This document shows, piece after piece, positions 1-64,000 of a stretch of DNA of 64,000 nt. The DNA comes from Candidatus Binatia bacterium (GTDB lineage Bacteria > Desulfobacterota > Binatia > Bin18): positions 1,888,001 to 1,952,000 of the forward strand of contig OY761159.2 of the NCBI GenBank assembly GCA_963664395.2. The letters are read 5' to 3'. Below the pieces are notes generated by a model. It did no database searches and was not told where the DNA came from. It was given only the letters and a program-made list of their open reading frames with translations. A program made the translations under genes and the position numbers. Each line of letters starts with the position of its first letter. Within the stretch, counting starts at the first letter, position 1.

Positions 1-122
1 CCTTGAAAAGAGACCGATGTTTACGTACTCTGGGTCGCAAGCATTTTCGTGCAATCATCAAGTGTAGGATCAGGTTGATAAATGTCAGGTTCGACCCGGA
101 ACGGTCAACGGAGAAAAACAGC

Positions 123-1280
123 ATGATGCAAGAGATACCAGCGGGAATCATTTCATCCGACGGCCATGTGTGTGAGCCGGCCAATTGTTACATCGACTAT
201 ATTGAACCCAAATACCGTGACGTCGCACCGCGCATCGTGGAACAACCAGACGGCACGGACGCCTTTGTCGTACACGGCATGAAGCGTCCGATTCCCCTGG
301 GATTTATTGATGGGGCCGGCTTCACGGTCACAGAACGCAATAAGCGCGCAAAAAAAGCCAAGTTCTCGGACATCCGCGAGGGAGCCTACGGCGGCCATGC
401 GCGGATTCCGTACATGGACCAGGATGGGATTGCGGCTGAAGTCATCTACGCTTCTATTGGTATGGGCCTGTGCATGCACCGCGACCCGGACTATAAGAAC
501 GCCTGCATGCTGGCCTATAACCGTTGGCTGCAAGCCATGTACAGCGAAGCGCCGAACCGCATCCTGGGTCTGGCCCAGACGGCGGTCTTAAGCGTTGACA
601 GTGCAATTGAGGATTTCCGGCGCGCCAAGGACATGGGCATGGTCGGCATGATGATGCCCGGTCGGCCCATCCATGAGGACTATGATCACGCCGACTACGA
701 CGCCTTATGGGAGTGCGCCACGGACCTCGGTCTGCCGATCTGTTTTCATATTCTGACCTCGCGTGATGGCAGCCTGAACATGCCGCATCGAGGCCATGAG
801 ATGAATAATTTTCTGGGCATCATCCGGGCGGTCCAGGATGTGGTCGGGCTCCTGGTCCTGGGTGGTGTCTTCGAGCGTCATCCGCAATTGAAACTCGTGT
901 GTGCCGAGGGCGACGCCGGCTGGATGCCGCACTATATGTACCGGATGGATCACGCCGCCAAAATTAACGCCGAGGGCGGCATCATGGACGGCCTGTCACA
1001 ACTGCCCAGCGAATATATCAAACGCAACGTATGGATGACGTTCCAGGACGACCCGACGGCGTTTCATGCGATCGATATCATGCCGCACCAGCAACTGCTG
1101 TGGGCCAGCGATTTTCCGCATACGGATTCAACCTGGCCGCACTCCCAGCAATTACTGGCCGACCACGCGGCCCATATCACGGAGGAACAGCGCCAGGACA
1201 TCATGCGCGAGAATGCCGCCAAGCTGTTCAATCTCCCGGCGGGCAAGAAGTCGTGGCGGATGCACGAGGTTCCGGTGTAG
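123..1280 (+). CDS. Amidohydrolase_2 family protein
   Basis: SSDGH N-terminal metal motif, FHI, WASDFPH C-terminal motif; ATG at 123 follows a GGAG RBS. Confidence 0.9.
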   Translation: MMQEIPAGIISSDGHVCEPANCYIDYIEPKYRDVAPRIVEQPDGTDAFVVHGMKRPIPLGFIDGAGFTVTERNKRAKKAKFSDIREGAYGGHARIPYMDQDGIAAEVIYASIGMGLCMHRDPDYKNACMLAYNRWLQAMYSEAPNRILGLAQTAVLSVDSAIEDFRRAKDMGMVGMMMPGRPIHEDYDHADYDALWECATDLGLPICFHILTSRDGSLNMPHRGHEMNNFLGIIRAVQDVVGLLVLGGVFERHPQLKLVCAEGDAGWMPHYMYRMDHAAKINAEGGIMDGLSQLPSEYIKRNVWMTFQDDPTAFHAIDIMPHQQLLWASDFPHTDSTWPHSQQLLADHAAHITEEQRQDIMRENAAKLFNLPAGKKSWRMHEVPV

Positions 1281-1314
1281 GGACGGTAATTGAAGGCAGC
1301 GCAGCCGCTTTCAA

Positions 1315-1357
1315 CCCCTCGCCCTCTGGGAGAGGGTGGCCGAAGGCCGGGTGAGGG
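1315..1357. repeat. REP-like palindrome, family A (CCCTCTCCC/GGGAGAGGG...GGGTGAGGG)
   Basis: Related copies at 5549, 27987, 32858, 57823. Confidence 0.7.
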
Positions 1358-1373
1358 TTTTCCAGTCGAGGGT

Positions 1374-1403
1374 GTCGGCTTACGCTCTGCTAAGCCGACC
1401 TAC
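1374..1403 (-). repeat. GTAG-type REP, family B (GTAGGTCGGCTTAGCAGAGCGTAAGCCGAC)
   Basis: 5' GTAG followed by a GTCGGCTTA/TAAGCCGAC stem; similar copies at 39745 and 56118. Confidence 0.7.
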
Positions 1404-1449
1404 CAAGCTGCATAGCTTGAAGCGCGTCCCCTGGCTCCCTTCCGAATCA

Positions 1450-2034
1450 TCAGCCAGATTTTGGCATGAGAACGTTTTTGTAGTATTTCATCGCTCTTTC
1501 GTGCATTGCTGGGGAAACTCGGTCTGCTCCCTGCTTTTCTTCTCTCTTAAGGTCTTCTCCATACTTCTCTTCGTGTGTCTGGATCAGAGCCTGGAGGGTT
1601 CCTGGTAGCACGCCAAGGACTACTGGCAAGTCTTTTCCCGCTTCTCTATAGCGCCACTCCTGAAAGCTCTCTTGATGTTCGTCTATGACCCCTTCGACTC
1701 GGATGCGCATTCCTTTTCCATTTACCCGGATGCTTATAGCCTCGCCCTTTTCACGGATGCGCTGTTGTGTCTCAGGAGCCAGCATCTCATAGAGCTTCCG
1801 TAGATTGTGAATGTTCTTGGGATTTTTCCCTTCTCGCCGAATCAGTGCCTTGAGGGCGTTCTCGATTCCAAATGCCCCCAGGATGTTTGATGATATGACA
1901 AATGTCATTGCTCGTTGCTGTTCTTCTTTCGTTCCTCCCATCCCTTTTTCAAATGCCGCGTGAACTAAAGAAGCAGAATGGTACATTGCCACGGCTGTTC
2001 TGATATTCTTAGTCGCTCTTTCTTTGTCGTTCAC
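1450..2034 (-). CDS. HEPN-domain protein
   Basis: AFGIENALKAL...KNIHNLRKLY and FQEWRY resemble the HEPN E..LKA/H.L..L/RY pattern; GTG start with AGGAGG RBS; lower GC. Confidence 0.65.
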   Translation of the reverse strand: MNDKERATKNIRTAVAMYHSASLVHAAFEKGMGGTKEEQQRAMTFVISSNILGAFGIENALKALIRREGKNPKNIHNLRKLYEMLAPETQQRIREKGEAISIRVNGKGMRIRVEGVIDEHQESFQEWRYREAGKDLPVVLGVLPGTLQALIQTHEEKYGEDLKREEKQGADRVSPAMHERAMKYYKNVLMPKSG

Positions 2035-2165
2035 CTCTTCTCCTCCTGCCTCTCCATATTGGCCGATCTGGGTGGCAACCCGATCCGAACGCTACGTCCG
2101 ATAAGGACCGGCATGTCACCCTTCACGGCGGCGAACGCAAAGCGGGGCCGATACTAGCCACGGTG

Positions 2166-5015
2166 TCAAGTCTCCAAGTTAAGCGTCAGCAACTCCCGCA
2201 GTGCGTCATCGTCAGAAATATCCACCTTCCAGCCGTAAGCCGCCGCCACGGCAGCATCAAGCCTTGCATGCGCATCAGCCAACCACTGCGGGCGAACGTT
2301 GTAGAGGTTGGTCAGGGTGCGTTTCTTGAGTGCTTTCGCTGCGTCCTCGTTGCGGGGAACCGGACGTTTGGGATAGCCGGGTACTGGCTCGTCCACCCAC
2401 TTCACCCATTCGGGCGGGTTGAGCCAACGGTCGCGCAACTCGGTCAGCCGCCGGGCAGCCTCAGCAATGGCAACAGCGTGTGGATTGTCGGCATAGTCGG
2501 CGGCAGGGATGTCAGGCGACAGCCCTTCTGGAAATGGGAACGTCTCGAAGGTCGTGGTCGGCGTGTAGCGCGGTGTGGCTCCCAAGCTGGTTCCGAGCCG
2601 CAGCGCCCAGAGTTCGTGAAACCTGCTGTGCAGAATACCGAACGTCGTGTCGTCGTCACGGGCGATGACGATCAATTGGCTGTCGGGACAGATACGTGCG
2701 TCGCACGACACAAACAGCCGGTGCTTGGCAACGCGCGGCGTAGAGATATATCGAGACAGGCCATCCAGCGTCCGCCACATGCCTTGTCTCGGCTCGACAT
2801 GCCGCCACCAATAGACGCGATAGGATTCGCGGCGGTTCTGTTGCCGCATGGGGTACACATGTTCCTTCGCGTGCTGAAACGGCTCCTCATAGAGCGCGGC
2901 TTCCCCTTCCGACATGTTCCAACCGAAATCGACGATCCACTTACCCGCCGGACGGCGAGTCAGGTCCATACCGTTGACCCAGGGTCTCAACACATCGGCG
3001 TTGGACCGTCCATTGGGGTTTGTCGGCAAGCGCAGCCAAGTGCGGGCCAATTCACCCGAGACATCGAAGGGACCGCCTTTCGTGTCGCCCATGAAGGCAA
3101 CAGCGCTGTTCTCGGAAAGACGCTTCGCTTCGGTCAGATCAATGCCCGCGCCTCCGCTCTTCGCCGTCAAGTCGGCATAGATTTCATCCACGGGACGGCC
3201 GTCAAGCCGTGCTTCTAACGCCGGTTCACCGTCCACGCACGAGAAACAGACCAGGGAAACGCGCACGGCAGCGCCATCCACAACCCACGGTTCATCACTC
3301 CACGCCTCGAAGATCGGGCGTACGTTGGTCGCGGCTTGTAACGCCCGTCGGTTCGCGCCCCCGCGAATAGAGTTGGTCGCGACAAGCCCGGCCCGTTTCG
3401 CCTTGCCCGATTTCATGTGTTCGCCGGTCTTGACGAACCAGTAGGTGACGAGATCGGCTTCTGCCGGCCCACGGCCTTTGTATGTCGAAAAAACTTTCGA
3501 GACATAGTCCTCGCCGAGATTCCTTATCAGCAGCTTGCCGCCGAGAAACGGCGGATTACCAATCACCACATCGGCCTCGGGCCAGTCGGGTTCCCTACCC
3601 TCCGGCGTCAGAATCGCATCGCGGCATTCGATAGTGTCGAGCGGTTTGAGAATCGGGTCGCGGGATTCGTTGAAGCCGTTGCGCCGCATCCATTGGATTT
3701 CACCAATCCAGACCGAGACGCGAGCAAGCTCGGCGGCGTAGGCGTTAATCTCAATACCCTTGACGTTGGCCGGACCGATGGTGGGGAATTCTCTCTCTAA
3801 GCCCAGCGCTTCGGCCTCCAACTGCACCCGATGCTCCAGGTCTTTGAGGGCGTGCAGGGCCAGATACAGAAAGTTGCCCGAGCCGCAGGCCGGGTCAAGT
3901 ACCGTAAAAGCGCGGAGCCGTTTGAGGAACTCACTCAATAGCCGTTCGGCCTCTCTGCGCCGCCGAGTCCGAGTGGAGGCGGACTTGGTGGTTGTTGCCT
4001 TTTCCAGACTCGATGCAATCTCGGTCTTGGCCGTCTCCCACTCGGCCAGCCAGGGGCGGATGATTACCGGCTCGACGATCAGCATGATCTTATCGCGGTC
4101 GGTGTAATGCGCGCCCAGTTGCGAGCGTTTGTCCGGGTCAAGCCCGCGCTCGAACAGCGTGCCCAGGATCGAGGGATCGATCTCCGCCCAGTCGAGCGCC
4201 GCCGCCTTGAGCGTGGCCTCGATCCCGGCCTTCTCCAACGGCAGGGCCGTGTCATCGTCGAACAGCCCGCCGTTGAACCACGCCACTGCCTCGAAACCCA
4301 CATCGCCGCCCGTGGACATCGCGCCAAACAGGCGCGATACATACTCGACAAACTGATCCGGCTTGAGCCGGCTGCGTTCGAGCATCCGGGTGAACATGTT
4401 GCCGGGCAACAGGCCCACATCCTCCGCGAACATGCAGAAAACGAGCCGGTTCACGAAATGCGCCACCGCGTGGGCGTCGTGCCCGCGCTCCCGGAGCGAC
4501 TGCGCCAGGGACGCGAAGGTCGCCGCCGCGCGTTCGGTCAGCGCCTGCCGGCTCTCTCCCGGCCGCAGGCGCTCGGGATCGGACATCGCCCATTTGAGCT
4601 TGTCCCTGTTGGCAGCTTCCGCGAGGTCGTCCAGCGTAAACTCGTGGGTCTCGCTAACGCTGTTGGTCCAGTTGGTGCGGATACGGAACCGCGCCATGTC
4701 CGAGACGATCAGCAGGGGCGGGTTCTCCAGTGCCAGGGCGTACTGCCGCAACTGATTAAAGGCGGCGTCCAGATTCTTGTGTTTGCCTTTGTACTCCCAG
4801 GCGAAATGGTGGCGTTTCCACACGTCGGCCCAACCTTTGCCGCCAGTGTCTTTGCGTGCGCCACGCTCGAAGCAGTAATGGTCGCCGGTGGGGTCGGCTT
4901 CGGCTGGGGTCGGCTCGTCGAGCAACCGGCACAGGTCGATGAAGTGTTCCTGCGACGCCGAGCTTTCCTTCAACTCTGAGGCGCGCCATTTGGTAATGAA
5001 TGCGGCTGGCGTCAT
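2166..5015 (-). CDS. Single-chain Type IIL/IIG restriction-modification enzyme (MmeI/YeeA-like)
   Basis: N-terminal WADVWK...WEYKGK nuclease motif, GAHYT, DPACGSG (motif I), GNPPF (motif IV), C-terminal TRD ending RYTPTTTFETFPFP. Confidence 0.9.
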   Translation of the reverse strand: MTPAAFITKWRASELKESSASQEHFIDLCRLLDEPTPAEADPTGDHYCFERGARKDTGGKGWADVWKRHHFAWEYKGKHKNLDAAFNQLRQYALALENPPLLIVSDMARFRIRTNWTNSVSETHEFTLDDLAEAANRDKLKWAMSDPERLRPGESRQALTERAAATFASLAQSLRERGHDAHAVAHFVNRLVFCMFAEDVGLLPGNMFTRMLERSRLKPDQFVEYVSRLFGAMSTGGDVGFEAVAWFNGGLFDDDTALPLEKAGIEATLKAAALDWAEIDPSILGTLFERGLDPDKRSQLGAHYTDRDKIMLIVEPVIIRPWLAEWETAKTEIASSLEKATTTKSASTRTRRRREAERLLSEFLKRLRAFTVLDPACGSGNFLYLALHALKDLEHRVQLEAEALGLEREFPTIGPANVKGIEINAYAAELARVSVWIGEIQWMRRNGFNESRDPILKPLDTIECRDAILTPEGREPDWPEADVVIGNPPFLGGKLLIRNLGEDYVSKVFSTYKGRGPAEADLVTYWFVKTGEHMKSGKAKRAGLVATNSIRGGANRRALQAATNVRPIFEAWSDEPWVVDGAAVRVSLVCFSCVDGEPALEARLDGRPVDEIYADLTAKSGGAGIDLTEAKRLSENSAVAFMGDTKGGPFDVSGELARTWLRLPTNPNGRSNADVLRPWVNGMDLTRRPAGKWIVDFGWNMSEGEAALYEEPFQHAKEHVYPMRQQNRRESYRVYWWRHVEPRQGMWRTLDGLSRYISTPRVAKHRLFVSCDARICPDSQLIVIARDDDTTFGILHSRFHELWALRLGTSLGATPRYTPTTTFETFPFPEGLSPDIPAADYADNPHAVAIAEAARRLTELRDRWLNPPEWVKWVDEPVPGYPKRPVPRNEDAAKALKKRTLTNLYNVRPQWLADAHARLDAAVAAAYGWKVDISDDDALRELLTLNLET

Positions 5016-5040
5016 GGCCTTATTATTTTGAAGTGCCTGT

Positions 5041-5083
5041 GTATGGATGACGTTCCAAGACGATCCAAAATCGTTTTATCTTT
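5041..5083 (+). pseudogene. Displaced fragment homologous to the amidohydrolase 3' region (VWMTFQDDP)
   Basis: GTATGGATGACGTTCCAAGACGATCCA vs 1029-1055 GTATGGATGACGTTCCAGGACGACCCG; the three differences are synonymous. Confidence 0.7.
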
Positions 5084-5111
5084 GAAAAAGGGGGAAGAGA
5101 GGTTGGGGAAG

Positions 5112-5303
5112 TTAGATTGAGGGGTCTCTGTGTAGCGTGGATGTTGGTCTGGCCTGACTGGTGATTGCAATAATGATGAGGTCAATTCGCCCTTGGTTAT
5201 AAGCAGCGGAGCTCACCACCGCTGCCGGGCGCTGTTTACTTGTGGTTTGGTCCGTAAAAGGAAATGGCGCGAGGACGATGTCTCCAAACTCATAGCTGGT
5301 CAT
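5112..5303 (-). pseudogene. Truncated PemK/MazF-family toxin
   Basis: GDIVLAPFPFTD...KQRPAAVVS...IAITSQ, then ends at 63 aa without the C-terminal half. Confidence 0.75.
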
Positions 5304-5499
5304 AGTCGGCATCGTCCGGATTGTCCCAGACGCGAGCAAAGGCTGACTCGGACAACTTGGTCGCTGCCCGGCTCAGGCGACGGTCGGCGTCACGCTGACA
5401 GAGAAAATCGACAAAGTCTTCAACCTCGGAGACTTTAGCCGGTGGGAGGAACCGGATTTTTTCAATCAACTCCCGGACATGCGTATCATCAGTAGCCAT
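5290..5499 (-). CDS. Putative antitoxin (DUF2281-like)
   Basis: LPPAKVSEVEDFVDFL...WDNPDDADYDQL; overlaps the toxin start. Confidence 0.7.
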   Translation of the reverse strand: MATDDTHVRELIEKIRFLPPAKVSEVEDFVDFLCQRDADRRLSRAATKLSESAFARVWDNPDDADYDQL

Positions 5500-5548
5500 T
5501 CTCAGCTCCGTATTGTGTCGATAGGCTTTTCAATAATACCCCAAGGAA

Positions 5549-5615
5549 CCCTCACCCTGGCCCTCTCCCAGCGGGAGAGAGGATAAAAGGTAGGGGCAAC
5601 CCCCTGTGGTTGCCC
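5549..5615. repeat. REP-like cluster: family A palindrome plus GTAGGGGCAACCCCCTGTGGTTGCCC hairpin
   Basis: Two adjacent imperfect inverted repeats; the second starts with GTAG. Confidence 0.7.
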
Positions 5616-5644
5616 GGTCCCCCGTCGGTGAGGGGAAATCTACT

Positions 5645-6985
5645 CTACGACTTCGGCTGCATGAAGAGGTCCTTCAGCGGAGTTCGGTCCACGACCGGCA
5701 TACGTCTTGTCCCCGGAGGGAGTTTGACCGAGCCCGGTATGCGGGTGAATGGATCGACCAGGTCGATTTCCTTGGCGTATTCTTTGACCGCGGGAATGAC
5801 CTCTTGGCCCATCAGGCGAATGCTGTTCAGCCGGTCTTCGTTGCTGACCGGCCCCTGAACCTGGAAGCAGGCGAACGTCCCTGGCCGTAGCACGCGGATC
5901 ATGGTCTTAATTTTTTCGATGACCGTCTTGGGCGAGCCGACGATCATCAGGTAGTCGTCTTGGGCACGCTTATACGACTTCTCCAGCTTGCGACGGACCT
6001 CACCCAGGTCCGTACTCTTCTTCCTCCGGCCCTGCTGAGCCTCCTTGAGTCGGTCCGAATCAACGCCGACCCAGCCGCCGCTCGGACGCTGGGCAAGCAG
6101 GCGAATGGCGTTTTTGGAATTATAACCCGGCGGTAAGGTATGTTCCGGTCTGGAGAAGGCACTCGCTCCACCGCCCCACACAAACCCTTTGCCCAGCTCT
6201 TGCGCCTTTTCATCCGTGTCCGCGCAGAACACGCCGATCAAATAGGCAAAATTTTCCGTTCCGGCCTGATAGCCATTTTCAGCCGCGGTATCAGCATAAT
6301 AATCCAGCAAATCGCAGGTTGGACTCAGGGCCGTCACCAAGGCGAGATAGGGATAGTTATGCTGGGCCGCCCAGTGCACCGTCTCAGGACTCAATACGCC
6401 GGGAATCCACATTTGCGGATGTGGCTTCTGGTAGGGCAGTGCCCACGGATTGACGTGCCGATAGTGAAAATGCTTGCCCTCGTAACGCCACGGGCCGGGC
6501 CGGGTCCAGGCCTGGATAATGAAATCGTGGGCTTCGTTGAACATCTCCCGGTTATAGGCCGGGTTGGCATTATTGAAGAACTGCTCGCTGCCCGCCCCGC
6601 GCACCCAGCCGGTGACGAGCCGCCCGCGCGAGATCAGATCAATCTCGGCCAGCTCCTCGGCCATGCGGAGCGGATGCTTCAGCACCGGCAACGGATTGCC
6701 GATCAGGACGATCTTGGCTTTGCTGGTAATACGCGCCAGGATGGCGGCTTCGACATTCATGACGCTGCCCATGCAGAAGGGGTTGCCGTGATGCTCGTTC
6801 AGCATGAGCGCATCAAAGCCGACCTCTTCGGCATAGCAATATTCGTCCAGAAAAAAGTTATAATCGTCAGCCGCCTTTTCGCGGTCAAAGCGCGAGTTGG
6901 GCAGGGCAAAGAAACCCCGGTGCTCAAGCACTTCGTCTTCGTTGAGCCAACGATACGGCCGCTCAGTAAAATAGCCAAACAGCAT
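5645..6985 (-). CDS. LLM-class flavin-dependent oxidoreductase
   Basis: AEEVGFD.LMLNEHH, HPLRMAEELAEIDLISRGRL, PYQKPHP. Confidence 0.9.
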   Translation of the reverse strand: MLFGYFTERPYRWLNEDEVLEHRGFFALPNSRFDREKAADDYNFFLDEYCYAEEVGFDALMLNEHHGNPFCMGSVMNVEAAILARITSKAKIVLIGNPLPVLKHPLRMAEELAEIDLISRGRLVTGWVRGAGSEQFFNNANPAYNREMFNEAHDFIIQAWTRPGPWRYEGKHFHYRHVNPWALPYQKPHPQMWIPGVLSPETVHWAAQHNYPYLALVTALSPTCDLLDYYADTAAENGYQAGTENFAYLIGVFCADTDEKAQELGKGFVWGGGASAFSRPEHTLPPGYNSKNAIRLLAQRPSGGWVGVDSDRLKEAQQGRRKKSTDLGEVRRKLEKSYKRAQDDYLMIVGSPKTVIEKIKTMIRVLRPGTFACFQVQGPVSNEDRLNSIRLMGQEVIPAVKEYAKEIDLVDPFTRIPGSVKLPPGTRRMPVVDRTPLKDLFMQPKS

Positions 6986-7063
6986 ACCCGTCTCTCCTTT
7001 TTGTCGGTGTCCTGAAATGAGTAAACGTGCCAACATCTGCATATCTGTTGAGCACGCGTTTAC

Positions 7064-7849
7064 TCATTTGAATACAGGCTTCCGTTTTTCTACAAACGCC
7101 CGGGCCGCCTCTTTGGCGTCATCACTCCCCGTCAGCTCGTGCGTCATATTTTGCTCAAAGCGATAGCCATCGCGCAGATCCATGAATTCAATCGCATTCA
7201 TGGCATGTTTGGCAAGCCGGATGGCCAGCGGACTTTTGTCGGCAATCACCTGTGCCTGGGCGCGGGCTTCGTCCATGAGTTGCGCCGACGGAACAACTTT
7301 TTCAACAATGCCTCGACGGTATAGCTCCTGCGCGCCGATCCGTTCTCCCGTGTACATCATCTTGCGGGCTTTGTAGACACCAAAGAGGCGCTGGGTATGG
7401 CGACCACCGCCCAACAGACCAACGTCGATTTCGGGCAGACCGACCAGCGCCCGTTCTGACGCGATCAGCATATCGCACGATGCCACCAGGGCCAGCCCTC
7501 CACCCAGAGCCGGGCCATTGATCGCGCCGATGACGGGGACGGAACATTCCAGAATAGAATGAAAAGCTTCGCGGGCCGCCCGCGAGTGGGCCCACATGGC
7601 TCCGTGACGCGGCTGTTGTTCGCCGTCATCCAGTGAACGCGACCGCGCTTTCATATCTGCGCCGGCGCAAAAACATTTACCCGCCCCGGTAAAGATGGCC
7701 ACCCGGACATCAGGACGATTATTCAGGGCATCAAAGGCGGCTTGAATCTCGTCAAACATCTGCCGATTCATGGCATTCACGGGCGGGCGATCAATCGTGA
7801 CCGTGGCAATATAGTCTCTGATATCGGTTGTAATGCTTGCGGCGTCCAT
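7064..7849 (-). CDS. Enoyl-CoA hydratase/isomerase family protein
   Basis: RPPVNAM, FCAGAD, AINGPALGGG, LPE. Confidence 0.9.
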   Translation of the reverse strand: MDAASITTDIRDYIATVTIDRPPVNAMNRQMFDEIQAAFDALNNRPDVRVAIFTGAGKCFCAGADMKARSRSLDDGEQQPRHGAMWAHSRAAREAFHSILECSVPVIGAINGPALGGGLALVASCDMLIASERALVGLPEIDVGLLGGGRHTQRLFGVYKARKMMYTGERIGAQELYRRGIVEKVVPSAQLMDEARAQAQVIADKSPLAIRLAKHAMNAIEFMDLRDGYRFEQNMTHELTGSDDAKEAARAFVEKRKPVFK

Positions 7850-7919
7850 TACGCACCTCTTGAGTCTTGAAGCGCACTGTACTGGAAGTTCGGGGAGATG
7901 TCGATAATTCCCAGGCCGG

Positions 7920-8285
7920 CTACCGGAGTGTTCTTTCACTCTGCTCGTTTGCTTTCCGGGTCTGCCGGGGCAGGGAAAAGAGATCAACCCACCACCATAC
8001 CCCGATAACGGGCAGGGCCAGCAGCCCAATCACCAGGGGAAGGCTTGGCGAGGGGATGGTGAACACAAGATTCTGCCATAGCCTCGGCAGCGCCAGACCA
8101 ATGACAAGCGGGATACTCGGCGAAGGAAGAATGAGCACCTGGGTGAGGGCCCAGAGTCCGGCCCAGGTCGTAAGCAAAAAAAAGACCCCCTTCAGTGGCT
8201 TTCCCAAATAGATCGTATGCAGGCCAGCAAGTCCAAAAAGACTCAAAGCAAATAAGAGGTAGGCCCAGCCAAGCGACTTTTTCAT
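7920..8285 (-). CDS. TM2-domain membrane protein
   Basis: KS.GWAYLL...GLAGLHTIYLGK; WWWVDLF. Confidence 0.75.
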   Translation of the reverse strand: MKKSLGWAYLLFALSLFGLAGLHTIYLGKPLKGVFFLLTTWAGLWALTQVLILPSPSIPLVIGLALPRLWQNLVFTIPSPSLPLVIGLLALPVIGVWWWVDLFSLPRQTRKANEQSERTLR

Positions 8286-8438
8286 CTTTTTCGTCCGGAA
8301 ACGGATGGCGAACTCATCGTAATCGGTCAGAGGATAAAGGCCAAGGCGTAGCCGCGTGTGGTGCTTCTCGCCGTGTTCTGTTAGAGCACATTGCAGTCGC
8401 GTTTGTGCAGAGAGTCAGTCGAATGAGGAGAGGTGCTT

Positions 8439-9206
8439 ATGCCAGGACGATTAGCGGATAAGGTCGTATTAATTACAGGCTCCGGCGGTGGACAGGGACG
8501 GGCCGCCGCGGTGATGTTCGCCCAAGAGGGCGCAAAAGTCGTTGTCACAGACATTAAAGTCGAGGGCGGCAACGAGACGGTAGAGTTGGTCAAAGCGGCC
8601 GGGGGAGACGCGGTGTTTCAAGAGACCGATGTCTCAAATGCAGCCGATATCAAAACGGCGGTTGACTGTGCGGTCGAGACGTACGGTGGTTTACACATCA
8701 TGTATAACAACGCGGCTGTCCTGCATAAGCACGACACGACCGTCACCAACCTTGAGGAGGAGATGTGGGATTTCGTTCTGAATGTGAATCTCAAGAGCGT
8801 CTACTTGGGCTGTAAATATGCGATTCCCGAAATGACCAAGGTCGGGGGTGGATCGATTATCAACGTTTCTTCGTTGGCCGGGATCCTGGGCGTTGGTAAT
8901 GTACACGCCTATACTGCGGCCAAAGGTGGCGTGGTTTCGCTCACCAAAGCGATTGCGACGGCCTATGCTTCCAAGAACATCCGCTGCAATGTCATGTGTC
9001 CCGGCGCTGTGGATACGCCGATGATGGCCCACGTTCTGCATAGCTCCAATCCCAAACGCCTGGAACGCGTGGCCAAAAGCCACCCACTTGGTCGTGTGGG
9101 CACGCCAGAAGATGTTGCATCCATGGGACTCTTTCTGGCCTCGGATGAGTCGTCATGGGTCACTGGTTCGGTGTTCACGGTTGACGGGGGATATGCAGCC
9201 CAATAG
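8439..9206 (+). CDS. Short-chain dehydrogenase/reductase
   Basis: TGSGGGQG, NNAA, YTAAK, CPG. Confidence 0.92.
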   Translation: MPGRLADKVVLITGSGGGQGRAAAVMFAQEGAKVVVTDIKVEGGNETVELVKAAGGDAVFQETDVSNAADIKTAVDCAVETYGGLHIMYNNAAVLHKHDTTVTNLEEEMWDFVLNVNLKSVYLGCKYAIPEMTKVGGGSIINVSSLAGILGVGNVHAYTAAKGGVVSLTKAIATAYASKNIRCNVMCPGAVDTPMMAHVLHSSNPKRLERVAKSHPLGRVGTPEDVASMGLFLASDESSWVTGSVFTVDGGYAAQ

Positions 9207-9209
9207 GTC

Positions 9210-9410
9210 ATGAGCGTTACGAAAGCGATAATCAGAACTCCGGAAGAATTCTTTTTACGTCCGCACTTATACAAGGACAAGTTTCCTGGGGAGCGAAACT
9301 TGCAGTTATCACCTGTCATTGAAGCGCGTATTCGAGCCCAAGATGCGGCTGGGCAGATTGTTTTTGGGGAAGAGCATAAACTCGTCAAGACGAGTATCGC
9401 ACCGAACTGA
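9210..9410 (+). CDS. Small hypothetical protein or gene remnant
   Basis: 66-aa ORF starting 3 bp after the SDR stop; no recognisable motif. Confidence 0.25.
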   Translation: MSVTKAIIRTPEEFFLRPHLYKDKFPGERNLQLSPVIEARIRAQDAAGQIVFGEEHKLVKTSIAPN

Positions 9411-9418
9411 AGCGTTCT

Positions 9419-10165
9419 CTAATCAGCTTGAGGCTTGAAGCCGCCAAAAACCGCAAAATTCAGAAACTTCCAATAGCAGTCCACAATCGTGAAGCCGGCC
9501 TCTCGCCACCAGTTCAGCTGAGGCTCCAGCGGAGCGATGTGGCTACTCTGTCCCTTGGGACGCTGCATGGCAATCCGTACCTGGCGAATTTCTTCGAGCG
9601 AGTGCAGCTCTCCAGTCTGTTCCTGGACCTGCTGCTGAATCACTCGATCCGCCAACGGCGTAAACTGGTCGCGTAATGCAGGGTCGCCGGCAACTACATC
9701 ATTATTGAGGAATATGCCGCCAGGCTGGAGCAGGTCGAACACCTCAGCACAAAGCGTTCGCTTGCGGTCGTCGGTCAGGTGATGCAGCGCAATAGCTGAG
9801 ACTGCGGCATGAAACGGTCCGGGCAGATCGGCATGCCAGGTGGGATCAGCCAGATCGCGCAGAAAAAGTTCGACTTGCGCGCCATACTTGCTGAGGCGGG
9901 GCTCAGCATGCTCGTGCATAGCGGTCGAGCCGTCAACCCAGGTGACTGTTGCGTGTGGATAATAAGAGAGAATCGTCTCTGTGACCGCACCATAGCCTGC
10001 GCCTAAATCGAGCACACGGATCGGTTCATCGGTTGGCCAGGGAAAGAGATCAACTAAGGTATTGAGCTGCTCAAAACGCTTAGGAATCAGGAGCGCGCTC
10101 CGCTGTACAAAATAGTCAACTTTGTCTTGGTCTCCCCAGCCACACAGGGTATCAGGCTCGGCCAT
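9419..10165 (-). CDS. Class I SAM-dependent methyltransferase
   Basis: VLDLGAGYG, ALHH, LQPGG. Confidence 0.88.
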   Translation of the reverse strand: MAEPDTLCGWGDQDKVDYFVQRSALLIPKRFEQLNTLVDLFPWPTDEPIRVLDLGAGYGAVTETILSYYPHATVTWVDGSTAMHEHAEPRLSKYGAQVELFLRDLADPTWHADLPGPFHAAVSAIALHHLTDDRKRTLCAEVFDLLQPGGIFLNNDVVAGDPALRDQFTPLADRVIQQQVQEQTGELHSLEEIRQVRIAMQRPKGQSSHIAPLEPQLNWWREAGFTIVDCYWKFLNFAVFGGFKPQAD

Positions 10166-10218
10166 TGGTGTTCCTCCAGGGTCATCTCGATTTTGTCATC
10201 AATGCGTAAGAACGGTTT

Positions 10219-10262
10219 GCGCAAGCTCCTCCAGCGCAAGCTCCTCCAGCGCAAGCTCCTCC
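10219..10262. repeat. 15-bp tandem repeat x3 (GCGCAAGCTCCTCCA)
   Basis: Directly visible in the divergent intergenic region. Confidence 0.9.
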
Positions 10263-10354
10263 CTCATAAAGGTTCCGTTGCTCTGGGGTCAATCCTCTAG
10301 CTAATGTATCGCGTGAATCATTGAAGTGGTATGACGCGTACCAAGGAGGGAGCC

Positions 10355-12148
10355 ATGATCGTCCAAGCGCGCAAACAATACAAAGTCACTACTGAAGAGA
10401 ATGTTCCGATGAAAACACGGGATGGGATCACGCTGTACGCCGACGTGGTCCGACCGGACTCGGACGAGCGTTTCCCCGCCCTGCTGAGCCGCACCCCCTA
10501 TGGCAAAAAGGGCTCCGCCGACCCTAATGGTCTCAACGCCTCGTATGCGCAGTATGGCTATGTCTTTATTACCCAGGACTGTCGCGGCCGTTTCGAGTCC
10601 GAAGGAGAATACGACACCATCTTTCAGGAAGCTGCTGACGGCTACGATGCCGTCGAATGGGCCGCCCGCCTGCCGGGGTCGAACGGTCGGGTAGGGACGA
10701 CCGGCCAGTCCTATTTGGGGCTGACGCAGTATCTGATTGCCTGTAACGACCCCATGCCGCCGTCCCTCCAGTGCATGGCGCCGGTTTCAGCTTCGGCCGA
10801 CTATCATGCCAGTTGGATCTATCAGACCGGCGGGGTGTCAAAGTGGGGCTGGATGGTGCCGTATGCCATCTTCAAGGGCCTCGACACACTCAAGCGCCAG
10901 GGCCGCAGAGACCTGATGGAAAAGATGAAGGAGTATGTCGAAGGCGGCGAGTTGGCCGGCGTGCGGACGACCCGCTGGGGCCTGAACGCCTTCACCCCCC
11001 TGACAGACGAATGGTATCGTCACCTGCCGATCAAAGACTGGGGTGAATTGCTCAAAGAAACCGCTCCGTATATGGCCGATCACATCGCCCATGCCGACGA
11101 TGGCGAGTACTGGTATCGGGCCAATGTGAACCGCTTTGCTGAGACGATCAGTACGCCAATGCTGCATGTCACCTCGTGGTACGATACGTTTGCCGAGGGT
11201 GGGCCAGCCGCTTATCAGAGCATCACTCGTAAAAGTCAGTTTGAGGTAGCCCGAGCCGGCCAACGGCTGATCATCGGACCGTGGGGTCATCTCTTACCCT
11301 ATACGACGCCGACTTCACGCGGTGCAGGTGATATCGATTTTGGTCCGAATGCCTTGATCGACCTGAGTGCAACCTTGCTGCGCTGGTTCGATTATTGGCT
11401 CAAAGACGTAGACAACGGGATTATGGACGAGCCGCCAGTCAGCATCTTCACTCTGGGTGAAAACCGCTGGCAGCAGCTGTCCGACTGGCCCCCACCGAAT
11501 ATACGTCAGGTACGGTACTTCCTGCACAGCGACGGCGGGGCAAACACTCTCAATGGTAACGGGAGCCTCTCAACCGTGCCGCCCGGCCAAGAGCAGGCAG
11601 ACGGCTATGTGTATGATCCCGACAATCCAACTCCATCACTGGGCGGCAATAATCTGACCGTCGATATGGGCGTGCAGGATCAGCGCCCGGTCGAAGAGCG
11701 CCGCGATGTCCTGGTCTATACCTCCGAACCATTCACTCAAGTGCTGGAAATCACCGGACCGGTGTCGGTCACGTTGTGGGCGGCGTCCTCAGCCGTTGAT
11801 ACGGACTTTACGGCCAAGCTCGTTGACGTCCATCCGGACGGCTATGCGCAGAATCTGCTCAATGGCATCATCCGCGCCCGCTATCGGGACTCGGCGACCA
11901 CGCCCGAACTGATGGAAGCGAACAAGCCGTATCAGTTTGCGATTGATTTATGGGAGACGAGCAACGTTTTTCTGCCGGGTCACCGCCTCCGTCTGGAAAT
12001 CAGTTCCAGCCATTTCCCGGAGTTCGACCGCAACCTGAACACGGGCGAGCCGTTTGGCGAGGGAACGCAGGGGGTGGCAGCCCAGCAGACGGTATTCCAT
12101 CAGGAGGACCGGGCGTCCTTTGTCCTGCTGCCGGTGATTCCCCGATAG
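10355..12148 (+). CDS. CocE/NonD family hydrolase
   Basis: RTPY, DCRGR, GQSYLG nucleophile elbow, GPWGH, C-terminal PepX-like domain. Confidence 0.92.
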   Translation: MIVQARKQYKVTTEENVPMKTRDGITLYADVVRPDSDERFPALLSRTPYGKKGSADPNGLNASYAQYGYVFITQDCRGRFESEGEYDTIFQEAADGYDAVEWAARLPGSNGRVGTTGQSYLGLTQYLIACNDPMPPSLQCMAPVSASADYHASWIYQTGGVSKWGWMVPYAIFKGLDTLKRQGRRDLMEKMKEYVEGGELAGVRTTRWGLNAFTPLTDEWYRHLPIKDWGELLKETAPYMADHIAHADDGEYWYRANVNRFAETISTPMLHVTSWYDTFAEGGPAAYQSITRKSQFEVARAGQRLIIGPWGHLLPYTTPTSRGAGDIDFGPNALIDLSATLLRWFDYWLKDVDNGIMDEPPVSIFTLGENRWQQLSDWPPPNIRQVRYFLHSDGGANTLNGNGSLSTVPPGQEQADGYVYDPDNPTPSLGGNNLTVDMGVQDQRPVEERRDVLVYTSEPFTQVLEITGPVSVTLWAASSAVDTDFTAKLVDVHPDGYAQNLLNGIIRARYRDSATTPELMEANKPYQFAIDLWETSNVFLPGHRLRLEISSSHFPEFDRNLNTGEPFGEGTQGVAAQQTVFHQEDRASFVLLPVIPR

Positions 12149-12198
12149 AAAACTGGATAGCGCGAAACGAATAAGTGAAAAACGGGAGTGAACGAACC

Positions 12199-13293
12199 AT
12201 GCGGGCCTTGGTTATCGGCGGGACCGGACCGACCGGTCACTTTGTCGTGAATGGATTGATTGCGCGCGGATTCGAGGTGTCCATCCTGCACACGGGTAAG
12301 CACGAAGTGGCTGAGATTCCCGCATCCGTGGTCCACATTCATACCAACCCGTTCGATGAGCAGGCGTTGATTGACGCTCTCGGAAATTCCCATTTTGACG
12401 TAACCCTGGCCATGTACGGCCGTTTACGGCGGGTGGCCGAGATTATGGTTGGCCGGACGGAGCGGTTTATTTCGGTCGGTGGAGGCCCGGCCTACCGGGG
12501 CTTTATGAACGCGGATATGGTCCATCCGCCGGGGCTGCCCGTCCCCGTTGGGGAGGACGCGGTCAAGACGGCGAGCGAAGCAGAGGATGGCAAAGGCTAC
12601 CGGGTATATCGCTCGGAAGAAGTGGTTTTCAAACACCACCCGAACGCCACGCATTTTCGGTACCCACAAATCTATGGCGCCTATCAAGTCGTGCCGCGCG
12701 AATGGCCCATTGTCCGCCGCATCCTGGACCAGCGGCCTTTCATCATCCTCCCGGACGACGGCTTATCGCTGAACCACTCCGGCGCTGCGGCCAACGCCGC
12801 TCACGCCCTGCTGTTGGCCGTGGATCAACCCGAGGTTGCCGCCGGGCAGGTGTATAACTGTGGCGACGCTCATGTCTTAACCCTAAAGCAAGTCGTGCAA
12901 CTATGTGCCGAAGCGCTCGGTTACGAGTGGGAGATTATTTCGATGCCGTATGAGCTGGCCGTCAGCGCCAGACCGTTACTCTCACAACCCTGGACGACTC
13001 ACCGGATGTTTGATCTGACCAAAATCAAATCAGAGCTCGGCTATCGGGATATTGTCCCGCCGGTTGAGGGGATCAAACAGGCGGCGGTCTGGCTACGTGA
13101 CCATCCATTAGCATATGGGGGGCGGGAGGAAACGATGCTGCAAGATCCGTTTGACTATGCGGCTGAGGATCGCCTGGTCGCCGCCTGGACGCGGGCGGTG
13201 CATTCGATTCCGAAAGATTTGTTCCGGCAAGAGCCGGGCTATACCGCATCCTATAGCGGACCGGGCGGCTCTCAGCGTAAAGGCAGTTGGTGA
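12199..13293 (+). CDS. NAD-dependent epimerase/dehydratase family protein
   Basis: ALVIGGTGPTG Rossmann motif, RYPQIYG. Confidence 0.8.
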   Translation: MRALVIGGTGPTGHFVVNGLIARGFEVSILHTGKHEVAEIPASVVHIHTNPFDEQALIDALGNSHFDVTLAMYGRLRRVAEIMVGRTERFISVGGGPAYRGFMNADMVHPPGLPVPVGEDAVKTASEAEDGKGYRVYRSEEVVFKHHPNATHFRYPQIYGAYQVVPREWPIVRRILDQRPFIILPDDGLSLNHSGAAANAAHALLLAVDQPEVAAGQVYNCGDAHVLTLKQVVQLCAEALGYEWEIISMPYELAVSARPLLSQPWTTHRMFDLTKIKSELGYRDIVPPVEGIKQAAVWLRDHPLAYGGREETMLQDPFDYAAEDRLVAAWTRAVHSIPKDLFRQEPGYTASYSGPGGSQRKGSW

Positions 13294-13318
13294 GAACGGG
13301 CGCGCCCGGCGAGACTTC

Positions 13319-14941
13319 CTATTCTGCATCCGGGAGGGACCAGGGCACGGCTGCCCAGGTGGGATGGGTCCAACCGTCGAGATCATAGTGGCTCATACAC
13401 TCGTCGACCATCGCTTTCATCGAGGCATTCAGACCCGAATGCTCGGCTGCCTGATAGGTCTCGACCCGATTCGCTTCATACCCGCCGGCGAAGTTACGCT
13501 CGTGAGCCTCTGTGCGGCCGGCGAACTCGGTCAGAAATAAATCCCAGATGACGCGCAGGAGTTTCACCCGTTCCTCCGCTGTTGCGGTGGCCCCTTTCCA
13601 GTAGCGGTCGAGCAACGGACGAGTGGCCGGGTTCTTGAAATCACGGGCCGAGGAGGGGATCTGGATCAGGTTGCCGGACAGCAGGTTCTGGAACATGGTC
13701 CGCGCCTTAGTGAAAGTATCGCCGTAAATGTTCCGCCATTGGAGCGCATACTCGGTCTTCGGCAGCAGATAGCCTCCCGGTCCGGGCTCGGCATCCGCCG
13801 CCATTGCCGTGGACAGCGCCCAGATGTTGTGCCGCATGCCGAGTAACTCACCGATCACCGCCTGCACCTCGCGGAAGCCGGTCTTCTGCTGCATCTCTGT
13901 CGCCTGGAGGAGTAAGCCACAAATGAAGTCGAGCTTGACCGCCGTCCGGGCCGCGGCGTGGAAGGCAAACCGCTGAGCAAAACCACGCGGGAAGAGGCCG
14001 TTCACAACCGCGGGATTACGGTACACGGTTACGTCTTCCCAGGGGATAAATACGTCGTCGAGTACGATGCTCAGGTCGGACTCGTCAAACCGGCTGGAGA
14101 GCGGATAGTCAAAGGGGGAGCCGATCTTTTTGGCCAGATGTTCGTAGGAATACCGCCCCATGAAGGTGAGGCCGGGAGCAGTGAAGGGCACGAAGAATCC
14201 GATCGCAAAGTCCTCTTCGCCCTCAACCAGCCCAGCCGGCTGGACATACTGACTCATATAAGTGACATGGCTGAAGGCAGCCCCGGTGGAGACCATGCGC
14301 GCCCCACGCACGACAATGCCATCGTCGCGCTCTTTCACGACGTGCATATAGACATCGCGCTGCTCGGCCGGTGGCTTTGAACGGTCGCCGGCCGGATTGA
14401 CCAAGCTCAGATTGACGAACATGACCTCGTCGGCGATCTTCTCATACCAACGCTGCACGTTCGGACCGTACTCACCATAAAAGTCCACATCGCCGGCCAA
14501 GGTCCCAACCAACGCCGCCTTATAGTCAGGGCCGCGCGACAGCGTGCCCCAACTCAAGCGGGCCCACTCGGCGATGGCATCCCGGGCCTCGAACAGGTCT
14601 TGATGCGTCCGGGGGAGTTTATAGAACTTGTGTGAACGCGCCCCCCGCTCCGTCACATACGTCAAAAGGTCATGCTTCTCCGGGTCGTGGAGCGTGTCAT
14701 ACATGCGGGCATACGAGCGGGCACTGGTGGCAAAGGCCGGATGGGTGGTGACATCCTTGACTAATTCACCATCGAAATAGATGACCCGCCCGTCACGCAG
14801 TCCTTCGAGGAATTCCTCGCCGGTCGGCGGCTCGCGGATGACCTGGGGCGCGGCAGCGTCAGACTGGGGTAAATCCTGACCGTTGCTGCTGGGATTGTCC
14901 TGGGGTGTCAAGAGCGGTGCATTGGGTGTCGATTCTTGCAT
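13319..14941 (-). CDS. 4-hydroxyphenylacetate 3-hydroxylase (HpaB)-family FADH2-dependent monooxygenase
   Basis: TGEEFLEGLRDGR, DVTTHPAF, RGPDYK, PFDYPLSSRFDESD. Confidence 0.9.
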   Translation of the reverse strand: MQESTPNAPLLTPQDNPSSNGQDLPQSDAAAPQVIREPPTGEEFLEGLRDGRVIYFDGELVKDVTTHPAFATSARSYARMYDTLHDPEKHDLLTYVTERGARSHKFYKLPRTHQDLFEARDAIAEWARLSWGTLSRGPDYKAALVGTLAGDVDFYGEYGPNVQRWYEKIADEVMFVNLSLVNPAGDRSKPPAEQRDVYMHVVKERDDGIVVRGARMVSTGAAFSHVTYMSQYVQPAGLVEGEEDFAIGFFVPFTAPGLTFMGRYSYEHLAKKIGSPFDYPLSSRFDESDLSIVLDDVFIPWEDVTVYRNPAVVNGLFPRGFAQRFAFHAAARTAVKLDFICGLLLQATEMQQKTGFREVQAVIGELLGMRHNIWALSTAMAADAEPGPGGYLLPKTEYALQWRNIYGDTFTKARTMFQNLLSGNLIQIPSSARDFKNPATRPLLDRYWKGATATAEERVKLLRVIWDLFLTEFAGRTEAHERNFAGGYEANRVETYQAAEHSGLNASMKAMVDECMSHYDLDGWTHPTWAAVPWSLPDAE

Positions 14942-14982
14942 GGCTTTCTCCTCTTGAGTCGATACGATGAGCGAATGGTGGT

Positions 14983-16122
14983 TCAGTAATCAGCCCGGAG
15001 CGTCCGCAGGTCTCCCATGGTTGCCCCATCCCAGTTTTTCCGACAGCCGAGCAGGGGCAATACACGCTCGCCAAAGGTCCGAATCCCGGCGACCCAGTCT
15101 GGCCAGCAGAACAACATGCCCTCAATATTACGGTCCTCGGCAATGCTGTCGATCTTTCGAGCGACCGTTTCATACGAACCGACAAGGACGGGCACATTCA
15201 TAAACACCATATTCCCGGTCTCAAGGTCCCCGGCCAGCAGGTCTGCATCGGTGCCGGCATTTTCATTCCGGAACTGGCCCGAGGTGCCACCCTTGACCGT
15301 ATCCAGACTCGCCGAGTAGACCAATGACTTGATGGCCTCTATATCGCCACCCGTTACAATATCCGAGGCGGTTTGCCAGGCCAGGTCTTCGGTTTCCGCG
15401 GCGACAATTTGAAACAAGCCGTAGGTGCCCACCCGCGTACCGTACTGTGCGCCGGCTTGCTTGAGGCCGGAGGCGATCGTATGCAACCGTTCGGGTGCGA
15501 CCATCGCAAAACTGTGTCCACCAATCTGAGAGACAAAATCCTGTCCGGCGCCCGACTGCCCTGCGGAGACCAGGGGAATCTCGTGGGTGGGAGTGGGCAA
15601 ACACTGACAGTCGTCCAGATCAAAGTAGGCGCTGTGGTGGGTCATGCTCCCGTCCCTCCACAAGGTCCGCAGCACGTGGACGTAGTCGAGCGCATACGCA
15701 TAGCGTTGCGCGTAATACGCATCCCCGCGCCACAGACCCATCTGGGCATACTCAGGCTTATTCCAGCCCGTGACAATATTGAGCCCGACCCGACCACCAC
15801 TGATATCGTCCAGGGTTGCCATGGTGCGCGCCACATACGCAGGGTGAAGCGCCAGGAGAGAGGCGGTCGGAATCAAGCCAATCCGCCGCGTTACCGTGGC
15901 TAAGGCTGAGGTCAGTGAAAACGACTCCAGGCAGCCATCCCAATAGCCCGTCTCGCCACCGAACCCACGAAATTTCATCATCGATAAGACGAAATCGAAT
16001 CCGAGACGCTCTGCTTCAAGAGTAATATCTCTGTTCAGCTCCCAGGTTGGCATATACGGCGGAATCGTCTTGCTCATGATATAGCCATTGCTGCCGTTAG
16101 GCAGAAAGACCCCAAACTTCAT
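14983..16122 (-). CDS. RutA-like LLM monooxygenase
   Basis: GVFLPNGSNGY...YMPTWELN...SMMKFRGFGGETGYWD closely follows the RutA N-terminus; AGQS. Confidence 0.8.
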   Translation of the reverse strand: MKFGVFLPNGSNGYIMSKTIPPYMPTWELNRDITLEAERLGFDFVLSMMKFRGFGGETGYWDGCLESFSLTSALATVTRRIGLIPTASLLALHPAYVARTMATLDDISGGRVGLNIVTGWNKPEYAQMGLWRGDAYYAQRYAYALDYVHVLRTLWRDGSMTHHSAYFDLDDCQCLPTPTHEIPLVSAGQSGAGQDFVSQIGGHSFAMVAPERLHTIASGLKQAGAQYGTRVGTYGLFQIVAAETEDLAWQTASDIVTGGDIEAIKSLVYSASLDTVKGGTSGQFRNENAGTDADLLAGDLETGNMVFMNVPVLVGSYETVARKIDSIAEDRNIEGMLFCWPDWVAGIRTFGERVLPLLGCRKNWDGATMGDLRTLRADY

Positions 16123-16305
16123 AGGATTCCTCCGTTAGAAGAACGTTGGCCCAACCCGAATCGGTCTGAGCGACACCTTTGCCCGAGCGCGGTTCTACCT
16201 CACCCCATGCCGCCTTAGTTCTCCCCCCATAGCATCCTGCCCGGCCCTGTCAACATTGCGGAGATGGGGATTGGCACATGTAATATGGTATGTGACAGTT
16301 GACGG

Positions 16306-16573
16306 ATCGCCATCAAATACAAGGGCCTGCGGACATTTTTCGAGCGAGGGGACGCACGCCACCACGGACTTGGTTCCACGGATTCGGCGCATCCTGTCGG
16401 ACCTGGACGCGGCAGTAGGGCCGAGGGACCTGGATATGCCCGGCTATCGGCTCCACCGGCTGACAGGCGACCGGCGCGGCTACTGGAGCGTGCGCGTCTC
16501 TGGGAACTGGCGCATTGTCTTCCGCTTTGTGAATGGCGAGGTCGCAGACGTAGACCTGCTCGATTACCACTAG
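16306..16573 (+). pseudogene. higB: HigB (RelE/ParE-family) toxin, frameshifted
   Basis: C-terminal PGYRLHRLTGDRRGYWSVRVSGNWRIVFRF...DYH; the conserved N-terminal KYKGLRTFFERGD lies in another frame and is preceded by TGA. Confidence 0.75.
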
Positions 16574-16602
16574 GGTTTACCTATCTGAAGAGGAGACGAC
16601 TC

Positions 16603-16878
16603 ATGGCGACGATGTACGACCCCGCGCACCCTGGCGAAAGCCTGCGGGACGCAATGGCGGCAGCAGGCTGGACCGTGACCGAGACGGCCGCCAAGCTTGG
16701 CTGCACACGGCAAACGTTCTCGCGGCTGCTGAACGGTCGCACCGGCGTCTCGCCGGCGATGGCGTTGGCTTTGGCGTTGGAACGCATCGGGTGGAGCAAT
16801 GCCGCATTCTGGGTCCGACGCCAGGCGCAGTACGACTTGGCCCAAGAGCGGTTACGTCAGGAGAGGGCGGCCGCGTGA
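16603..16878 (+). CDS. higA: HigA family antitoxin
   Basis: PAHPGE, XRE HTH, SPAMAL, FW.RRQAQYDL. Confidence 0.9.
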   Translation: MATMYDPAHPGESLRDAMAAAGWTVTETAAKLGCTRQTFSRLLNGRTGVSPAMALALALERIGWSNAAFWVRRQAQYDLAQERLRQERAAA

Positions 16879-16879
16879 C

Positions 16880-16972
16880 GGGGAGGGCGAGTCGAGGACG
16901 CTACATATAGTGGCAGGACTTCCTCGCCGACTTTCCGGATGGCGCGTTTGACTTCTTCAATCGTCAGCAGCC
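16880..16972. repeat. Left copy of ~95-bp direct repeat (displaced LLM gene 3' end)
   Basis: Matches 25705-25801 and includes a 44-bp identical core (16912-16955 = 25741-25784). Confidence 0.92.
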
Positions 16973-17002
16973 ATTCGCCCCTACTCCGCCCGCCGTGTCC
17001 GC

Positions 17003-20000
17003 TCACTCCACGTCCGTAATGACAAAATTCTGACTATTCTGCTGCCATTCCAACAGCACGCTCTGCCCCAAGCGGGGAAAGTCGTCCGCCATACACTCCC
17101 CCTCGGCTCCCCGTAGAAACTCCTGCCCCAAGGTCGTCACCTGTACTGTGGCCCGGCCTAACTCGATGTTGTCCACGAAGGCCACGACTGCATGCTCCCC
17201 CTCCCCCAACAGATTCCAGTTGAACAAGAGGCCAAACCCGTTGTCCGTATCCCCACAGACTCCGGCTGTATCTAACCGCTCCGTCCCATACGCCGCCACT
17301 TGCCGCCCGGCGGTCCCAATCGCAAGCTCGACCGTGTCTGCGTCACACACCCAACCCGAGAGCACCCGGACCCCACTCTGAAAGGAGTTATGACCCGGAT
17401 TCTCCAGAAACCCGGTCAGCCCACTCGTCCGGCCCGTGGTGGCCCCAGCCGGGGGATTCCCGCCCGCAATGACGAAGTTCTGGCTATTCTGCTGCCACTC
17501 CAAGGTCACGCGCGCGCCCAGGGTCGGGAAGTCCTCGGCCTCGCACGTCCCCGTCACATCCCGCAGAAACTCCTGTCCCAGTGTCGTCACCGCCACCGTG
17601 GCCCGGCCGAGTTCCACGCCATCCACGAAGGCCACCACCGTGTGCTCTCCATTGCTCAGCAGATTCCAGTTGAACAATAAACCAAAGCCATTGTCCGTGT
17701 CCCCACATACCCCTGCGGTGTCTAACCGCTCCGTCCCATACGCCGCCTCCTGCGGCACCCCATTCAACTCGATCTCCACCACCGCCGCCTCACACACCCA
17801 GCCTGAGAGAATGCCGACGCCGCTCTGGAAGGAGTCCGGCCCTGGGTTCTCCAGATAGCCCCGCACGAAGGTGACGACTATGTCGTACACCCCGGTCGCC
17901 CCGCCCTGCCCCTGCACGGCCACCACGACTGGCCCGGCCTGCACGCGGGCGCCAAGCCGGGTGGCCTGCCCACTGCCGTCCAGAGTGCCGGTCTCCAAGA
18001 CTGTCCCGTCCTGCCAGATCGTGCCTCGGGTGGTGATCCCCCTAGTGGTGTCCACAAAGAGGAGGCCCCGACCGGGGACGGTGACGGTAAAATAATCCAC
18101 GTCGGCGGCCGGACAGATGGCCCCAGCAGTCACGGCAGACAGCACAATGTCAGTGGCTTGCGCGGTGGTGTTGCCGTGTACGTCGTCCGCACAGGCGGGA
18201 GCACCACCACCGCCACCACCGCCACCGCCGCCACCACCGCCGCCGCCGCGCCGAGGCGGGGGGAGCTGGTCCGAGACCAACGCCTCCGAGACCTGCATCA
18301 CTTCCTTGTTTATCGTCCCGTCGCTGTCGGTATAGGTCGCCGTGGCCCGCAGGTAGTAGTCCCGGTCGGCGTCCACCGGGGTGTAAGTCGCCGTCGTGAT
18401 CAGGGCGCAGTCGATCTGTAGCGTACTGGGATCGGCCGGGGGAAAGTCACGGTACAGGGACCGCTCCCAGCACCAGGCGGTGACCACACCCACCCCGTCC
18501 GGGTCGGCCAGCCTCGCGGTGAACTGCGCCCCGATCTGAGGCGGCGACGAGGGCAGATTGACCCGGCCCAAGGCATCCTCCACCGTGACGGTGACTTCCA
18601 GCCCGGGGCCGGTGAGCGTCTCGCCGGGCAGGCTCGTGGTGTCGGCGGCTTCGATCGTCACGGTGTAGACGTTGTCCTCCCCAACATCTCGCGGCCGCTC
18701 AAAGTCGGGCGGCGGATCGAAGCCCAGTACCCCGTTCCGGTCGATGGAGAAATGGGCACCATCCGGCCCAGTCACCGACCACGCCAGCCGGACAGTGGCC
18801 GGGTTCGTCGCCGTGTACGTGGCCACCGGCTGCGTCCCGCGCTCGGTGTAACTGACTGCGTCGAGCCCACTCACCTCGGGCGGGTCGTCATCAGTGATCG
18901 TCAACGTCGTGGCCTCCAGTCGGCCCACTCCCTGGGCGTTGTCCACGCGCCCCGTCACGGTGACTCGCTTGTCCTGGGCGTCCACGTCGTTATCCACCGC
19001 CGTGAGCGTGCTAGTCGAGCTGGTCGTGTCCCCCGGCGCAATCGTCAGCGGGTTGGGGCTCAGCCGGAAGTCGTCCAGCGTCGCCGTTATGGTGACCTCG
19101 GTCGTCGCGCTCGACGTTCCATTCAGCAGGCGCGCGGTCAACGTGGTCGTGCCGCCGTCTTCACGAATCCGCGGGGGCACCACCGCCACCTCCAGCCGTA
19201 CCGTCGGTGGGTTGTCATTGTCTTCGATAGTCACCGTCACGGGCGCCGGCGTCACCGTCAGCCCCGCCGCTGTGGTGCTGCCGCGCACCGTCACGGTCTT
19301 GTCCGGCTCATCTATCGTGTCGTTCTGCGGCGTCAGGGCGAAGGACGCCGTCCCGCTCTTCTGGTTCGCTGGAATCGTCAGGGTGAAGGTCGTCGGGTCT
19401 GCGGTGAAGTCCGTGCCCTGCGTGGCCGTGCCGGGCGAGACCTCTACACTCACGGCGGTTTCATCCGTACGCGGCACTCCATTGAGCGTGCCCGTCACCG
19501 TCACGGTGGTCCGTCCCGCCTCCTCCGCAACCATCGCCCGGTTCACCGTCAGCACCACCTCGTCGGACTCCGCCTCATCATCTTCGACCGTTACGGCCAC
19601 GTCGGCCGCGGTCTCCCCGGCGTAGTCCCCGCCACTCACCGTATGCGTGATCGTCGCCGACTCGTCCGCGACATCGGTCGGATCGGTCTCGTCCTGCGCC
19701 GTCACGGTCACCCGTTGCGACCGATCCCAGTTCCCCGTCCCGAAGCTCAGGCTGGGCGGCGACACGCGCACGTCCGTATCTGATGTCGCCGTCCTCATGA
19801 CCGTCACCGTCACCGGCGCTATCGGCTCGGAGGTCAACACCACCTCATAGGTCTTGGACGCACCTTCGTTCACACTCAGCTCCGTCGGGGTGACCGTCAC
19901 CCCACGGGTGTCGTCGTCCGTGATCGTCAGCGTCACCGGGTCTGGGGCCTTCACCAGGGCATTGGGCGGCACTGTCCCCGTCACGGTCACCTCTTTGGTC

Positions 20001-23000
20001 TCCGCGTCCACCTTGTTGTCCTTGGCCGTCAGCGTCAGCGTCACCGTCCCCTCGCTGCTCGTCTGATTCGCCGGAATGGTCAGCGTATTGCCGCTCGGCG
20101 TGAAGTCTCCTCGCACTGCCGGACTCACCGCTGTCGCCGAGATCGTCACCCGCGTCAGCACGCTCACGGCGGGGTCCAGCGTCGCCGTCACCGTGCTGAC
20201 GCCGTTCTTCTCGGTAATCGAAGGCGGTGACAGTGCCAGGGAGACCTTCGGCGCCGCCTGTACCCGGGCGGTTGTGGTCGCCGACTCCTCCTTCCCCATA
20301 ATACTGTGCCCGTCGGTGTAGGAGGCGGTGGCTCGTAGATACTGATTCACGTCGTCCGCATCCGGCGTATAGGTCGCCGTCGTCGCTCCGCTGGACGTCG
20401 CCCCAGAGATGGGAGTCCCGGTGCCGGTGCGAGTGGCGGCCCGCGCCCACTGCCAGGTGATCCCGCTCAGGCGCTCATCGAGGTCGCGCAGCATGGCCGT
20501 CAGTGCCTGCTTTTCCTGCGGCGTGCTCGACGACAGCTCGACCATGCCTGCTTCGTTCTCGTTGGTGACATCGATGGTCACGGTGATGGTATCGTCCGTG
20601 TCCGTGTCGGTTTCACCGTCGTCGTTCTTGCCGTCCCGGACCGCCACGGTGACCGTGTAGCGACGCTTGGTCTCGTAGTTCAGCGCCGCCTGGGTCCACA
20701 ACTGCCCGGTGGTCGTGTCGAGGGTGAAGGACGCGGCGTCGGGCTCGCTCAGACTGTAGGTCAGCGCCGTGTCGTCGGGGTCGGTGGCCGAAACGGGGAG
20801 GCCGATAGCGACGTTCGTGGCCGTGTTCTCGGCCACGCTGCGGGTCGTGGTGCTGTCGTCAAAGGCCGGCGGCTGGTTCGCGACCGCGGTCACCGTCAGT
20901 CGGGCACTGCGCGTGCCTTCCCCACCATCCACCAGGGCCATCACTTGATAGGTGTAGGTGCGCCCCGATGTGACCGCGGTATCGGTGTAGGTCGTCGTGC
21001 TGAGGCCCTCGGCAAGGGGAGTGGCCGTGCCGTCCCGCGTGACGGTATAGGTCACGGTCGGGGCCGGACTCCAATGCGTCGCCATCACCTCCGTCCAGCT
21101 CAGGGCGACCTGACCCGTCGTTAACGTGTCGGCGGTCAGGGTCGGACTCTCCCTGAGCTGGTGGCCGAACTCCGGCCAGGTCGCCGCCCCGCTGCCATCA
21201 AAGTCTACCTTCAGTGCCGGGTACTGGCTGCTCGTGCCGAAGTCCCACTGAAACGCGTTCCAGTTCGCATAAATGCCGCTGTCGTCCGTGGGGGTCTGTA
21301 ATTCCGTGGTGGTCTTGGCCTCGCCATTGGACCCGCTCGTGTGGCCTGACGTGTTCGTGTCCCAATAGCTGGCGGTGATGTCGCCGGCTTGAACGCGCCC
21401 GACCAGCCCGCCGACATTGCTGCTGCCCGACACGCGTCCGGTGGCGTAGCTGGCGGTGATGTCGCCGGCTTGAACGCGCCCGACCAGCCCGCCGACATTG
21501 CTGCTGCCCGACACGCGTCCGGTGGCGTAGCTGGCGGTGATGTCGCCGGCTTGAACGCGCCCGACCAGCCCGCCGACATTGCTGCTGCCCGACACGCGTC
21601 CGGTGGCGTAGCTGGTGTGAATCGTGCCGAAGTTCACGCCGACTAGCCCGCCAACCCCATTGCTGCGTCCCCCCTTCCCCTCTACCCGTCCGGTCGCATA
21701 GCTCCCGAGGATGGTGCCTTCGTTCTGCCCCACCAGCCCTCCGACCACGCTTCTCCCTGCCACCTCAACATTGATCAGCCCAATATGGCGGATGACACTG
21801 CCAATGCGCAGGAGGGCGATGAGTCCCACTGCATCTTCATTGGCCCGATTGATAAACAGATGACTGATAGTGTACCCGTTCCCCTCGAACGTCGTGTCGA
21901 ACCGGTTGAATCTAGTGCCGATGGGCACCCAGCCGGCACCGCTATTCCAGTAGTCGGAGTCCTCCGCATCGACCTGTCCGTCCCCGTTGGTGTCGTCGGT
22001 CGTATCGACCTGGCCATCTCCGTTGGTGTCGAAGAAGTCCAGGTCCGCCATCAGCTCATATCCCGTGCACCCGCCGCTCGTGGCACCGCAGACCACCCGC
22101 GTCACGTTGGGAAACGCCGCGGCATAGGCCGTCGCCCCGGCGGGCGTCGGGCTGCCATCGCCGTCCAGGTCGTGCCGCATGGCATCGAGCTGCGCCAGGG
22201 TCGTGATTTCAATCAGCCCGTCATCGTCCGTATCGTACACCGGCCCTGGGGTATTGTTCGTCACTGCCTGCCCGGAGAGGGTGGCGGCTGCGTTACCGAC
22301 CACATCCTGCAGCGGCGGGGTCCCCATCGGTGGGGAGTAGGCCAGCGTCACGCTGTCACTGGGGGCGACCTCGGAGACCGGTGACAGCGTCACCAGCGCC
22401 CCGATGTTACCGTGGACGGCATGGGAGACCAACCTCAGCGTCACCACCGCCCCGGACACCTGGACGGCGGCGATCAACCGGGGCGCACTGCCGGCCGTCA
22501 CCGTAAACGCGTTCGCCCACGGAATCGAGGTCGCGTCCAGCGTCTTGTCATACGTCAGCGTCACGGTGTTACCGTCCACCTCCGCGGTCGCCAAGTCCGG
22601 CGTGTCGCCATCCACGGTGTGATCGCTGTTGGCTGCTACGGCAGCATGGGTAAAGTCCGTGGCGGATCGGTTATCGGCGTCCCGGATCGTCCCGCCGTTC
22701 GGATTCAGGCTGTCCGCGACGACACTGACCCCGTCGGTGTCACTCTCGTCAGCCACCACGGTGTAGGCACATGTCAGCACCTCGCTCGCGACGGTTTGAC
22801 AAAGCGCCTGCCGCGTGTTCGTGCCGACCATCAGCCCGATGCTGGGCGTGCCAGTCACCATTATGGGCTTGGTGAAAACCACCGCTACCGTGATCTCCTC
22901 ACCTGCCGCATAGGCCACCCCTGGGTCCGAGATGATCGCCACCGTGCTGATGCTCGGTACGCTCGCACGGTGTAAGTCTGCGTCGTTGTCGGTCAGCAGC

Positions 23001-24208
23001 GTCACCGTGGCCGTGGCCTGACTGCCCACCGTCACCCCTGCGGGCAGCGGTGCGCCAAAACCCAGGATCACCGTCTCTTCGGCCTCTTGTCGGGTGTCCT
23101 GCACGGCCCTGAAGGTGAAGGTTCGTGAGGTCTGGTTCGCCCCAAATGTTATGCTCGCCGGGAGGGTATAGTCGCCGGGCCAGGCGCCCTCCATACTTGT
23201 CGCCGTCAGCGGAATGGGCAGGTCGAGAGTGCGGCCCGGTGCAGCATCCAGTTGCACCGTGACCGTCACCGACCCGCCTTCGTTCACCATGTATGGCCCT
23301 ACATCGAAGGACACCTGCACGGCCCGGCCCTGCCGAAAGTCTGCCACGGTGTCCCGCGTCATGTTGAGCACCCGCGCCGCATTGGCCGGCCCGTTCGGCG
23401 CGGTCGAGTCCATGTTGCTACTGGTGCGCGCCACCCCCATGGGATCGCCGTCATCATCGGGAGGGCAGTCGCCAGGATAGCAGTTGTCCGGATTGGAGAA
23501 GTAAAGCACCCTCATACAATTATCGAGGCTGCGAGCAATACACTGATTAGAGGACGCCATGATCGTGCGCCAGCGGGTCGAGGGCAGTGCGCCCGAGTCA
23601 AACGCCCGCTGGTTTACATAGCCGTAGGCGTCGGCAGACACGCGGAGGCCGCAGTCATCGGGGTCACATGCCACATATCGATCATGCTGAAGGCCCATAA
23701 TGTGGCCCAGTTCATGGGCGAACGTGTCAGCGCGAGCACTCGTGCCGGAAACGCCAAAGGCGCGTGAGGCAAAGCCCAGTGATTCGCGGGTCATAGTGTA
23801 TGCTGATCCACCGCCTCCCTGACGGATCAGGATAACGGCATCCGCCCGGACGCGGTCACGGATGGTGTGGACCTCGTCCATGTAGCCATCCGACTTAGCC
23901 TGGAGACGACGGATATCGGTATACCTATTCAGCGTAGCGTTCCCCGCCGCCGCCTGGGTGTATCCCTCCACCTCCTCCACGGCCACCAGATTAATGGTCT
24001 GGTTCACTCCGCTGTCTGCGTAGGCCATATTGGTTATAACGACAAACTCATCGATCTTTGTCTTGATCTGCGCGGTCCCACCCCAGGTGTCTTTGGCCTG
24101 AGGCGTGTAAAAGACGGCGACATCAATCACCGACTGCGCGTGTGCAGTTCCAGCCAGGAGGGGCAGAAGCAGCAGCGCCAGCGGCAGGCGTCTGATGTAC
24201 GGTAGCAT
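17003..24208 (-). CDS. Giant secreted multidomain protein: reprolysin-like M12 Zn-metalloprotease, Calx-beta/Ig-like, SwmB-like, GLUG, FN3, cadherin-like, poly-Gly linker, PPC-like, duplicated C-terminal domain
   Basis: Signal peptide ending AHA-Q, HELGHIMGLQHD with RTIMAS Met-turn, VGGLVG repeats, LNYETK and DFERP cadherin-like motifs, DxDxDG loops. Confidence 0.88.
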   Translation of the reverse strand: MLPYIRRLPLALLLLPLLAGTAHAQSVIDVAVFYTPQAKDTWGGTAQIKTKIDEFVVITNMAYADSGVNQTINLVAVEEVEGYTQAAAGNATLNRYTDIRRLQAKSDGYMDEVHTIRDRVRADAVILIRQGGGGSAYTMTRESLGFASRAFGVSGTSARADTFAHELGHIMGLQHDRYVACDPDDCGLRVSADAYGYVNQRAFDSGALPSTRWRTIMASSNQCIARSLDNCMRVLYFSNPDNCYPGDCPPDDDGDPMGVARTSSNMDSTAPNGPANAARVLNMTRDTVADFRQGRAVQVSFDVGPYMVNEGGSVTVTVQLDAAPGRTLDLPIPLTATSMEGAWPGDYTLPASITFGANQTSRTFTFRAVQDTRQEAEETVILGFGAPLPAGVTVGSQATATVTLLTDNDADLHRASVPSISTVAIISDPGVAYAAGEEITVAVVFTKPIMVTGTPSIGLMVGTNTRQALCQTVASEVLTCAYTVVADESDTDGVSVVADSLNPNGGTIRDADNRSATDFTHAAVAANSDHTVDGDTPDLATAEVDGNTVTLTYDKTLDATSIPWANAFTVTAGSAPRLIAAVQVSGAVVTLRLVSHAVHGNIGALVTLSPVSEVAPSDSVTLAYSPPMGTPPLQDVVGNAAATLSGQAVTNNTPGPVYDTDDDGLIEITTLAQLDAMRHDLDGDGSPTPAGATAYAAAFPNVTRVVCGATSGGCTGYELMADLDFFDTNGDGQVDTTDDTNGDGQVDAEDSDYWNSGAGWVPIGTRFNRFDTTFEGNGYTISHLFINRANEDAVGLIALLRIGSVIRHIGLINVEVAGRSVVGGLVGQNEGTILGSYATGRVEGKGGRSNGVGGLVGVNFGTIHTSYATGRVSGSSNVGGLVGRVQAGDITASYATGRVSGSSNVGGLVGRVQAGDITASYATGRVSGSSNVGGLVGRVQAGDITASYWDTNTSGHTSGSNGEAKTTTELQTPTDDSGIYANWNAFQWDFGTSSQYPALKVDFDGSGAATWPEFGHQLRESPTLTADTLTTGQVALSWTEVMATHWSPAPTVTYTVTRDGTATPLAEGLSTTTYTDTAVTSGRTYTYQVMALVDGGEGTRSARLTVTAVANQPPAFDDSTTTRSVAENTATNVAIGLPVSATDPDDTALTYSLSEPDAASFTLDTTTGQLWTQAALNYETKRRYTVTVAVRDGKNDDGETDTDTDDTITVTIDVTNENEAGMVELSSSTPQEKQALTAMLRDLDERLSGITWQWARAATRTGTGTPISGATSSGATTATYTPDADDVNQYLRATASYTDGHSIMGKEESATTTARVQAAPKVSLALSPPSITEKNGVSTVTATLDPAVSVLTRVTISATAVSPAVRGDFTPSGNTLTIPANQTSSEGTVTLTLTAKDNKVDAETKEVTVTGTVPPNALVKAPDPVTLTITDDDTRGVTVTPTELSVNEGASKTYEVVLTSEPIAPVTVTVMRTATSDTDVRVSPPSLSFGTGNWDRSQRVTVTAQDETDPTDVADESATITHTVSGGDYAGETAADVAVTVEDDEAESDEVVLTVNRAMVAEEAGRTTVTVTGTLNGVPRTDETAVSVEVSPGTATQGTDFTADPTTFTLTIPANQKSGTASFALTPQNDTIDEPDKTVTVRGSTTAAGLTVTPAPVTVTIEDNDNPPTVRLEVAVVPPRIREDGGTTTLTARLLNGTSSATTEVTITATLDDFRLSPNPLTIAPGDTTSSTSTLTAVDNDVDAQDKRVTVTGRVDNAQGVGRLEATTLTITDDDPPEVSGLDAVSYTERGTQPVATYTATNPATVRLAWSVTGPDGAHFSIDRNGVLGFDPPPDFERPRDVGEDNVYTVTIEAADTTSLPGETLTGPGLEVTVTVEDALGRVNLPSSPPQIGAQFTARLADPDGVGVVTAWCWERSLYRDFPPADPSTLQIDCALITTATYTPVDADRDYYLRATATYTDSDGTINKEVMQVSEALVSDQLPPPRRGGGGGGGGGGGGGGGAPACADDVHGNTTAQATDIVLSAVTAGAICPAADVDYFTVTVPGRGLLFVDTTRGITTRGTIWQDGTVLETGTLDGSGQATRLGARVQAGPVVVAVQGQGGATGVYDIVVTFVRGYLENPGPDSFQSGVGILSGWVCEAAVVEIELNGVPQEAAYGTERLDTAGVCGDTDNGFGLLFNWNLLSNGEHTVVAFVDGVELGRATVAVTTLGQEFLRDVTGTCEAEDFPTLGARVTLEWQQNSQNFVIAGGNPPAGATTGRTSGLTGFLENPGHNSFQSGVRVLSGWVCDADTVELAIGTAGRQVAAYGTERLDTAGVCGDTDNGFGLLFNWNLLGEGEHAVVAFVDNIELGRATVQVTTLGQEFLRGAEGECMADDFPRLGQSVLLEWQQNSQNFVITDVE
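21366..21615. repeat. Perfect intragenic 81-bp tandem repeat x3 (GLUG units)
   Basis: Units start at 21366, 21447 and 21528 and encode SYATGRVSGSSNVGGLVGRVQAGDITA. Confidence 0.95.
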
Positions 24209-24783
24209 CAATGCTGGTGGTCGGGCTCAGAATGGGTCTCCACCACTTCACAGTTAAGCGGTGGCTCCTCCACCTCACTGATGGCGTACAACCCGTCGCC
24301 CACCGAGCGGATCTCGTAGATTTCTCCCGGCAGCCGCACCGTGCCCGCCACGGCCTCCCCATTGACCACCAGCGTCATCGTCCCGAGCGGCTCTTCAACC
24401 AGATGGCCCGCTACGGAATAGCCGCCCGAAAACGTGGGGGCCGTCCGCTCCACCAGGCCCGTGACGACCACATCGTCGAACAGATTGAAGGTCAGGGTCG
24501 TGCCCGGTGCGGGGGCCGAACTGGATTTGTCCGTGCGCGTGGACGGGCCTTTGGTGTGCGCAGTCTGGCCGGGAGGTCCGGCTACGGCGGCCTGGACTTG
24601 CGCCAAGTCCATGGTCACCATCCGGCTGCGCACCGTCAGATCGTCGGACGCTATTGCCGGCGGGGGCGTTTCATCGACCGGTGTAAAGAGGTCGGCGGCC
24701 TGGGCCTCGACCGCCGGCGCGGCCAACGCTATCAGCACGGCGACAGTGGCCGTTACCATGCACCGCAGGCTTGTCACAAACAT
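24208..24783 (-). CDS. Secreted protein resembling the N-terminal prodomain of bacterial M12 metalloproteases
   Basis: GAGGAGG RBS, signal peptide (VEA-Q), TFNLFDDVVVTGLVERTAPTFSGGYS...GTVRLPGEIYEIR; TGATG overlap with the protease gene. Confidence 0.75.
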   Translation of the reverse strand: MFVTSLRCMVTATVAVLIALAAPAVEAQAADLFTPVDETPPPAIASDDLTVRSRMVTMDLAQVQAAVAGPPGQTAHTKGPSTRTDKSSSAPAPGTTLTFNLFDDVVVTGLVERTAPTFSGGYSVAGHLVEEPLGTMTLVVNGEAVAGTVRLPGEIYEIRSVGDGLYAISEVEEPPLNCEVVETHSEPDHQH

Positions 24784-24962
24784 GTTCCGCTCCTCCTCTT
24801 CCTTCAGCCTCTCCTCCCTCTGCTGTGCTGTCGCTGGCGCGGCAGGTTGTCGGCGTGATTTTGGGTCGCCAACGCCAGGGGAAATCCTTTCATACCCAAT
24901 TCCGCTGCCCCTGTCGCCTCCAAAATTGTAGTAAAGTTGCACCGCAAAACGCCGCCCGGCGC

Positions 24963-25656
24963 CAGCCGCACCAAGTCGGCCTGCCGGGAGATACCCTGCT
25001 TGCGGTAGATCTGATTCAGGGACCAATAGACGGAGCCTGCCCCGCGCCCCGGCGCCGTGGCCATCTCACGCACGGTCTTGCCTTCTGCCAACCAGACCGC
25101 TATTCGGCTCTCCGCCGGCGTGAGGCCCAGAGTCGCGGCCACTAGGCCGGAATCGATACGGGACACCTGCCCCGGCTCGGCAATCAGCACCAGCGCAGCG
25201 ACGCGTCGAGCCCCAAAGTCCACCGGCCGGACACCCACGGGTTTGACCTGCACCACGCACCGCGACAGCATGGACGCACGGCGGAGCGCTGGAGGTCGGC
25301 AGCGCGTCGGCCGGCACGCGGGCGTACAGCAACCCGCCCCGGTCCGATAACCCGTCACCGTGCCGCAGGATGGCACGGGCACGGTCATTCGCCTCTACGA
25401 TCCGCCCATGCCGGTCCAGGTGGATAACCCCAATCCGGTGGGTGTCGAGCAGGCCGGTCACGGACGCACCTAGCGCCTCGGCTTTGGCCAGCGTCTGCTG
25501 GACCCGGGCAAATTGGCGGAGATGGGGCAGCAGGGCATTGCCCTGTATGCCGCAGGCCTCATCAATCAGGGCCGAGGGGACCGGCCACTGGGCAGCGTTG
25601 AGTGTGGCATCGTGTAACGATGCCAGGATACGCTCGAACGCGTCTTGGTCACTCAT
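24963..25656 (-). pseudogene. Degraded PAS/LuxR-HTH transcriptional regulator
   Basis: LDRHGRIVEAN PAS-like segment and GLTPAESRIAVWLAEGKT...GISRQADLVRL HTH are in different frames; abrupt GNALL|PHL join suggests an internal deletion. Confidence 0.8.
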
Positions 25657-25704
25657 GACGTTGCGTCCTTCAACAACATCTACCCGGCCCGTTGATTAAT
25701 GGTT

Positions 25705-25801
25705 GGGGAAGGCGAGTCGAGAACTCCCTACATATAGTGGGGCAGGACTTCCTCGCCGACTTTCCGGATGGCGCGTTTGACTTCCTCAATCGGCAGCAGC
25801 C
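25705..25801. repeat. Right copy of ~95-bp direct repeat (intact LLM 3' end)
   Basis: Matches 16880-16972. Confidence 0.92.
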
Positions 25802-26957
25802 CCTGGTCGCCTTGCCAGATAAACCACTCAGGATTGCCCGCTTCGACGAGCTGATCCATGGCTCGACGGATATCACTCGTTGTTCCGGCCAGGGCAAAAT
25901 TCGCGTCGATCATCCGTTCGGGGGTGGCTTCGGAGACGGGCAGCGGGTCCTCTCCATACTTCTTATTATCCGCCTCGGTTCGGAAGGCCTCGAGAAAGCC
26001 AAAATGGTAGAAAAAGTTCTGGAAGCCATAGCCGCAAAAGCCGGCCGTGAGCATTTTCTTGGCAGCCGCCTGCGTATCACCGGGGTAGATCGATCGCAGG
26101 ACGCCGAGCGATTCACCGAACTTGAGAGATCGGCCGGCGGTCTTGGCTTCTTCGACGTGAGTCTGGGCGAACAAGCGAACCTGGTCATGGTCGGAAACGA
26201 ACAGGGTCGGCACGATGTTCTCCCTGGCACACCACCGAACGGTTGCCTCGCTCATGGAGAACGCTTGGAAGAGGGTCGGGTGGGGCTTCTGATACGGCTT
26301 GGGCACGATGTCGATCATCTGGACCAGTCCGTTTTCATCGACCTCACCCGGAGAGCCGTGCTCACGCGTCCATTCATGGGCTCGCCAGGGAGTGCCTTCC
26401 TCATAGGGATACGGATACTCGTAGTATTTGCCCTTGAAACGAAACGGTTCATCCTTCCAGGCCAGTTTCAAAATCTGAAAGACTTCCTCAAACGCCTCGC
26501 GATTGCGCACGTCGATGTCGCTCTGGTCGCTGACCGTCGCGCCGATGTGAATCTTCTGCGCCATTTGATTGAGCCAACGGGATTGATAGCCACGGGCAAA
26601 CCCGACGTGCGTGCGCCCTTTGGTGAGTTGGTCAAGCCAGGCAATCTCCAGGGCGAGCCGCAGCGGGTTCCAGCCCGGAAGGACGTAACCGATGGGACCA
26701 ACCTTGAGCGTTGAGGTCTGGTGAATCACATATTGGGTCAGAACGGGCAGACTCCCGATTTCCATGCCTTCGGTATGCAGATGGTGCTCGGGGAAGCCGA
26801 CTCCGGTGAAGCCCAGGTCTTCCACCATGCGCGAAATCTCGACGACTTCGTCAAACATTTTTTGCCAGCGCTCGGTGCGGTGGGCAATGGGCCGCAGGTC
26901 TTTACGCTCTTGTGGAGTGGCCGGAATTGACGGCAGGAAAAAGTACATGAACTTCAT
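25728..26957 (-). CDS. LLM-class flavin-dependent oxidoreductase
   Basis: FPEHHLHTEG, NPLRLALEIAWLDQLTKGR, PKPYQKPHP. Confidence 0.9.
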   Translation of the reverse strand: MKFMYFFLPSIPATPQERKDLRPIAHRTERWQKMFDEVVEISRMVEDLGFTGVGFPEHHLHTEGMEIGSLPVLTQYVIHQTSTLKVGPIGYVLPGWNPLRLALEIAWLDQLTKGRTHVGFARGYQSRWLNQMAQKIHIGATVSDQSDIDVRNREAFEEVFQILKLAWKDEPFRFKGKYYEYPYPYEEGTPWRAHEWTREHGSPGEVDENGLVQMIDIVPKPYQKPHPTLFQAFSMSEATVRWCARENIVPTLFVSDHDQVRLFAQTHVEEAKTAGRSLKFGESLGVLRSIYPGDTQAAAKKMLTAGFCGYGFQNFFYHFGFLEAFRTEADNKKYGEDPLPVSEATPERMIDANFALAGTTSDIRRAMDQLVEAGNPEWFIWQGDQGLLPIEEVKRAIRKVGEEVLPHYM

Positions 26958-26990
26958 ACGGAGTCTCCTTTTTTATGGGTGTCTTTTTAC

Positions 26991-27239
26991 TTACAGTATT
27001 ACTTTGACACTCGGAATATGCTTGAGGCTGCCGAATATGCTCTTCCGTTCTTCTTCGCTCTTGACGTGAACGGAGAGATTAAATGACGTATACTTTCCTG
27101 TCCGACTGTGGCGGGATTCACGGAACTGATATTCGAAAGCCTCAAGCATAGCGACTATGGTATCCGTTATCTGGGCTGTATCGGAACCAATGATCTTGAA
27201 CGACCACGTGCAAGGGTACTCAATTTTTGGCGAGTCCAA
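26991..27239 (-). CDS. DUF493/YbeD-family protein
   Basis: IEYPCTWSFKIIG, SRTGKYTS; TTG start with GAGGAGG RBS. Confidence 0.85.
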   Translation of the reverse strand: MDSPKIEYPCTWSFKIIGSDTAQITDTIVAMLEAFEYQFRESRHSRTGKYTSFNLSVHVKSEEERKSIFGSLKHIPSVKVIL

Positions 27240-27386
27240 ATAGTCCTCCTCTTCACGCTAACAACAGGCATGTCAACCGGGCTCTTCGCCCATCTCTCCG
27301 ACCACTCATCCTTGTCGAGCACTGCGATGTGAGCTAAAACGCTAGCAAGTCCGGCTGGCTCAACTGAGTGAACGAACTTCACGAAT

Positions 27387-27412
27387 TGATCCTGTTGATC
27401 CTGTTGATCCTG
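27387..27412. repeat. 9-bp tandem repeat (TTGATCCTG x3)
   Basis: Directly visible; related ATCCTGAT units at about 28975-28999. Confidence 0.7.
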
Positions 27413-27447
27413 GCCGTGACCAAGTTTTTACACAAGGGGGGACTCGG

Positions 27448-27972
27448 ATGACACAACCGCTGCATACCGTTCGTCAGTTAGCCTATGTGGTCAGAGACAT
27501 GGACGCCGCGCTCAAATACTGGGTGGATGTGCTGAAGGTGGGGCCGTTCTATTTGTTTGAACACTGTCCGCTCAAAAATCAGCGTTACCGGGGCAATCCC
27601 TCGAATGTGGATGTGACCCTGGCCCTGGGCAATAGCGGTGCCCTCCAGATCGAATTGATTGTCCAACATAACGCTGAGCCATCCGTCTACAAAGAGTTTC
27701 TGGACGCCGGTCGGGTCGGCGTCCATCATTTCGGCCTGATGCCCGAAGACTACAAAGCCACCTATGCCCAGTATAAAGAGCTGGGCCATGAGGCCGCGTT
27801 TGAGTGCACGGTCGGCAATGCCGAACTGGTGTATTTTGACACGGTCAACACCATTGGCCATTATACCGAACTGTGGGACAATAACGCTGTCTTCAAAGAT
27901 CTGTTTATGCTAGTTGAGAACGCAGCCAAGGATTGGGACGGCAAGGACCCTGTCCGACCGGGACCGTTATAG
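27448..27972 (+). CDS. VOC/glyoxalase family protein
   Basis: QLAYVVRD, QIELI, GVHHFG. Confidence 0.88.
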   Translation: MTQPLHTVRQLAYVVRDMDAALKYWVDVLKVGPFYLFEHCPLKNQRYRGNPSNVDVTLALGNSGALQIELIVQHNAEPSVYKEFLDAGRVGVHHFGLMPEDYKATYAQYKELGHEAAFECTVGNAELVYFDTVNTIGHYTELWDNNAVFKDLFMLVENAAKDWDGKDPVRPGPL

Positions 27973-27986
27973 AGAGATGCAAAGGA

Positions 27987-28008
27987 CCCTCTCCCGGTGG
28001 GAGAGGGG
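27987..28008. repeat. Partial family A palindrome
   Basis: CCCTCTCCC-GGT-GGGAGAGGG hairpin. Confidence 0.7.
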
Positions 28009-28061
28009 AAAAAGACCCAAGTACAACAAACGTCAGAACAATGTAGAAGAACAGGAGGAAT

Positions 28062-28952
28062 ATGATGCATTGGCAAATAGGCGACACCAAAATCACGAAG
28101 ATTGAGGAAATCGTATATCCGGAATTTTCGGATGTACTTCCGACCGCAACCCCCGAGGTCGTGAAAAAGGTCGAGTGGCTCTTTCCCCACTTCGTCACGC
28201 CCGAAGGCGCGCTGTCCCTGAGCATTCATTCGCTGATCGTGGACACGCCCGGTGCGACCGTGGTGGTGGACACCTGCATCGGCAACGGTCGCAACCGTTC
28301 CCCCATGGACATCATGAGCAATCTGTCAACCTCGTTCTTGGATGACATGAAGGCGGCCGGTTACGACCCGGACGGCATTGATTACGTCATGTGCACCCAT
28401 CTGCATCTTGACCATGTCGGCTGGAACACGCAGCTGGTTGACGGCAAATGGGTCCCGACGTTTCCGAACGCGTCCTATCTGATGGATCAGAAAGAGCTGG
28501 ATCTGTTTGGCAAGATTGACGACGAGATGCTCGCCAACCTGCCGGCCGATGCGGTGGACTTCTTCACCATTCAACGCCGCGTTTTTGAGGACTCCATGCA
28601 ACCGGTTTTTGACGCCGGTCTGGCCAAGTCGATCGACGCGCCGACGACGATTTGCGAAGGGGTGCGGCTGATTCCGACGCCGGGTCATACGCCCGGCCAC
28701 TGCTCGGTCGTGGTTGAGTCCAAGGGCGAGGCAGCCATAATTACCGGGGACTTCATTCACCATCCGATCCAGTTCCACGACCCGAATATCTGCACGCCGT
28801 TCGATATCGACAACACTATGGCGCTGGCAACCCGCTGGCGGACCTTTGAGCAGTTTGCGGATACGCCGACGCTGGTCATCGGCACCCACTTTGCCGGACC
28901 AAGCGCCGGCAAGCTGGTCCGAGACGGCGCCGGCTATCGTCTGGACGTCTAA
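28062..28952 (+). CDS. MBL-fold metallo-hydrolase
   Basis: THLHLDHVG, TPGHTPGH, TGD, GTHF. Confidence 0.92.
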   Translation: MMHWQIGDTKITKIEEIVYPEFSDVLPTATPEVVKKVEWLFPHFVTPEGALSLSIHSLIVDTPGATVVVDTCIGNGRNRSPMDIMSNLSTSFLDDMKAAGYDPDGIDYVMCTHLHLDHVGWNTQLVDGKWVPTFPNASYLMDQKELDLFGKIDDEMLANLPADAVDFFTIQRRVFEDSMQPVFDAGLAKSIDAPTTICEGVRLIPTPGHTPGHCSVVVESKGEAAIITGDFIHHPIQFHDPNICTPFDIDNTMALATRWRTFEQFADTPTLVIGTHFAGPSAGKLVRDGAGYRLDV

Positions 28953-29002
28953 CGACCACCAGGATTAAAGGATTATCCTGATAATCTGACAATCCTGATC
29001 GA

Positions 29003-29034
29003 AGCAGGGTGGGTCCTCCCGGACCCACCCTGCT
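29003..29034. terminator. 14-bp perfect hairpin between convergent genes
   Basis: AGCAGGGTGGGTCC-TCCC-GGACCCACCCTGCT; no clear U-tract. Confidence 0.5.
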
Positions 29035-29091
29035 CTCGGGCCATGTCACGGCCCGGCTCTCATTGCACCTTGGCACCCTGCCGCGTTGAGT

Positions 29092-29829
29092 TCACTCCAG
29101 GAAGGCGGGAGCCTCCCGTTTCAGCATCCGCTTGATGGCGTCCAGATGGAGGACGGCTTGCCGGCGGTCCGCCTCAAGCTGTTCACACGTGTGACGACAC
29201 ACCTGATCGGAGACCCGTTTGAGCGGCAAGCCTGTTGAGTGGGCCAGCACCTGAACCATGCACGCCCGCTCCAGATAGTATAAATCGTCGAACGCGGTTG
29301 CCACGTCCGGCCCGGTCACAATCACGCCGTGGTTGGCGAGAAAGACAACCTTCCCATCGGCCAGCTTGTCCCTGAGCCGCTGCCCTTCCGCCTCGTCCAG
29401 GGCGAGACCGTTATACGCCTCTTCGTACGCAACCCGCTCATAGAAGCGCAGCGCATTCTGACTGATCCATTCGAGACGACCGCCGTCGATTGCGCACAGG
29501 GCGGTCGCATACGGCATATGGGTATGCAGCACGCACCGGGCGGACGGATTCCCGAGATGAATCTGGGAGTGGATGAAGAACGCCGTGGGCTCGACCTGCC
29601 ATTTGCCGTCGATCACGTGGCCATCCGGGTCGACGACGAGCAGGTCGCTCGTCTGCAATTCGGACCAATGGATGCCTTGGGGATTGATCAGAAACCGGTC
29701 GGTCGTGCCTGGGACGACCAGGCTGAAGTGATTACAGATGCCCTCACTCAGGCCGAGCCGGTCTGCCCAGCGCAGTATGGCCGTGAGATCAATTTGTGCT
29801 TGCCGAAGGGCTTCGGTATGCGTATCCAT
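29092..29829 (-). CDS. Class II aldolase/adducin family protein
   Basis: EGICNHFS, LHTHMPYA, LANHG. Confidence 0.9.
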   Translation of the reverse strand: MDTHTEALRQAQIDLTAILRWADRLGLSEGICNHFSLVVPGTTDRFLINPQGIHWSELQTSDLLVVDPDGHVIDGKWQVEPTAFFIHSQIHLGNPSARCVLHTHMPYATALCAIDGGRLEWISQNALRFYERVAYEEAYNGLALDEAEGQRLRDKLADGKVVFLANHGVIVTGPDVATAFDDLYYLERACMVQVLAHSTGLPLKRVSDQVCRHTCEQLEADRRQAVLHLDAIKRMLKREAPAFLE

Positions 29830-29905
29830 AGTGGTCCTCGCAATGCTATCTCAACAAGTCAAGGTTAATAAAGTTGCGAATTCATTTCGGGCCGGGATTC
29901 CGCGT

Positions 29906-30544
29906 CTACTTTGGGATTGGCGGACTATTTTTTACCCAGCTATTCACGAGGCTGGGGAGACGAGAAAAAATCTCTCTACCAACGAGGACCTCGTCGACAT
30001 AGCCCATGTGAAGCATATCTACGATTCGGCACAAGTAGGATTTTCCACATTCCCACCAAGTGTAATGAGCGTCGATCATCAAGTAGTGAAGGACGTTGAT
30101 ATCTTCTGCTGTCGCGAGTTCCTCAATTTCCATGCCGTCAAGCAAAGTCTCATAAACGCCATCAGCAACTCGACTGCCGAAGGTCGTTGTATAGTAATAC
30201 TCCTTGATTTCCCAAACTGCGATTGGATTCACGACGGAAGGAAAGGCCCCGTCCATCCGCCGTGCGAATGTTCGAAGGGGGACCCTGTTGCTGGTGATTG
30301 TTGTCAAAGCCCTCGGATCATAGTCACAATCTTTTCCCTTCGCTGCTGTTTCAATCCTCAGTAACCTGCGGGTGAGACTCCCAGGAGAAATATCAATCTT
30401 TTCCAGCCGACTCTCGACCTTCTCTCGGGACGGTACGAGGATTTCTCCCCTGCCTCTCTCCGTGTAACCACATTCTTGGCCAATCAAGCGAACAAATGCC
30501 CAGAAAGACTTTGGTAATTTTATAAATCGGGGGTCAGGCGTCAT
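29906..30544 (-). CDS. Putative Type II restriction endonuclease (PD-(D/E)XK), possibly internally deleted
   Basis: MDGAFP...WEIKEYY catalytic-like motif; co-transcribed with an XRE gene and divergent from an MTase; lower GC. Confidence 0.65.
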   Translation of the reverse strand: MTPDPRFIKLPKSFWAFVRLIGQECGYTERGRGEILVPSREKVESRLEKIDISPGSLTRRLLRIETAAKGKDCDYDPRALTTITSNRVPLRTFARRMDGAFPSVVNPIAVWEIKEYYYTTTFGSRVADGVYETLLDGMEIEELATAEDINVLHYLMIDAHYTWWECGKSYLCRIVDMLHMGYVDEVLVGREIFSRLPSLVNSWVKNSPPIPK

Positions 30545-30779
30545 GGTGAGGGAGATATTCTTTCAATAGGCTATAGGGATCAAGCTCAAGGGCTTTACAG
30601 ATGCTGATCGTCTCAACGAAGGTAAGCAATCGCTCACCAGATTCATACTTACTAATGAAAGATTGGGGAGCATCTAATTTTTCGGCGAGATCTTCTTGGC
30701 GCAAGCTGACCGTACGACGACGGTCTCGTAGAAGTTTACGTAATGCCTCTTCCTTTGATGAGTATCGATCGCGTTTCAT
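30534..30779 (-). CDS. XRE-family HTH regulator (probable RM controller protein)
   Basis: LRQEDLAEKL...QSFISKYESGERLL; overlaps the REase start. Confidence 0.85.
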   Translation of the reverse strand: MKRDRYSSKEEALRKLLRDRRRTVSLRQEDLAEKLDAPQSFISKYESGERLLTFVETISICKALELDPYSLLKEYLPHHDA

Positions 30780-30781
30780 AA

Positions 30782-30829
30782 ATCCCAATATAGGATACGC
30801 TTGACAGGTATCCCAAATCAGGATGTAAT
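30782..30829 (+). promoter_or_regulatory. Two ATCC-N7-GGAT operator boxes and a sigma70-like promoter TTGACA-N17-TGTAAT
   Basis: Boxes at 30782-30796 and 30810-30824; -35 at 30801-30806; -10 at 30824-30829. Confidence 0.75.
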
Positions 30830-30835
30830 GTGGGC

Positions 30836-31732
30836 ATGCTAGCGGTCAAGGAAGAAACGCCGGATATGTTTTACGGCACTGAGTTTCAACATGTGACACC
30901 GTTCAGGACTCAGTTACTCAAGTGGATCGGTAACAAGCAGCGCTTTGCACACCAGATCGCATCCTATTTTCCGACAGACATTCGGACATACTTTGAACCA
31001 TTCCTGGGAAGTGGGGCTGTTCTTGCCACTTTACAGCCTCGACAGGCCGTTGGCTCGGATGCCTTTGGCCCACTCATGGAGATATGGACAACCCTTGCCA
31101 CTGATCCCGCGAAAGTCGTTCAGTGGTATAGGGCAAGATACAAGGAGTACTTCGCGTTCGAGAAGCCCGCTGGGTATGAACGCATTAAAGCCCGGTATAA
31201 CGCCAGCCCAAATGGAGCGGATTTACTCTTCCTGTGCCGAAGCTGCTACGGCGGAGTCGTGCGGTTTCGGAAATCTGACGGATACATGTCAACACCGTGT
31301 GGCGCGCATACGCCAATCACGCCGGGGTCGTTCGCCCAACGGGTACAGATATGGAGACGCCGGCTTGTCGGCGCGACGTTTATCAAGATGGACTTCAGCC
31401 AAGCCCTGCGCAAAACAAAAAGAGGAGACTTGGTATACTGCGATCCACCGTATACCCAAAGCCAGACAATTTTGTACCAAGGCCAGGGATTTGATTTGGC
31501 TCGGCTCATGGATGAGATCGTATCCTGCAAAGCACGCGGGGTGCGGGTTGCACTCAGCATTGACGGCAAGAAGAAGTCAGGACAGATAGACTGCGCTCCA
31601 GACATCCCGCAGGGACTTTTCGAGCGAGAAGTCTTTGTGAACTGCGGACGGAGTATGCTCCGCCGATTCCAGCGCGAGGGCGAGTCATTAGAAGACGAAG
31701 TCGTTCACGACCGGCTTCTGCTCACCTATTGA
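30836..31732 (+). CDS. Dam/D12-class N6-adenine DNA methyltransferase
   Basis: LKWIGNK, EPFLGSG (motif I), YCDPPY (motif IV). Confidence 0.92.
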   Translation: MLAVKEETPDMFYGTEFQHVTPFRTQLLKWIGNKQRFAHQIASYFPTDIRTYFEPFLGSGAVLATLQPRQAVGSDAFGPLMEIWTTLATDPAKVVQWYRARYKEYFAFEKPAGYERIKARYNASPNGADLLFLCRSCYGGVVRFRKSDGYMSTPCGAHTPITPGSFAQRVQIWRRRLVGATFIKMDFSQALRKTKRGDLVYCDPPYTQSQTILYQGQGFDLARLMDEIVSCKARGVRVALSIDGKKKSGQIDCAPDIPQGLFEREVFVNCGRSMLRRFQREGESLEDEVVHDRLLLTY

Positions 31733-31879
31733 TATCCCTTCCTGGCTCCGATTGTACCGTTCTTTTTATATCTCCATCTATCTACAGGGCTTTTAGGTCC
31801 CTGAAATAAACTGTTTGACAGGCCAGTTTCTCCCCCTCCCCTAGTCGGCAGACTGGGAGAGGGAAAAGAGATAAGAAAC

Positions 31880-32302
31880 CTACGGGTCAACCCGCGCCGA
31901 GGCGTAGCCGCTGACGACCTCGACCCCATCTTGGTTGACGGTCGAGACATCCAGATCGACGATGTGACCACCCTCTTCTTGGCGGATGGCCTTTACTGTG
32001 GCTTTGGCGGTCAGGGAGTCGCCGGGCCAGACCTGGCGGGTGAAGCGCACCCCGTATTGGGTGAGGCGACCGTCGCCTACGTAATTGGTCAACATCTTAC
32101 CGGTCATGCCCATCGACAGCATGCCGTGGGCAAAGACGGACGGATAGCCCGCCACTTTGGTGACAAACACTTCATCGGTATGGACCGGATTGTAGTCGCC
32201 CGATGCGCCTGCGTATTGGACGAGTTGGGTGCGTTTGAGGTCTTCGACCACTTGTTCTTCGTGCGTATCGCCGACTTTCAATTGACTTGCTGATAATGCC
32301 AT
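31880..32302 (-). CDS. MaoC-like dehydratase
   Basis: YAGASGDYNPVH, AHGM. Confidence 0.92.
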   Translation of the reverse strand: MALSASQLKVGDTHEEQVVEDLKRTQLVQYAGASGDYNPVHTDEVFVTKVAGYPSVFAHGMLSMGMTGKMLTNYVGDGRLTQYGVRFTRQVWPGDSLTAKATVKAIRQEEGGHIVDLDVSTVNQDGVEVVSGYASARVDP

Positions 32303-32312
32303 AGCTTCCCTC

Positions 32313-32807
32313 CTACTGATCTACCGGACGCTCTGTTTGGACGCCCACGCTTCGGGCGGTAACAACGAGTTCGCCGCTCTGGTCGCGGTACTCGGTGACG
32401 GTCTCAGAAAAAATCAGCTTGCCTGAACGCTTGCCCTGTTTCTCCCATTTCTTGCCCGGCTTCTCCGTGGCGGTCAGGATATCGCCCGGTTTGGGATGGC
32501 GGTGGTATTCATAGTGCTGTTCGGCGTGCAGACCACCGCCACCACCGCCCCCGCCACTACCGCTTTCTTTTTTTACACCCGTGGGTTCTTTTCCCGAGCC
32601 GAACCACGGCTTGCCGGGTTTGGGCCGCAGAAAATAGTCGGGATCAAATTGGGCACTCGCCTGGACAAAGGTCGGCGGGGCAATGACGGACCCAGGCTCG
32701 GTTGTCTTGGCATACTCTTCGTCGGCATAAATCTCGTTATAATCACCCACGGAACGAGCAAACATGAGTATATGGCTCGCTTCGACAGGGAATTTTTCTA
32801 CTGCCAT
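32313..32807 (-). CDS. MaoC N-terminal (FAS1-like) dehydratase partner
   Basis: FARSVGD, APPTF, LHAEQHYEYHR; Gly-rich loop. Confidence 0.88.
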   Translation of the reverse strand: MAVEKFPVEASHILMFARSVGDYNEIYADEEYAKTTEPGSVIAPPTFVQASAQFDPDYFLRPKPGKPWFGSGKEPTGVKKESGSGGGGGGGGLHAEQHYEYHRHPKPGDILTATEKPGKKWEKQGKRSGKLIFSETVTEYRDQSGELVVTARSVGVQTERPVDQ

Positions 32808-32857
32808 TGGTGTCTCTCCTTTTGTGGTTATTGGCGAGTGAGGCGGGTGTACACAGG

Positions 32858-32894
32858 CCCCCTCACCCCGGCCCTCTCCCAGAGGGAGAGGGAG
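32858..32894. repeat. Family A palindrome
   Basis: CCCCTCACCCCGGCCCTCTCCCAGAGGGAGAGGG. Confidence 0.75.
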
Positions 32895-32900
32895 ATTAGG

Positions 32901-33641
32901 CTAATTGTTGAGATGTTTGCCGTAGAACAGCAGCACGCGGTGCCACATGTCTTGGGCCGGCACTGGACGATAGCTCTCCCGGTAGTCGGCAAAAAAGGCA
33001 TGCCCGGCGTTGGGATACATGCGCATCTCATACGTCTTGCCATGCTTGTCGAGTTCTTCTTTGAGACGCTCGGCGTGTTCTGGCGAAGGGTTGGGGTCCT
33101 CTTCACCAAATAAGCCCAGCACGGGGCAAGACAGCTCTTTGACCAGGTCAATAGGAGAGGTCGGGCGGGTCGGCGGAAAATCGTCCTGAATGATAAAACC
33201 GCCGGCAGAATCTACCGCCGCATCAAGATTTTTGCTCGTGCAGCCGAACATCAGCGTGTACCGCCCACCGGAACAAAAGCCGATGGCGCCAACTTTCCCG
33301 TTGGAGTCAGCCCGGCCCTTGATATGCTGCGCTGCTGCGTCCAGGTCGGCCATGGCCTGAGAGTCCGGTACGGAGAACATCACCTTGATCACATCGTTGA
33401 TATCGGTCGGGTCGGGATTGCCCTCGCGCGTATACATATCCGGTGCCAGCGCAATATAGCCTTCACGGGCAAAACGGTCGGCCACGTCTTTAATATGATC
33501 GTTTAAGCCAAAGGCTTCCATAATGACGATCACACCGGGGTGCGGCCCCTCTGTGGTTGGCTGGCTCAAGTAGGCATTGACTGGCGTATCGCCCTGGCCG
33601 GGATACTGCATCATACTGGATTGAACTTCCGGTGGTCTCAT
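32901..33641 (-). CDS. Dienelactone hydrolase family protein
   Basis: EAFGLN, GFCSGG, AGHAF. Confidence 0.92.
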   Translation of the reverse strand: MRPPEVQSSMMQYPGQGDTPVNAYLSQPTTEGPHPGVIVIMEAFGLNDHIKDVADRFAREGYIALAPDMYTREGNPDPTDINDVIKVMFSVPDSQAMADLDAAAQHIKGRADSNGKVGAIGFCSGGRYTLMFGCTSKNLDAAVDSAGGFIIQDDFPPTRPTSPIDLVKELSCPVLGLFGEEDPNPSPEHAERLKEELDKHGKTYEMRMYPNAGHAFFADYRESYRPVPAQDMWHRVLLFYGKHLNN

Positions 33642-33823
33642 GACGTCGCTCCTCCTCTATGGATAGTGAGATTATGCTACCGGGAGCATATGTCTTGCCC
33701 CTGCAGGTTTCAAGTCTCGTGGGTACAACGAAGGAGGAGAGCGAAGCTTGTGACCATGCAGAGAAGGTGGTAGGACGCAAGGCAACGCATTGCGATGAAC
33801 CGCTGAATTAGGGAGGGACGAAA

Positions 33824-34933
33824 ATGAGTCGCGCCTATAACATTATTGATTCAGACGGCCATGTTTTAGAACCGCCCAATTTTTGGGCCGACTATATTGA
33901 CCCGGCCTACCGGGACCGCGTGCCCGAACTGATTGTCGACACGGACGGCAAAGAGCGCCTGCGGATTGAAGGCCGCGTGCTGGGCGGGCAAAAAGGGTTG
34001 GGCTTTGCCGGTGCCATTGGTGCGCGGGACGGTCGGGCTTCGACCGATATTAAATACACCGAAGGCCGCAAAGGCGGTTTTGATCCGCACGCGCGTATGC
34101 CGGACATGGAACTGGACGGCATAGACGCCGTTTTTCTGTATCCCACCCTGGGCCTTTTTTCCGGCGCGATAGAAGACCCTCAACTCGCCGCGGCCACCTG
34201 CCGGGCGTATAACCGCTGGCTGGCCGATTACTGCAAGCCCTATCCTGACCGGCTGTTCGGGGTGGCCATGCTGCCGATGCAATCCATTGAGTTGGCTATC
34301 GAAGAAATGCGCTACGCCCGGAATGAACTTGGGATGCGGAGCGGTTTTCTGCGTCCCAACCCGTATAACGGTCGCATGCTGGGACATCGAGATTACGATG
34401 TCTTCTGGGCCGAAGCTCAAGAGCTCGACTTTGCCATCGGCATTCACGAGGGGACGGGTGGGATGCCGGCGGCGGGGGCCGACCGGTTTGAGGAGCTTGC
34501 CCCGCGCCATATTGTTTCTCATACCGTGGAGATGATGCTGGCGAGTTTGAGTATTATCTGGGACGGTGTGTGCGAGCGTTTTCCGAAGTTGCGTATTGCG
34601 TTTTTGGAGTCCGGCGGGGGTTGGATTGCTCCCTGGCTGGATCGTATGGACCGCCACTGTGACGATCATGGGGTGTTTACGGATTCGCCCCTCACGCTGC
34701 TCCCGAGCGAATATTTCAAGCGTCAGTGCTGGATCTCGTACGAACCGGTTGAGGGCAGCTTGGCCTATCTGGTTGACTATGTTGGCGCTGAAAAGATTCT
34801 GTGGGCAACCGATTATCCGCACCCGGACGGCTTCTTTCCTGGGGCTCCTCAAATGATCGCGGATAAACTATCGGATGAGAACAAACACAAGGTATTGGCG
34901 GAGAGTGCGAAGCAGTTTTATGGGCTGAGTTAG
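33824..34933 (+). CDS. Amidohydrolase_2 family protein
   Basis: IDSDGH, IHEG, WATDYPHPD. Confidence 0.92.
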   Translation: MSRAYNIIDSDGHVLEPPNFWADYIDPAYRDRVPELIVDTDGKERLRIEGRVLGGQKGLGFAGAIGARDGRASTDIKYTEGRKGGFDPHARMPDMELDGIDAVFLYPTLGLFSGAIEDPQLAAATCRAYNRWLADYCKPYPDRLFGVAMLPMQSIELAIEEMRYARNELGMRSGFLRPNPYNGRMLGHRDYDVFWAEAQELDFAIGIHEGTGGMPAAGADRFEELAPRHIVSHTVEMMLASLSIIWDGVCERFPKLRIAFLESGGGWIAPWLDRMDRHCDDHGVFTDSPLTLLPSEYFKRQCWISYEPVEGSLAYLVDYVGAEKILWATDYPHPDGFFPGAPQMIADKLSDENKHKVLAESAKQFYGLS

Positions 34934-34986
34934 TTGTTGCGGACAGACGTGTGTCGATCTGAGTGCGGTTCCTGGTTCAGCGTGGT

Positions 34987-35439
34987 TTATCGCGGCAAAG
35001 GTGCAAAGTGCATGCTGATAACCAGCCAGGCGCCATCGACCTGCACATAGGTCAGCATATATTGGCCGGGAATCATATCGACGGGCTCTCCCTTGAGTTT
35101 CCGGGTGAGTTGATAGTGGCCCCACGCCACCCCGGTTGTCCCGGTCATGCGATATCTCGGGTGGACGATTTCGAGCACGGCATGTTCCTGTTCGTCGAAG
35201 TATTCCTGAACAGCCTGTCGGAATGCCTCCTTGCCCTCGATGGGAAACGGTGAGTACAGTCCATACAGGACGATCTTTTCGTGGACAGTGGCAACGGCCG
35301 CGTTCAGGTCTCCGGTATTAAGGGCTTTCATCTCGGAGCTGAAAGCGGTAATGAGGGCCTCGCGCTCCGATTGCCCGAGGGCCGCACCCCACAGCAAGAG
35401 GCTCCAGGCACAGACAAGGCATATTCGTAGAAGAGTCAT
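34987..35439 (-). CDS. Secreted NTF2-like (DUF4440/SnoaL) protein
   Basis: Signal peptide, PIEGKEAF, AWGHY, W.VISMHFAPL; alternative start at 35466. Confidence 0.75.
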   Translation of the reverse strand: MTLLRICLVCAWSLLLWGAALGQSEREALITAFSSEMKALNTGDLNAAVATVHEKIVLYGLYSPFPIEGKEAFRQAVQEYFDEQEHAVLEIVHPRYRMTGTTGVAWGHYQLTRKLKGEPVDMIPGQYMLTYVQVDGAWLVISMHFAPLPR

Positions 35440-35465
35440 TCTCAGCGCGCTCCGGTTTGCCCGCA

Positions 35466-35927
35466 TTACAGCGGAGAGAAGTCCAAGGCAACTACCAGCC
35501 ATTTGCCTTCCTCCTTGGCATAGGTAAAGGTGTAGCGGCCATGCAGTATTCTTCGCGGACCAACCCGGGGTTGCTCGCGCACGGTGTAATGTCCCCATGC
35601 CAGCCCACTCGTTTCGATAACGAAAAATTTTGCATTTACGGAATGCCATTTGACATAGTCATGGTTCGTAAAATAGTCCTGCACGAGTTGTTGAATGGCG
35701 GCTTTCCCTTCGACTGCAAAGGGAGACAACGTGCCAAATAAGACAACATTCTCGTGCGCTGTCGCCGTGAAAGCAGTCGGGTCTTGTCCATTGAATAATC
35801 GGATATCAGCCTCAAAAGACTGTTGGATGTCAGTCAGGTCATCTGCCCAGACAGACACGCTTCCAAACAGCAGACTGATTCCCAGCAGGCTGATTCCCAT
35901 AACGAGACTGCGGCGTAACCCACTCAT
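35466..35927 (-). CDS. Secreted NTF2-like (DUF4440/SnoaL) protein, paralog of the neighbour
   Basis: Signal peptide (VWA-D), AVEGKAAI, AWGHY, GRYTFTY. Confidence 0.75.
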   Translation of the reverse strand: MSGLRRSLVMGISLLGISLLFGSVSVWADDLTDIQQSFEADIRLFNGQDPTAFTATAHENVVLFGTLSPFAVEGKAAIQQLVQDYFTNHDYVKWHSVNAKFFVIETSGLAWGHYTVREQPRVGPRRILHGRYTFTYAKEEGKWLVVALDFSPL

Positions 35928-36253
35928 AGCACATCTCCGGCTAGCTTCTTCGGAGTACCCCTTCCGGTGTCGCCCGTAGGCGCCGCATCTCAGCAGCCTG
36001 GGAGCAATGCGGATCTTCTCAATACAGCAGCGTATCTGTCGCGTCAAAGCTCCAGAAGAGTGCTCCGTACGGCGTACGGATTGACCTCCAATCCGTGGAT
36101 AGGAATACTATCCCAGGTCCCGGCAAGAGATCAAATGGCTGAGCAGCACAGAACCAACATTAGAAAATTCGTTCGATTCGTGTTAGGAAAGCTTGCTCTG
36201 ACCTATACTGGGAAAGACGCCGGAGCTGTCTGCTCTGGCAGAGGAGGGAGTTT

Positions 36254-38665
36254 ATGCAGGGTCTCGAAGGTGTCAAAGTGCTGGAACTCGGCCATCTTGC
36301 TTCGGCAGCATACGCGACAAAACTCATGGCCGACCTGGGAGCGAATGTCGTCAAAGCCGAAGAACCAGGCGGCGACCGGGCCCGTTGGCGCGGGCCTTTT
36401 CCAGGCGGCACAGCAGACCCGGAGCAGAGTGGTCTCTTTTTATACCTCAATACCAACAAGCGCAGTGTAACGGTTGATTTTGCGCAAGAGAAAGACCAAC
36501 TCTCTGAACTCTCCCGGCTCGTGCAGTGGGCGGACATTCTGATCCATAATTATGCGCCGTCGCGCATGACCAAACTGGGCATTGATTATCCGACCTTTCG
36601 TGCCCTCAACCCTCGGCTGGTGATGTGTTCGATCACACCATTCGGGCTGACCGGTCCGTATACAGACTATCATGCCTATGACCTCACCGTTGCCAATGCC
36701 GGCGGCTGGGCCTGGTTGAGCCCTGGTGCCTCAGACTATCCGGCCCTGCCTCCACTCAAGGCGTATGGCCATCAGACGGAATTCCAAGGCGGGCTGGCTG
36801 CCACGGTCACTACGCTGGGCGCATACTATCGGGCGCTGGCAACCGGGCGTGGGGAACATATTGATCTCGCCGTTCAAGCCTACGTGTCCTCCTTCATGGA
36901 ACAGAGCTTCGTCCATTACACGTACGGGAAGAAGGTCGCTTCACGCTTGGGCAAACGGCTGCTGTATCCGTGGGGTATTTATACGTGTCAGGACGGTCTC
37001 ATCTTTCTGGTTATCGCGGAAGAAGATCAATGGGAGCGCTTGGTTGACCTCATGGATAATCCGGAGTGGGCAAGCTGGGAGATTTTTCAAGGGGGTATAG
37101 ACCGGGCCAAGAACCAGGACGTGCTCAAGATGTATCTGGATGAGTGGTTCCAGCAGCAGCAGGTGCATGAACTGTTTCGGATGGGCCAAGAGCGACGGAT
37201 CTGTTTTGCACCGGTTCATACCATGCGTCAGCTTGGTGAAGACAAGCATCTCCGCGCGCGCCAGTTTTTTGTGGATGTCGAACATCCCAAGGCAGGCAAG
37301 TTGACCCATCTCGGTGCCCCGTACCAACTGCGCGAGCCGTGGTGGCAGATTCGTCGCCCCGCCCCTCAGCTGGGTGAGCATAATGCCGAGGTACACACTG
37401 AACTCCAAAGCATAGCGCCGCCCCCCACTCCCCAACCTCCAATCCCCAATCCCGGTCTTCCCTTAGCCGGCGTGCGGGTGACTGATTTTACCTGGGTCTG
37501 GGCCGGGCCGTTCGGCACCATGCATCTGGCTCACCTGGGGGCTGAGGTGATTAAGGTTGAATCCAACGCACGGGTGGATATTACCCGTCGGCTGCCTATT
37601 TACCCGAAGGATATGAAAGGCGGGGTGAATCGCTCCGGTATTTTCAACGAGTGGAGCATGGGCAAGAAGAGTCTGCTCCTCAACGTCGCCAAACCGCAGG
37701 GCATACAGATTGTCAAAGAGCTCATCAAGCAGAGCGATGTGGTGGTGGATAATTTTGCGACTGGTGTCATGGACAACCTTGGTCTCAATTACGATGATTT
37801 GAAAAAGATCAAGCCGGATATCATTGTGGCCTCGATCTCGGGTTTTGGCCATTCCGGACCGCAGAAAAAATATATGGGCTATGGTCCGGCTATGGCTCCG
37901 GTCAGCGGTTTATCGTCCCTCACCGGCTATCAGGGCGGCTCGCCACAAGAGGTTGGGATTTCGTATGGCGACCCGAATAGCGGCATTCATGCCGCCGCCG
38001 CAATCTGCGCCGCGCTGGTCGCCCGAAAACGCACCGGCCAAGGTCAGTATATTGACGTGTCGCTGCTTGAGGCTGTGGCCGCTCTGGTGTCCGAAGGCTG
38101 GATGGACTACGTCATGAACGGCACCCAGCCAGAGCGCGACGGGAACCACGATCCCCTCATGGCTCCGCACAACTGCTTTCGCTGTGCGGGAGAAGATGCC
38201 TGGGTATCCATCGCGTGTGGCTCGGACGAAGAATGGCACGCCTTGTGTCAGGCTATTGGCGAGCCCCAACTCGCCCTTGATACACGCTTTAGTACAGCTC
38301 CCAATCGGAAAGCGAACGAAGACGCGCTGGAAAAACTGCTGACCGAGTGGACCAGCCAACGCGACCGCTGGGCAGTGACGAAGATCCTCCAAGAGGCTGG
38401 CGTTGCCGCCTTTCCGGCGATGAGTGCTGCCGATCTTGTAGAGGATAAGAATCTGGAAGCACGCGGGGCGTTCTCGCGCCTGCCTCATCCGGAAGTCGGC
38501 CCCCGACTCCATATGGGTATCCCCTGGTTACTGACCGAATCACCCAACGGCGTCCGCACGCCGGCTCCGTTGCTCGGCCAGCATACGGACGAGGTGATGC
38601 AGAACGTGCTGGGATATGCGCCGGAAGAGATTGCGCGGCTCAAAGAAGAGAAGGTGCTGGATTAG
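36254..38665 (+). CDS. Tandem two-domain family III (CaiB/BaiF) CoA-transferase
   Basis: Two LxGVxV...LGAxVxKxE modules joined by a Pro-rich linker. Confidence 0.92.
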   Translation: MQGLEGVKVLELGHLASAAYATKLMADLGANVVKAEEPGGDRARWRGPFPGGTADPEQSGLFLYLNTNKRSVTVDFAQEKDQLSELSRLVQWADILIHNYAPSRMTKLGIDYPTFRALNPRLVMCSITPFGLTGPYTDYHAYDLTVANAGGWAWLSPGASDYPALPPLKAYGHQTEFQGGLAATVTTLGAYYRALATGRGEHIDLAVQAYVSSFMEQSFVHYTYGKKVASRLGKRLLYPWGIYTCQDGLIFLVIAEEDQWERLVDLMDNPEWASWEIFQGGIDRAKNQDVLKMYLDEWFQQQQVHELFRMGQERRICFAPVHTMRQLGEDKHLRARQFFVDVEHPKAGKLTHLGAPYQLREPWWQIRRPAPQLGEHNAEVHTELQSIAPPPTPQPPIPNPGLPLAGVRVTDFTWVWAGPFGTMHLAHLGAEVIKVESNARVDITRRLPIYPKDMKGGVNRSGIFNEWSMGKKSLLLNVAKPQGIQIVKELIKQSDVVVDNFATGVMDNLGLNYDDLKKIKPDIIVASISGFGHSGPQKKYMGYGPAMAPVSGLSSLTGYQGGSPQEVGISYGDPNSGIHAAAAICAALVARKRTGQGQYIDVSLLEAVAALVSEGWMDYVMNGTQPERDGNHDPLMAPHNCFRCAGEDAWVSIACGSDEEWHALCQAIGEPQLALDTRFSTAPNRKANEDALEKLLTEWTSQRDRWAVTKILQEAGVAAFPAMSAADLVEDKNLEARGAFSRLPHPEVGPRLHMGIPWLLTESPNGVRTPAPLLGQHTDEVMQNVLGYAPEEIARLKEEKVLD

Positions 38666-38729
38666 TCGCGGCGTTTCATTCGCTTGTGATAGACAATGGC
38701 TCACGGATAACCTCACGTTCGTGGCGGGG

Positions 38730-38800
38730 TCGCCCAGTGACGGTGCAGCTTCCGGCTTCTGGCCACCGCGGTCAGAAACTCGTCTCGCCGCCGCCGCGAT
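38730..38800 (-). pseudogene. Remnant resembling the N-terminus of a RimJ/RimL-type GNAT acetyltransferase
   Basis: DEFLTAVARSRKLHRHWATPP. Confidence 0.4.
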
Positions 38801-38933
38801 GGCATCTCAAGAATGTCTCGCACTGTGTGGGTCTCCCGTCTGTGCGTCACTCTGAATGTTTTCTTGTCCGCAGCCAGCGAAACCGTGTAAGACACAAGCA
38901 TACTGGAGAGAAAAGATCAAAAGGAGGAGCACG

Positions 38934-39695
38934 ATGGCAGGCGTATTAGCGGGAAAGATTGCGTTGATTACCGGAGCCGGTTCAGGGATCGGGCGCGCCT
39001 CGGCCCTCGCCTTTGCGCGCGAGGGCGCAAGCGTGGTGGCCAGCGATATTATTGTTGACGGGGGTGAGGAGACTGTCCGGCTCGTTCACGCGGCGGGAGG
39101 AGAGGCCCGCTTTCTTCAGGTCGATGTCTCCCAAGCCGCTGAGGTTGAGGGGCTCATCAGCCGGGTCGTCGAAACGTACGGACGCCTTGACTGCGCCTAT
39201 AACAACGCGGGGGTCGAAGGGGAGAACCTGCTGACCGCCGAAACCAGCGAAGAGGGCTGGGACCGCACCATGGCGATTAACCTCAAAGGTGTCTGGCTGT
39301 GCATGAAATATGAGATTCTCCAGATGCTCAAGCAGGGCAGCGGTTCCATTGTGAACACCTCCTCGTCCTATGGCTTAGTGGGTGGCTACCGACTGCCGGC
39401 CTATATCGCCAGTAAGCATGGCGTGGTCGGGATTACGCGCGCGGCGGCGCTGGAATACGCCCAGAGTGGTATCCGCGTGAACTGTGTCTGTCCGGGCGCG
39501 GTTGAGACGCCTATGATCAGTCGGCTGACCAAAGGCCAGGCCGAGATGGCCGACAAGATCGCAGAAATGGAGCCGGTCGGCCGGATGGGCCAGCCAGGAG
39601 AAATCGCGGCAGCAGTTGTCTGGCTCAGCTCAGACGCGGCCTCATTTGTGACCGGCCACGCTATGGCGGCGGACGGCGGCTGGCTGGCCCAATAG
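38934..39695 (+). CDS. Short-chain dehydrogenase/reductase
   Basis: TGAGSGIG, NNAG, YIASK. Confidence 0.93.
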   Translation: MAGVLAGKIALITGAGSGIGRASALAFAREGASVVASDIIVDGGEETVRLVHAAGGEARFLQVDVSQAAEVEGLISRVVETYGRLDCAYNNAGVEGENLLTAETSEEGWDRTMAINLKGVWLCMKYEILQMLKQGSGSIVNTSSSYGLVGGYRLPAYIASKHGVVGITRAAALEYAQSGIRVNCVCPGAVETPMISRLTKGQAEMADKIAEMEPVGRMGQPGEIAAAVVWLSSDAASFVTGHAMAADGGWLAQ

Positions 39696-39744
39696 TCCGT
39701 GCTGGTCTCAGGAAGAGACGGGGAGTCCGTAGACGCTATGGGGA

Positions 39745-39770
39745 GTCGGGTGAGCGGAGCGTAACTCGAC
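39745..39770. repeat. Family B REP-like palindrome
   Basis: GTCGGGTGAGCGGAGCGTAACTCGAC. Confidence 0.55.
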
Positions 39771-39798
39771 ATCCTCTATACTTTGTCAGACCGCATCC

Positions 39799-40062
39799 TC
39801 AACAGATATTGTTCTCGTATAAATCCGCGATAGGAAAGCACAGCCCATAGTCGTCCCACATCAGGTTGCCGTACTTCAGGGTGAAATCCGCAAACTTCTC
39901 CGGGTCGAGGTAGGCACGAATCATGGGGTTGCGTGAGGTGCAGAGAAACGGCTCGAAGTCTATCACTCGTTCGGCCCCATCACTAAAAGACAGCCTTAGC
40001 GTGTAGCCCGACAATCGCTCAACTCGCACTATGTCGATGACTTTATCTTCAGAGAGCTTCAT
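39799..40062 (-). CDS. DUF2442 protein (putative antitoxin)
   Basis: YTLRLSFSDG...IDFEPFL...W...ADLYE; ATGA coupling. Confidence 0.8.
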   Translation of the reverse strand: MKLSEDKVIDIVRVERLSGYTLRLSFSDGAERVIDFEPFLCTSRNPMIRAYLDPEKFADFTLKYGNLMWDDYGLCFPIADLYENNIC

Positions 40063-40364
40063 CTGATCCTCTGAGTAATCGTCTGCGCTACGATCGGCTT
40101 GTGAAGAACGAAATAGTCTACCCATTTCTGCACTATCTCCTCTGCATACCGCTCAATCACGGTCTGGAAGTTCTTCAACTCCGCTTTGCTCAGCGGCCTC
40201 CTCCCCTTCACTGAGGAGTACACTATCTGGACCACCTTGCCGTTCTCTACAATGATCTCAGCTTTACTTTCTCGACCTTGACATTGGCCATGAACATGAA
40301 TCGGCTCATGCTCATTTGAGTAAAACAAGACAATAATTCCAAAATACTCATAGAGTTTGGGCAT
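40059..40364 (-). CDS. DUF4160 protein (putative toxin)
   Basis: MPK...FYSNEHEPIHVH. Confidence 0.85.
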   Translation of the reverse strand: MPKLYEYFGIIVLFYSNEHEPIHVHGQCQGRESKAEIIVENGKVVQIVYSSVKGRRPLSKAELKNFQTVIERYAEEIVQKWVDYFVLHKPIVAQTITQRIR

Positions 40365-40503
40365 CTGCCAAAAATTTTGCCAGCAGGGCGGCTTGGCTGC
40401 AAGGCGCTGTCACGTAGCCCACATTCGCTTTCGCTCCTTCTGGTCTCAACCGTGATGAGACTGGTCGTCTATCAGAACTCGCCCTTTGTCGTGAACACTC
40501 CTC

Positions 40504-40911
40504 TCACCCAAACCGCACCACGGTCTCCGGGCTATGCGCTACGACCGAGACAATTTGCCAGTGTTCGTCTGTTTTGCGCAGGGTGTAGGTAGCTCCCAAG
40601 CGTTCCAGCTCTTCACCGGTTTTGGTGTAGCGCACGGCCAGGCCGCTGAGGAGCGCGATACGATCCGTCAGCTCTTTGATCTGCATGTTCGTGACTTCGC
40701 TGCGCCCGTAATTCCGGCCTTTGAGGTCTTGGATAATCTGCGCGAAGAGCTTTTCAATCTCCGCTTCGCTTGAAAGCAGGGTCACGCCTTGGTCCGCGAT
40801 GAACAGACACGGCGCGTGATAAAAAGGCACCATCGCCTGGGCTTCACCTGTATGAAAAGTGTCGAGATAGCGCGCGTAGAACTGTTTAATTTCCTCTTCT
40901 TGGTTTGTCAT
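40504..40911 (-). CDS. NTF2-like (DUF4440/SnoaL) protein
   Basis: YLDTF...FYHAP...ATYTLRKTDEHWQI. Confidence 0.7.
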   Translation of the reverse strand: MTNQEEEIKQFYARYLDTFHTGEAQAMVPFYHAPCLFIADQGVTLLSSEAEIEKLFAQIIQDLKGRNYGRSEVTNMQIKELTDRIALLSGLAVRYTKTGEELERLGATYTLRKTDEHWQIVSVVAHSPETVVRFG

Positions 40912-40913
40912 TG

Positions 40914-41189
40914 TTAGGCTTCTCCTTTCTGCATGTGTGGACTGGTTAAGTGCTCCAACTGCGTTAAATAGGCAAGCGCGTGGGTGTTGGTGTGGCCACA
41001 CATCTCTGCGCTCGGGCGCAGGTTACGGCATACTGCCGGGCGTTCTGGCCGGCCAAATAACAGACACCGATTGTCCTGACTGAGATGTAGACAGCGCACC
41101 CCAGCCGGTTTGCCATGCGGCATCCCTGGCAGCGGGGATGAAATAGACGGGGCGATGCAACATGCTCCGCAGCCAATGCGACACTCCAT
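40914..41189 (-). CDS. YkgJ/YeiW-family cysteine-cluster protein
   Basis: CRIGCGACCIAPSISS, GKPAGVRC, RPAVC. Confidence 0.88.
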   Translation of the reverse strand: MECRIGCGACCIAPSISSPLPGMPHGKPAGVRCLHLSQDNRCLLFGRPERPAVCRNLRPSAEMCGHTNTHALAYLTQLEHLTSPHMQKGEA

Positions 41190-41264
41190 AGGTATTCCCC
41201 GTCACTTGCTCCTGACGTTGCACCCTTTACCACCTTCACCGAGCCGGATACAAGCCAGAGCAGG

Positions 41265-42140
41265 ATGAAGCCGCCCCCGTTTGCCTATCACGCGCCAGCT
41301 CACCTCGAAGACACCTTCGATCTTCTGGAGCGCTATGGAGACGACGCAAAGGTGTTGGCAGGCGGGCAGAGTCTGATGCCTTTGCTGAATTTCCGGCTGA
41401 GTTATCCGTCCGCGTTAATTGATATTAACCACGTGGTGGACCTGTCGCACCTTCAGCAAAAAGATGGGCAGATCCGCATTGGTGCGTTGACCCGACAGAG
41501 AACGATTGAGTTTTCGGAACTGGTACGTCGCCGGCTTCCGCTGCTGTATGAGGCAACCACGTTGGTCGGGCATCTGCCCATTCGTACACGCGGCACCATA
41601 GGCGGCAGCCTGGCCCATGCTGACCCCGCCGCGGAGTATCCAACTGTCGCCCTGGTTTTAGACGCTGAACTGGTCCTTCAGGGGCCGAGTGGACAGCGAC
41701 GTATCTCGGCTGAAGAATTTTTCGTGAGCTATCTGACAACTGCCCTCGCTCCAAACGAAGTCTTAACTGAAATCTGCTTTTCACCCTTCCCGCTGACAAG
41801 CGGCTGGGCGTTTGAAGAGTTTTCCCGGCGGCATGGAGATTTTGCCGTTGTTGGCGTGGCAGGAGTGATTGATACGGATGGCGAGCAGTGTCGGACCGCG
41901 CGTCTGGCCGCCGCTGGAGTCGGGCCAACCCCAATCCGCCTGCGTGCCGCAGAGGACATTCTGGTACAGGAGGGCGTCACTGAACAGAGCATTCAGCGGG
42001 CGGCAGCCAAAGCAGCCGAACTCGTCGAACCGGATAGCGATATCCACGCCTCAGCCGATTTTCGGCGGCACTTAACCCAGGTGCTGGCCCGGCGGGCGAT
42101 TCAGCGGGCACTTGAGCGCGGCCAGGAGCGTAGGGCATGA
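41265..42140 (+). CDS. Molybdenum hydroxylase FAD-binding medium subunit (CoxM/CutM-like)
   Basis: MKPPPFAYHAP, LAGGQSL, IRTRGTIGGS.AHADP. Confidence 0.92.
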   Translation: MKPPPFAYHAPAHLEDTFDLLERYGDDAKVLAGGQSLMPLLNFRLSYPSALIDINHVVDLSHLQQKDGQIRIGALTRQRTIEFSELVRRRLPLLYEATTLVGHLPIRTRGTIGGSLAHADPAAEYPTVALVLDAELVLQGPSGQRRISAEEFFVSYLTTALAPNEVLTEICFSPFPLTSGWAFEEFSRRHGDFAVVGVAGVIDTDGEQCRTARLAAAGVGPTPIRLRAAEDILVQEGVTEQSIQRAAAKAAELVEPDSDIHASADFRRHLTQVLARRAIQRALERGQERRA

Positions 42141-44139
42141 GCGAGCCGAACGAGCACAGCCAAGCCAGACCGATCACCCGCTGCCGACCGTGGCCAACGC
42201 GCAGGACGCAGCCCAGCCCGACGCGCCCGTGCTGCATGATGAGGCCGGGAGTAATGTCCTCTTGTCGCGCGAATTTGCCCGAGGCGATGTTGATACGGCG
42301 CTGGCAGGCGCGGCGGTGCGAGTGCGTGATCGTTTCCGTTTTCGGCGTCATGCCGCAGTGTGCATGGAAAATCGTGGCTGTCTGGCTGACTATCATGCCG
42401 GTACGAGTGAGCTCACGCTGCGCTCCGCCACCCAATGTCCGGGCTTGCTCCGCGACGCCTTGGCTGACCTGTTGGATATGCCCGAGCATTGCATTCGCGT
42501 GGTCGCCGCTGACGTGGGGGGCGGGTTTGGGGCAAAGTCTTCACTCTATCCTGAAGAGATTACCCTGTGCGCAGTCGCCCGACTGCTGGAACGGCCAGTG
42601 AAATGGATTAGCGACCGGCAAGAAGACCTCATGACTTCGACGCAGGCCTGGGATGAAATCGTGGATGCCGAATTGGGCCTCCAGGCCGACGGCAGCATTA
42701 TCGGTCTCAGAGCAGACGTTATAACGGATATTGGCGCGTACTCAATTTATCCCTGGACGGCCACGGTTGAGCCGATCCAGACCATCAGCTTTCTGTCCGG
42801 CCCGTACCGGATGCCACACTACCGGGGACGCAATCGCGGGGTGGCCACGTGTAAGGCACCGATGGGACCGTATCGTGGGGTGGGGCGTCCGATTACCACC
42901 TTTGTGCTGGAAAGTTTGATGGACCGGGCAGCGCGCCGGCTGGCTCTGGACCCAGCCGAACTGCGGCTCAAGAACTATATCCGGGCCGACGAATTTCCAT
43001 ACAAAACACCGTCCGGCATTGTGTGGGATCAGGCCAGCCTGACCGAGTGCATGCAAAAGGCGCGGGACGTGCTGGATGCTGACACGACCACACGCTGGCG
43101 CACGCAGGCCCGCGCCGCGGGGCGCTGGGTCGGTATTGGCTTTGCCACCTATATTGAACTGACCGGGGTTGGGTCGGCTATTCCAGTCTCGCCGGGTATG
43201 CCGATTGCGACCGGGACGGAGGCCGCATTCCTTCGCGTCGATCCTGCCGGGACCGTCACTGCAACATTCAGCGTTGCCCCTCAAGGCCAGGGCCATGAGA
43301 CGACGCTGGCTCAGGTTGTGGCGGATGCGCTGGGCGTTTCCTTCGACAGCGTTCGGGTGATATGCGGCGACACCGCACTCGCACCCCACGGGACGGGAAC
43401 GTACGCCAGCCGAAGCGCCGTGTTGGCAGGTGGCGCGGCCATACGGGCAGGGCAGACGCTCAAAGAAAAGGCGCTGAAGATTGCCGGCCACATGCTGGAG
43501 TGCAATCCGGCTGATCTGGACATCCAGGACGGCCAGGTTTTCATCCGCGACAAGCCGGAACGCCGTCTGCCCTTCCGTGATGTCGCGAAGACGGCCTATG
43601 CCGGTCTGCGGCGGCTGCCCAAAGACATGGAACCGGGGCTGGAGGTCACCCGCTTCTACGATCCGTTCTTTGGGACGGCTTCAAGCGCCACCCACGTTGC
43701 GGTCGTGGAGGTCGATACCGAGACGTATGCCGTCACAATCAAGCGCTATATTGTGGTGGAGGATTGCGGCCGGATCATTAATCCGCTGATCGTTGAGGGC
43801 CAGGTGCGCGGCGGCGTGGCCCAGGGCATTGGGGCCGCGTTGTACGAAGAAGTGGTGTACGACGACGCAGGTCAACTGCTGACCGGCTCGCTGGTGGACT
43901 ACCTCGTCCCAACCGCCTCCGAACTCCTGCCCATAGAAGTCCATCACATCGAGACGCCCTCCCCCACCACGCTGGGCGGATTTCGCGGCATGGGAGAGGG
44001 CGGCACCATCGGCGCTCCGGCCGCGATTGCCAATGCGGTCTCCGACGCCCTGTCTCACTTGGGCATAGAGATCAATGAGATTCCGATTACCCCGGAGAAA
44101 TTGTTTCGGCTGGTGCGGGCGGCGGCCGACGAGCGTTAG
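42137..44139 (+). pseudogene. CoxL-like molybdopterin subunit lacking its N-terminus; CoxS apparently deleted
   Basis: GGGFG, PYRGVGR, QGHET, RGMGEGG present; the coupled ATG at 42137 is out of frame with the large-subunit frame; no 2Fe-2S subunit gene. Confidence 0.75.
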
Positions 44140-44161
44140 TCTTCTTCCAAAGACTTTAGCA

Positions 44162-44920
44162 TTACGTCCTCGTATACGAAGCGCCATTCACATCGACAAT
44201 GGTCCCGGTTGCAAAATTTGCTTCGCCTGACGCGAGAAAGGCGACCATGGCGGCCACCTCTTCAGGCTTGCCCACTCGGCCAAGTGGGCTCTGCTGACGG
44301 ATGGCTTCACCGCGAGGACTGGCAAGAATGGAGGCGGACATATCGGTTTCCACAAAGCCGGGCGCGACCACATACACAAAGATGTTATGCGGAGCGAAGG
44401 CCTGGGCCAGCGATTGGCTCATGGCATTGAGGGCAGCCTTACTCGCCGCGTAGGCCGGCGCTTTGGGCGTTCCCCGAAAAGCGCCCCGGGAGGAGATGTT
44501 CACTATTTGCCCGCCACCGTGCTCTACCATATGCCGGGCGGCCCAGAACATGACATTGGCCGGGCCGACCAGATTGGTATTGAGCGAGCGCTGCCACACG
44601 TCGTTCCATACATCATAGTCAACGCGGAGCGGCGGCTGCCACTCGTTGATGGCGGCGTTGTTCACAACAATCCGGAGGCCGCCCATCCGGCTGATTACCG
44701 CTGACATCAGCGCTTCTACGGCTTTTGCGTCGGCAAGGTCGGCTTGAAAGATATGATGAGCGCCGTCAGGTAAGGTCGCCAGGGTGTGCTCGGCGGCTGC
44801 CTGGTTTTGGTTGTAATGGATGGCGATACGCGCCCCCTCTTGGGCCAGTTTGAGCGCAACGGCTCGACCGATACCCCGTGACGCGCCCGTCACGAGTGCT
44901 ACTTGCTCCGATATCGCCAT
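44162..44920 (-). CDS. Short-chain dehydrogenase/reductase
   Basis: TGASRGIG, NNAA, YAASK. Confidence 0.92.
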   Translation of the reverse strand: MAISEQVALVTGASRGIGRAVALKLAQEGARIAIHYNQNQAAAEHTLATLPDGAHHIFQADLADAKAVEALMSAVISRMGGLRIVVNNAAINEWQPPLRVDYDVWNDVWQRSLNTNLVGPANVMFWAARHMVEHGGGQIVNISSRGAFRGTPKAPAYAASKAALNAMSQSLAQAFAPHNIFVYVVAPGFVETDMSASILASPRGEAIRQQSPLGRVGKPEEVAAMVAFLASGEANFATGTIVDVNGASYTRT

Positions 44921-44939
44921 ACGCCTCTCTCCTTGTGTG

Positions 44940-46013
44940 CTATGCGGCTTGTGTCTCACGCTCAGCCACAAGCGCCCGGATTCTCGGGATGAGCTCTTGG
45001 CCAAATTCCGTTACGTCATTAAACGGGTCAAATCCACGGATGAGCACACCGCGCATGCCCAAGTCGTAATAGGCGGCGATGGATTCTGCGACTTGCTCAG
45101 GAGTCCCGACCAAGGCCGTGGTATTACCGCTTGCCCCGGAGATCTTCACAAGGCCCATCCACAGGCGTTCATCATAGACCTCTTGCTCGTCAGCCAACTG
45201 GGTCAGGCGACGGCTAAACTCGGCTTCGACCTTGAGAGGTAATCGAGGGCGAGACTCTTCTAAACGAGCCAGGATGCCACGCGCTTTGTCCCACGCTGCT
45301 CCCTCAGTCGGCGCGATAATCGGTCGGAGAGACACATTAAAACGGGGCTGGCGGTTATACCGTGCCGCTGCTGCGGAGATACGGTCTAGCATGGCTTTCA
45401 CCGAGGCGCGTGGCTCGCCAAAGAGGGCATACACATCAGCATGCCTGGCTCCAACCTGAATCGCAGCATCAGAGGCCCCACCAAAATAGATGGGTACATG
45501 GGGCTGCTGGGCGGAGCGGACTTCAGAGAAAGCTTTCTTGACTGAGTAATAGCGTCCCTCAAAGTTGAATGGCTTGTCAGCCGTCCACATCCGGCGCAGG
45601 ATCTCCAGATATTCTTCTGTCCGTACATAGCGCTCATCATGACTGAGCCAGTCACCGTCACGTTGTTGCTCAGCATCGGCCGTACCCGAAATGATGTGGA
45701 GCCACAGCCGTCCGCCGGTCAGCGTATCGCACGTGGCAGCCGTCCGCGCGGCGAGGGTCGGCATGACAAAGCCAGGACGGTGGGCGACGAGGAAGTTGAG
45801 CTGTTCGGTGTAGGCGGCAGCGTATTGTGCAACCTGAAAGCCTTCGGCAGAGGAAGACGTGTAGCCGACTAATACGGAGTCAAAACCGGCGCGCTCATGC
45901 GCCTGGGCAAAACGGCGGAGGTATTCTCGATCAATACCACCCCCAATGACGTGCACCGTGGCTCCACCACCCGGTGGGGCCACGCCGATCATACCAAGAA
46001 TATTCATGGGCAT
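44940..46013 (-). CDS. LLM monooxygenase (SsuD-like alkanesulfonate monooxygenase family)
   Basis: LVAHRPGF, HDERY.RT.EY, YFGGAS, GN.TALVGTPEQV. Confidence 0.88.
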   Translation of the reverse strand: MPMNILGMIGVAPPGGGATVHVIGGGIDREYLRRFAQAHERAGFDSVLVGYTSSSAEGFQVAQYAAAYTEQLNFLVAHRPGFVMPTLAARTAATCDTLTGGRLWLHIISGTADAEQQRDGDWLSHDERYVRTEEYLEILRRMWTADKPFNFEGRYYSVKKAFSEVRSAQQPHVPIYFGGASDAAIQVGARHADVYALFGEPRASVKAMLDRISAAAARYNRQPRFNVSLRPIIAPTEGAAWDKARGILARLEESRPRLPLKVEAEFSRRLTQLADEQEVYDERLWMGLVKISGASGNTTALVGTPEQVAESIAAYYDLGMRGVLIRGFDPFNDVTEFGQELIPRIRALVAERETQAA

Positions 46014-46112
46014 ACGACACCCCTTACTTCGTCTATGCTTTCTTTGATAGTTCTCTTCCGGGTGCTGGAGGGCGCTAAGGCCACAAACCGCCAATGGCGC
46101 TGTCCTATTGTG

Positions 46113-46958
46113 TTAATCCCGCTCAGCAACCCAACGGACCATAGCCCGAAATTTTTCCGCTCCGTCCTTGAGTGTGACTGCAACATCGGTGAGGTCGTCG
46201 TAGTAGCTTGTCTCAGAGTTTTCTTCTAATGCCAGGCCGGCCCGGTAGCTGTCGAGCGCCCCGCGTTCGAGCAGGTTCTTATAACGTTTCACCATTACCG
46301 GGTGGTTCTGCGACATGAGCCGGGCGATGTTCAGACTCTCACGATCAAGTTCTTCGTTGGTTGCGAATATACGTTGTACCAGCCCCCAGTTGAAGGCGAG
46401 TTGGGCGTCGATCGGATACGCTGCCATTGTTGCCAGCTTAGCGTTGTTCATACCACACACCTGGGCAAGCCGCTGTGAAATGCGCCGTCCAGGGTGTACG
46501 CCGTATTTGGCGTGATTGTCCATAAAAACCGCCCGCTCTGAGGCAAGAAGCACGTCGCAACACAGCGCGATTTCAAAACCACCCGTCACCGTTGGACCAT
46601 TGACCGCACCAATGATCGGAAAGGGACACTCCCACATTGCCCGAAACGGATCGCCGGCAGGCGTGATGCCCCCTTTCAGATACTCATCGAGCTTTCCGAT
46701 ATCGAGCCCAACGGTGAACGCACGGCCCTCGGCGCGTAATATTACGGCTCGGACTCTGTCGTTATTCGGGTCAGGATTGCGCAGGGCAGTAATGCCGTCG
46801 AAGGCTGCTGCGATAGCCCGCATAAAGCCACTGCTGAGTACGTTGAACTCCTGCGGATTATTCATTGTGACGACAAAGAGTCCCTCGCCTCCATTCACTT
46901 CGTCTACGAGGACGCTCTCGTTGTCGCCGTAGCTGGCAATGCGTGTTCGATCGGTCAT
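46113..46958 (-). CDS. Enoyl-CoA hydratase/isomerase family protein
   Basis: AFTVGLD, GAVNGPTVTGGFE; strong AGGAGGTG RBS before ATG 46958 (ORF open to 47129). Confidence 0.82.
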   Translation of the reverse strand: MTDRTRIASYGDNESVLVDEVNGGEGLFVVTMNNPQEFNVLSSGFMRAIAAAFDGITALRNPDPNNDRVRAVILRAEGRAFTVGLDIGKLDEYLKGGITPAGDPFRAMWECPFPIIGAVNGPTVTGGFEIALCCDVLLASERAVFMDNHAKYGVHPGRRISQRLAQVCGMNNAKLATMAAYPIDAQLAFNWGLVQRIFATNEELDRESLNIARLMSQNHPVMVKRYKNLLERGALDSYRAGLALEENSETSYYDDLTDVAVTLKDGAEKFRAMVRWVAERD

Positions 46959-47128
46959 TTCATCACCTCCTGCTTCCTGCAGATAATCGGCCCAAAGTTT
47001 TGGTCCCAGCGTGGAAATCTGAGTTGTAGAGGGAATCGGAGAGACGGAAAAGCCCGGATATCCATCAACGGCAGGGACATGGGCCGTGGCATACGGGTTA
47101 GACACATCAGGGGAGGCAGGGTATTGCA

Positions 47129-47163
47129 TTAGGGATTAGGGGTTGGGGGTTAGGGGTTGGGGA
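47129..47163 (+). repeat. Five G-rich heptamers (TTRGGGR), potential G-quadruplex
   Basis: TTAGGGA TTAGGGG TTGGGGG TTAGGGG TTGGGGA. Confidence 0.8.
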
Positions 47164-47210
47164 CTCATGGCCCTTGCTAAGTCTACTCTGCAATCAGTAA
47201 GCATGGAGAT

Positions 47211-49967
47211 GTGAACGGCGTGCCTGGATTCCTGCTCATCAGCCTGATTCTCCTGCCGTTACTCGGCTCGCTGGTGGCCTGGCCGGAGCGGTGGCGCCAG
47301 CGTCTGGCGCCGGCCTATAGCCTCGTTCCGATTCTTCAACTGCTGATCGTCATCTCATTCTGGACAACGGTCCAGGCCGGAGAGGGGATTCAGTGCTCCT
47401 GGCCGTGGGCGCCGAGCCTGGGGCTGTATCTGAGTTTTTCCCTGGACGGACTGAGCTGGCTCTTCACCGGTCTGATCTCGGGTGTGGGTGTGCTCGTTTT
47501 CGTCTATGCCACGTTCTACATGTCCGACGACCCCACTCTGTCCCGCTTATACCGTTTGCTGCTCTTGTTTAACGCCGCCATGATGGGCGTTGTTCTCGCC
47601 GACAATCTGGTCTTGTTGCTGGTATTCTGGGAATTGACGAGCGTCTCGTCTTTTCTGCTCATCGGTTTCCGCTCACACCGGGCCGCGGCGTGTGAAGGCG
47701 CGAGTAAGGCGTTTGGTCTGACTGCGATTGGCGGCCTGGTCATGCTGTTCGGCATTTTGTCGGTGTATGCCGAGCACGGGACCTTCGAGCTATCGGTCCT
47801 TCTTTCAAATTCCGCCTCCATATCTACGACAGCAGGGCTGTGCTTCTTAGTTGGTGCTTTCGCCAAGTCGGCCCAGTTTCCGTTCCATATCTGGTTACCG
47901 TCGGCCATGGAGGCACCGACCCCGGTGAGTGCCTACCTGCATGCCGCCACGATGGTCAAAGCCGGGCTGTATCTGATCGCTCGGCTGACGCCGTTGTTTG
48001 TCGACGATCCAACCTGGTCTGCCACGGTTACCAGTGTCGGTACAGTCACCCTGGTGTGGGGAGGCGTGTTAGCCTGCAAGCAGGTCGATCTCAAAGCCCT
48101 GCTTGCCAACTCAACCGTGAGCCAGTTGGGTTTGATCGTTCTCCTCCTCGGCCTGCAAACCGAGACGGCCCTCTTTGCGGCCGTACTGCATATTCTCAAC
48201 CACGCGGCGTTTAAGGGCGCGTTGTTTTTAACGGCCGGGACGGTCGAGCATGAAACGGGGACACGCGACCTCCGTCAGCTTGGCGGCCTGCGTGCCCTCA
48301 TACCGACCTTAACGGTGGCGGCGACATTAGCGTCACTGTCTATGGCCGGCCTGCCGCCTTTGGGCGGTTTTATCAGTAAAGAATTATTCTATGAGGGCGT
48401 CCTCGAAGTTGGCCCGCTCCTCACCATACTGGCCGTCACAGCCAGTTGTCTGACTTTTTTGTATTCTTTTATTTTCTTTCATGGGACGTTTTTCGCCCCG
48501 GCCTTACATCCACACCGGCAGCAGTCTCACGCGGAGCACCCCTCAGCGGTTGGTCTGTTCGTGCCCATTGTCATCCTGAGTGGCTTGGCCGTGATATTCG
48601 GGCTGGTCCCCAGTCTGGCTGAAGCACTGGTTACCCCAGCTTTTACCGTTATTCACGGTGCTCCACCCCAGTTTCATCTTGCCCTATGGCATGGCCCGAC
48701 TCCGGCCCTGGGGTTGAGCATCATTACTATTGCCATTGGTGGCAGCGCCTTTTTGCTGCGGCAGCGTTTTCTTCAGGCCGTACGCGAGCGCCAGGCCGCG
48801 TATTCGTTCAACCGGCTGTACGCAGACAGTCTCGACGGCTTCACCCGACTCTTCAAATGGACGCGGGCGCTGTACATGACCGGCTCGGTGACCGACTATG
48901 TCCGCTATCTCTTAGTCGCCCTCATTGTAGGGCTGAGTATTCCCTTATGGCATTTCTTTGAGGTGACGCCGCTCCGGGTGGACCTGGGTGGCCTGGTTCT
49001 CCCGGAATACTATGAGCTGGGGCTGGCCGGGCTGATGGTGGTCGCTGGGGTCATGTGCTGCCGGGCCCACTCGCGTATTGTCCTCGTGCTGACGCTCAGT
49101 CTGGTCGGCGCGCTTATGTCGATTTTCTTCATACTCTTCAGCGCGCCGGACCTGGCCTTAACCCAGGTCCTGGTAGAAGCGGTCGGCCTCGTCCTGTTTC
49201 TCCTGGTCCTGCGTTACTTCTCGATCATGGTCGTTGCCCCTCAGCCACACCTAGCATATGCGCGTGGGCTCAATATCGGGATTAGCGTGGGTACGGGTCT
49301 CCTGGTCAGCGGGCTGCTTTTTGCTGCGACTGTCGGCCCCTCGCTCCCCTCCTCTATTCCGTCCTACTATCTGTCGAACAGTTATCTCCTGGCCGGTGGA
49401 CAAAACGTGGTCAACGTTATCCTGGTTGATTTTCGTGGCTTTGATACTATGGGGGAGATTACGGTATTCAGCGTTGCCGTCTTTGGTGTCCTTGCCCTGG
49501 TTGAGCTGGGCGTCCGTGGGCAGCAGCCCTTGGGAACCATTTTTATTGTTTCCTTCCCCTCGCCTATTCTGCAGTCGTTTGCCCGGCTCACCCTCCATCT
49601 CATGCTGGTCTTTGCCATCTATTTGTTGCTGCGCGGCCACAATGCGCCGGGTGGCGGGTTTATCGCCGGCGTGCTCACCGCAGTGGCGATGACGTTTCAG
49701 ATGATGGCTTTTCATGTGGAATCCTTCTCACAGGAAATGCCCTGGAATCCGCTCCGCATGGTCGTGGGCGGACTCCTGCTGGCTGCTGGTACCGGCCTTG
49801 GGTCTTTACTCGTTGGCCATCCATTTCTGACCAGTGCGATTGGCCATTACACCTTTCCGCTGCTCGGTGAGGTTGAACTTGTCACAGCCATGGGTTTTGA
49901 CATTGGTGTATACTTGGTCGTGGTCGGGACCTCGCTTGGCATTATTCGCACCATTGCTGAGGATTAA
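47211..49967 (+). CDS. mrpA: Na+/H+ antiporter subunit MrpA fused to MrpB
   Basis: [49 protein letters not shown]. Confidence 0.95.
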
Positions 49968-49970
49968 CGC

Positions 49971-50303
49971 GTGGAATTCATGATTATCAGCGTGATCGGC
50001 GTCCTCTTTGGCTGTGGGACGTATTTGATCTTGCAGCGGCATTTATTGCGGGTGGTCGTTGGCTTGTCGTTGTACTCACACGGGGCCAATCTCGCACTCA
50101 TGGTCTCAGGAGGTCTGAAGCGGGGCAATCCGCCGCTGCTCACGACCGAGGCACCCTACGTTGATCCGCTCCCCCAGGCATTAGTCCTGACCGCGATTGT
50201 CATCGGTTTTGGCATGACGGCGTTTGCCACGGTCTTAGCCTTTCGAGTCAAACAAGTGTATGGGTCGGATGCAGTTGATGAATTGGCTGGGGGAGAAGAG
50301 TAG
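49971..50303 (+). CDS. mrpC: Na+/H+ antiporter subunit C
   Basis: DPLPQALVLTAIVIGF. Confidence 0.95.
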   Translation: MEFMIISVIGVLFGCGTYLILQRHLLRVVVGLSLYSHGANLALMVSGGLKRGNPPLLTTEAPYVDPLPQALVLTAIVIGFGMTAFATVLAFRVKQVYGSDAVDELAGGEE

Positions 50304-50305
50304 CC

Positions 50306-51808
50306 ATGCCTCCAGACTTTTTCGTCCTCTTTATTATCGGCCCGGTTGTCACGGCGGCCTTGTTAGCCGCCTTTCATAAACGAGACATGTTTCAGCGTGT
50401 GGTGAGCCTCAGCGTCAGTCTGGGGCTGTGGGGGCTGTCGGTCGTGGGTCTGCTCTCTCTCCTGCAAAATGGCCAGCAGGGGATTGTCGTGCTGCGGATG
50501 GGCAATTGGGCAGCGCCCTACGGCATTATCCTGGTTGCCGACGTGCTGAGTATGACCATGGTCGTCCTGACCATGACGGTTGCGGTTGCCGTGGTGGCCT
50601 TCTCGCTGCGCACGGTTGAGCAAGCGCATCAGGAGTATTTTTATTACCCGCTCTTCTTTATTCTCATCATGGGCGTGAACGGCGCCTTTCTCACTGGAGA
50701 CTTATTCAACCTGTTTGTCTTTTTCGAGGTTCTGCTGATCGCGTCGTTTGCGCTCATGGCCCTGGGCTCACAACCCGGCCAACTGCGAGAGACGGTCAAA
50801 TACGTAGTCATCAACCTGATCGCCTCGACCTTTTTTCTGATCAGCCTGGCCGTGCTGTATCGGACGATGGGCACGCTCAATATGGCGGACCTGGCCTATA
50901 AGATTCAGATGACGTCCGGGGAGTTGGACCCAACGCTGACCATTCTGTCCCTGATCTTCTTGTTTGTGTTTGGCACCAAGGCGGCAATCTTTCCACTCTA
51001 TTTTTGGCTGCCCGGACCGTATTTCCAGCCCTCAGCCGGACTGAGTGCGTTTTTTGGTGGGATTCTGACCAAGGTGGGCGTGTATGCCATCTTCCGCACC
51101 TTTACGCTGATCTTCCGGCATGACCCGTCTACTACCCATGAACTCCTGCTTATTCTGGCGGCCCTGACTATATTACTGGGCGTCTTTGGCGCACTGTCCC
51201 AGATGGATATGAAGCGCATTTTGTCCTACCACATCATCAGTCAGATCGGCTATCTCATTCTGGGCATAGGCTTGTTTACGCCGCAGGCCTTGGCCGGTGC
51301 CCTGTTTTATATGGTGCCGTACGTACTGGCGAAGTCTGCCCTCTTCTTGATTGCCGGCGTCGTGCAGGAAGCAACCGGCTCGACCCACCTCAAAGCGGTG
51401 GGGGGTCTGCAATCCCACTCAACACCCTTGAGTGTTCTCTTTTTACTGGCGGCCTTGAGCCTTGCCGGTATTCCTCCGTTAGCCGGGTTTTTCAGTAAGT
51501 TTATCGTGTTGCAGGCAGGTATGGAGAGTGGTCGCTACGGCTATGTGGGAATCGGGCTCTTGGGCGGCCTGCTGACGCTGGCCTCCATGCTCAAAATCTG
51601 GAATGGTATCTTCTGGGGCGAAGAAACAGGCGACCGCCGGCCAGTGTCGCTCCAACCACTCTTCCCCGGTGTTGTCCTGCTCGTCTTTTTTATTGTTGGG
51701 ATCGGGTTATTTCCGGGCGTACTGTATAGTGTGGCTCAGGTAGCCGCCGCACAAGTCTACGATCCTCGGGTGTATATCACTGCGGTCTTGGGACCGGATG
51801 TCTTTTAA
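50306..51808 (+). CDS. mrpD: Na+/H+ antiporter subunit D
   Basis: GAFLTGDLFNLFVFFE, LTKVG.YA, GIPPLAGF.SK. Confidence 0.95.
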   Translation: MPPDFFVLFIIGPVVTAALLAAFHKRDMFQRVVSLSVSLGLWGLSVVGLLSLLQNGQQGIVVLRMGNWAAPYGIILVADVLSMTMVVLTMTVAVAVVAFSLRTVEQAHQEYFYYPLFFILIMGVNGAFLTGDLFNLFVFFEVLLIASFALMALGSQPGQLRETVKYVVINLIASTFFLISLAVLYRTMGTLNMADLAYKIQMTSGELDPTLTILSLIFLFVFGTKAAIFPLYFWLPGPYFQPSAGLSAFFGGILTKVGVYAIFRTFTLIFRHDPSTTHELLLILAALTILLGVFGALSQMDMKRILSYHIISQIGYLILGIGLFTPQALAGALFYMVPYVLAKSALFLIAGVVQEATGSTHLKAVGGLQSHSTPLSVLFLLAALSLAGIPPLAGFFSKFIVLQAGMESGRYGYVGIGLLGGLLTLASMLKIWNGIFWGEETGDRRPVSLQPLFPGVVLLVFFIVGIGLFPGVLYSVAQVAAAQVYDPRVYITAVLGPDVF

Positions 51809-51835
51809 TGCGTAGTTGATTGAGAGCCCTCATTT

Positions 51836-52315
51836 ATGGTGACTCGTCTTTTTTTCAATATCAGCCTGGCTTTCGCCTGGTGCTTGCTGCAAGACGAGAT
51901 ATCCGTGCGGCAGTTCGTGATCGGCTTTCTGGTCGGCCTCCTGGTCATGCTGTCCTTCCCACGCTCCTTTCACCAAGAGCGTCGCTATTTCCGCAAGGTC
52001 ACGCTCAGCCTGCAACTCGTCGTCTTCTTTGTGAAGGAACTCCTGATTGCCAATTGGATAGTGGTCAGACAGGTTCTGGCTCTTGAACTCAAAATACAGT
52101 CTGGCATTGTTGCCTACCCGCTGTCCTTGCAGAACGATGTGCTGATTACCTTGCTGGCGAATATGATCACCCTGACGCCGGGAACGCTGTCGGTTGAGGT
52201 GAGTCCGGATCGGCAGTTTTTATTTATTCACTTTCTCGATGTCGATGATGTGGAGGAAGAAATCCGTATCATTAAAGACGGATTTGAACGCTATCTCTTG
52301 CTCATTGCCCAATGA
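51836..52315 (+). CDS. mrpE: Na+/H+ antiporter subunit E
   Basis: LANMITLTPGTL. Confidence 0.95.
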   Translation: MVTRLFFNISLAFAWCLLQDEISVRQFVIGFLVGLLVMLSFPRSFHQERRYFRKVTLSLQLVVFFVKELLIANWIVVRQVLALELKIQSGIVAYPLSLQNDVLITLLANMITLTPGTLSVEVSPDRQFLFIHFLDVDDVEEEIRIIKDGFERYLLLIAQ

Positions 52316-52614
52316 TTACGCCATTTGTTTCCGTTGTCGTGTTAGTCGGAATCACGCTCTCGATCTTACTCAGTGCGTATCGCGTGCTGCATGGACCCAC
52401 GGTTCCCGACCGGGTTGTGGCCCTCGATAATATTTCGATCAATCTGGTTGCCGCTATTATTGTTATTTCGATCCGGGCTCAGAGTGCGATGTATATCGAC
52501 GTTGCCCTGGTGCTCGCCATTCTCTCATTTTTAGGAACAGTCGCAGCAGCCAAATATCTGCTGAGAGGAACGGTTATTGATGGAAGTCCCTTACACACTC
52601 GACGTCCTCGTTAG
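52312..52614 (+). CDS. mrpF: Na+/H+ antiporter subunit F
   Basis: GPTVPDRVVALD. Confidence 0.95.
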   Translation: MITPFVSVVVLVGITLSILLSAYRVLHGPTVPDRVVALDNISINLVAAIIVISIRAQSAMYIDVALVLAILSFLGTVAAAKYLLRGTVIDGSPLHTRRPR

Positions 52615-52936
52615 TGCCCTCTTACTCATCGGCTTGTTTTTTCTCCTGACCGGGACCTTTGGCTTGTTACGGCTGAAGGATGTCTACACGCGTATGCACG
52701 CAACGAGTAAGAGCACAACGTTTGGTGTGGTCGGGGTAGTCCTGGCTTCGCTGCTCTACTTTCGATATTTGGGGCTGTCCTCGGGCCTGAAAGAGTTCCT
52801 TATTGTCATCTTTCTCTTTCTCACCGCCCCGGTTGGGGCGCATATGATCGCCCGGGCCGCCTACCGTACAGGCGTTTCATTATGGCAGGGCGGCGCGGTT
52901 GATGATTTTAAGAAATGGCAGGATGAAAATCAGTAG
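52580..52936 (+). CDS. mrpG: Na+/H+ antiporter subunit G
   Basis: DVYTRMHATSK, TAPVGAH. Confidence 0.95.
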   Translation: MEVPYTLDVLVSALLLIGLFFLLTGTFGLLRLKDVYTRMHATSKSTTFGVVGVVLASLLYFRYLGLSSGLKEFLIVIFLFLTAPVGAHMIARAAYRTGVSLWQGGAVDDFKKWQDENQ

Positions 52937-52946
52937 CGCAGTACGT

Positions 52947-53969
52947 TTAGTGTAGTCCTGGCATCACCTCTCTGGCAAAGAGTTCCATCGAGCGCTGACT
53001 CTTCGCCGGGTCAAGGCCGGGGAGGTGCATGCCTAGAACGAGGTGCGTTGTGCGCACGTCTTTTGTAAACCGCTCAATCTCACGCCCGATTTCTTCCGGG
53101 GTACCGATCATCGGGCTGGCGAGTAAGCGCTCGGGATGCTTCCGCAATTCGGCAGGAGACGGCAATTGGCTGAACTGCTCAGCGCCGGAAAAGTCCTTTG
53201 CCTCGGACAGCCAGCGGCCATACCAAGTCAGCATATAGTGTAGATGTTCCTGGACTTCATCCCAGGCCTGATCGTGGCTTGGGGCGGCATACGCCCAACG
53301 CAACTGCGCCGCATGGTAATCTTTGGGATCGCGCCCATGCTGGCGCAGCGCGGCATCATACGCTTCCTGGGCTGCTGAGGCCCCGCCGCCGAGAAAGTGA
53401 CAGCCCATGCGTGCGGCCCGCTCAATCGCCTTTGGCGCGTTGGCGCCGATCCACAACGGCGGATGGGGGCTCTGAGCCGGTTTGGGCTCAAGGCGAATAT
53501 CCTTCAACTGATAGTGTTTACCTTCATAGGAGAATGGGTCCTGAGTCCAGATTCCTCGGATGACCTCAACTCCTTCCTCCATGCGCGAGCCGCGCTCCTC
53601 ACGCGGGATGCCATAGCCAGCAAACTCGGCAGGGGCATACCCCTGCCCCAATCCCATGTCAAAGCGCCCGTTGGACAGGATATCCACAGTTGCCGCGTCT
53701 TCAGCAACCCGCACGGCATTGTGCAAGGGTAAGAGGAGAAGAAATGTCCCAATACGCACCCGGCTCGTCATAGCGGCAAGCGCCCCGGCAATCGGCAGCA
53801 ACGAAGGCGAGTAACCATCTTCGGCAAAGTGGTGTTCAGTCAGCCAAATCGTGTCATAGCCAAGTTCCTCGGCGACCTGAGCCTGCTGCAATTGCTCAGC
53901 ATAGAACTGTGTAAACGGCTTGCGCCATTGGGGGGGATTCCGAAAGGGAAAGAGTAAACCGATATCCAT
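52947..53969 (-). CDS. LLM-class flavin-dependent oxidoreductase
   Basis: WLTEHHF.EDGY.PS, RVAEDAATVDILSNGR. Confidence 0.92.
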   Translation of the reverse strand: MDIGLLFPFRNPPQWRKPFTQFYAEQLQQAQVAEELGYDTIWLTEHHFAEDGYSPSLLPIAGALAAMTSRVRIGTFLLLLPLHNAVRVAEDAATVDILSNGRFDMGLGQGYAPAEFAGYGIPREERGSRMEEGVEVIRGIWTQDPFSYEGKHYQLKDIRLEPKPAQSPHPPLWIGANAPKAIERAARMGCHFLGGGASAAQEAYDAALRQHGRDPKDYHAAQLRWAYAAPSHDQAWDEVQEHLHYMLTWYGRWLSEAKDFSGAEQFSQLPSPAELRKHPERLLASPMIGTPEEIGREIERFTKDVRTTHLVLGMHLPGLDPAKSQRSMELFAREVMPGLH

Positions 53970-54033
53970 AAAGCTCTCCTTTTGCCTTTTGCTCACTTGA
54001 GCCAGCTTCGTTCAAATCAAATGTGGTGAAGGG

Positions 54034-55227
54034 CTAGAGCAGTCCTGCTGCTCGCATGGTAGCGATGGCCGCTTCGTCATAGCCGAGTTCCGTCAATACC
54101 TCAGTACTATGCTCGCCGAGAAGGGGCGCAGGTCGAAGCGGGACATCCGAAGCCGACAGTTTTATGGGATTGCCGGCCATGGTGTAGGTGCCACGGGTCG
54201 GATGATCGAGTTCGAGTATCATGTCCCGTTCGCGCAAATGCGGATCGTTCATGACTTCGCCCGTGTCCTGACACGCCCCGCACGGCACCCCAGACTCGGC
54301 TAAAATCTGCATGACTTCATGTTTCGGTTTTTTCGATGTCCATTCTTCGATAAAGGCGTTCACTTCATCGGCACGCTCAACCCGTGCCTCGGGTGTGTGG
54401 TAGCGTGGGTCGCCAATCAGGTCTTCCCGTTCTATGGCTCGCAGCAAGGGTTCCCACATCTGCTGCTGGGCAATAATGAAAACATAGTCGTTGGACCCTC
54501 CGGGATGGCAACGATACGTTGTGGCAGGGACAAAGGCGCCGAGTTGATTGCCGGTGCGTTCAACCGGCTTTCCATAACGCTGGTGATCCCGCAAGCTGAC
54601 CCGAACCAGATTCACCACCGCATCCTGCATGGACACTTCGACCTGTTGGCCTGCCCCTGTGGTGTGGCGCTGCATGAGGGCCGCCAGGATGCCGATGACG
54701 CAGTGCATGCCGGTGCCTGAGTCTCCCACACATGACCAGGTGACAGTTGGCGGATTGTCAGGAAAACCGGTCACGCTCATCGAGCCGCCCATCGCTTGAG
54801 CGACGGGTTCAAAACTCTTGAACGAGCTATACGGCCCATACGAACCAAAGCCTTTGATACTGGCATACACAATACGGGGATTGAGGTGTTTAAGGGTGTC
54901 ATAGCCAAACCCAAGCCGTTCCATGGTGCCGGGTCCGAAGTTCTCCAGCACGACATCCGCGGTTGCAACGAGTTTTTGAAAGGCTTGCTTGCCTTCCGGC
55001 TGTTTGAGATCAAGCGCGAGGCTGCGCTTGTTGGCGTTGAAAAAAAGGAAGAAGAGACTGTCCGTACCAGGCTGGTCGTTCAGACTCACACGGGCGATAT
55101 CACCCCGTCCGGGTGGCTCGACCTTGATCACGTCCGCCCCGAGCCAGGCTAAAATCTGGGCACACGACGGGCCGGCCTGGTTGTGGGTCAAATCAAGAAC
55201 CCGGATACCATCAAGCGCAGTGCTCAT
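54034..55227 (-). CDS. Formyl-CoA transferase-like family III CoA-transferase
   Basis: QAGP, ENFGPG, GDSGTGMH with catalytic Asp. Confidence 0.9.
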   Translation of the reverse strand: MSTALDGIRVLDLTHNQAGPSCAQILAWLGADVIKVEPPGRGDIARVSLNDQPGTDSLFFLFFNANKRSLALDLKQPEGKQAFQKLVATADVVLENFGPGTMERLGFGYDTLKHLNPRIVYASIKGFGSYGPYSSFKSFEPVAQAMGGSMSVTGFPDNPPTVTWSCVGDSGTGMHCVIGILAALMQRHTTGAGQQVEVSMQDAVVNLVRVSLRDHQRYGKPVERTGNQLGAFVPATTYRCHPGGSNDYVFIIAQQQMWEPLLRAIEREDLIGDPRYHTPEARVERADEVNAFIEEWTSKKPKHEVMQILAESGVPCGACQDTGEVMNDPHLRERDMILELDHPTRGTYTMAGNPIKLSASDVPLRPAPLLGEHSTEVLTELGYDEAAIATMRAAGLL

Positions 55228-55294
55228 TGTCTCATTCTCCCTTCCATAGTGTCACTCGCCTTTCCCCCGGTCTGGAGACCCGCTTGGGGCCGCG

Positions 55295-55933
55295 TCAGAA
55301 ATACCAGGCCAGCGTCAGCGACAGATTGACCTCGTCGTTATCGACCCGCACTGGAACAAAGACCCCTTCGTCCTTCAGGTTGAAAGAGACCCAGTCTTCG
55401 GCCAGATACCCGGTATAGCGCACCTCGCCCCTGAGGCCGAGCCGCGAGCCGAACATCTTTTCCAGCCCCGCGCCGCTCGTCCACGCGGTAAAATTCTCGT
55501 TATGGGTATTGGCGCCGGTCGTGAACTCGTCGGTCTGGCACCACTCGGACGTGAGACAGCCGTGAAAACGGACGCGGAGGCGCGTCGCCACACGTCGTAC
55601 TCCGGCCAGCAGCCCGAACCCATACCCAGTCGCGTCAGCGGAGTCACGGTCGCGGTTCACCTTCCCGCTCTGGGAGGTCATATTGAGCGGACTGGTATTG
55701 TCCACGGTCTTTTTATACGAGGTGTCCAGCCATTCTGGGGTGCCGGTGATACCCAGGTAGAAGCGCCCCTCGTCGGCGAGTGCCGCACCGACGACACTCG
55801 GGCTTGCAAGAATGACACCCGCTAGCAGCACCCAAGCCACAAGCGGTTTCCAGCACGAGCGCAAGCACGCGGGAGACAATCTCGGTCTGCTTCTGTCTTG
55901 CTCCACTCCGCTTGTAATGAGCGCACTGCTCAT
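55295..55933 (-). CDS. Outer-membrane beta-barrel protein, possibly internally deleted
   Basis: Signal peptide, FYLG, GAGLE...GLRGEVRY, C-terminal LAWYF. Confidence 0.65.
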   Translation of the reverse strand: MSSALITSGVEQDRSRPRLSPACLRSCWKPLVAWVLLAGVILASPSVVGAALADEGRFYLGITGTPEWLDTSYKKTVDNTSPLNMTSQSGKVNRDRDSADATGYGFGLLAGVRRVATRLRVRFHGCLTSEWCQTDEFTTGANTHNENFTAWTSGAGLEKMFGSRLGLRGEVRYTGYLAEDWVSFNLKDEGVFVPVRVDNDEVNLSLTLAWYF

Positions 55934-56117
55934 GGTCTCATGCTCCCCTTTTGGCTTTTTCTGGATATTCAAAACATTATTAGCAGTTTGACACCTCATT
56001 CCGCGTGGTGCAAATCAGGCTGGAGAAGCGGGACCCGCAGTCAGAGTTGGAGAAAGCAAAGAAGACCTTGCATTGATGGGCGTCTCGGCAGTAGGTGCCG
56101 CGGAGCATCAGCTAGAA

Positions 56118-56149
56118 ATGTCGGATTAGCTGGAGGCGTAAGCCGACAT
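56118..56149. repeat. Family B REP-like palindrome
   Basis: ATGTCGGATTA...TAAGCCGACAT. Confidence 0.65.
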
Positions 56150-56161
56150 CCCCGAGACTGA

Positions 56162-56662
56162 CTAACGCAGATGCTCGGCGTAACTAGCCAAACGACGGCG
56201 GATTTCGAACTTTGGAAGCCGGCAGCGCGGATGCTTCGCAATAGCGGTCAAGCCGTCGTACAGGTCCCGGATGCCCACCACATCAGCGTCGCGCATCTCA
56301 TCGAGGAGCCACAGCACGCCGTGACACTCGACCGTCTCATCAGCCGCGAGCTGACGAAGCGCTCCGTCACCGCTCAGCAGAATCCAGGACCGGGTTTGCG
56401 CGAGCACAAGGGCGAAGCAATCAGGAAGGGAAAGCGCAGGCTCTCGCCGCCGATAGGCGAGAGCGCTTCGTACACCGTCGCCGTCCAACTCCTCAACAGC
56501 AAGGCCAAGTCGTATCAACTCTTCGCCACCCCAGTTTTTCAATTCGCGTTCGTAGAGCAGATCGGGGACGACGAACCGGAACGGCAGACGGAAGCTGGCC
56601 TCCAGCAGGGACCCGCGTTCCAGATCAACCAGAACGGAGGTATCGGAGACCAGCACGTGCAT
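56162..56662 (-). CDS. PIN-domain protein
   Basis: VSDTSVLVDL, LS.PD, LSGDGALR acidic active-site pattern. Confidence 0.8.
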   Translation of the reverse strand: MHVLVSDTSVLVDLERGSLLEASFRLPFRFVVPDLLYERELKNWGGEELIRLGLAVEELDGDGVRSALAYRRREPALSLPDCFALVLAQTRSWILLSGDGALRQLAADETVECHGVLWLLDEMRDADVVGIRDLYDGLTAIAKHPRCRLPKFEIRRRLASYAEHLR

Positions 56663-56667
56663 AAGAC

Positions 56668-57753
56668 TCAGTGTCCAGCCACCTCGTGTGCAACAGTCGG
56701 CGGCTCCTCCATTCGCCGGTTCAGTTCATGCACCGACGTTTCAAGCACCTCCGCGGCCTTGGCCTCGGAAATCGCCCCTTCGGCAAGTGCCCGGAACGTG
56801 AGGCGCTCGAAACGTTTCGGCTCCTCACCTGTCCTTGCGTACGGCTCTTGGTAGGGCGGAGTGCGCCACCCGAGGCGGGTGAAGTCATTGAACAATCGCC
56901 GGAACAAAGTATCGCTGAAAATACCAAGGTCCTTGCAGCGATACGTAATCGCCTGAACACTCGTGCCAAAGAGTTGCTTCAACTCGAACAGCTCACCCCA
57001 CCCGATTGACGTGCGGTGCTTCCCAATCTCTTCCCATAGAGCGTCGGCCGGCATCAGGAAGGCCCCGGCAAAGCGGTGCGCGGCCTTCTCCTCGTCCACT
57101 CTGGCCGCCACCTCCATGACCAAGTGCCCAAGCTCATGAGCCAGGGTGAAGCGCTGGCGCTCCCCCCAGTCCTTGCGGTTCACGACAATGACGGGCACCG
57201 CGTCTTTACCGGTACGGCGGACACGCGCCGTCAGGCCATCGATATACGTGAGATCGAACAGCAAGGTCTTGATCCCCTGGTCTTCCAGGAGTTCGACAAC
57301 ATTCGGAATCGGATCGACACCAAGGCTCCAGTGGTCCCGCAGGCTTCGGGCTGCACGGTCGGCCTCGGCAACATCACTGATGACGGGGTACGGAGCCTCG
57401 CGCGGACTGTGCCATTCCACACTATGAAGGTTCAGCAATTCTTCCACCAAAAGGTAACGCTCCAGAAGATGCAGGACCTGGGCTTCGACTTGGGATTCCT
57501 CTCGTTTGCTCGTAATCTTTTTCTTCCTGAACTCCACCGCTTCGAAGACCATGTCCTGGTCCCCAACCAGATAGTCCACCGAGACGCCAAGCGCGTCGGC
57601 AAGCGCAATAAGAACACCAGAGCTAGGCATGGACTCGTTGCGCTCATACTTCCCGATTGCCTGTGCCGTGACGCGGTTTCCAATTTTCACCGATAAATCT
57701 CGGAGAGACAGGCCAGCGGCAGAGCGAGACAGCTTTAGTCTTTGTCCTATCAT
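56668..57753 (-). CDS. XRE-HTH / ImmA-IrrE Zn-metallopeptidase fusion
   Basis: N-terminal HTH, RFTLAHELGH, EKAAHRFAGAFLMP. Confidence 0.92.
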   Translation of the reverse strand: MIGQRLKLSRSAAGLSLRDLSVKIGNRVTAQAIGKYERNESMPSSGVLIALADALGVSVDYLVGDQDMVFEAVEFRKKKITSKREESQVEAQVLHLLERYLLVEELLNLHSVEWHSPREAPYPVISDVAEADRAARSLRDHWSLGVDPIPNVVELLEDQGIKTLLFDLTYIDGLTARVRRTGKDAVPVIVVNRKDWGERQRFTLAHELGHLVMEVAARVDEEKAAHRFAGAFLMPADALWEEIGKHRTSIGWGELFELKQLFGTSVQAITYRCKDLGIFSDTLFRRLFNDFTRLGWRTPPYQEPYARTGEEPKRFERLTFRALAEGAISEAKAAEVLETSVHELNRRMEEPPTVAHEVAGH

Positions 57754-57822
57754 ATCTTATTCCTCTCTATTGAGAGTTTACAAAAACAGAGAAAAAAATC
57801 AAATATGTAAATCACCGACCTG

Positions 57823-57895
57823 CCCCCCTCCCCTGGAGGGAGAGCCTGTCCTGAGCAGAGCGGAGCGAAGTCGAAGGGGGCTAAGGTGAGGGGGT
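57823..57895. repeat. Composite family A palindrome
   Basis: CCCCTCCCCTGGAGGGAGAG...CCTGTCCTGAGC...GTCGAAGG...GGTGAGGGG. Confidence 0.65.
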
Positions 57896-58019
57896 CCCTG
57901 GCTTGCATCCCATCTGCTCGCAATCGGCCAAGTGAAAATGGCCCGGATAAAACCAAGCTGCTTCTAGGGAAATTTTGTGGGGTTTATGGGGTTGGGTTAC
58001 CGGAGGTGTGAGCGTCTAG

Positions 58020-59300
58020 TTAATCAATGGGGGATTGCGAATGGCGAGTCTCATAAATTTTTACTACTCTTCTCAATTCATCAGTAAAATTTGAATTGCG
58101 GCCAGCAAAATATGCAGAAGGAGAGTTCTTGTAGAAATCGAGTTCATTCTTGCATAAATCGTATGCGTCTTTCTCCTTATTCAATTTCAGTAGAGAATGC
58201 GCGTAGACTACAGCGAATCCGGGACGCTGTCGATCATGGCTAGCTATATCAAAACCCTTGTGGGCATAATCACAAGCACGTTGTGTTTCCTCCTTATTTG
58301 CATCCTTAAGACAGTAGATCGTCCAAGCAGCATTCATGTAATAGTGCGCTCCTGCTTGGTAGGCGTAAGGAGTACCATCGTATTTGTCTTTAACCATCTC
58401 CTCTCTATGAGAATGCCAGTATTGGAGAGCTTTCTCATAATAAGGAAGTGCAATCCTCGGTTGACTATGTAATAAACAAACATCCTTAGCTAGGTTATAG
58501 TACTCAGCATCGGTAAAACCGTCGGTAGACACACCCTCGCCGTTCGCCACAGCCTCGCCAAGAGTATACCAATCATCCATGAGCGCTTTCTCTGATATGG
58601 AGAAAAAACAGCGCAACTCATCGAGTATTCGCTTCTTGCTGCCGGCCTCAATTATGACTGATTTGCAACCAGCTTTCTCAATCCTATCAATCCCCAGGAC
58701 AAAGGACGATCCTTGCTTATCGATCCGAGAAACATAGCTTTTGTGAGGGCCTCTGGTATTGCCTCTGGGACTGTACTGAAAACTTGTAGGAAATAGGCAC
58801 GATCTATCGAGAGTATACAAATCTGAATGGTTGCCCAGAATATAATCATCGATATGCGGGAGCCCTGCCTCGTCTAAACTATCAACTGAAACAGCAAAGA
58901 CTTTTCCGTCCTCTTTCCAGTGCTCCTTTTCTCGACAAGCGAACCATAAGGCAATAAGCGGCCTTATGGTAAAGTCGATAAATATAGTCTTTTTCCCAGT
59001 CTCACATCCATAATGCTGTACAATTGCTACTTTATCCCAATCTGTAAGAAGACTAGGACTCTCTCTGGAAAGGTCTCTTACGTATCCAGGTAGAGAATCA
59101 AAGGAATGAAAATCGCGTATCAGGTCTGAATGGTAGGAAAGGCAGTCCGAATCTGTTTGGCCTTTAAATGCGCGAGCCCATGAAGAGTATACCGGCCATG
59201 CACTGTTAGACTGTCCTCTAAACCTGTAGGCGTGCTCATGAGGGCGTAAAGATTCACACAGCTGTAGAAAATCATCCACTGTTTTTATTACTGGTTCCAT
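58020..59300 (-). CDS. FRG-domain protein with helical (TPR-like) C-terminus
   Basis: [28 protein letters not shown]; AT-rich. Confidence 0.82.
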
Positions 59301-59445
59301 CCAACGCCTCCCACAACACCGCCTCCACCAACCGCCCCTGCGTCTCATCACCCCTGGCAAGGATCGCTTCCAACCGGTCACACACCGCCATCAGTTCATC
59401 GACCTTGGCGACAATGCGGTGCTGTTCGGCGAGAGACGGGATATG
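59272..59445 (-). pseudogene. hsdS: C-terminal remnant of Type I restriction specificity subunit HsdS
   Basis: [24 protein letters not shown] conserved helix. Confidence 0.8.
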
Positions 59446-59531
59446 AGGTCCACCTCGTTCTTGGGTGGGCCGCCCCCCGTGTATCCTCTTTCTCAGAACG
59501 ATACGTATAGCGGCACCCAACTCCCCAGCGT

Positions 59532-59882
59532 TTATGCCAACGGAATAAACAACGACTTTCTGGGCTGGCCGTTGACCGCTCGGCTGATATGTCCCTGGCC
59601 GGTGGTATCGTCTGCCAAAAGAATTTCTCCCGTGCCGAGGACGCGCTTCGTGCCGTCGCCAATCTCGATCTCGACCGCACCCTCAAGCATGACCACATAC
59701 TGACGCCGTGGCGCGTTGTGAAAATCGAGGTCATAGTCGCCGCCCGTTTCTCGAAAGATGACGCCGGTTGCCGGAATGAGATCGGAGAGTTGCCCGATCC
59801 GTCCGCCGTCTTTGAGCGGAATATCGACATCCTCAAAATGCGATTGGTTATCTGCCCCAGTATATACGCATGTTACTTTCAT
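59532..59882 (-). CDS. Cupin-like protein
   Basis: [26 protein letters not shown]. Confidence 0.82.
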
Positions 59883-60082
59883 GCTGGCTCTCCTTTCCAA
59901 AAACGCTCTGAACTGTATGACACAGGCCCATTGAGTGTCAAATGAGACAGGCGTGAAGGGAATAGTGAAGGGTGCGCAGTGAGGGGCAAGGCGAGTGCAA
60001 ATTTCGTTCGGCTTACCTGGACAGCGCTATAGCCCATGACTTATAGTTGTGCAGCTGAAGTCAGAACATAGAGGAGAATACT

Positions 60083-61165
60083 ATGCGTGCGGTGGTTATG
60101 CTGGACCATAAGCTGACGGTTGAAGATATTCCCGTTCCAGAGCCGGGGCAAGGCGAAGTCTTAGTCAAGACCCTGGCGTGCGGTATTTGCGGCTCGGACC
60201 TGCATGCACTCAAACACACCGAAAAGCTGGTTGCAATCTCGGAGCGTTCCGGTGGGGTTTTTAATATGGACCTCAGCCGTGGAATCGTCATGGGCCATGA
60301 GTTCTGTGTCGAGGTCGTTGACTTTGGGCCGAATACGCAAAAAACGCTCAAAGCCGGGACGCGCGCGGTTTCCATGCCAATCCTCATTCGGCCAAGCGGT
60401 GTCGAGACAGTCGGCTATTCAAACGACAACCCAGGCGGCTATGGGGAGTATATGCGCCTGAGTGAAAAGCTGTTGCTCGCAGTCCCGAATGGCCTGCCCA
60501 CGCCTAAAGCCGCCTTGACCGAACCCATGGCGGTTGGCCTGCACGCGGTTGAAATGGCGCGACTGGCAAAAGATGATGTGCCGCTGGTCATCGGCTGCGG
60601 ACCTGTCGGCCTTGCCGTTATTGCGTCGCTGCGGATGAAAGGTGTACAGCCCATTATCGCTGCGGACTTCTCCCCCCGTCGCCGCCAACTCGCCGAGGCC
60701 GTGGGTGCGGATATTATCATCGACCCTGCCGAGCAGTCGCCGTATACCAGTTGGCAAGAAGCTGCGGTCTGGGCTGACCCGAGCACGGCGCCGCCTCAGC
60801 CGCCTTGGGCTTCAGGTCCTCCGCTGCGTCCGGCAGTCATATTCGAGTGCGTCGGCGTTCCCGGAGTCATTGATCAGATTATGACCGCAGCCCCGCAGGG
60901 CACGCGGATTGTCGTCGTGGGCGTCTGCATGGAGAAGGACAGCTTTGAGCCGATGTTCGGCATCAATAAGGAACTCAATCTCCAATTCGTCTTGGGCTAT
61001 AGCGGAGAGGAATACGCGGCCACGCTCCACCATATTGCGGAAGGGGCACTCATGACCGACCCGCTCATTACGGACACGGTTGGCGTGGCAGGCGTCCCCC
61101 AGGCATTTCAGGATTTGGGCTCGCCGGAACACCACGCCAAAATTATTGTGGAACCCTGGCACTAA
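60083..61165 (+). CDS. Zinc-binding (MDR) dehydrogenase
   Basis: CGICGSDLH, GHE, GCGPVG. Confidence 0.92.
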   Translation: MRAVVMLDHKLTVEDIPVPEPGQGEVLVKTLACGICGSDLHALKHTEKLVAISERSGGVFNMDLSRGIVMGHEFCVEVVDFGPNTQKTLKAGTRAVSMPILIRPSGVETVGYSNDNPGGYGEYMRLSEKLLLAVPNGLPTPKAALTEPMAVGLHAVEMARLAKDDVPLVIGCGPVGLAVIASLRMKGVQPIIAADFSPRRRQLAEAVGADIIIDPAEQSPYTSWQEAAVWADPSTAPPQPPWASGPPLRPAVIFECVGVPGVIDQIMTAAPQGTRIVVVGVCMEKDSFEPMFGINKELNLQFVLGYSGEEYAATLHHIAEGALMTDPLITDTVGVAGVPQAFQDLGSPEHHAKIIVEPWH

Positions 61166-61185
61166 GATTTCAGGAGGAGGACAGC

Positions 61186-61824
61186 ATGGCTGATATAGAG
61201 AATTGGACCCTACGGGGAGACTGGTTTGATGTGTGCAGTTGCGATATCGCCTGTCCGTGCGAATTTGCACAGCCGCCAACAAACAATCACTGTGATGGAG
61301 TCCTGGCCTACCATGTCCGAGAAGGGCTGTATGGTTCAACCCGTCTCGATGGGCTGAATATCATTGCCGTCGCCAGCTTCAGCGGCAATATATGGGCTGG
61401 TGAGGCAAAAATTTCACTCGGGCTGTTTATTGACGAGCAAGCCGACGGGCAACAGCGCGAGGCGCTCCAACTCATCTTTTCCGGACAGGCTGGCGGATTT
61501 ATGGGCGGTTTTGCTCGCTCGGTCGGTGAGGTACGCGGTATTGAGTTTGTTCCTATCACTTTTGATATTGCCGAGGATCTCGCCTTTTGGAAAGCCGAGA
61601 TTCCCAACCAGGTCACGGCCTTTGCAGAGGCGCTGACCGGACCGACCACACCGAAAGGGAAACGGGTTCAGCTGCTGAATCCACCGGGTTCCGAAGTTGG
61701 ACCCGGCCAGATCGCGACATGGGGCAAAACGGTTGACAATCGGGTCAACGCCTACGGCTTTGAGTGGGATTGGGCGGGCAAATCGAGTAAGCACATCCCT
61801 TTTGACTGGACTGGACCGGCATAG
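61186..61824 (+). CDS. DUF1326 family protein
   Basis: W...GDWFDVCSC...CPC...P...C. Confidence 0.85.
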   Translation: MADIENWTLRGDWFDVCSCDIACPCEFAQPPTNNHCDGVLAYHVREGLYGSTRLDGLNIIAVASFSGNIWAGEAKISLGLFIDEQADGQQREALQLIFSGQAGGFMGGFARSVGEVRGIEFVPITFDIAEDLAFWKAEIPNQVTAFAEALTGPTTPKGKRVQLLNPPGSEVGPGQIATWGKTVDNRVNAYGFEWDWAGKSSKHIPFDWTGPA

Positions 61825-62016
61825 GGGGAGGGGCACGGTGCCCGTACTGTCGCTTCTCTGGAACTGCGGGAATGGTGCTGAAATACCGAAATGGCGGGAG
61901 AAGACTCATGCAAGGGGGCTCATGAGTACTTCCCCCGCCACCGGAAGGAGGAAAAAAGAAGGAAGGATAAAAACATAGACATATCAACGCCTGTCAGTAT
62001 TCAACCTGCCGCCCGG

Positions 62017-62775
62017 CTATTCGGATAAATATTCAACTTTTTCTAAAAAAGCCTGAGCCCCTCCGGATGTCCCTTTGGTATTCATCTGAAAGCCAAATCG
62101 ACTGATTGGGGGAACAACAGTGTGGCCAAACTGAGTTCGGAAGGTCTGGTCCAAATCAAATTCAGTCACAACACGCTCCCCCACCGGTACCCCGCACGGT
62201 ATACAGAAATAGCGTCCGCCGGTTTTATAGTAATTCCCGGTATACGCCTGATTTACCTGCTCTTTTTCTCCTAAGAAGAGGCCGATAGAGTACGGGGCAT
62301 TCGGGACAAAGAGCGAGCCACTCTTTATTTTTTTTGTCCCAAAGGTTGTCATAACCGCAATGGGGACCGCGGTGATCCCATTGCTCCAATCCGCCCCGCG
62401 TGGATAGCGTTCGACACCCCAATGAATACGAATTCGCTTGACCTGGGACACATGCAAAGGCAGCTCGAACAGTCCTGATTTTTGTCGGGAGGTCTGTAAT
62501 ACGAGTCGATTATTTTTGAAGCGCGGCTGTAAATCTTCTGCATCAAGACGGAAGGTAAATCCTTGCTGCTTCAACCATCCCTCTGCCGGACCATCCGGGT
62601 GGCCGGAGAAATCAATCGTATGCAGAGGAACTGCCAGAGCAACGGCCTCAGAGAGTCCACACCACAGCAGACACAGAATTCTGAGAGTCCACACTGAGTA
62701 AACGTGCCAACAGCTGCGTGTCTGTTGGAGGCCGCGTTTACTCAGCATCACACGATTAAGGCTAGGTGTCTGCAT
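62017..62775 (-). CDS. Hypothetical secreted protein (DUF3047-like, tentative)
   Basis: Hydrophobic N-terminal segment, WGVERYPRGADW. Confidence 0.55.
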   Translation of the reverse strand: MQTPSLNRVMLSKRGLQQTRSCWHVYSVWTLRILCLLWCGLSEAVALAVPLHTIDFSGHPDGPAEGWLKQQGFTFRLDAEDLQPRFKNNRLVLQTSRQKSGLFELPLHVSQVKRIRIHWGVERYPRGADWSNGITAVPIAVMTTFGTKKIKSGSLFVPNAPYSIGLFLGEKEQVNQAYTGNYYKTGGRYFCIPCGVPVGERVVTEFDLDQTFRTQFGHTVVPPISRFGFQMNTKGTSGGAQAFLEKVEYLSE

Positions 62776-62955
62776 ATTTCTCCTGGTCTCGCCGTTTATC
62801 TTGATGATGAGCGGAGGCGAGCGCAAGGTCGCCCTCCAAATGGGTCTCCTGGGGGTCTCTTGCTGACTTGACGACGGCCATATTCCGGTCGAGAATGGCT
62901 CGCGGACGGACCGCGCAAACACTACGTCGTATGGGTATGATACAGGAGAATAAGT

Positions 62956-63948
62956 ATGGCTCGGATTGGTCTCGCTTTGGCCGGCGGTATGTCGCCCACT
63001 GATATTGTTGATTGTGTCAAATATGCAGAAGAGCAGGGCTATACTTCAGCCTGGTTTGCGGAAGGTCATGGCGGAGATCAGTTCTCTATTCTCACCGCCT
63101 GCGCCTTGGCCACCCGGCGCATACAGCTCGGAACAAGTATTAGTAGTATTTTCGTGCGCAGCGCGCCGACTATTGCCATGGCGGCCGCGTGCGTTGATCA
63201 TTATTCTCAGCAGCGCTTTATTTTGGGCTTAGGCTCAAGTCACAAGGTTCAGGTCGAACCGGAACATGGCATCCCGTATGGGCAGCCAGTCCAACGCATG
63301 CGAGAAACAGTTGAGATTATCCGGACGCTCCTGCGTGAGGGAGAAGTGTCCTATCACGGCGAGGTACTGACAATTGAGCGGTTTGATCTCTGGTTTCAGC
63401 CCGCCCGCACAGAACTGCCGATCTATATCTCAGCCGTCTTTCCGCAGATGCTCCAAGCCTGTGGTGAGCTCGCCCAAGGGACCATTCTGGTGTGGAGCGC
63501 CCCGGAAGCTGGCAAGCTGGCCGCTGAAAATATCGCGATTGGTGCGAGCCGAGCCGGCCGCAAGGTCGAAGATATCGACGTTGTCTCACTCCTGCCGATG
63601 AGTGTGGCCCAGGACCACCAAGAAGCTTTGGAACGTATGCGGCCCTTGGTCGCTTTCTATGGTGGATTCTTTCCCCGTTATAATCGCTCAATGGCTGAGC
63701 AGGGATTTCCCGAGGAAGCACGAGCTATTCGAGAGGCATGGCAAAAGGGTGATCGGCAAAAGGCGATCCAACTTGTTCCCGACCCATTGATTGAAACGGT
63801 GAGTGTCGTGGGGACACCGACCGAATGCCGAGAGCGGGTCGAAGCCTATCGCGACTCCGGCATCGTGCATCCGGTTATTTTCCCAGTGAGCGACGGCCCA
63901 ACCGGGAAACAGCACGTTCTGGACGCGGTACGGGCCTGTGCGCCCTAA
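62956..63948 (+). CDS. LLM-class (Mer/F420-like) oxidoreductase
   Basis: AW.AE, T..IQLGT, RFILGLGSSH. Confidence 0.9.
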   Translation: MARIGLALAGGMSPTDIVDCVKYAEEQGYTSAWFAEGHGGDQFSILTACALATRRIQLGTSISSIFVRSAPTIAMAAACVDHYSQQRFILGLGSSHKVQVEPEHGIPYGQPVQRMRETVEIIRTLLREGEVSYHGEVLTIERFDLWFQPARTELPIYISAVFPQMLQACGELAQGTILVWSAPEAGKLAAENIAIGASRAGRKVEDIDVVSLLPMSVAQDHQEALERMRPLVAFYGGFFPRYNRSMAEQGFPEEARAIREAWQKGDRQKAIQLVPDPLIETVSVVGTPTECRERVEAYRDSGIVHPVIFPVSDGPTGKQHVLDAVRACAP

Positions 63949-64000
63949 GCTGTGGCGCGCGGTCAAAAAGTGAAGATAAAATCCCCTCTTGGGAGGGGTG

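Follow-up and report, generated by a model that had tools for sequence, protein, structure and literature searches.

A prodomain-like protein encoded upstream of a giant reprolysin-like metzincin in a sponge-associated Candidatus Binatia bacterium

The latency of metzincins is usually studied as a property in cis. A stretch of 64,000 nucleotides from a sponge-associated Candidatus Binatia bacterium (hereafter the window) raises the question of whether a metzincin can be controlled by a prodomain that is encoded on a gene of its own. The window contains an overlapping pair of minus-strand genes that encode a 191-aa protein (24211..24783, start ATG at 24783, defined by translation) and a 2401-aa reprolysin-like metzincin that is predicted to be secreted and has beta-rich repeats, among them GLUG and cadherin-like ones (17006..24208, defined by translation and HMM matches; stop codon at 17003-17005).

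The gene pair and its two products

The two genes are joined by the sequence TTGATG (24206..24211, minus strand), in which the stop codon TGA of the small gene (24208-24210) overlaps the start codon ATG of the large gene (24206-24208), base 24208 being common to both (...CAG CAT TGA TGC TAC...). The TTG at 24209-24211 is an alternative possible start of the large gene. As part of the split-prodomain reading developed below, the small gene is likely to be translationally coupled to the downstream metzincin gene. No sigma-70-like promoter was found between 16500 and 25700, and the RNA coverage of the stretch consists of a single 186-nt contig (24488-24673) from one metatranscriptome run, which is too little to establish transcription. 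The frame upstream of the pair (24804-25388) resembles a LuxR-type helix-turn-helix protein by eye and has no Pfam match.

Signal peptides were called by eye for both proteins, based on a positive n-region, a hydrophobic core, and an A-x-A site. The N-terminus of the small protein reads MFVTSLRCMVTATVAVLIALAAPAVEAQA|ADLF, with a predicted Sec signal peptide at residues 1-29 (24697..24783, minus strand, site AQA|AD), and A-x-A|Q-type sites lie upstream of a conserved LF motif in the aligned homologs. The N-terminus of the large protein reads MLPYIRRLPLALLLLPLLAGTAHA|QSVIDVAVFYTP, with a second predicted signal peptide at residues 1-24 (24137..24208, minus strand, site AHA|QS); like segments ending in [AV]-[HY]-A|Q precede the catalytic domain at seven other loci (L002, L003, L012, L013, L017, L023, and L025).

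The catalytic metzincin domain of the large protein (residues 25-294, 23327..24136, minus strand) is matched by three Pfam models, Reprolysin_5 (46.3 bits, cut-off 27), Reprolysin_3 (34.5 bits, cut-off 22.4), and Reprolysin_4 (32.9 bits, cut-off 22), and the match to Reprolysin_5 covers residues 25-222. The domain begins directly behind the signal peptide and has no prodomain in cis. The zinc-binding consensus HExxHxxGxxHD is represented by HELGHIMGLQHD (residues 165-176, 23681..23716, minus strand). The H, E, G, and H of this motif are invariant in an alignment of the family (A3), and the Met-turn corresponds to the nearly invariant M193 of the same alignment, within TIMA. Together with an adamalysin fold, which was checked only on a fused-paralog model (matched by snake-venom and ADAM catalytic domains with Z 15-16), these features identify the large protein as a reprolysin/adamalysin-like metzincin (MEROPS M12B-like). 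Profile positions 1-234 of the NCBIfam model Mep72 (NF052434) also match the catalytic domain (E 6.7e-17), and the large protein was rejected as a member of Mep72 based on 61.3 bits against a whole-protein cut-off of 645 bits.

Downstream of the catalytic domain, the large protein contains GLUG repeats with near-identical tandem units among them (residues ~800-960, 21329..21811, minus strand; Pfam Glug in four stretches, E 4.1e-17) and a cadherin domain (residues 1124-1214, 20567..20839, minus strand; Pfam Cadherin, E 1.3e-10). It ends in two copies of an unnamed ~140-aa domain (GYLENPG...QNFVITDVE, residues ~2117-2401, 17006..17860, minus strand) that is recognizable from the sequence, has no match in Pfam, and also terminates the paralogs as well as P0125, P0130, and P0137.

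The mature part of the small protein contains a sole cysteine, Cys178 (PPLNCEVV, 24250-24252). It lies within a switch-like tail, EPPLNCEVVET (residues 173-183, 24235..24267, minus strand), and the translation ends in a His-rich stretch, HSEPDHQH (residues 184-191, 24211..24234, minus strand). Pfam and NCBIfam gave no matches to the small protein, and sequence and profile searches against the PDB returned nothing significant. Many close homologs carry a precomputed match to Pfam PF27177, for which no naming paper was found in a literature search. Overall, the layout described in the original prediction is borne out: the TGATG overlap at 24210-24206 is present in the letters, each protein has a signal-peptide-like N-terminus, the catalytic domain follows its signal peptide directly, and the small protein has a single cysteine near its C-terminus followed by histidines.

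Fused and split relatives

Stand-alone homologs of the small protein with a length of 105-335 aa numbered 463, and a second search found 1042 representatives; several hundred hypothetical small proteins could in this way be annotated as protease partners. Among the longer homologs, 74 out of 93 contain a Reprolysin_3, _4, or _5 domain, with the small-protein domain located N-terminally in cis. An HMM-based tally of the small-protein domain identified 83 N-fused, 25 C-fused, and 194 stand-alone proteins. In two fused proteins (P0125 and P0130) the domains are arranged as in the window's pair, with a linker of ~35-50 residues in place of the stop codon and the second signal peptide. A scan of genome contigs with the single small protein found four distant loci, all of them fused, and a metagenome scan with 10 sequences found 31 distant loci, among which the domain is followed by HExxH within one ORF in 21 and no pair of the window's type was seen.

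The existence of fused relatives raises the possibility that the pair is the product of a recent frameshift or nonsense mutation, or of a sequencing error, in a once-fused gene, the small ORF being a piece of a pseudogene. Decay does occur in related genomes, where the small gene is truncated at one locus (L017) and the partner is internally deleted at another (L015). The split arrangement itself, however, is repeatedly maintained. The genome contains three paralogous pairs with the stop/start overlap and the second signal peptide, in addition to one fused paralog, and the small proteins of these pairs share 73-84% identity. Pairs are also present in three other genomes (G034, G037, and G003), pairs whose partner begins with an LRR are present in G034 and G030, and the overlap is retained at the loci L001-L003, L012, L013, L015, and L017. 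Contigs from three other studies (X2, X4, and X11) span the junction unchanged, with no other letters and no indel, and a tree of the domain places the window's small protein within a stand-alone clade (FastTree, SH-like support 0.97). A recent break or an error is thus extremely improbable, in agreement with the original prediction, which had argued against a simple nonsense or frameshift break; its expectations that homologs would be fused to M12 domains and that the split pair would recur also held.

The C-terminal tail is variable across the family. In a census of 194 stand-alone homologs, a sample that consists mostly of close relatives, the Cys motif is present in 146, of which 115 carry a DHxH-like ending and 124 end exactly 13 residues after the Cys. 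PPLGEP-like tails are found in 47 out of 69 N-fused and 13 out of 178 stand-alone proteins, some proteins contain neither motif, and in many relatives a Glu or Asp stands in place of the Cys. Further relatives carry PPLNCGV, SCGVN, or ACGVT, motifs that we take to resemble the "CGV" of the ADAM/MMP cysteine switch.

The fusions also bear on a second alternative, in which the small protein is purely a periplasmic immunity inhibitor, like AprI/Inh of the serralysins or BamI of Mep72, and has no role in folding. In Pseudomonas aeruginosa, BamI is reported as the product of a small gene upstream of and co-transcribed with mep72, which encodes a metzincin with a Sec signal and no prodomain; BamI binds Mep72, neutralizes its toxicity, and does so in E. 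coli (PMC4334185). The arrangement is similar to that in the window, and the catalytic domains are related, as seen in the match to positions 1-234 of the Mep72 profile. The small protein, however, is not identifiable as BamI: the BamI model (NF052435) has no match to it (E up to 0.1), none among 48 relatives (E up to 10), and none in the genome, and Pfam likewise gives the small protein no match. In addition, BamI is described as partly disordered (PMC4334185), whereas the small protein is predicted to form a well-folded beta domain. The small-protein domain is, moreover, homologous to prodomains that are located in cis. Prodomains of related zymogens commonly also assist folding. A pure immunity function is accordingly rated as improbable.

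Predicted fold and predicted complex

The small protein was modeled with AlphaFold2 (pLDDT 83.8) and compared with solved structures. The top Foldseek matches are chains G, H, and K-N of 6o38 (probability 1.0), and the best solved match is the type II secretion chaperone CpaB of Acinetobacter nosocomialis (6o38_G, Z 13.3, rmsd 3.9, 111 aligned), which shares the fold at a sequence identity of only 9-13%. The prodomain of ADAM17 (8snl_A, Z 9.3; 8snm_A, Z 9.0; 9o54_A, Z 8.2) and profragilysin of Bacteroides fragilis (7pnd_A, residues 36-185, Z 6.0) match as well, so that the modeled small protein has a prodomain fold. Both domains of the fused-paralog model (pTM 0.82) take part in its superposition, 9o54_A giving Z 19.2 (287 aligned) and profragilysin Z ~18 (~270 aligned), compared with ~175 aligned residues for catalytic-only chains; the cis prodomains of ADAM17 and fragilysin thus share both the fold and the placement on the catalytic domain with this model. 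Within segment 152-197 of the fused model the residues just after the Cys have a pLDDT <50, and the tail is not confidently docked. A Cys or an acidic residue follows the beta domain both in the ADAM17/fragilysin-type prodomains and in the small-protein family. In ADAM17 and fragilysin, however, the prodomain is in cis and no sequence-level similarity to the small protein was found, whereas the window encodes an independent polypeptide that carries a signal peptide of its own.

A complex of the small protein with the catalytic domain was predicted with a score of 0.90, compared with 0.01 for the best of three controls. The mark applied to this score is reached by 116 out of 157 solved complexes and by 2 out of 215 mismatched pairs, counts that apply only roughly to a run with custom alignments and zinc. 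Agreement in contacts between runs was at least 88%, and the partner pLDDT was at least 80. Since similar complexes have already been solved (6O38, pro-ADAM17, and profragilysin), part of the score may be owed to likeness with them. The predicted interface contains residues 173-183 of the small protein (chain 3), placing the switch-like tail on the catalytic domain. The catalytic domain (chain 1) contributes residues 141-142, 145, and 150-151 (HExxH...H). The original prediction had proposed to look in such a model for the Cys at the zinc site. At the level of a list of interface residues, the presence of the Cys-bearing tail and of the zinc-site histidines is consistent with such a position, but the Cys itself is not universal, PPLGEP taking its place in many relatives.

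The structural match to CpaB is paralleled by the gene arrangement. CpaB and its metzincin substrate CpaA (PDB 6O38) are also encoded by a small gene beside a metzincin gene, and the catalytic domains of CpaA and the fused paralog are each other's best match (6o38_A, Z 23.4), and the NCBIfam model of CpaA matches 4 out of 48 proteins scanned (A4). The C-terminal tail of CpaB blocks the catalytic site of CpaA, comparable to the position of residues 173-183 in the predicted interface. This likeness opens a third alternative, that of a strict CpaB-type secretion chaperone in which the N-terminal hydrophobic segment of the small protein is an uncleaved anchor. The protein would remain in the inner membrane, keep the protease bound and inactive in the periplasm, pass it on to type II secretion machinery, and not itself be released. 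CpaB, which the secretion of CpaA requires, has a predicted N-terminal transmembrane helix at residues 7-26 (PMC4713064), and the small protein contains a hydrophobic stretch at residues ~8-25. The genome encodes three secretins, and a low-scoring match to T2SSL (20.9 bits, under the cut-off) is located ~4 kb away from one of them. The hydrophobic stretch is, however, followed by a Pro at -7 and by A-x-A at -3/-1 (P...AQA|A) before a conserved mature N-terminus, in the window as in most aligned homologs. Cleaved signal peptides typically show this pattern, and by eye the segment looks cleavable. The same N-terminus also heads fused proteases, and a permanent anchoring of a giant adhesin-protease to the inner membrane seems unlikely. 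A strictly CpaB-type mode of action, with an uncleaved anchor, is considered unlikely. The two systems differ in further respects. The cpaB gene is located 22 bp downstream of cpaA and encodes a predicted transmembrane anchor (PMC4713064), whereas the small gene in the window is located upstream, overlaps the start of the protease gene, and has the appearance of encoding a cleaved signal. Four repeat domains of CpaA enclose CpaB, and these have no counterpart adjoining the catalytic domain of the window's protease. Close relatives fused in cis were found for the small protein.

A probable prodomain in trans

The 191-aa protein is probably an adamalysin/fragilysin-type prodomain of the 2401-aa metzincin with its own coupled gene and its own Sec signal. 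Action in trans is supported by the fusions in cis, the recurrence of the split, the fold, the predicted complex, and the contigs without a continuous frame; placement in cis, which is found in relatives, is replaced in the window by a separate gene. We infer the following course of events. Both proteins would be exported, with cleavage of their signal peptides, and the beta-rich domain would dock on the catalytic domain with the tail EPPLNCEVVET in the active-site cleft, where, going by the modeled interface, Cys178 would be the likely fourth zinc ligand. The protease would be kept latent, and probably be helped to fold, until displacement or degradation removes the small protein. The small protein would act like a zymogen prodomain in trans and like the chaperone CpaB on CpaA.

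The original prediction of a separate secreted chaperone or inhibitor that controls the protease stands insofar as the fusions, the fold, and the predicted complex support a prodomain in trans; inhibition and chaperoning themselves are inferred. The concept is not new: a text search of the literature for metzincin prodomains that act in trans from a gene of their own returned nothing relevant, but separately encoded, prodomain-like chaperones or inhibitors of metzincins are already published in CpaB-CpaA and BamI-Mep72, of which the upstream split form described here is a variant.

The same prodomain is found in cis or in trans in close relatives and C-terminal to the catalytic domain in distant ones, which offers a natural system to study the contribution of covalent linkage to folding, latency, and activation, and the orphan chaperone CpaB is tied structurally to the prodomains of ADAM proteases and fragilysin. 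A broader and more tentative possibility is that the prodomain works in any connectivity (N-terminal, N-terminal with an inserted LRR, C-terminal, or free and secreted) and with either Cys or Glu/Asp as the switch residue. In that case, the lineage of the window might be a present-day instance of the origin of CpaB-type chaperones, by fission of an adamalysin-type zymogen in which the linker was converted to a second signal peptide, and the free prodomains of the three pairs could cross-regulate the giant adhesin-proteases. The pairs also suggest that sponge-associated bacteria have giant protease-adhesins under regulation.

Coupling and recurrence of the gene pair

The small protein (191 aa) is translated on the minus strand from an ATG at 24783 to a TGA stop at 24210-24208, and the ORF of the large protein (2401 aa, 17006-24208) lies directly downstream on the same strand with its ATG at 24208-24206, one base being common to the stop and the start. 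An alternative start of the large protein is a TTG at 24211-24209. The N-termini of the small protein (MFVTSLRCMVTATVAVLIALAAPAVEAQA/ADLF, with a slash for the putative cleavage site) and the large protein (MLPYIRRLPLALLLLPLLAGTAHA/QSVIDVAVFYTP) were judged by eye to be putative Sec-type signal peptides on the basis of a positively charged n-region, a hydrophobic core and an A-x-A site. Reprolysin_5 covers residues 25-222 of the large protein (46.3 bits vs a cut-off of 27, Pfam), Reprolysin_3 and Reprolysin_4 also score above their cut-offs, and the zinc motif HELGHIMGLQHD is located at residues 165-176. The mature small protein has a single Cys (C178, within PPLNCEVV) and ends in HSEPDHQH. 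The ORF translations and Pfam matches agree in every detail with the original prediction, which had described two coupled genes with separate signal-like N-termini, a catalytic domain right after the second of these, and a single mature Cys near the C-terminus of the upstream protein followed by a His-rich tail.

An artefactual break of a continuous frame is contradicted by the recurrence of the split in paralogous pairs, related genomes and independent contigs, and the split is real. The genome that contains the window (5.04 Mb, 14 contigs) carries four copies of the small domain. Three are stand-alone genes whose stop codon overlaps the start codon of a large downstream metzincin gene, and the three metzincins start with a signal-peptide-like segment ending in [AV]HA/Q; the fourth is part of a 789-aa fusion protein. 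The small protein was matched in 11 out of 56 genomes of the same taxonomic order (G000 included). Pairs of the window type are also present in genome G034, in genome G037 (loci L013 and L023) and, with a small gene truncated at its N-terminus, in G003. The positions 24206-24210 are spanned without a differing letter or indel by contigs from the runs of three other studies (X2 record 13, X4 record 21, X11 records 2 and 4), and some of these runs are labeled as sponge metagenome.

Further loci depart from this arrangement. G034 and G030 contain pairs in which the partner is ordered signal peptide, LRR, catalytic domain, and at both loci (L022 and L014, respectively) a short gap separates the small gene from the LRR-first protease. 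In G001 (L015) an internal deletion has cut the partner to a 132-aa remnant (signal peptide, first ~65 catalytic residues and last ~35 residues) next to an intact small gene. No metzincin was found within 1.5 kb downstream of the small gene in G019 (L016), where a different ORF follows, and matches at L018-L021 and L024 are fragmentary. The second paralogous protease of the window's own genome (L005 6475-13613, C1:3252474-3259612) reads as a pair of ORFs (853 and 1538 aa) that overlap; the break falls inside GLUG repeats and is due to a frameshift or to misassembly of the repeat.

Fold of the small protein and the predicted complex

The mature small protein was modeled with confidence by AlphaFold2 as a beta-rich fold (pLDDT 83.8, pTM 0.74, 48-sequence alignment). 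In an all-against-representatives structural search with this model the highest-ranked match was the chaperone chain of 6O38 (6o38_G, Z 13.3, rmsd 3.9, 111 aligned), followed by ADAM17 prodomains (8snl_A, Z 9.3; 8snm_A, Z 9.0; 9o54_A, Z 8.2), residues 36-185 of profragilysin-3 (7pnd_A, Z 6.0) and Bacteroides fragilis metalloproteinase II (4on1_B, Z 5.9). Foldseek independently placed six 6o38 chaperone chains on top (probability 1.0, TM 0.62-0.70 on target). The fold thus bears out the proposal that the upstream protein is prodomain-like. The model of the fused paralog (residues 31-520, pLDDT 80.5, pTM 0.82) can be superposed as a single unit on two zymogens: pro-ADAM17 (9o54_A) gives Z 19.2 with 287 residues aligned (model 17-457), and profragilysin gives Z 18.1-18.5 with about 270 (model 1-451). 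With catalytic-only chains the alignment covers about 175 residues at Z about 16, and the top catalytic match is CpaA (6o38_A, Z 23.4). This superposition identifies the fused relatives as zymogens of the adamalysin/fragilysin type, and the window's pair as a zymogen of this type divided between two genes.

The input to the complex prediction was residues 25-294 of the large protein (catalytic domain), residues 30-191 of the small protein and a zinc ion, with self-made alignments. The score was 0.90 (runs 0.91, 0.90, and 0.90) vs 0.01 for the best control; 116 out of 157 solved complexes and 2 out of 215 mismatched pairs reach the score mark, a calibration that is only rough for this input, and resemblance to related complexes with solved structures may explain the pass in part. 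The runs share at least 88% of contacts with a partner pLDDT of at least 80. The predicted interface comprises residues 173-183 (EPPLNCEVVET) of the small protein along with its beta sheet and, on the enzyme side (domain numbering), residues 141-142, 145, and 150-151, which are the HExxH...H zinc ligands, together with segments 108-114, 133-138, and 194-196; M193, next to the last of these segments, is taken to be the Met-turn. The modeled pair passes the controls with both the Cys-bearing tail and the zinc site in the interface. This would place the tail of the small protein in the active-site cleft, as reported for the C-terminal tail of CpaB, and the predicted interface fits both such a placement and a cysteine switch, with Cys-zinc ligation as an inference from the model. 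Over-reading of the interface is cautioned against by two observations: the residues after the Cys have a pLDDT below 50 when the fused paralog is modeled with AlphaFold2, and many relatives lack the Cys (see below). The cis relatives, the fold and the predicted complex together support the reading of a prodomain encoded in trans.

Cis, trans, and C-terminal forms within one family

A total of 463 homologs of the small protein (105-335 aa, E <= 1e-3) and 1042 representatives in the 50%-identity library were identified, part of which are already covered by the Pfam family PF27177. The expectation that homologs are fused to M12-type domains elsewhere was confirmed by Reprolysin_3/4/5 domains in 74 out of 93 longer homologs. 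Two proteins, P0125 (1668 aa) and P0130 (1709 aa), contain the window's whole architecture in a single chain, with a linker of ~35-50 residues that lacks a signal peptide between ...PPLNCEVEE and ETVIDVAVFYTP. An HMM census of 348 proteins, limited to those in which the domain was well covered, identified 194 stand-alone proteins, 83 N-terminal fusions, 25 proteins in which the domain follows the catalytic domain and 31 others. The domain-to-HExxH spacing in the N-fused proteins falls into three classes: about 230-265 residues, which is a direct fusion; about 420-430, which may include a second domain copy (a guess from multi-stretch matches); and about 460-585, which may include an inserted LRR region, as read solely from precomputed LRR Pfam hits. 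The LRR-first partners at L022 and L014 appear to mirror this last class. Domain and HExxH share one ORF in 21 out of 31 distant metagenome loci, none of which contains a window-type pair. The distant genome loci, four in number and from Phycisphaerae, Nitrospina and Acidobacteriota, all carry fused forms.

In a FastTree tree of 158 domain sequences (302 rows thinned by 3-mer overlap after removal of the 31 others, midpoint-rooted) the architecture changes 17 times, whereas shuffling the labels gives about 60 changes (minimum 52). A stand-alone clade with an SH-like support of 0.97 contains the window's protein; its successive sister groups are N-fused, and it includes a single nested fused protein, P0125. 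This pattern is read as a stable fission, derived from a fused ancestor and limited to certain lineages, a reading limited by midpoint rooting, a short alignment and the possible inclusion of gene fragments among the stand-alone proteins.

The Cys is not universal in the family. In a motif census by regular expressions (53 out of 348 proteins unclassed, sample dominated by close relatives) the Cys motif, a PPLGEP-like motif and neither were found in 147, 13, and 18 of the 178 stand-alone proteins, in 12, 47, and 10 of the 69 N-fused proteins and in 10, 7, and 4 of the 21 C-fused proteins. Since PPLNC and PPLGE occupy the same motif position, thiol and carboxylate are suggested to be interchangeable at this position. 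An aspartate switch is known in other metzincin zymogens. Within the HMM-census set, 146 of the 194 stand-alone proteins carry the Cys motif, with exactly 13 residues after the Cys in 124 and a DHxH-like end in 115 of these 146.

The 25 relatives with the domain at the extreme C-terminus (P0176, P0182, P0204, P0150, and 21 others) are ordered signal peptide, LRR, catalytic domain, prodomain-like domain, so that the zymogen is circularly permuted. All four sequences that were inspected retain a GLF-type motif, and one of them has the Cys. A metagenome locus (L031 1562-5248) carries a stand-alone copy (224-aa ORF) directly 5' of a protease with its own fused copy. In a Nitrospina MAG (L009), HAIGHNLGARHD replaces HExxH in a fused relative; the catalytic Glu is absent and the protein may be an inactive protease homolog.

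Related two-gene systems and the remainder of the large protein

A separately encoded prodomain-like partner of a metzincin is already known from CpaB-CpaA and BamI-Mep72. CpaB-CpaA (the complex in 6O38, as given in passages of PMC7542363) shares with the window's pair the fold, adjacent genes and a tail at the active site (predicted for the window, described for CpaB in the same passages), but cpaB is located 22 bp downstream of cpaA (text in PMC4713064) whereas the window's small gene is upstream. PMC4713064 also reports a predicted membrane anchor (TM 7-26) and a role in type II secretion for CpaB, and according to PMC7542363 the CpaA-CpaB complex is secreted when CpaB lacks its anchor. BamI, which binds and detoxifies Mep72 (passages of PMC4334185), shares the gene order and the prodomain-less metzincin. 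The BamI HMM had no match to the small protein, its scanned relatives or the window's genome, and positions 1-234 of the Mep72 model (NCBIfam) align with residues 27-294 of the large protein at a score far under the cut-off. The cis prodomains of ADAM17 and fragilysin agree in fold and placement but are on the same chain as the protease. What the present pair adds is a prodomain gene that lies upstream, is conserved and translationally coupled, and encodes a signal that looks cleavable, together with the presence of cis, trans, and C-terminal prodomain forms inside one family. The window's genome encodes three secretins, one with a weak T2SSL match nearby, and type II export of the pair is therefore possible.

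The large protein also matches GLUG repeats and a cadherin domain (Pfam). Three near-identical GLUG units (ATGRVSGSSNVGGLVGRVQAGDITASY) occupy residues about 880-960, and a run of 16 glycines (residues about 1987-2002, window about 18200-18250, minus strand) lies between the repeat region and the C-terminal part. The protein ends in two copies of a ~140-aa unnamed domain (GYLENPG...SGWVC...QNFVITDVE, 17006-17860, minus strand) that has no match in Pfam and may serve in anchoring or sorting. The same two-copy domain ends the proteases at L005, L006, and L007 and the homologs P0125, P0130, and P0137.
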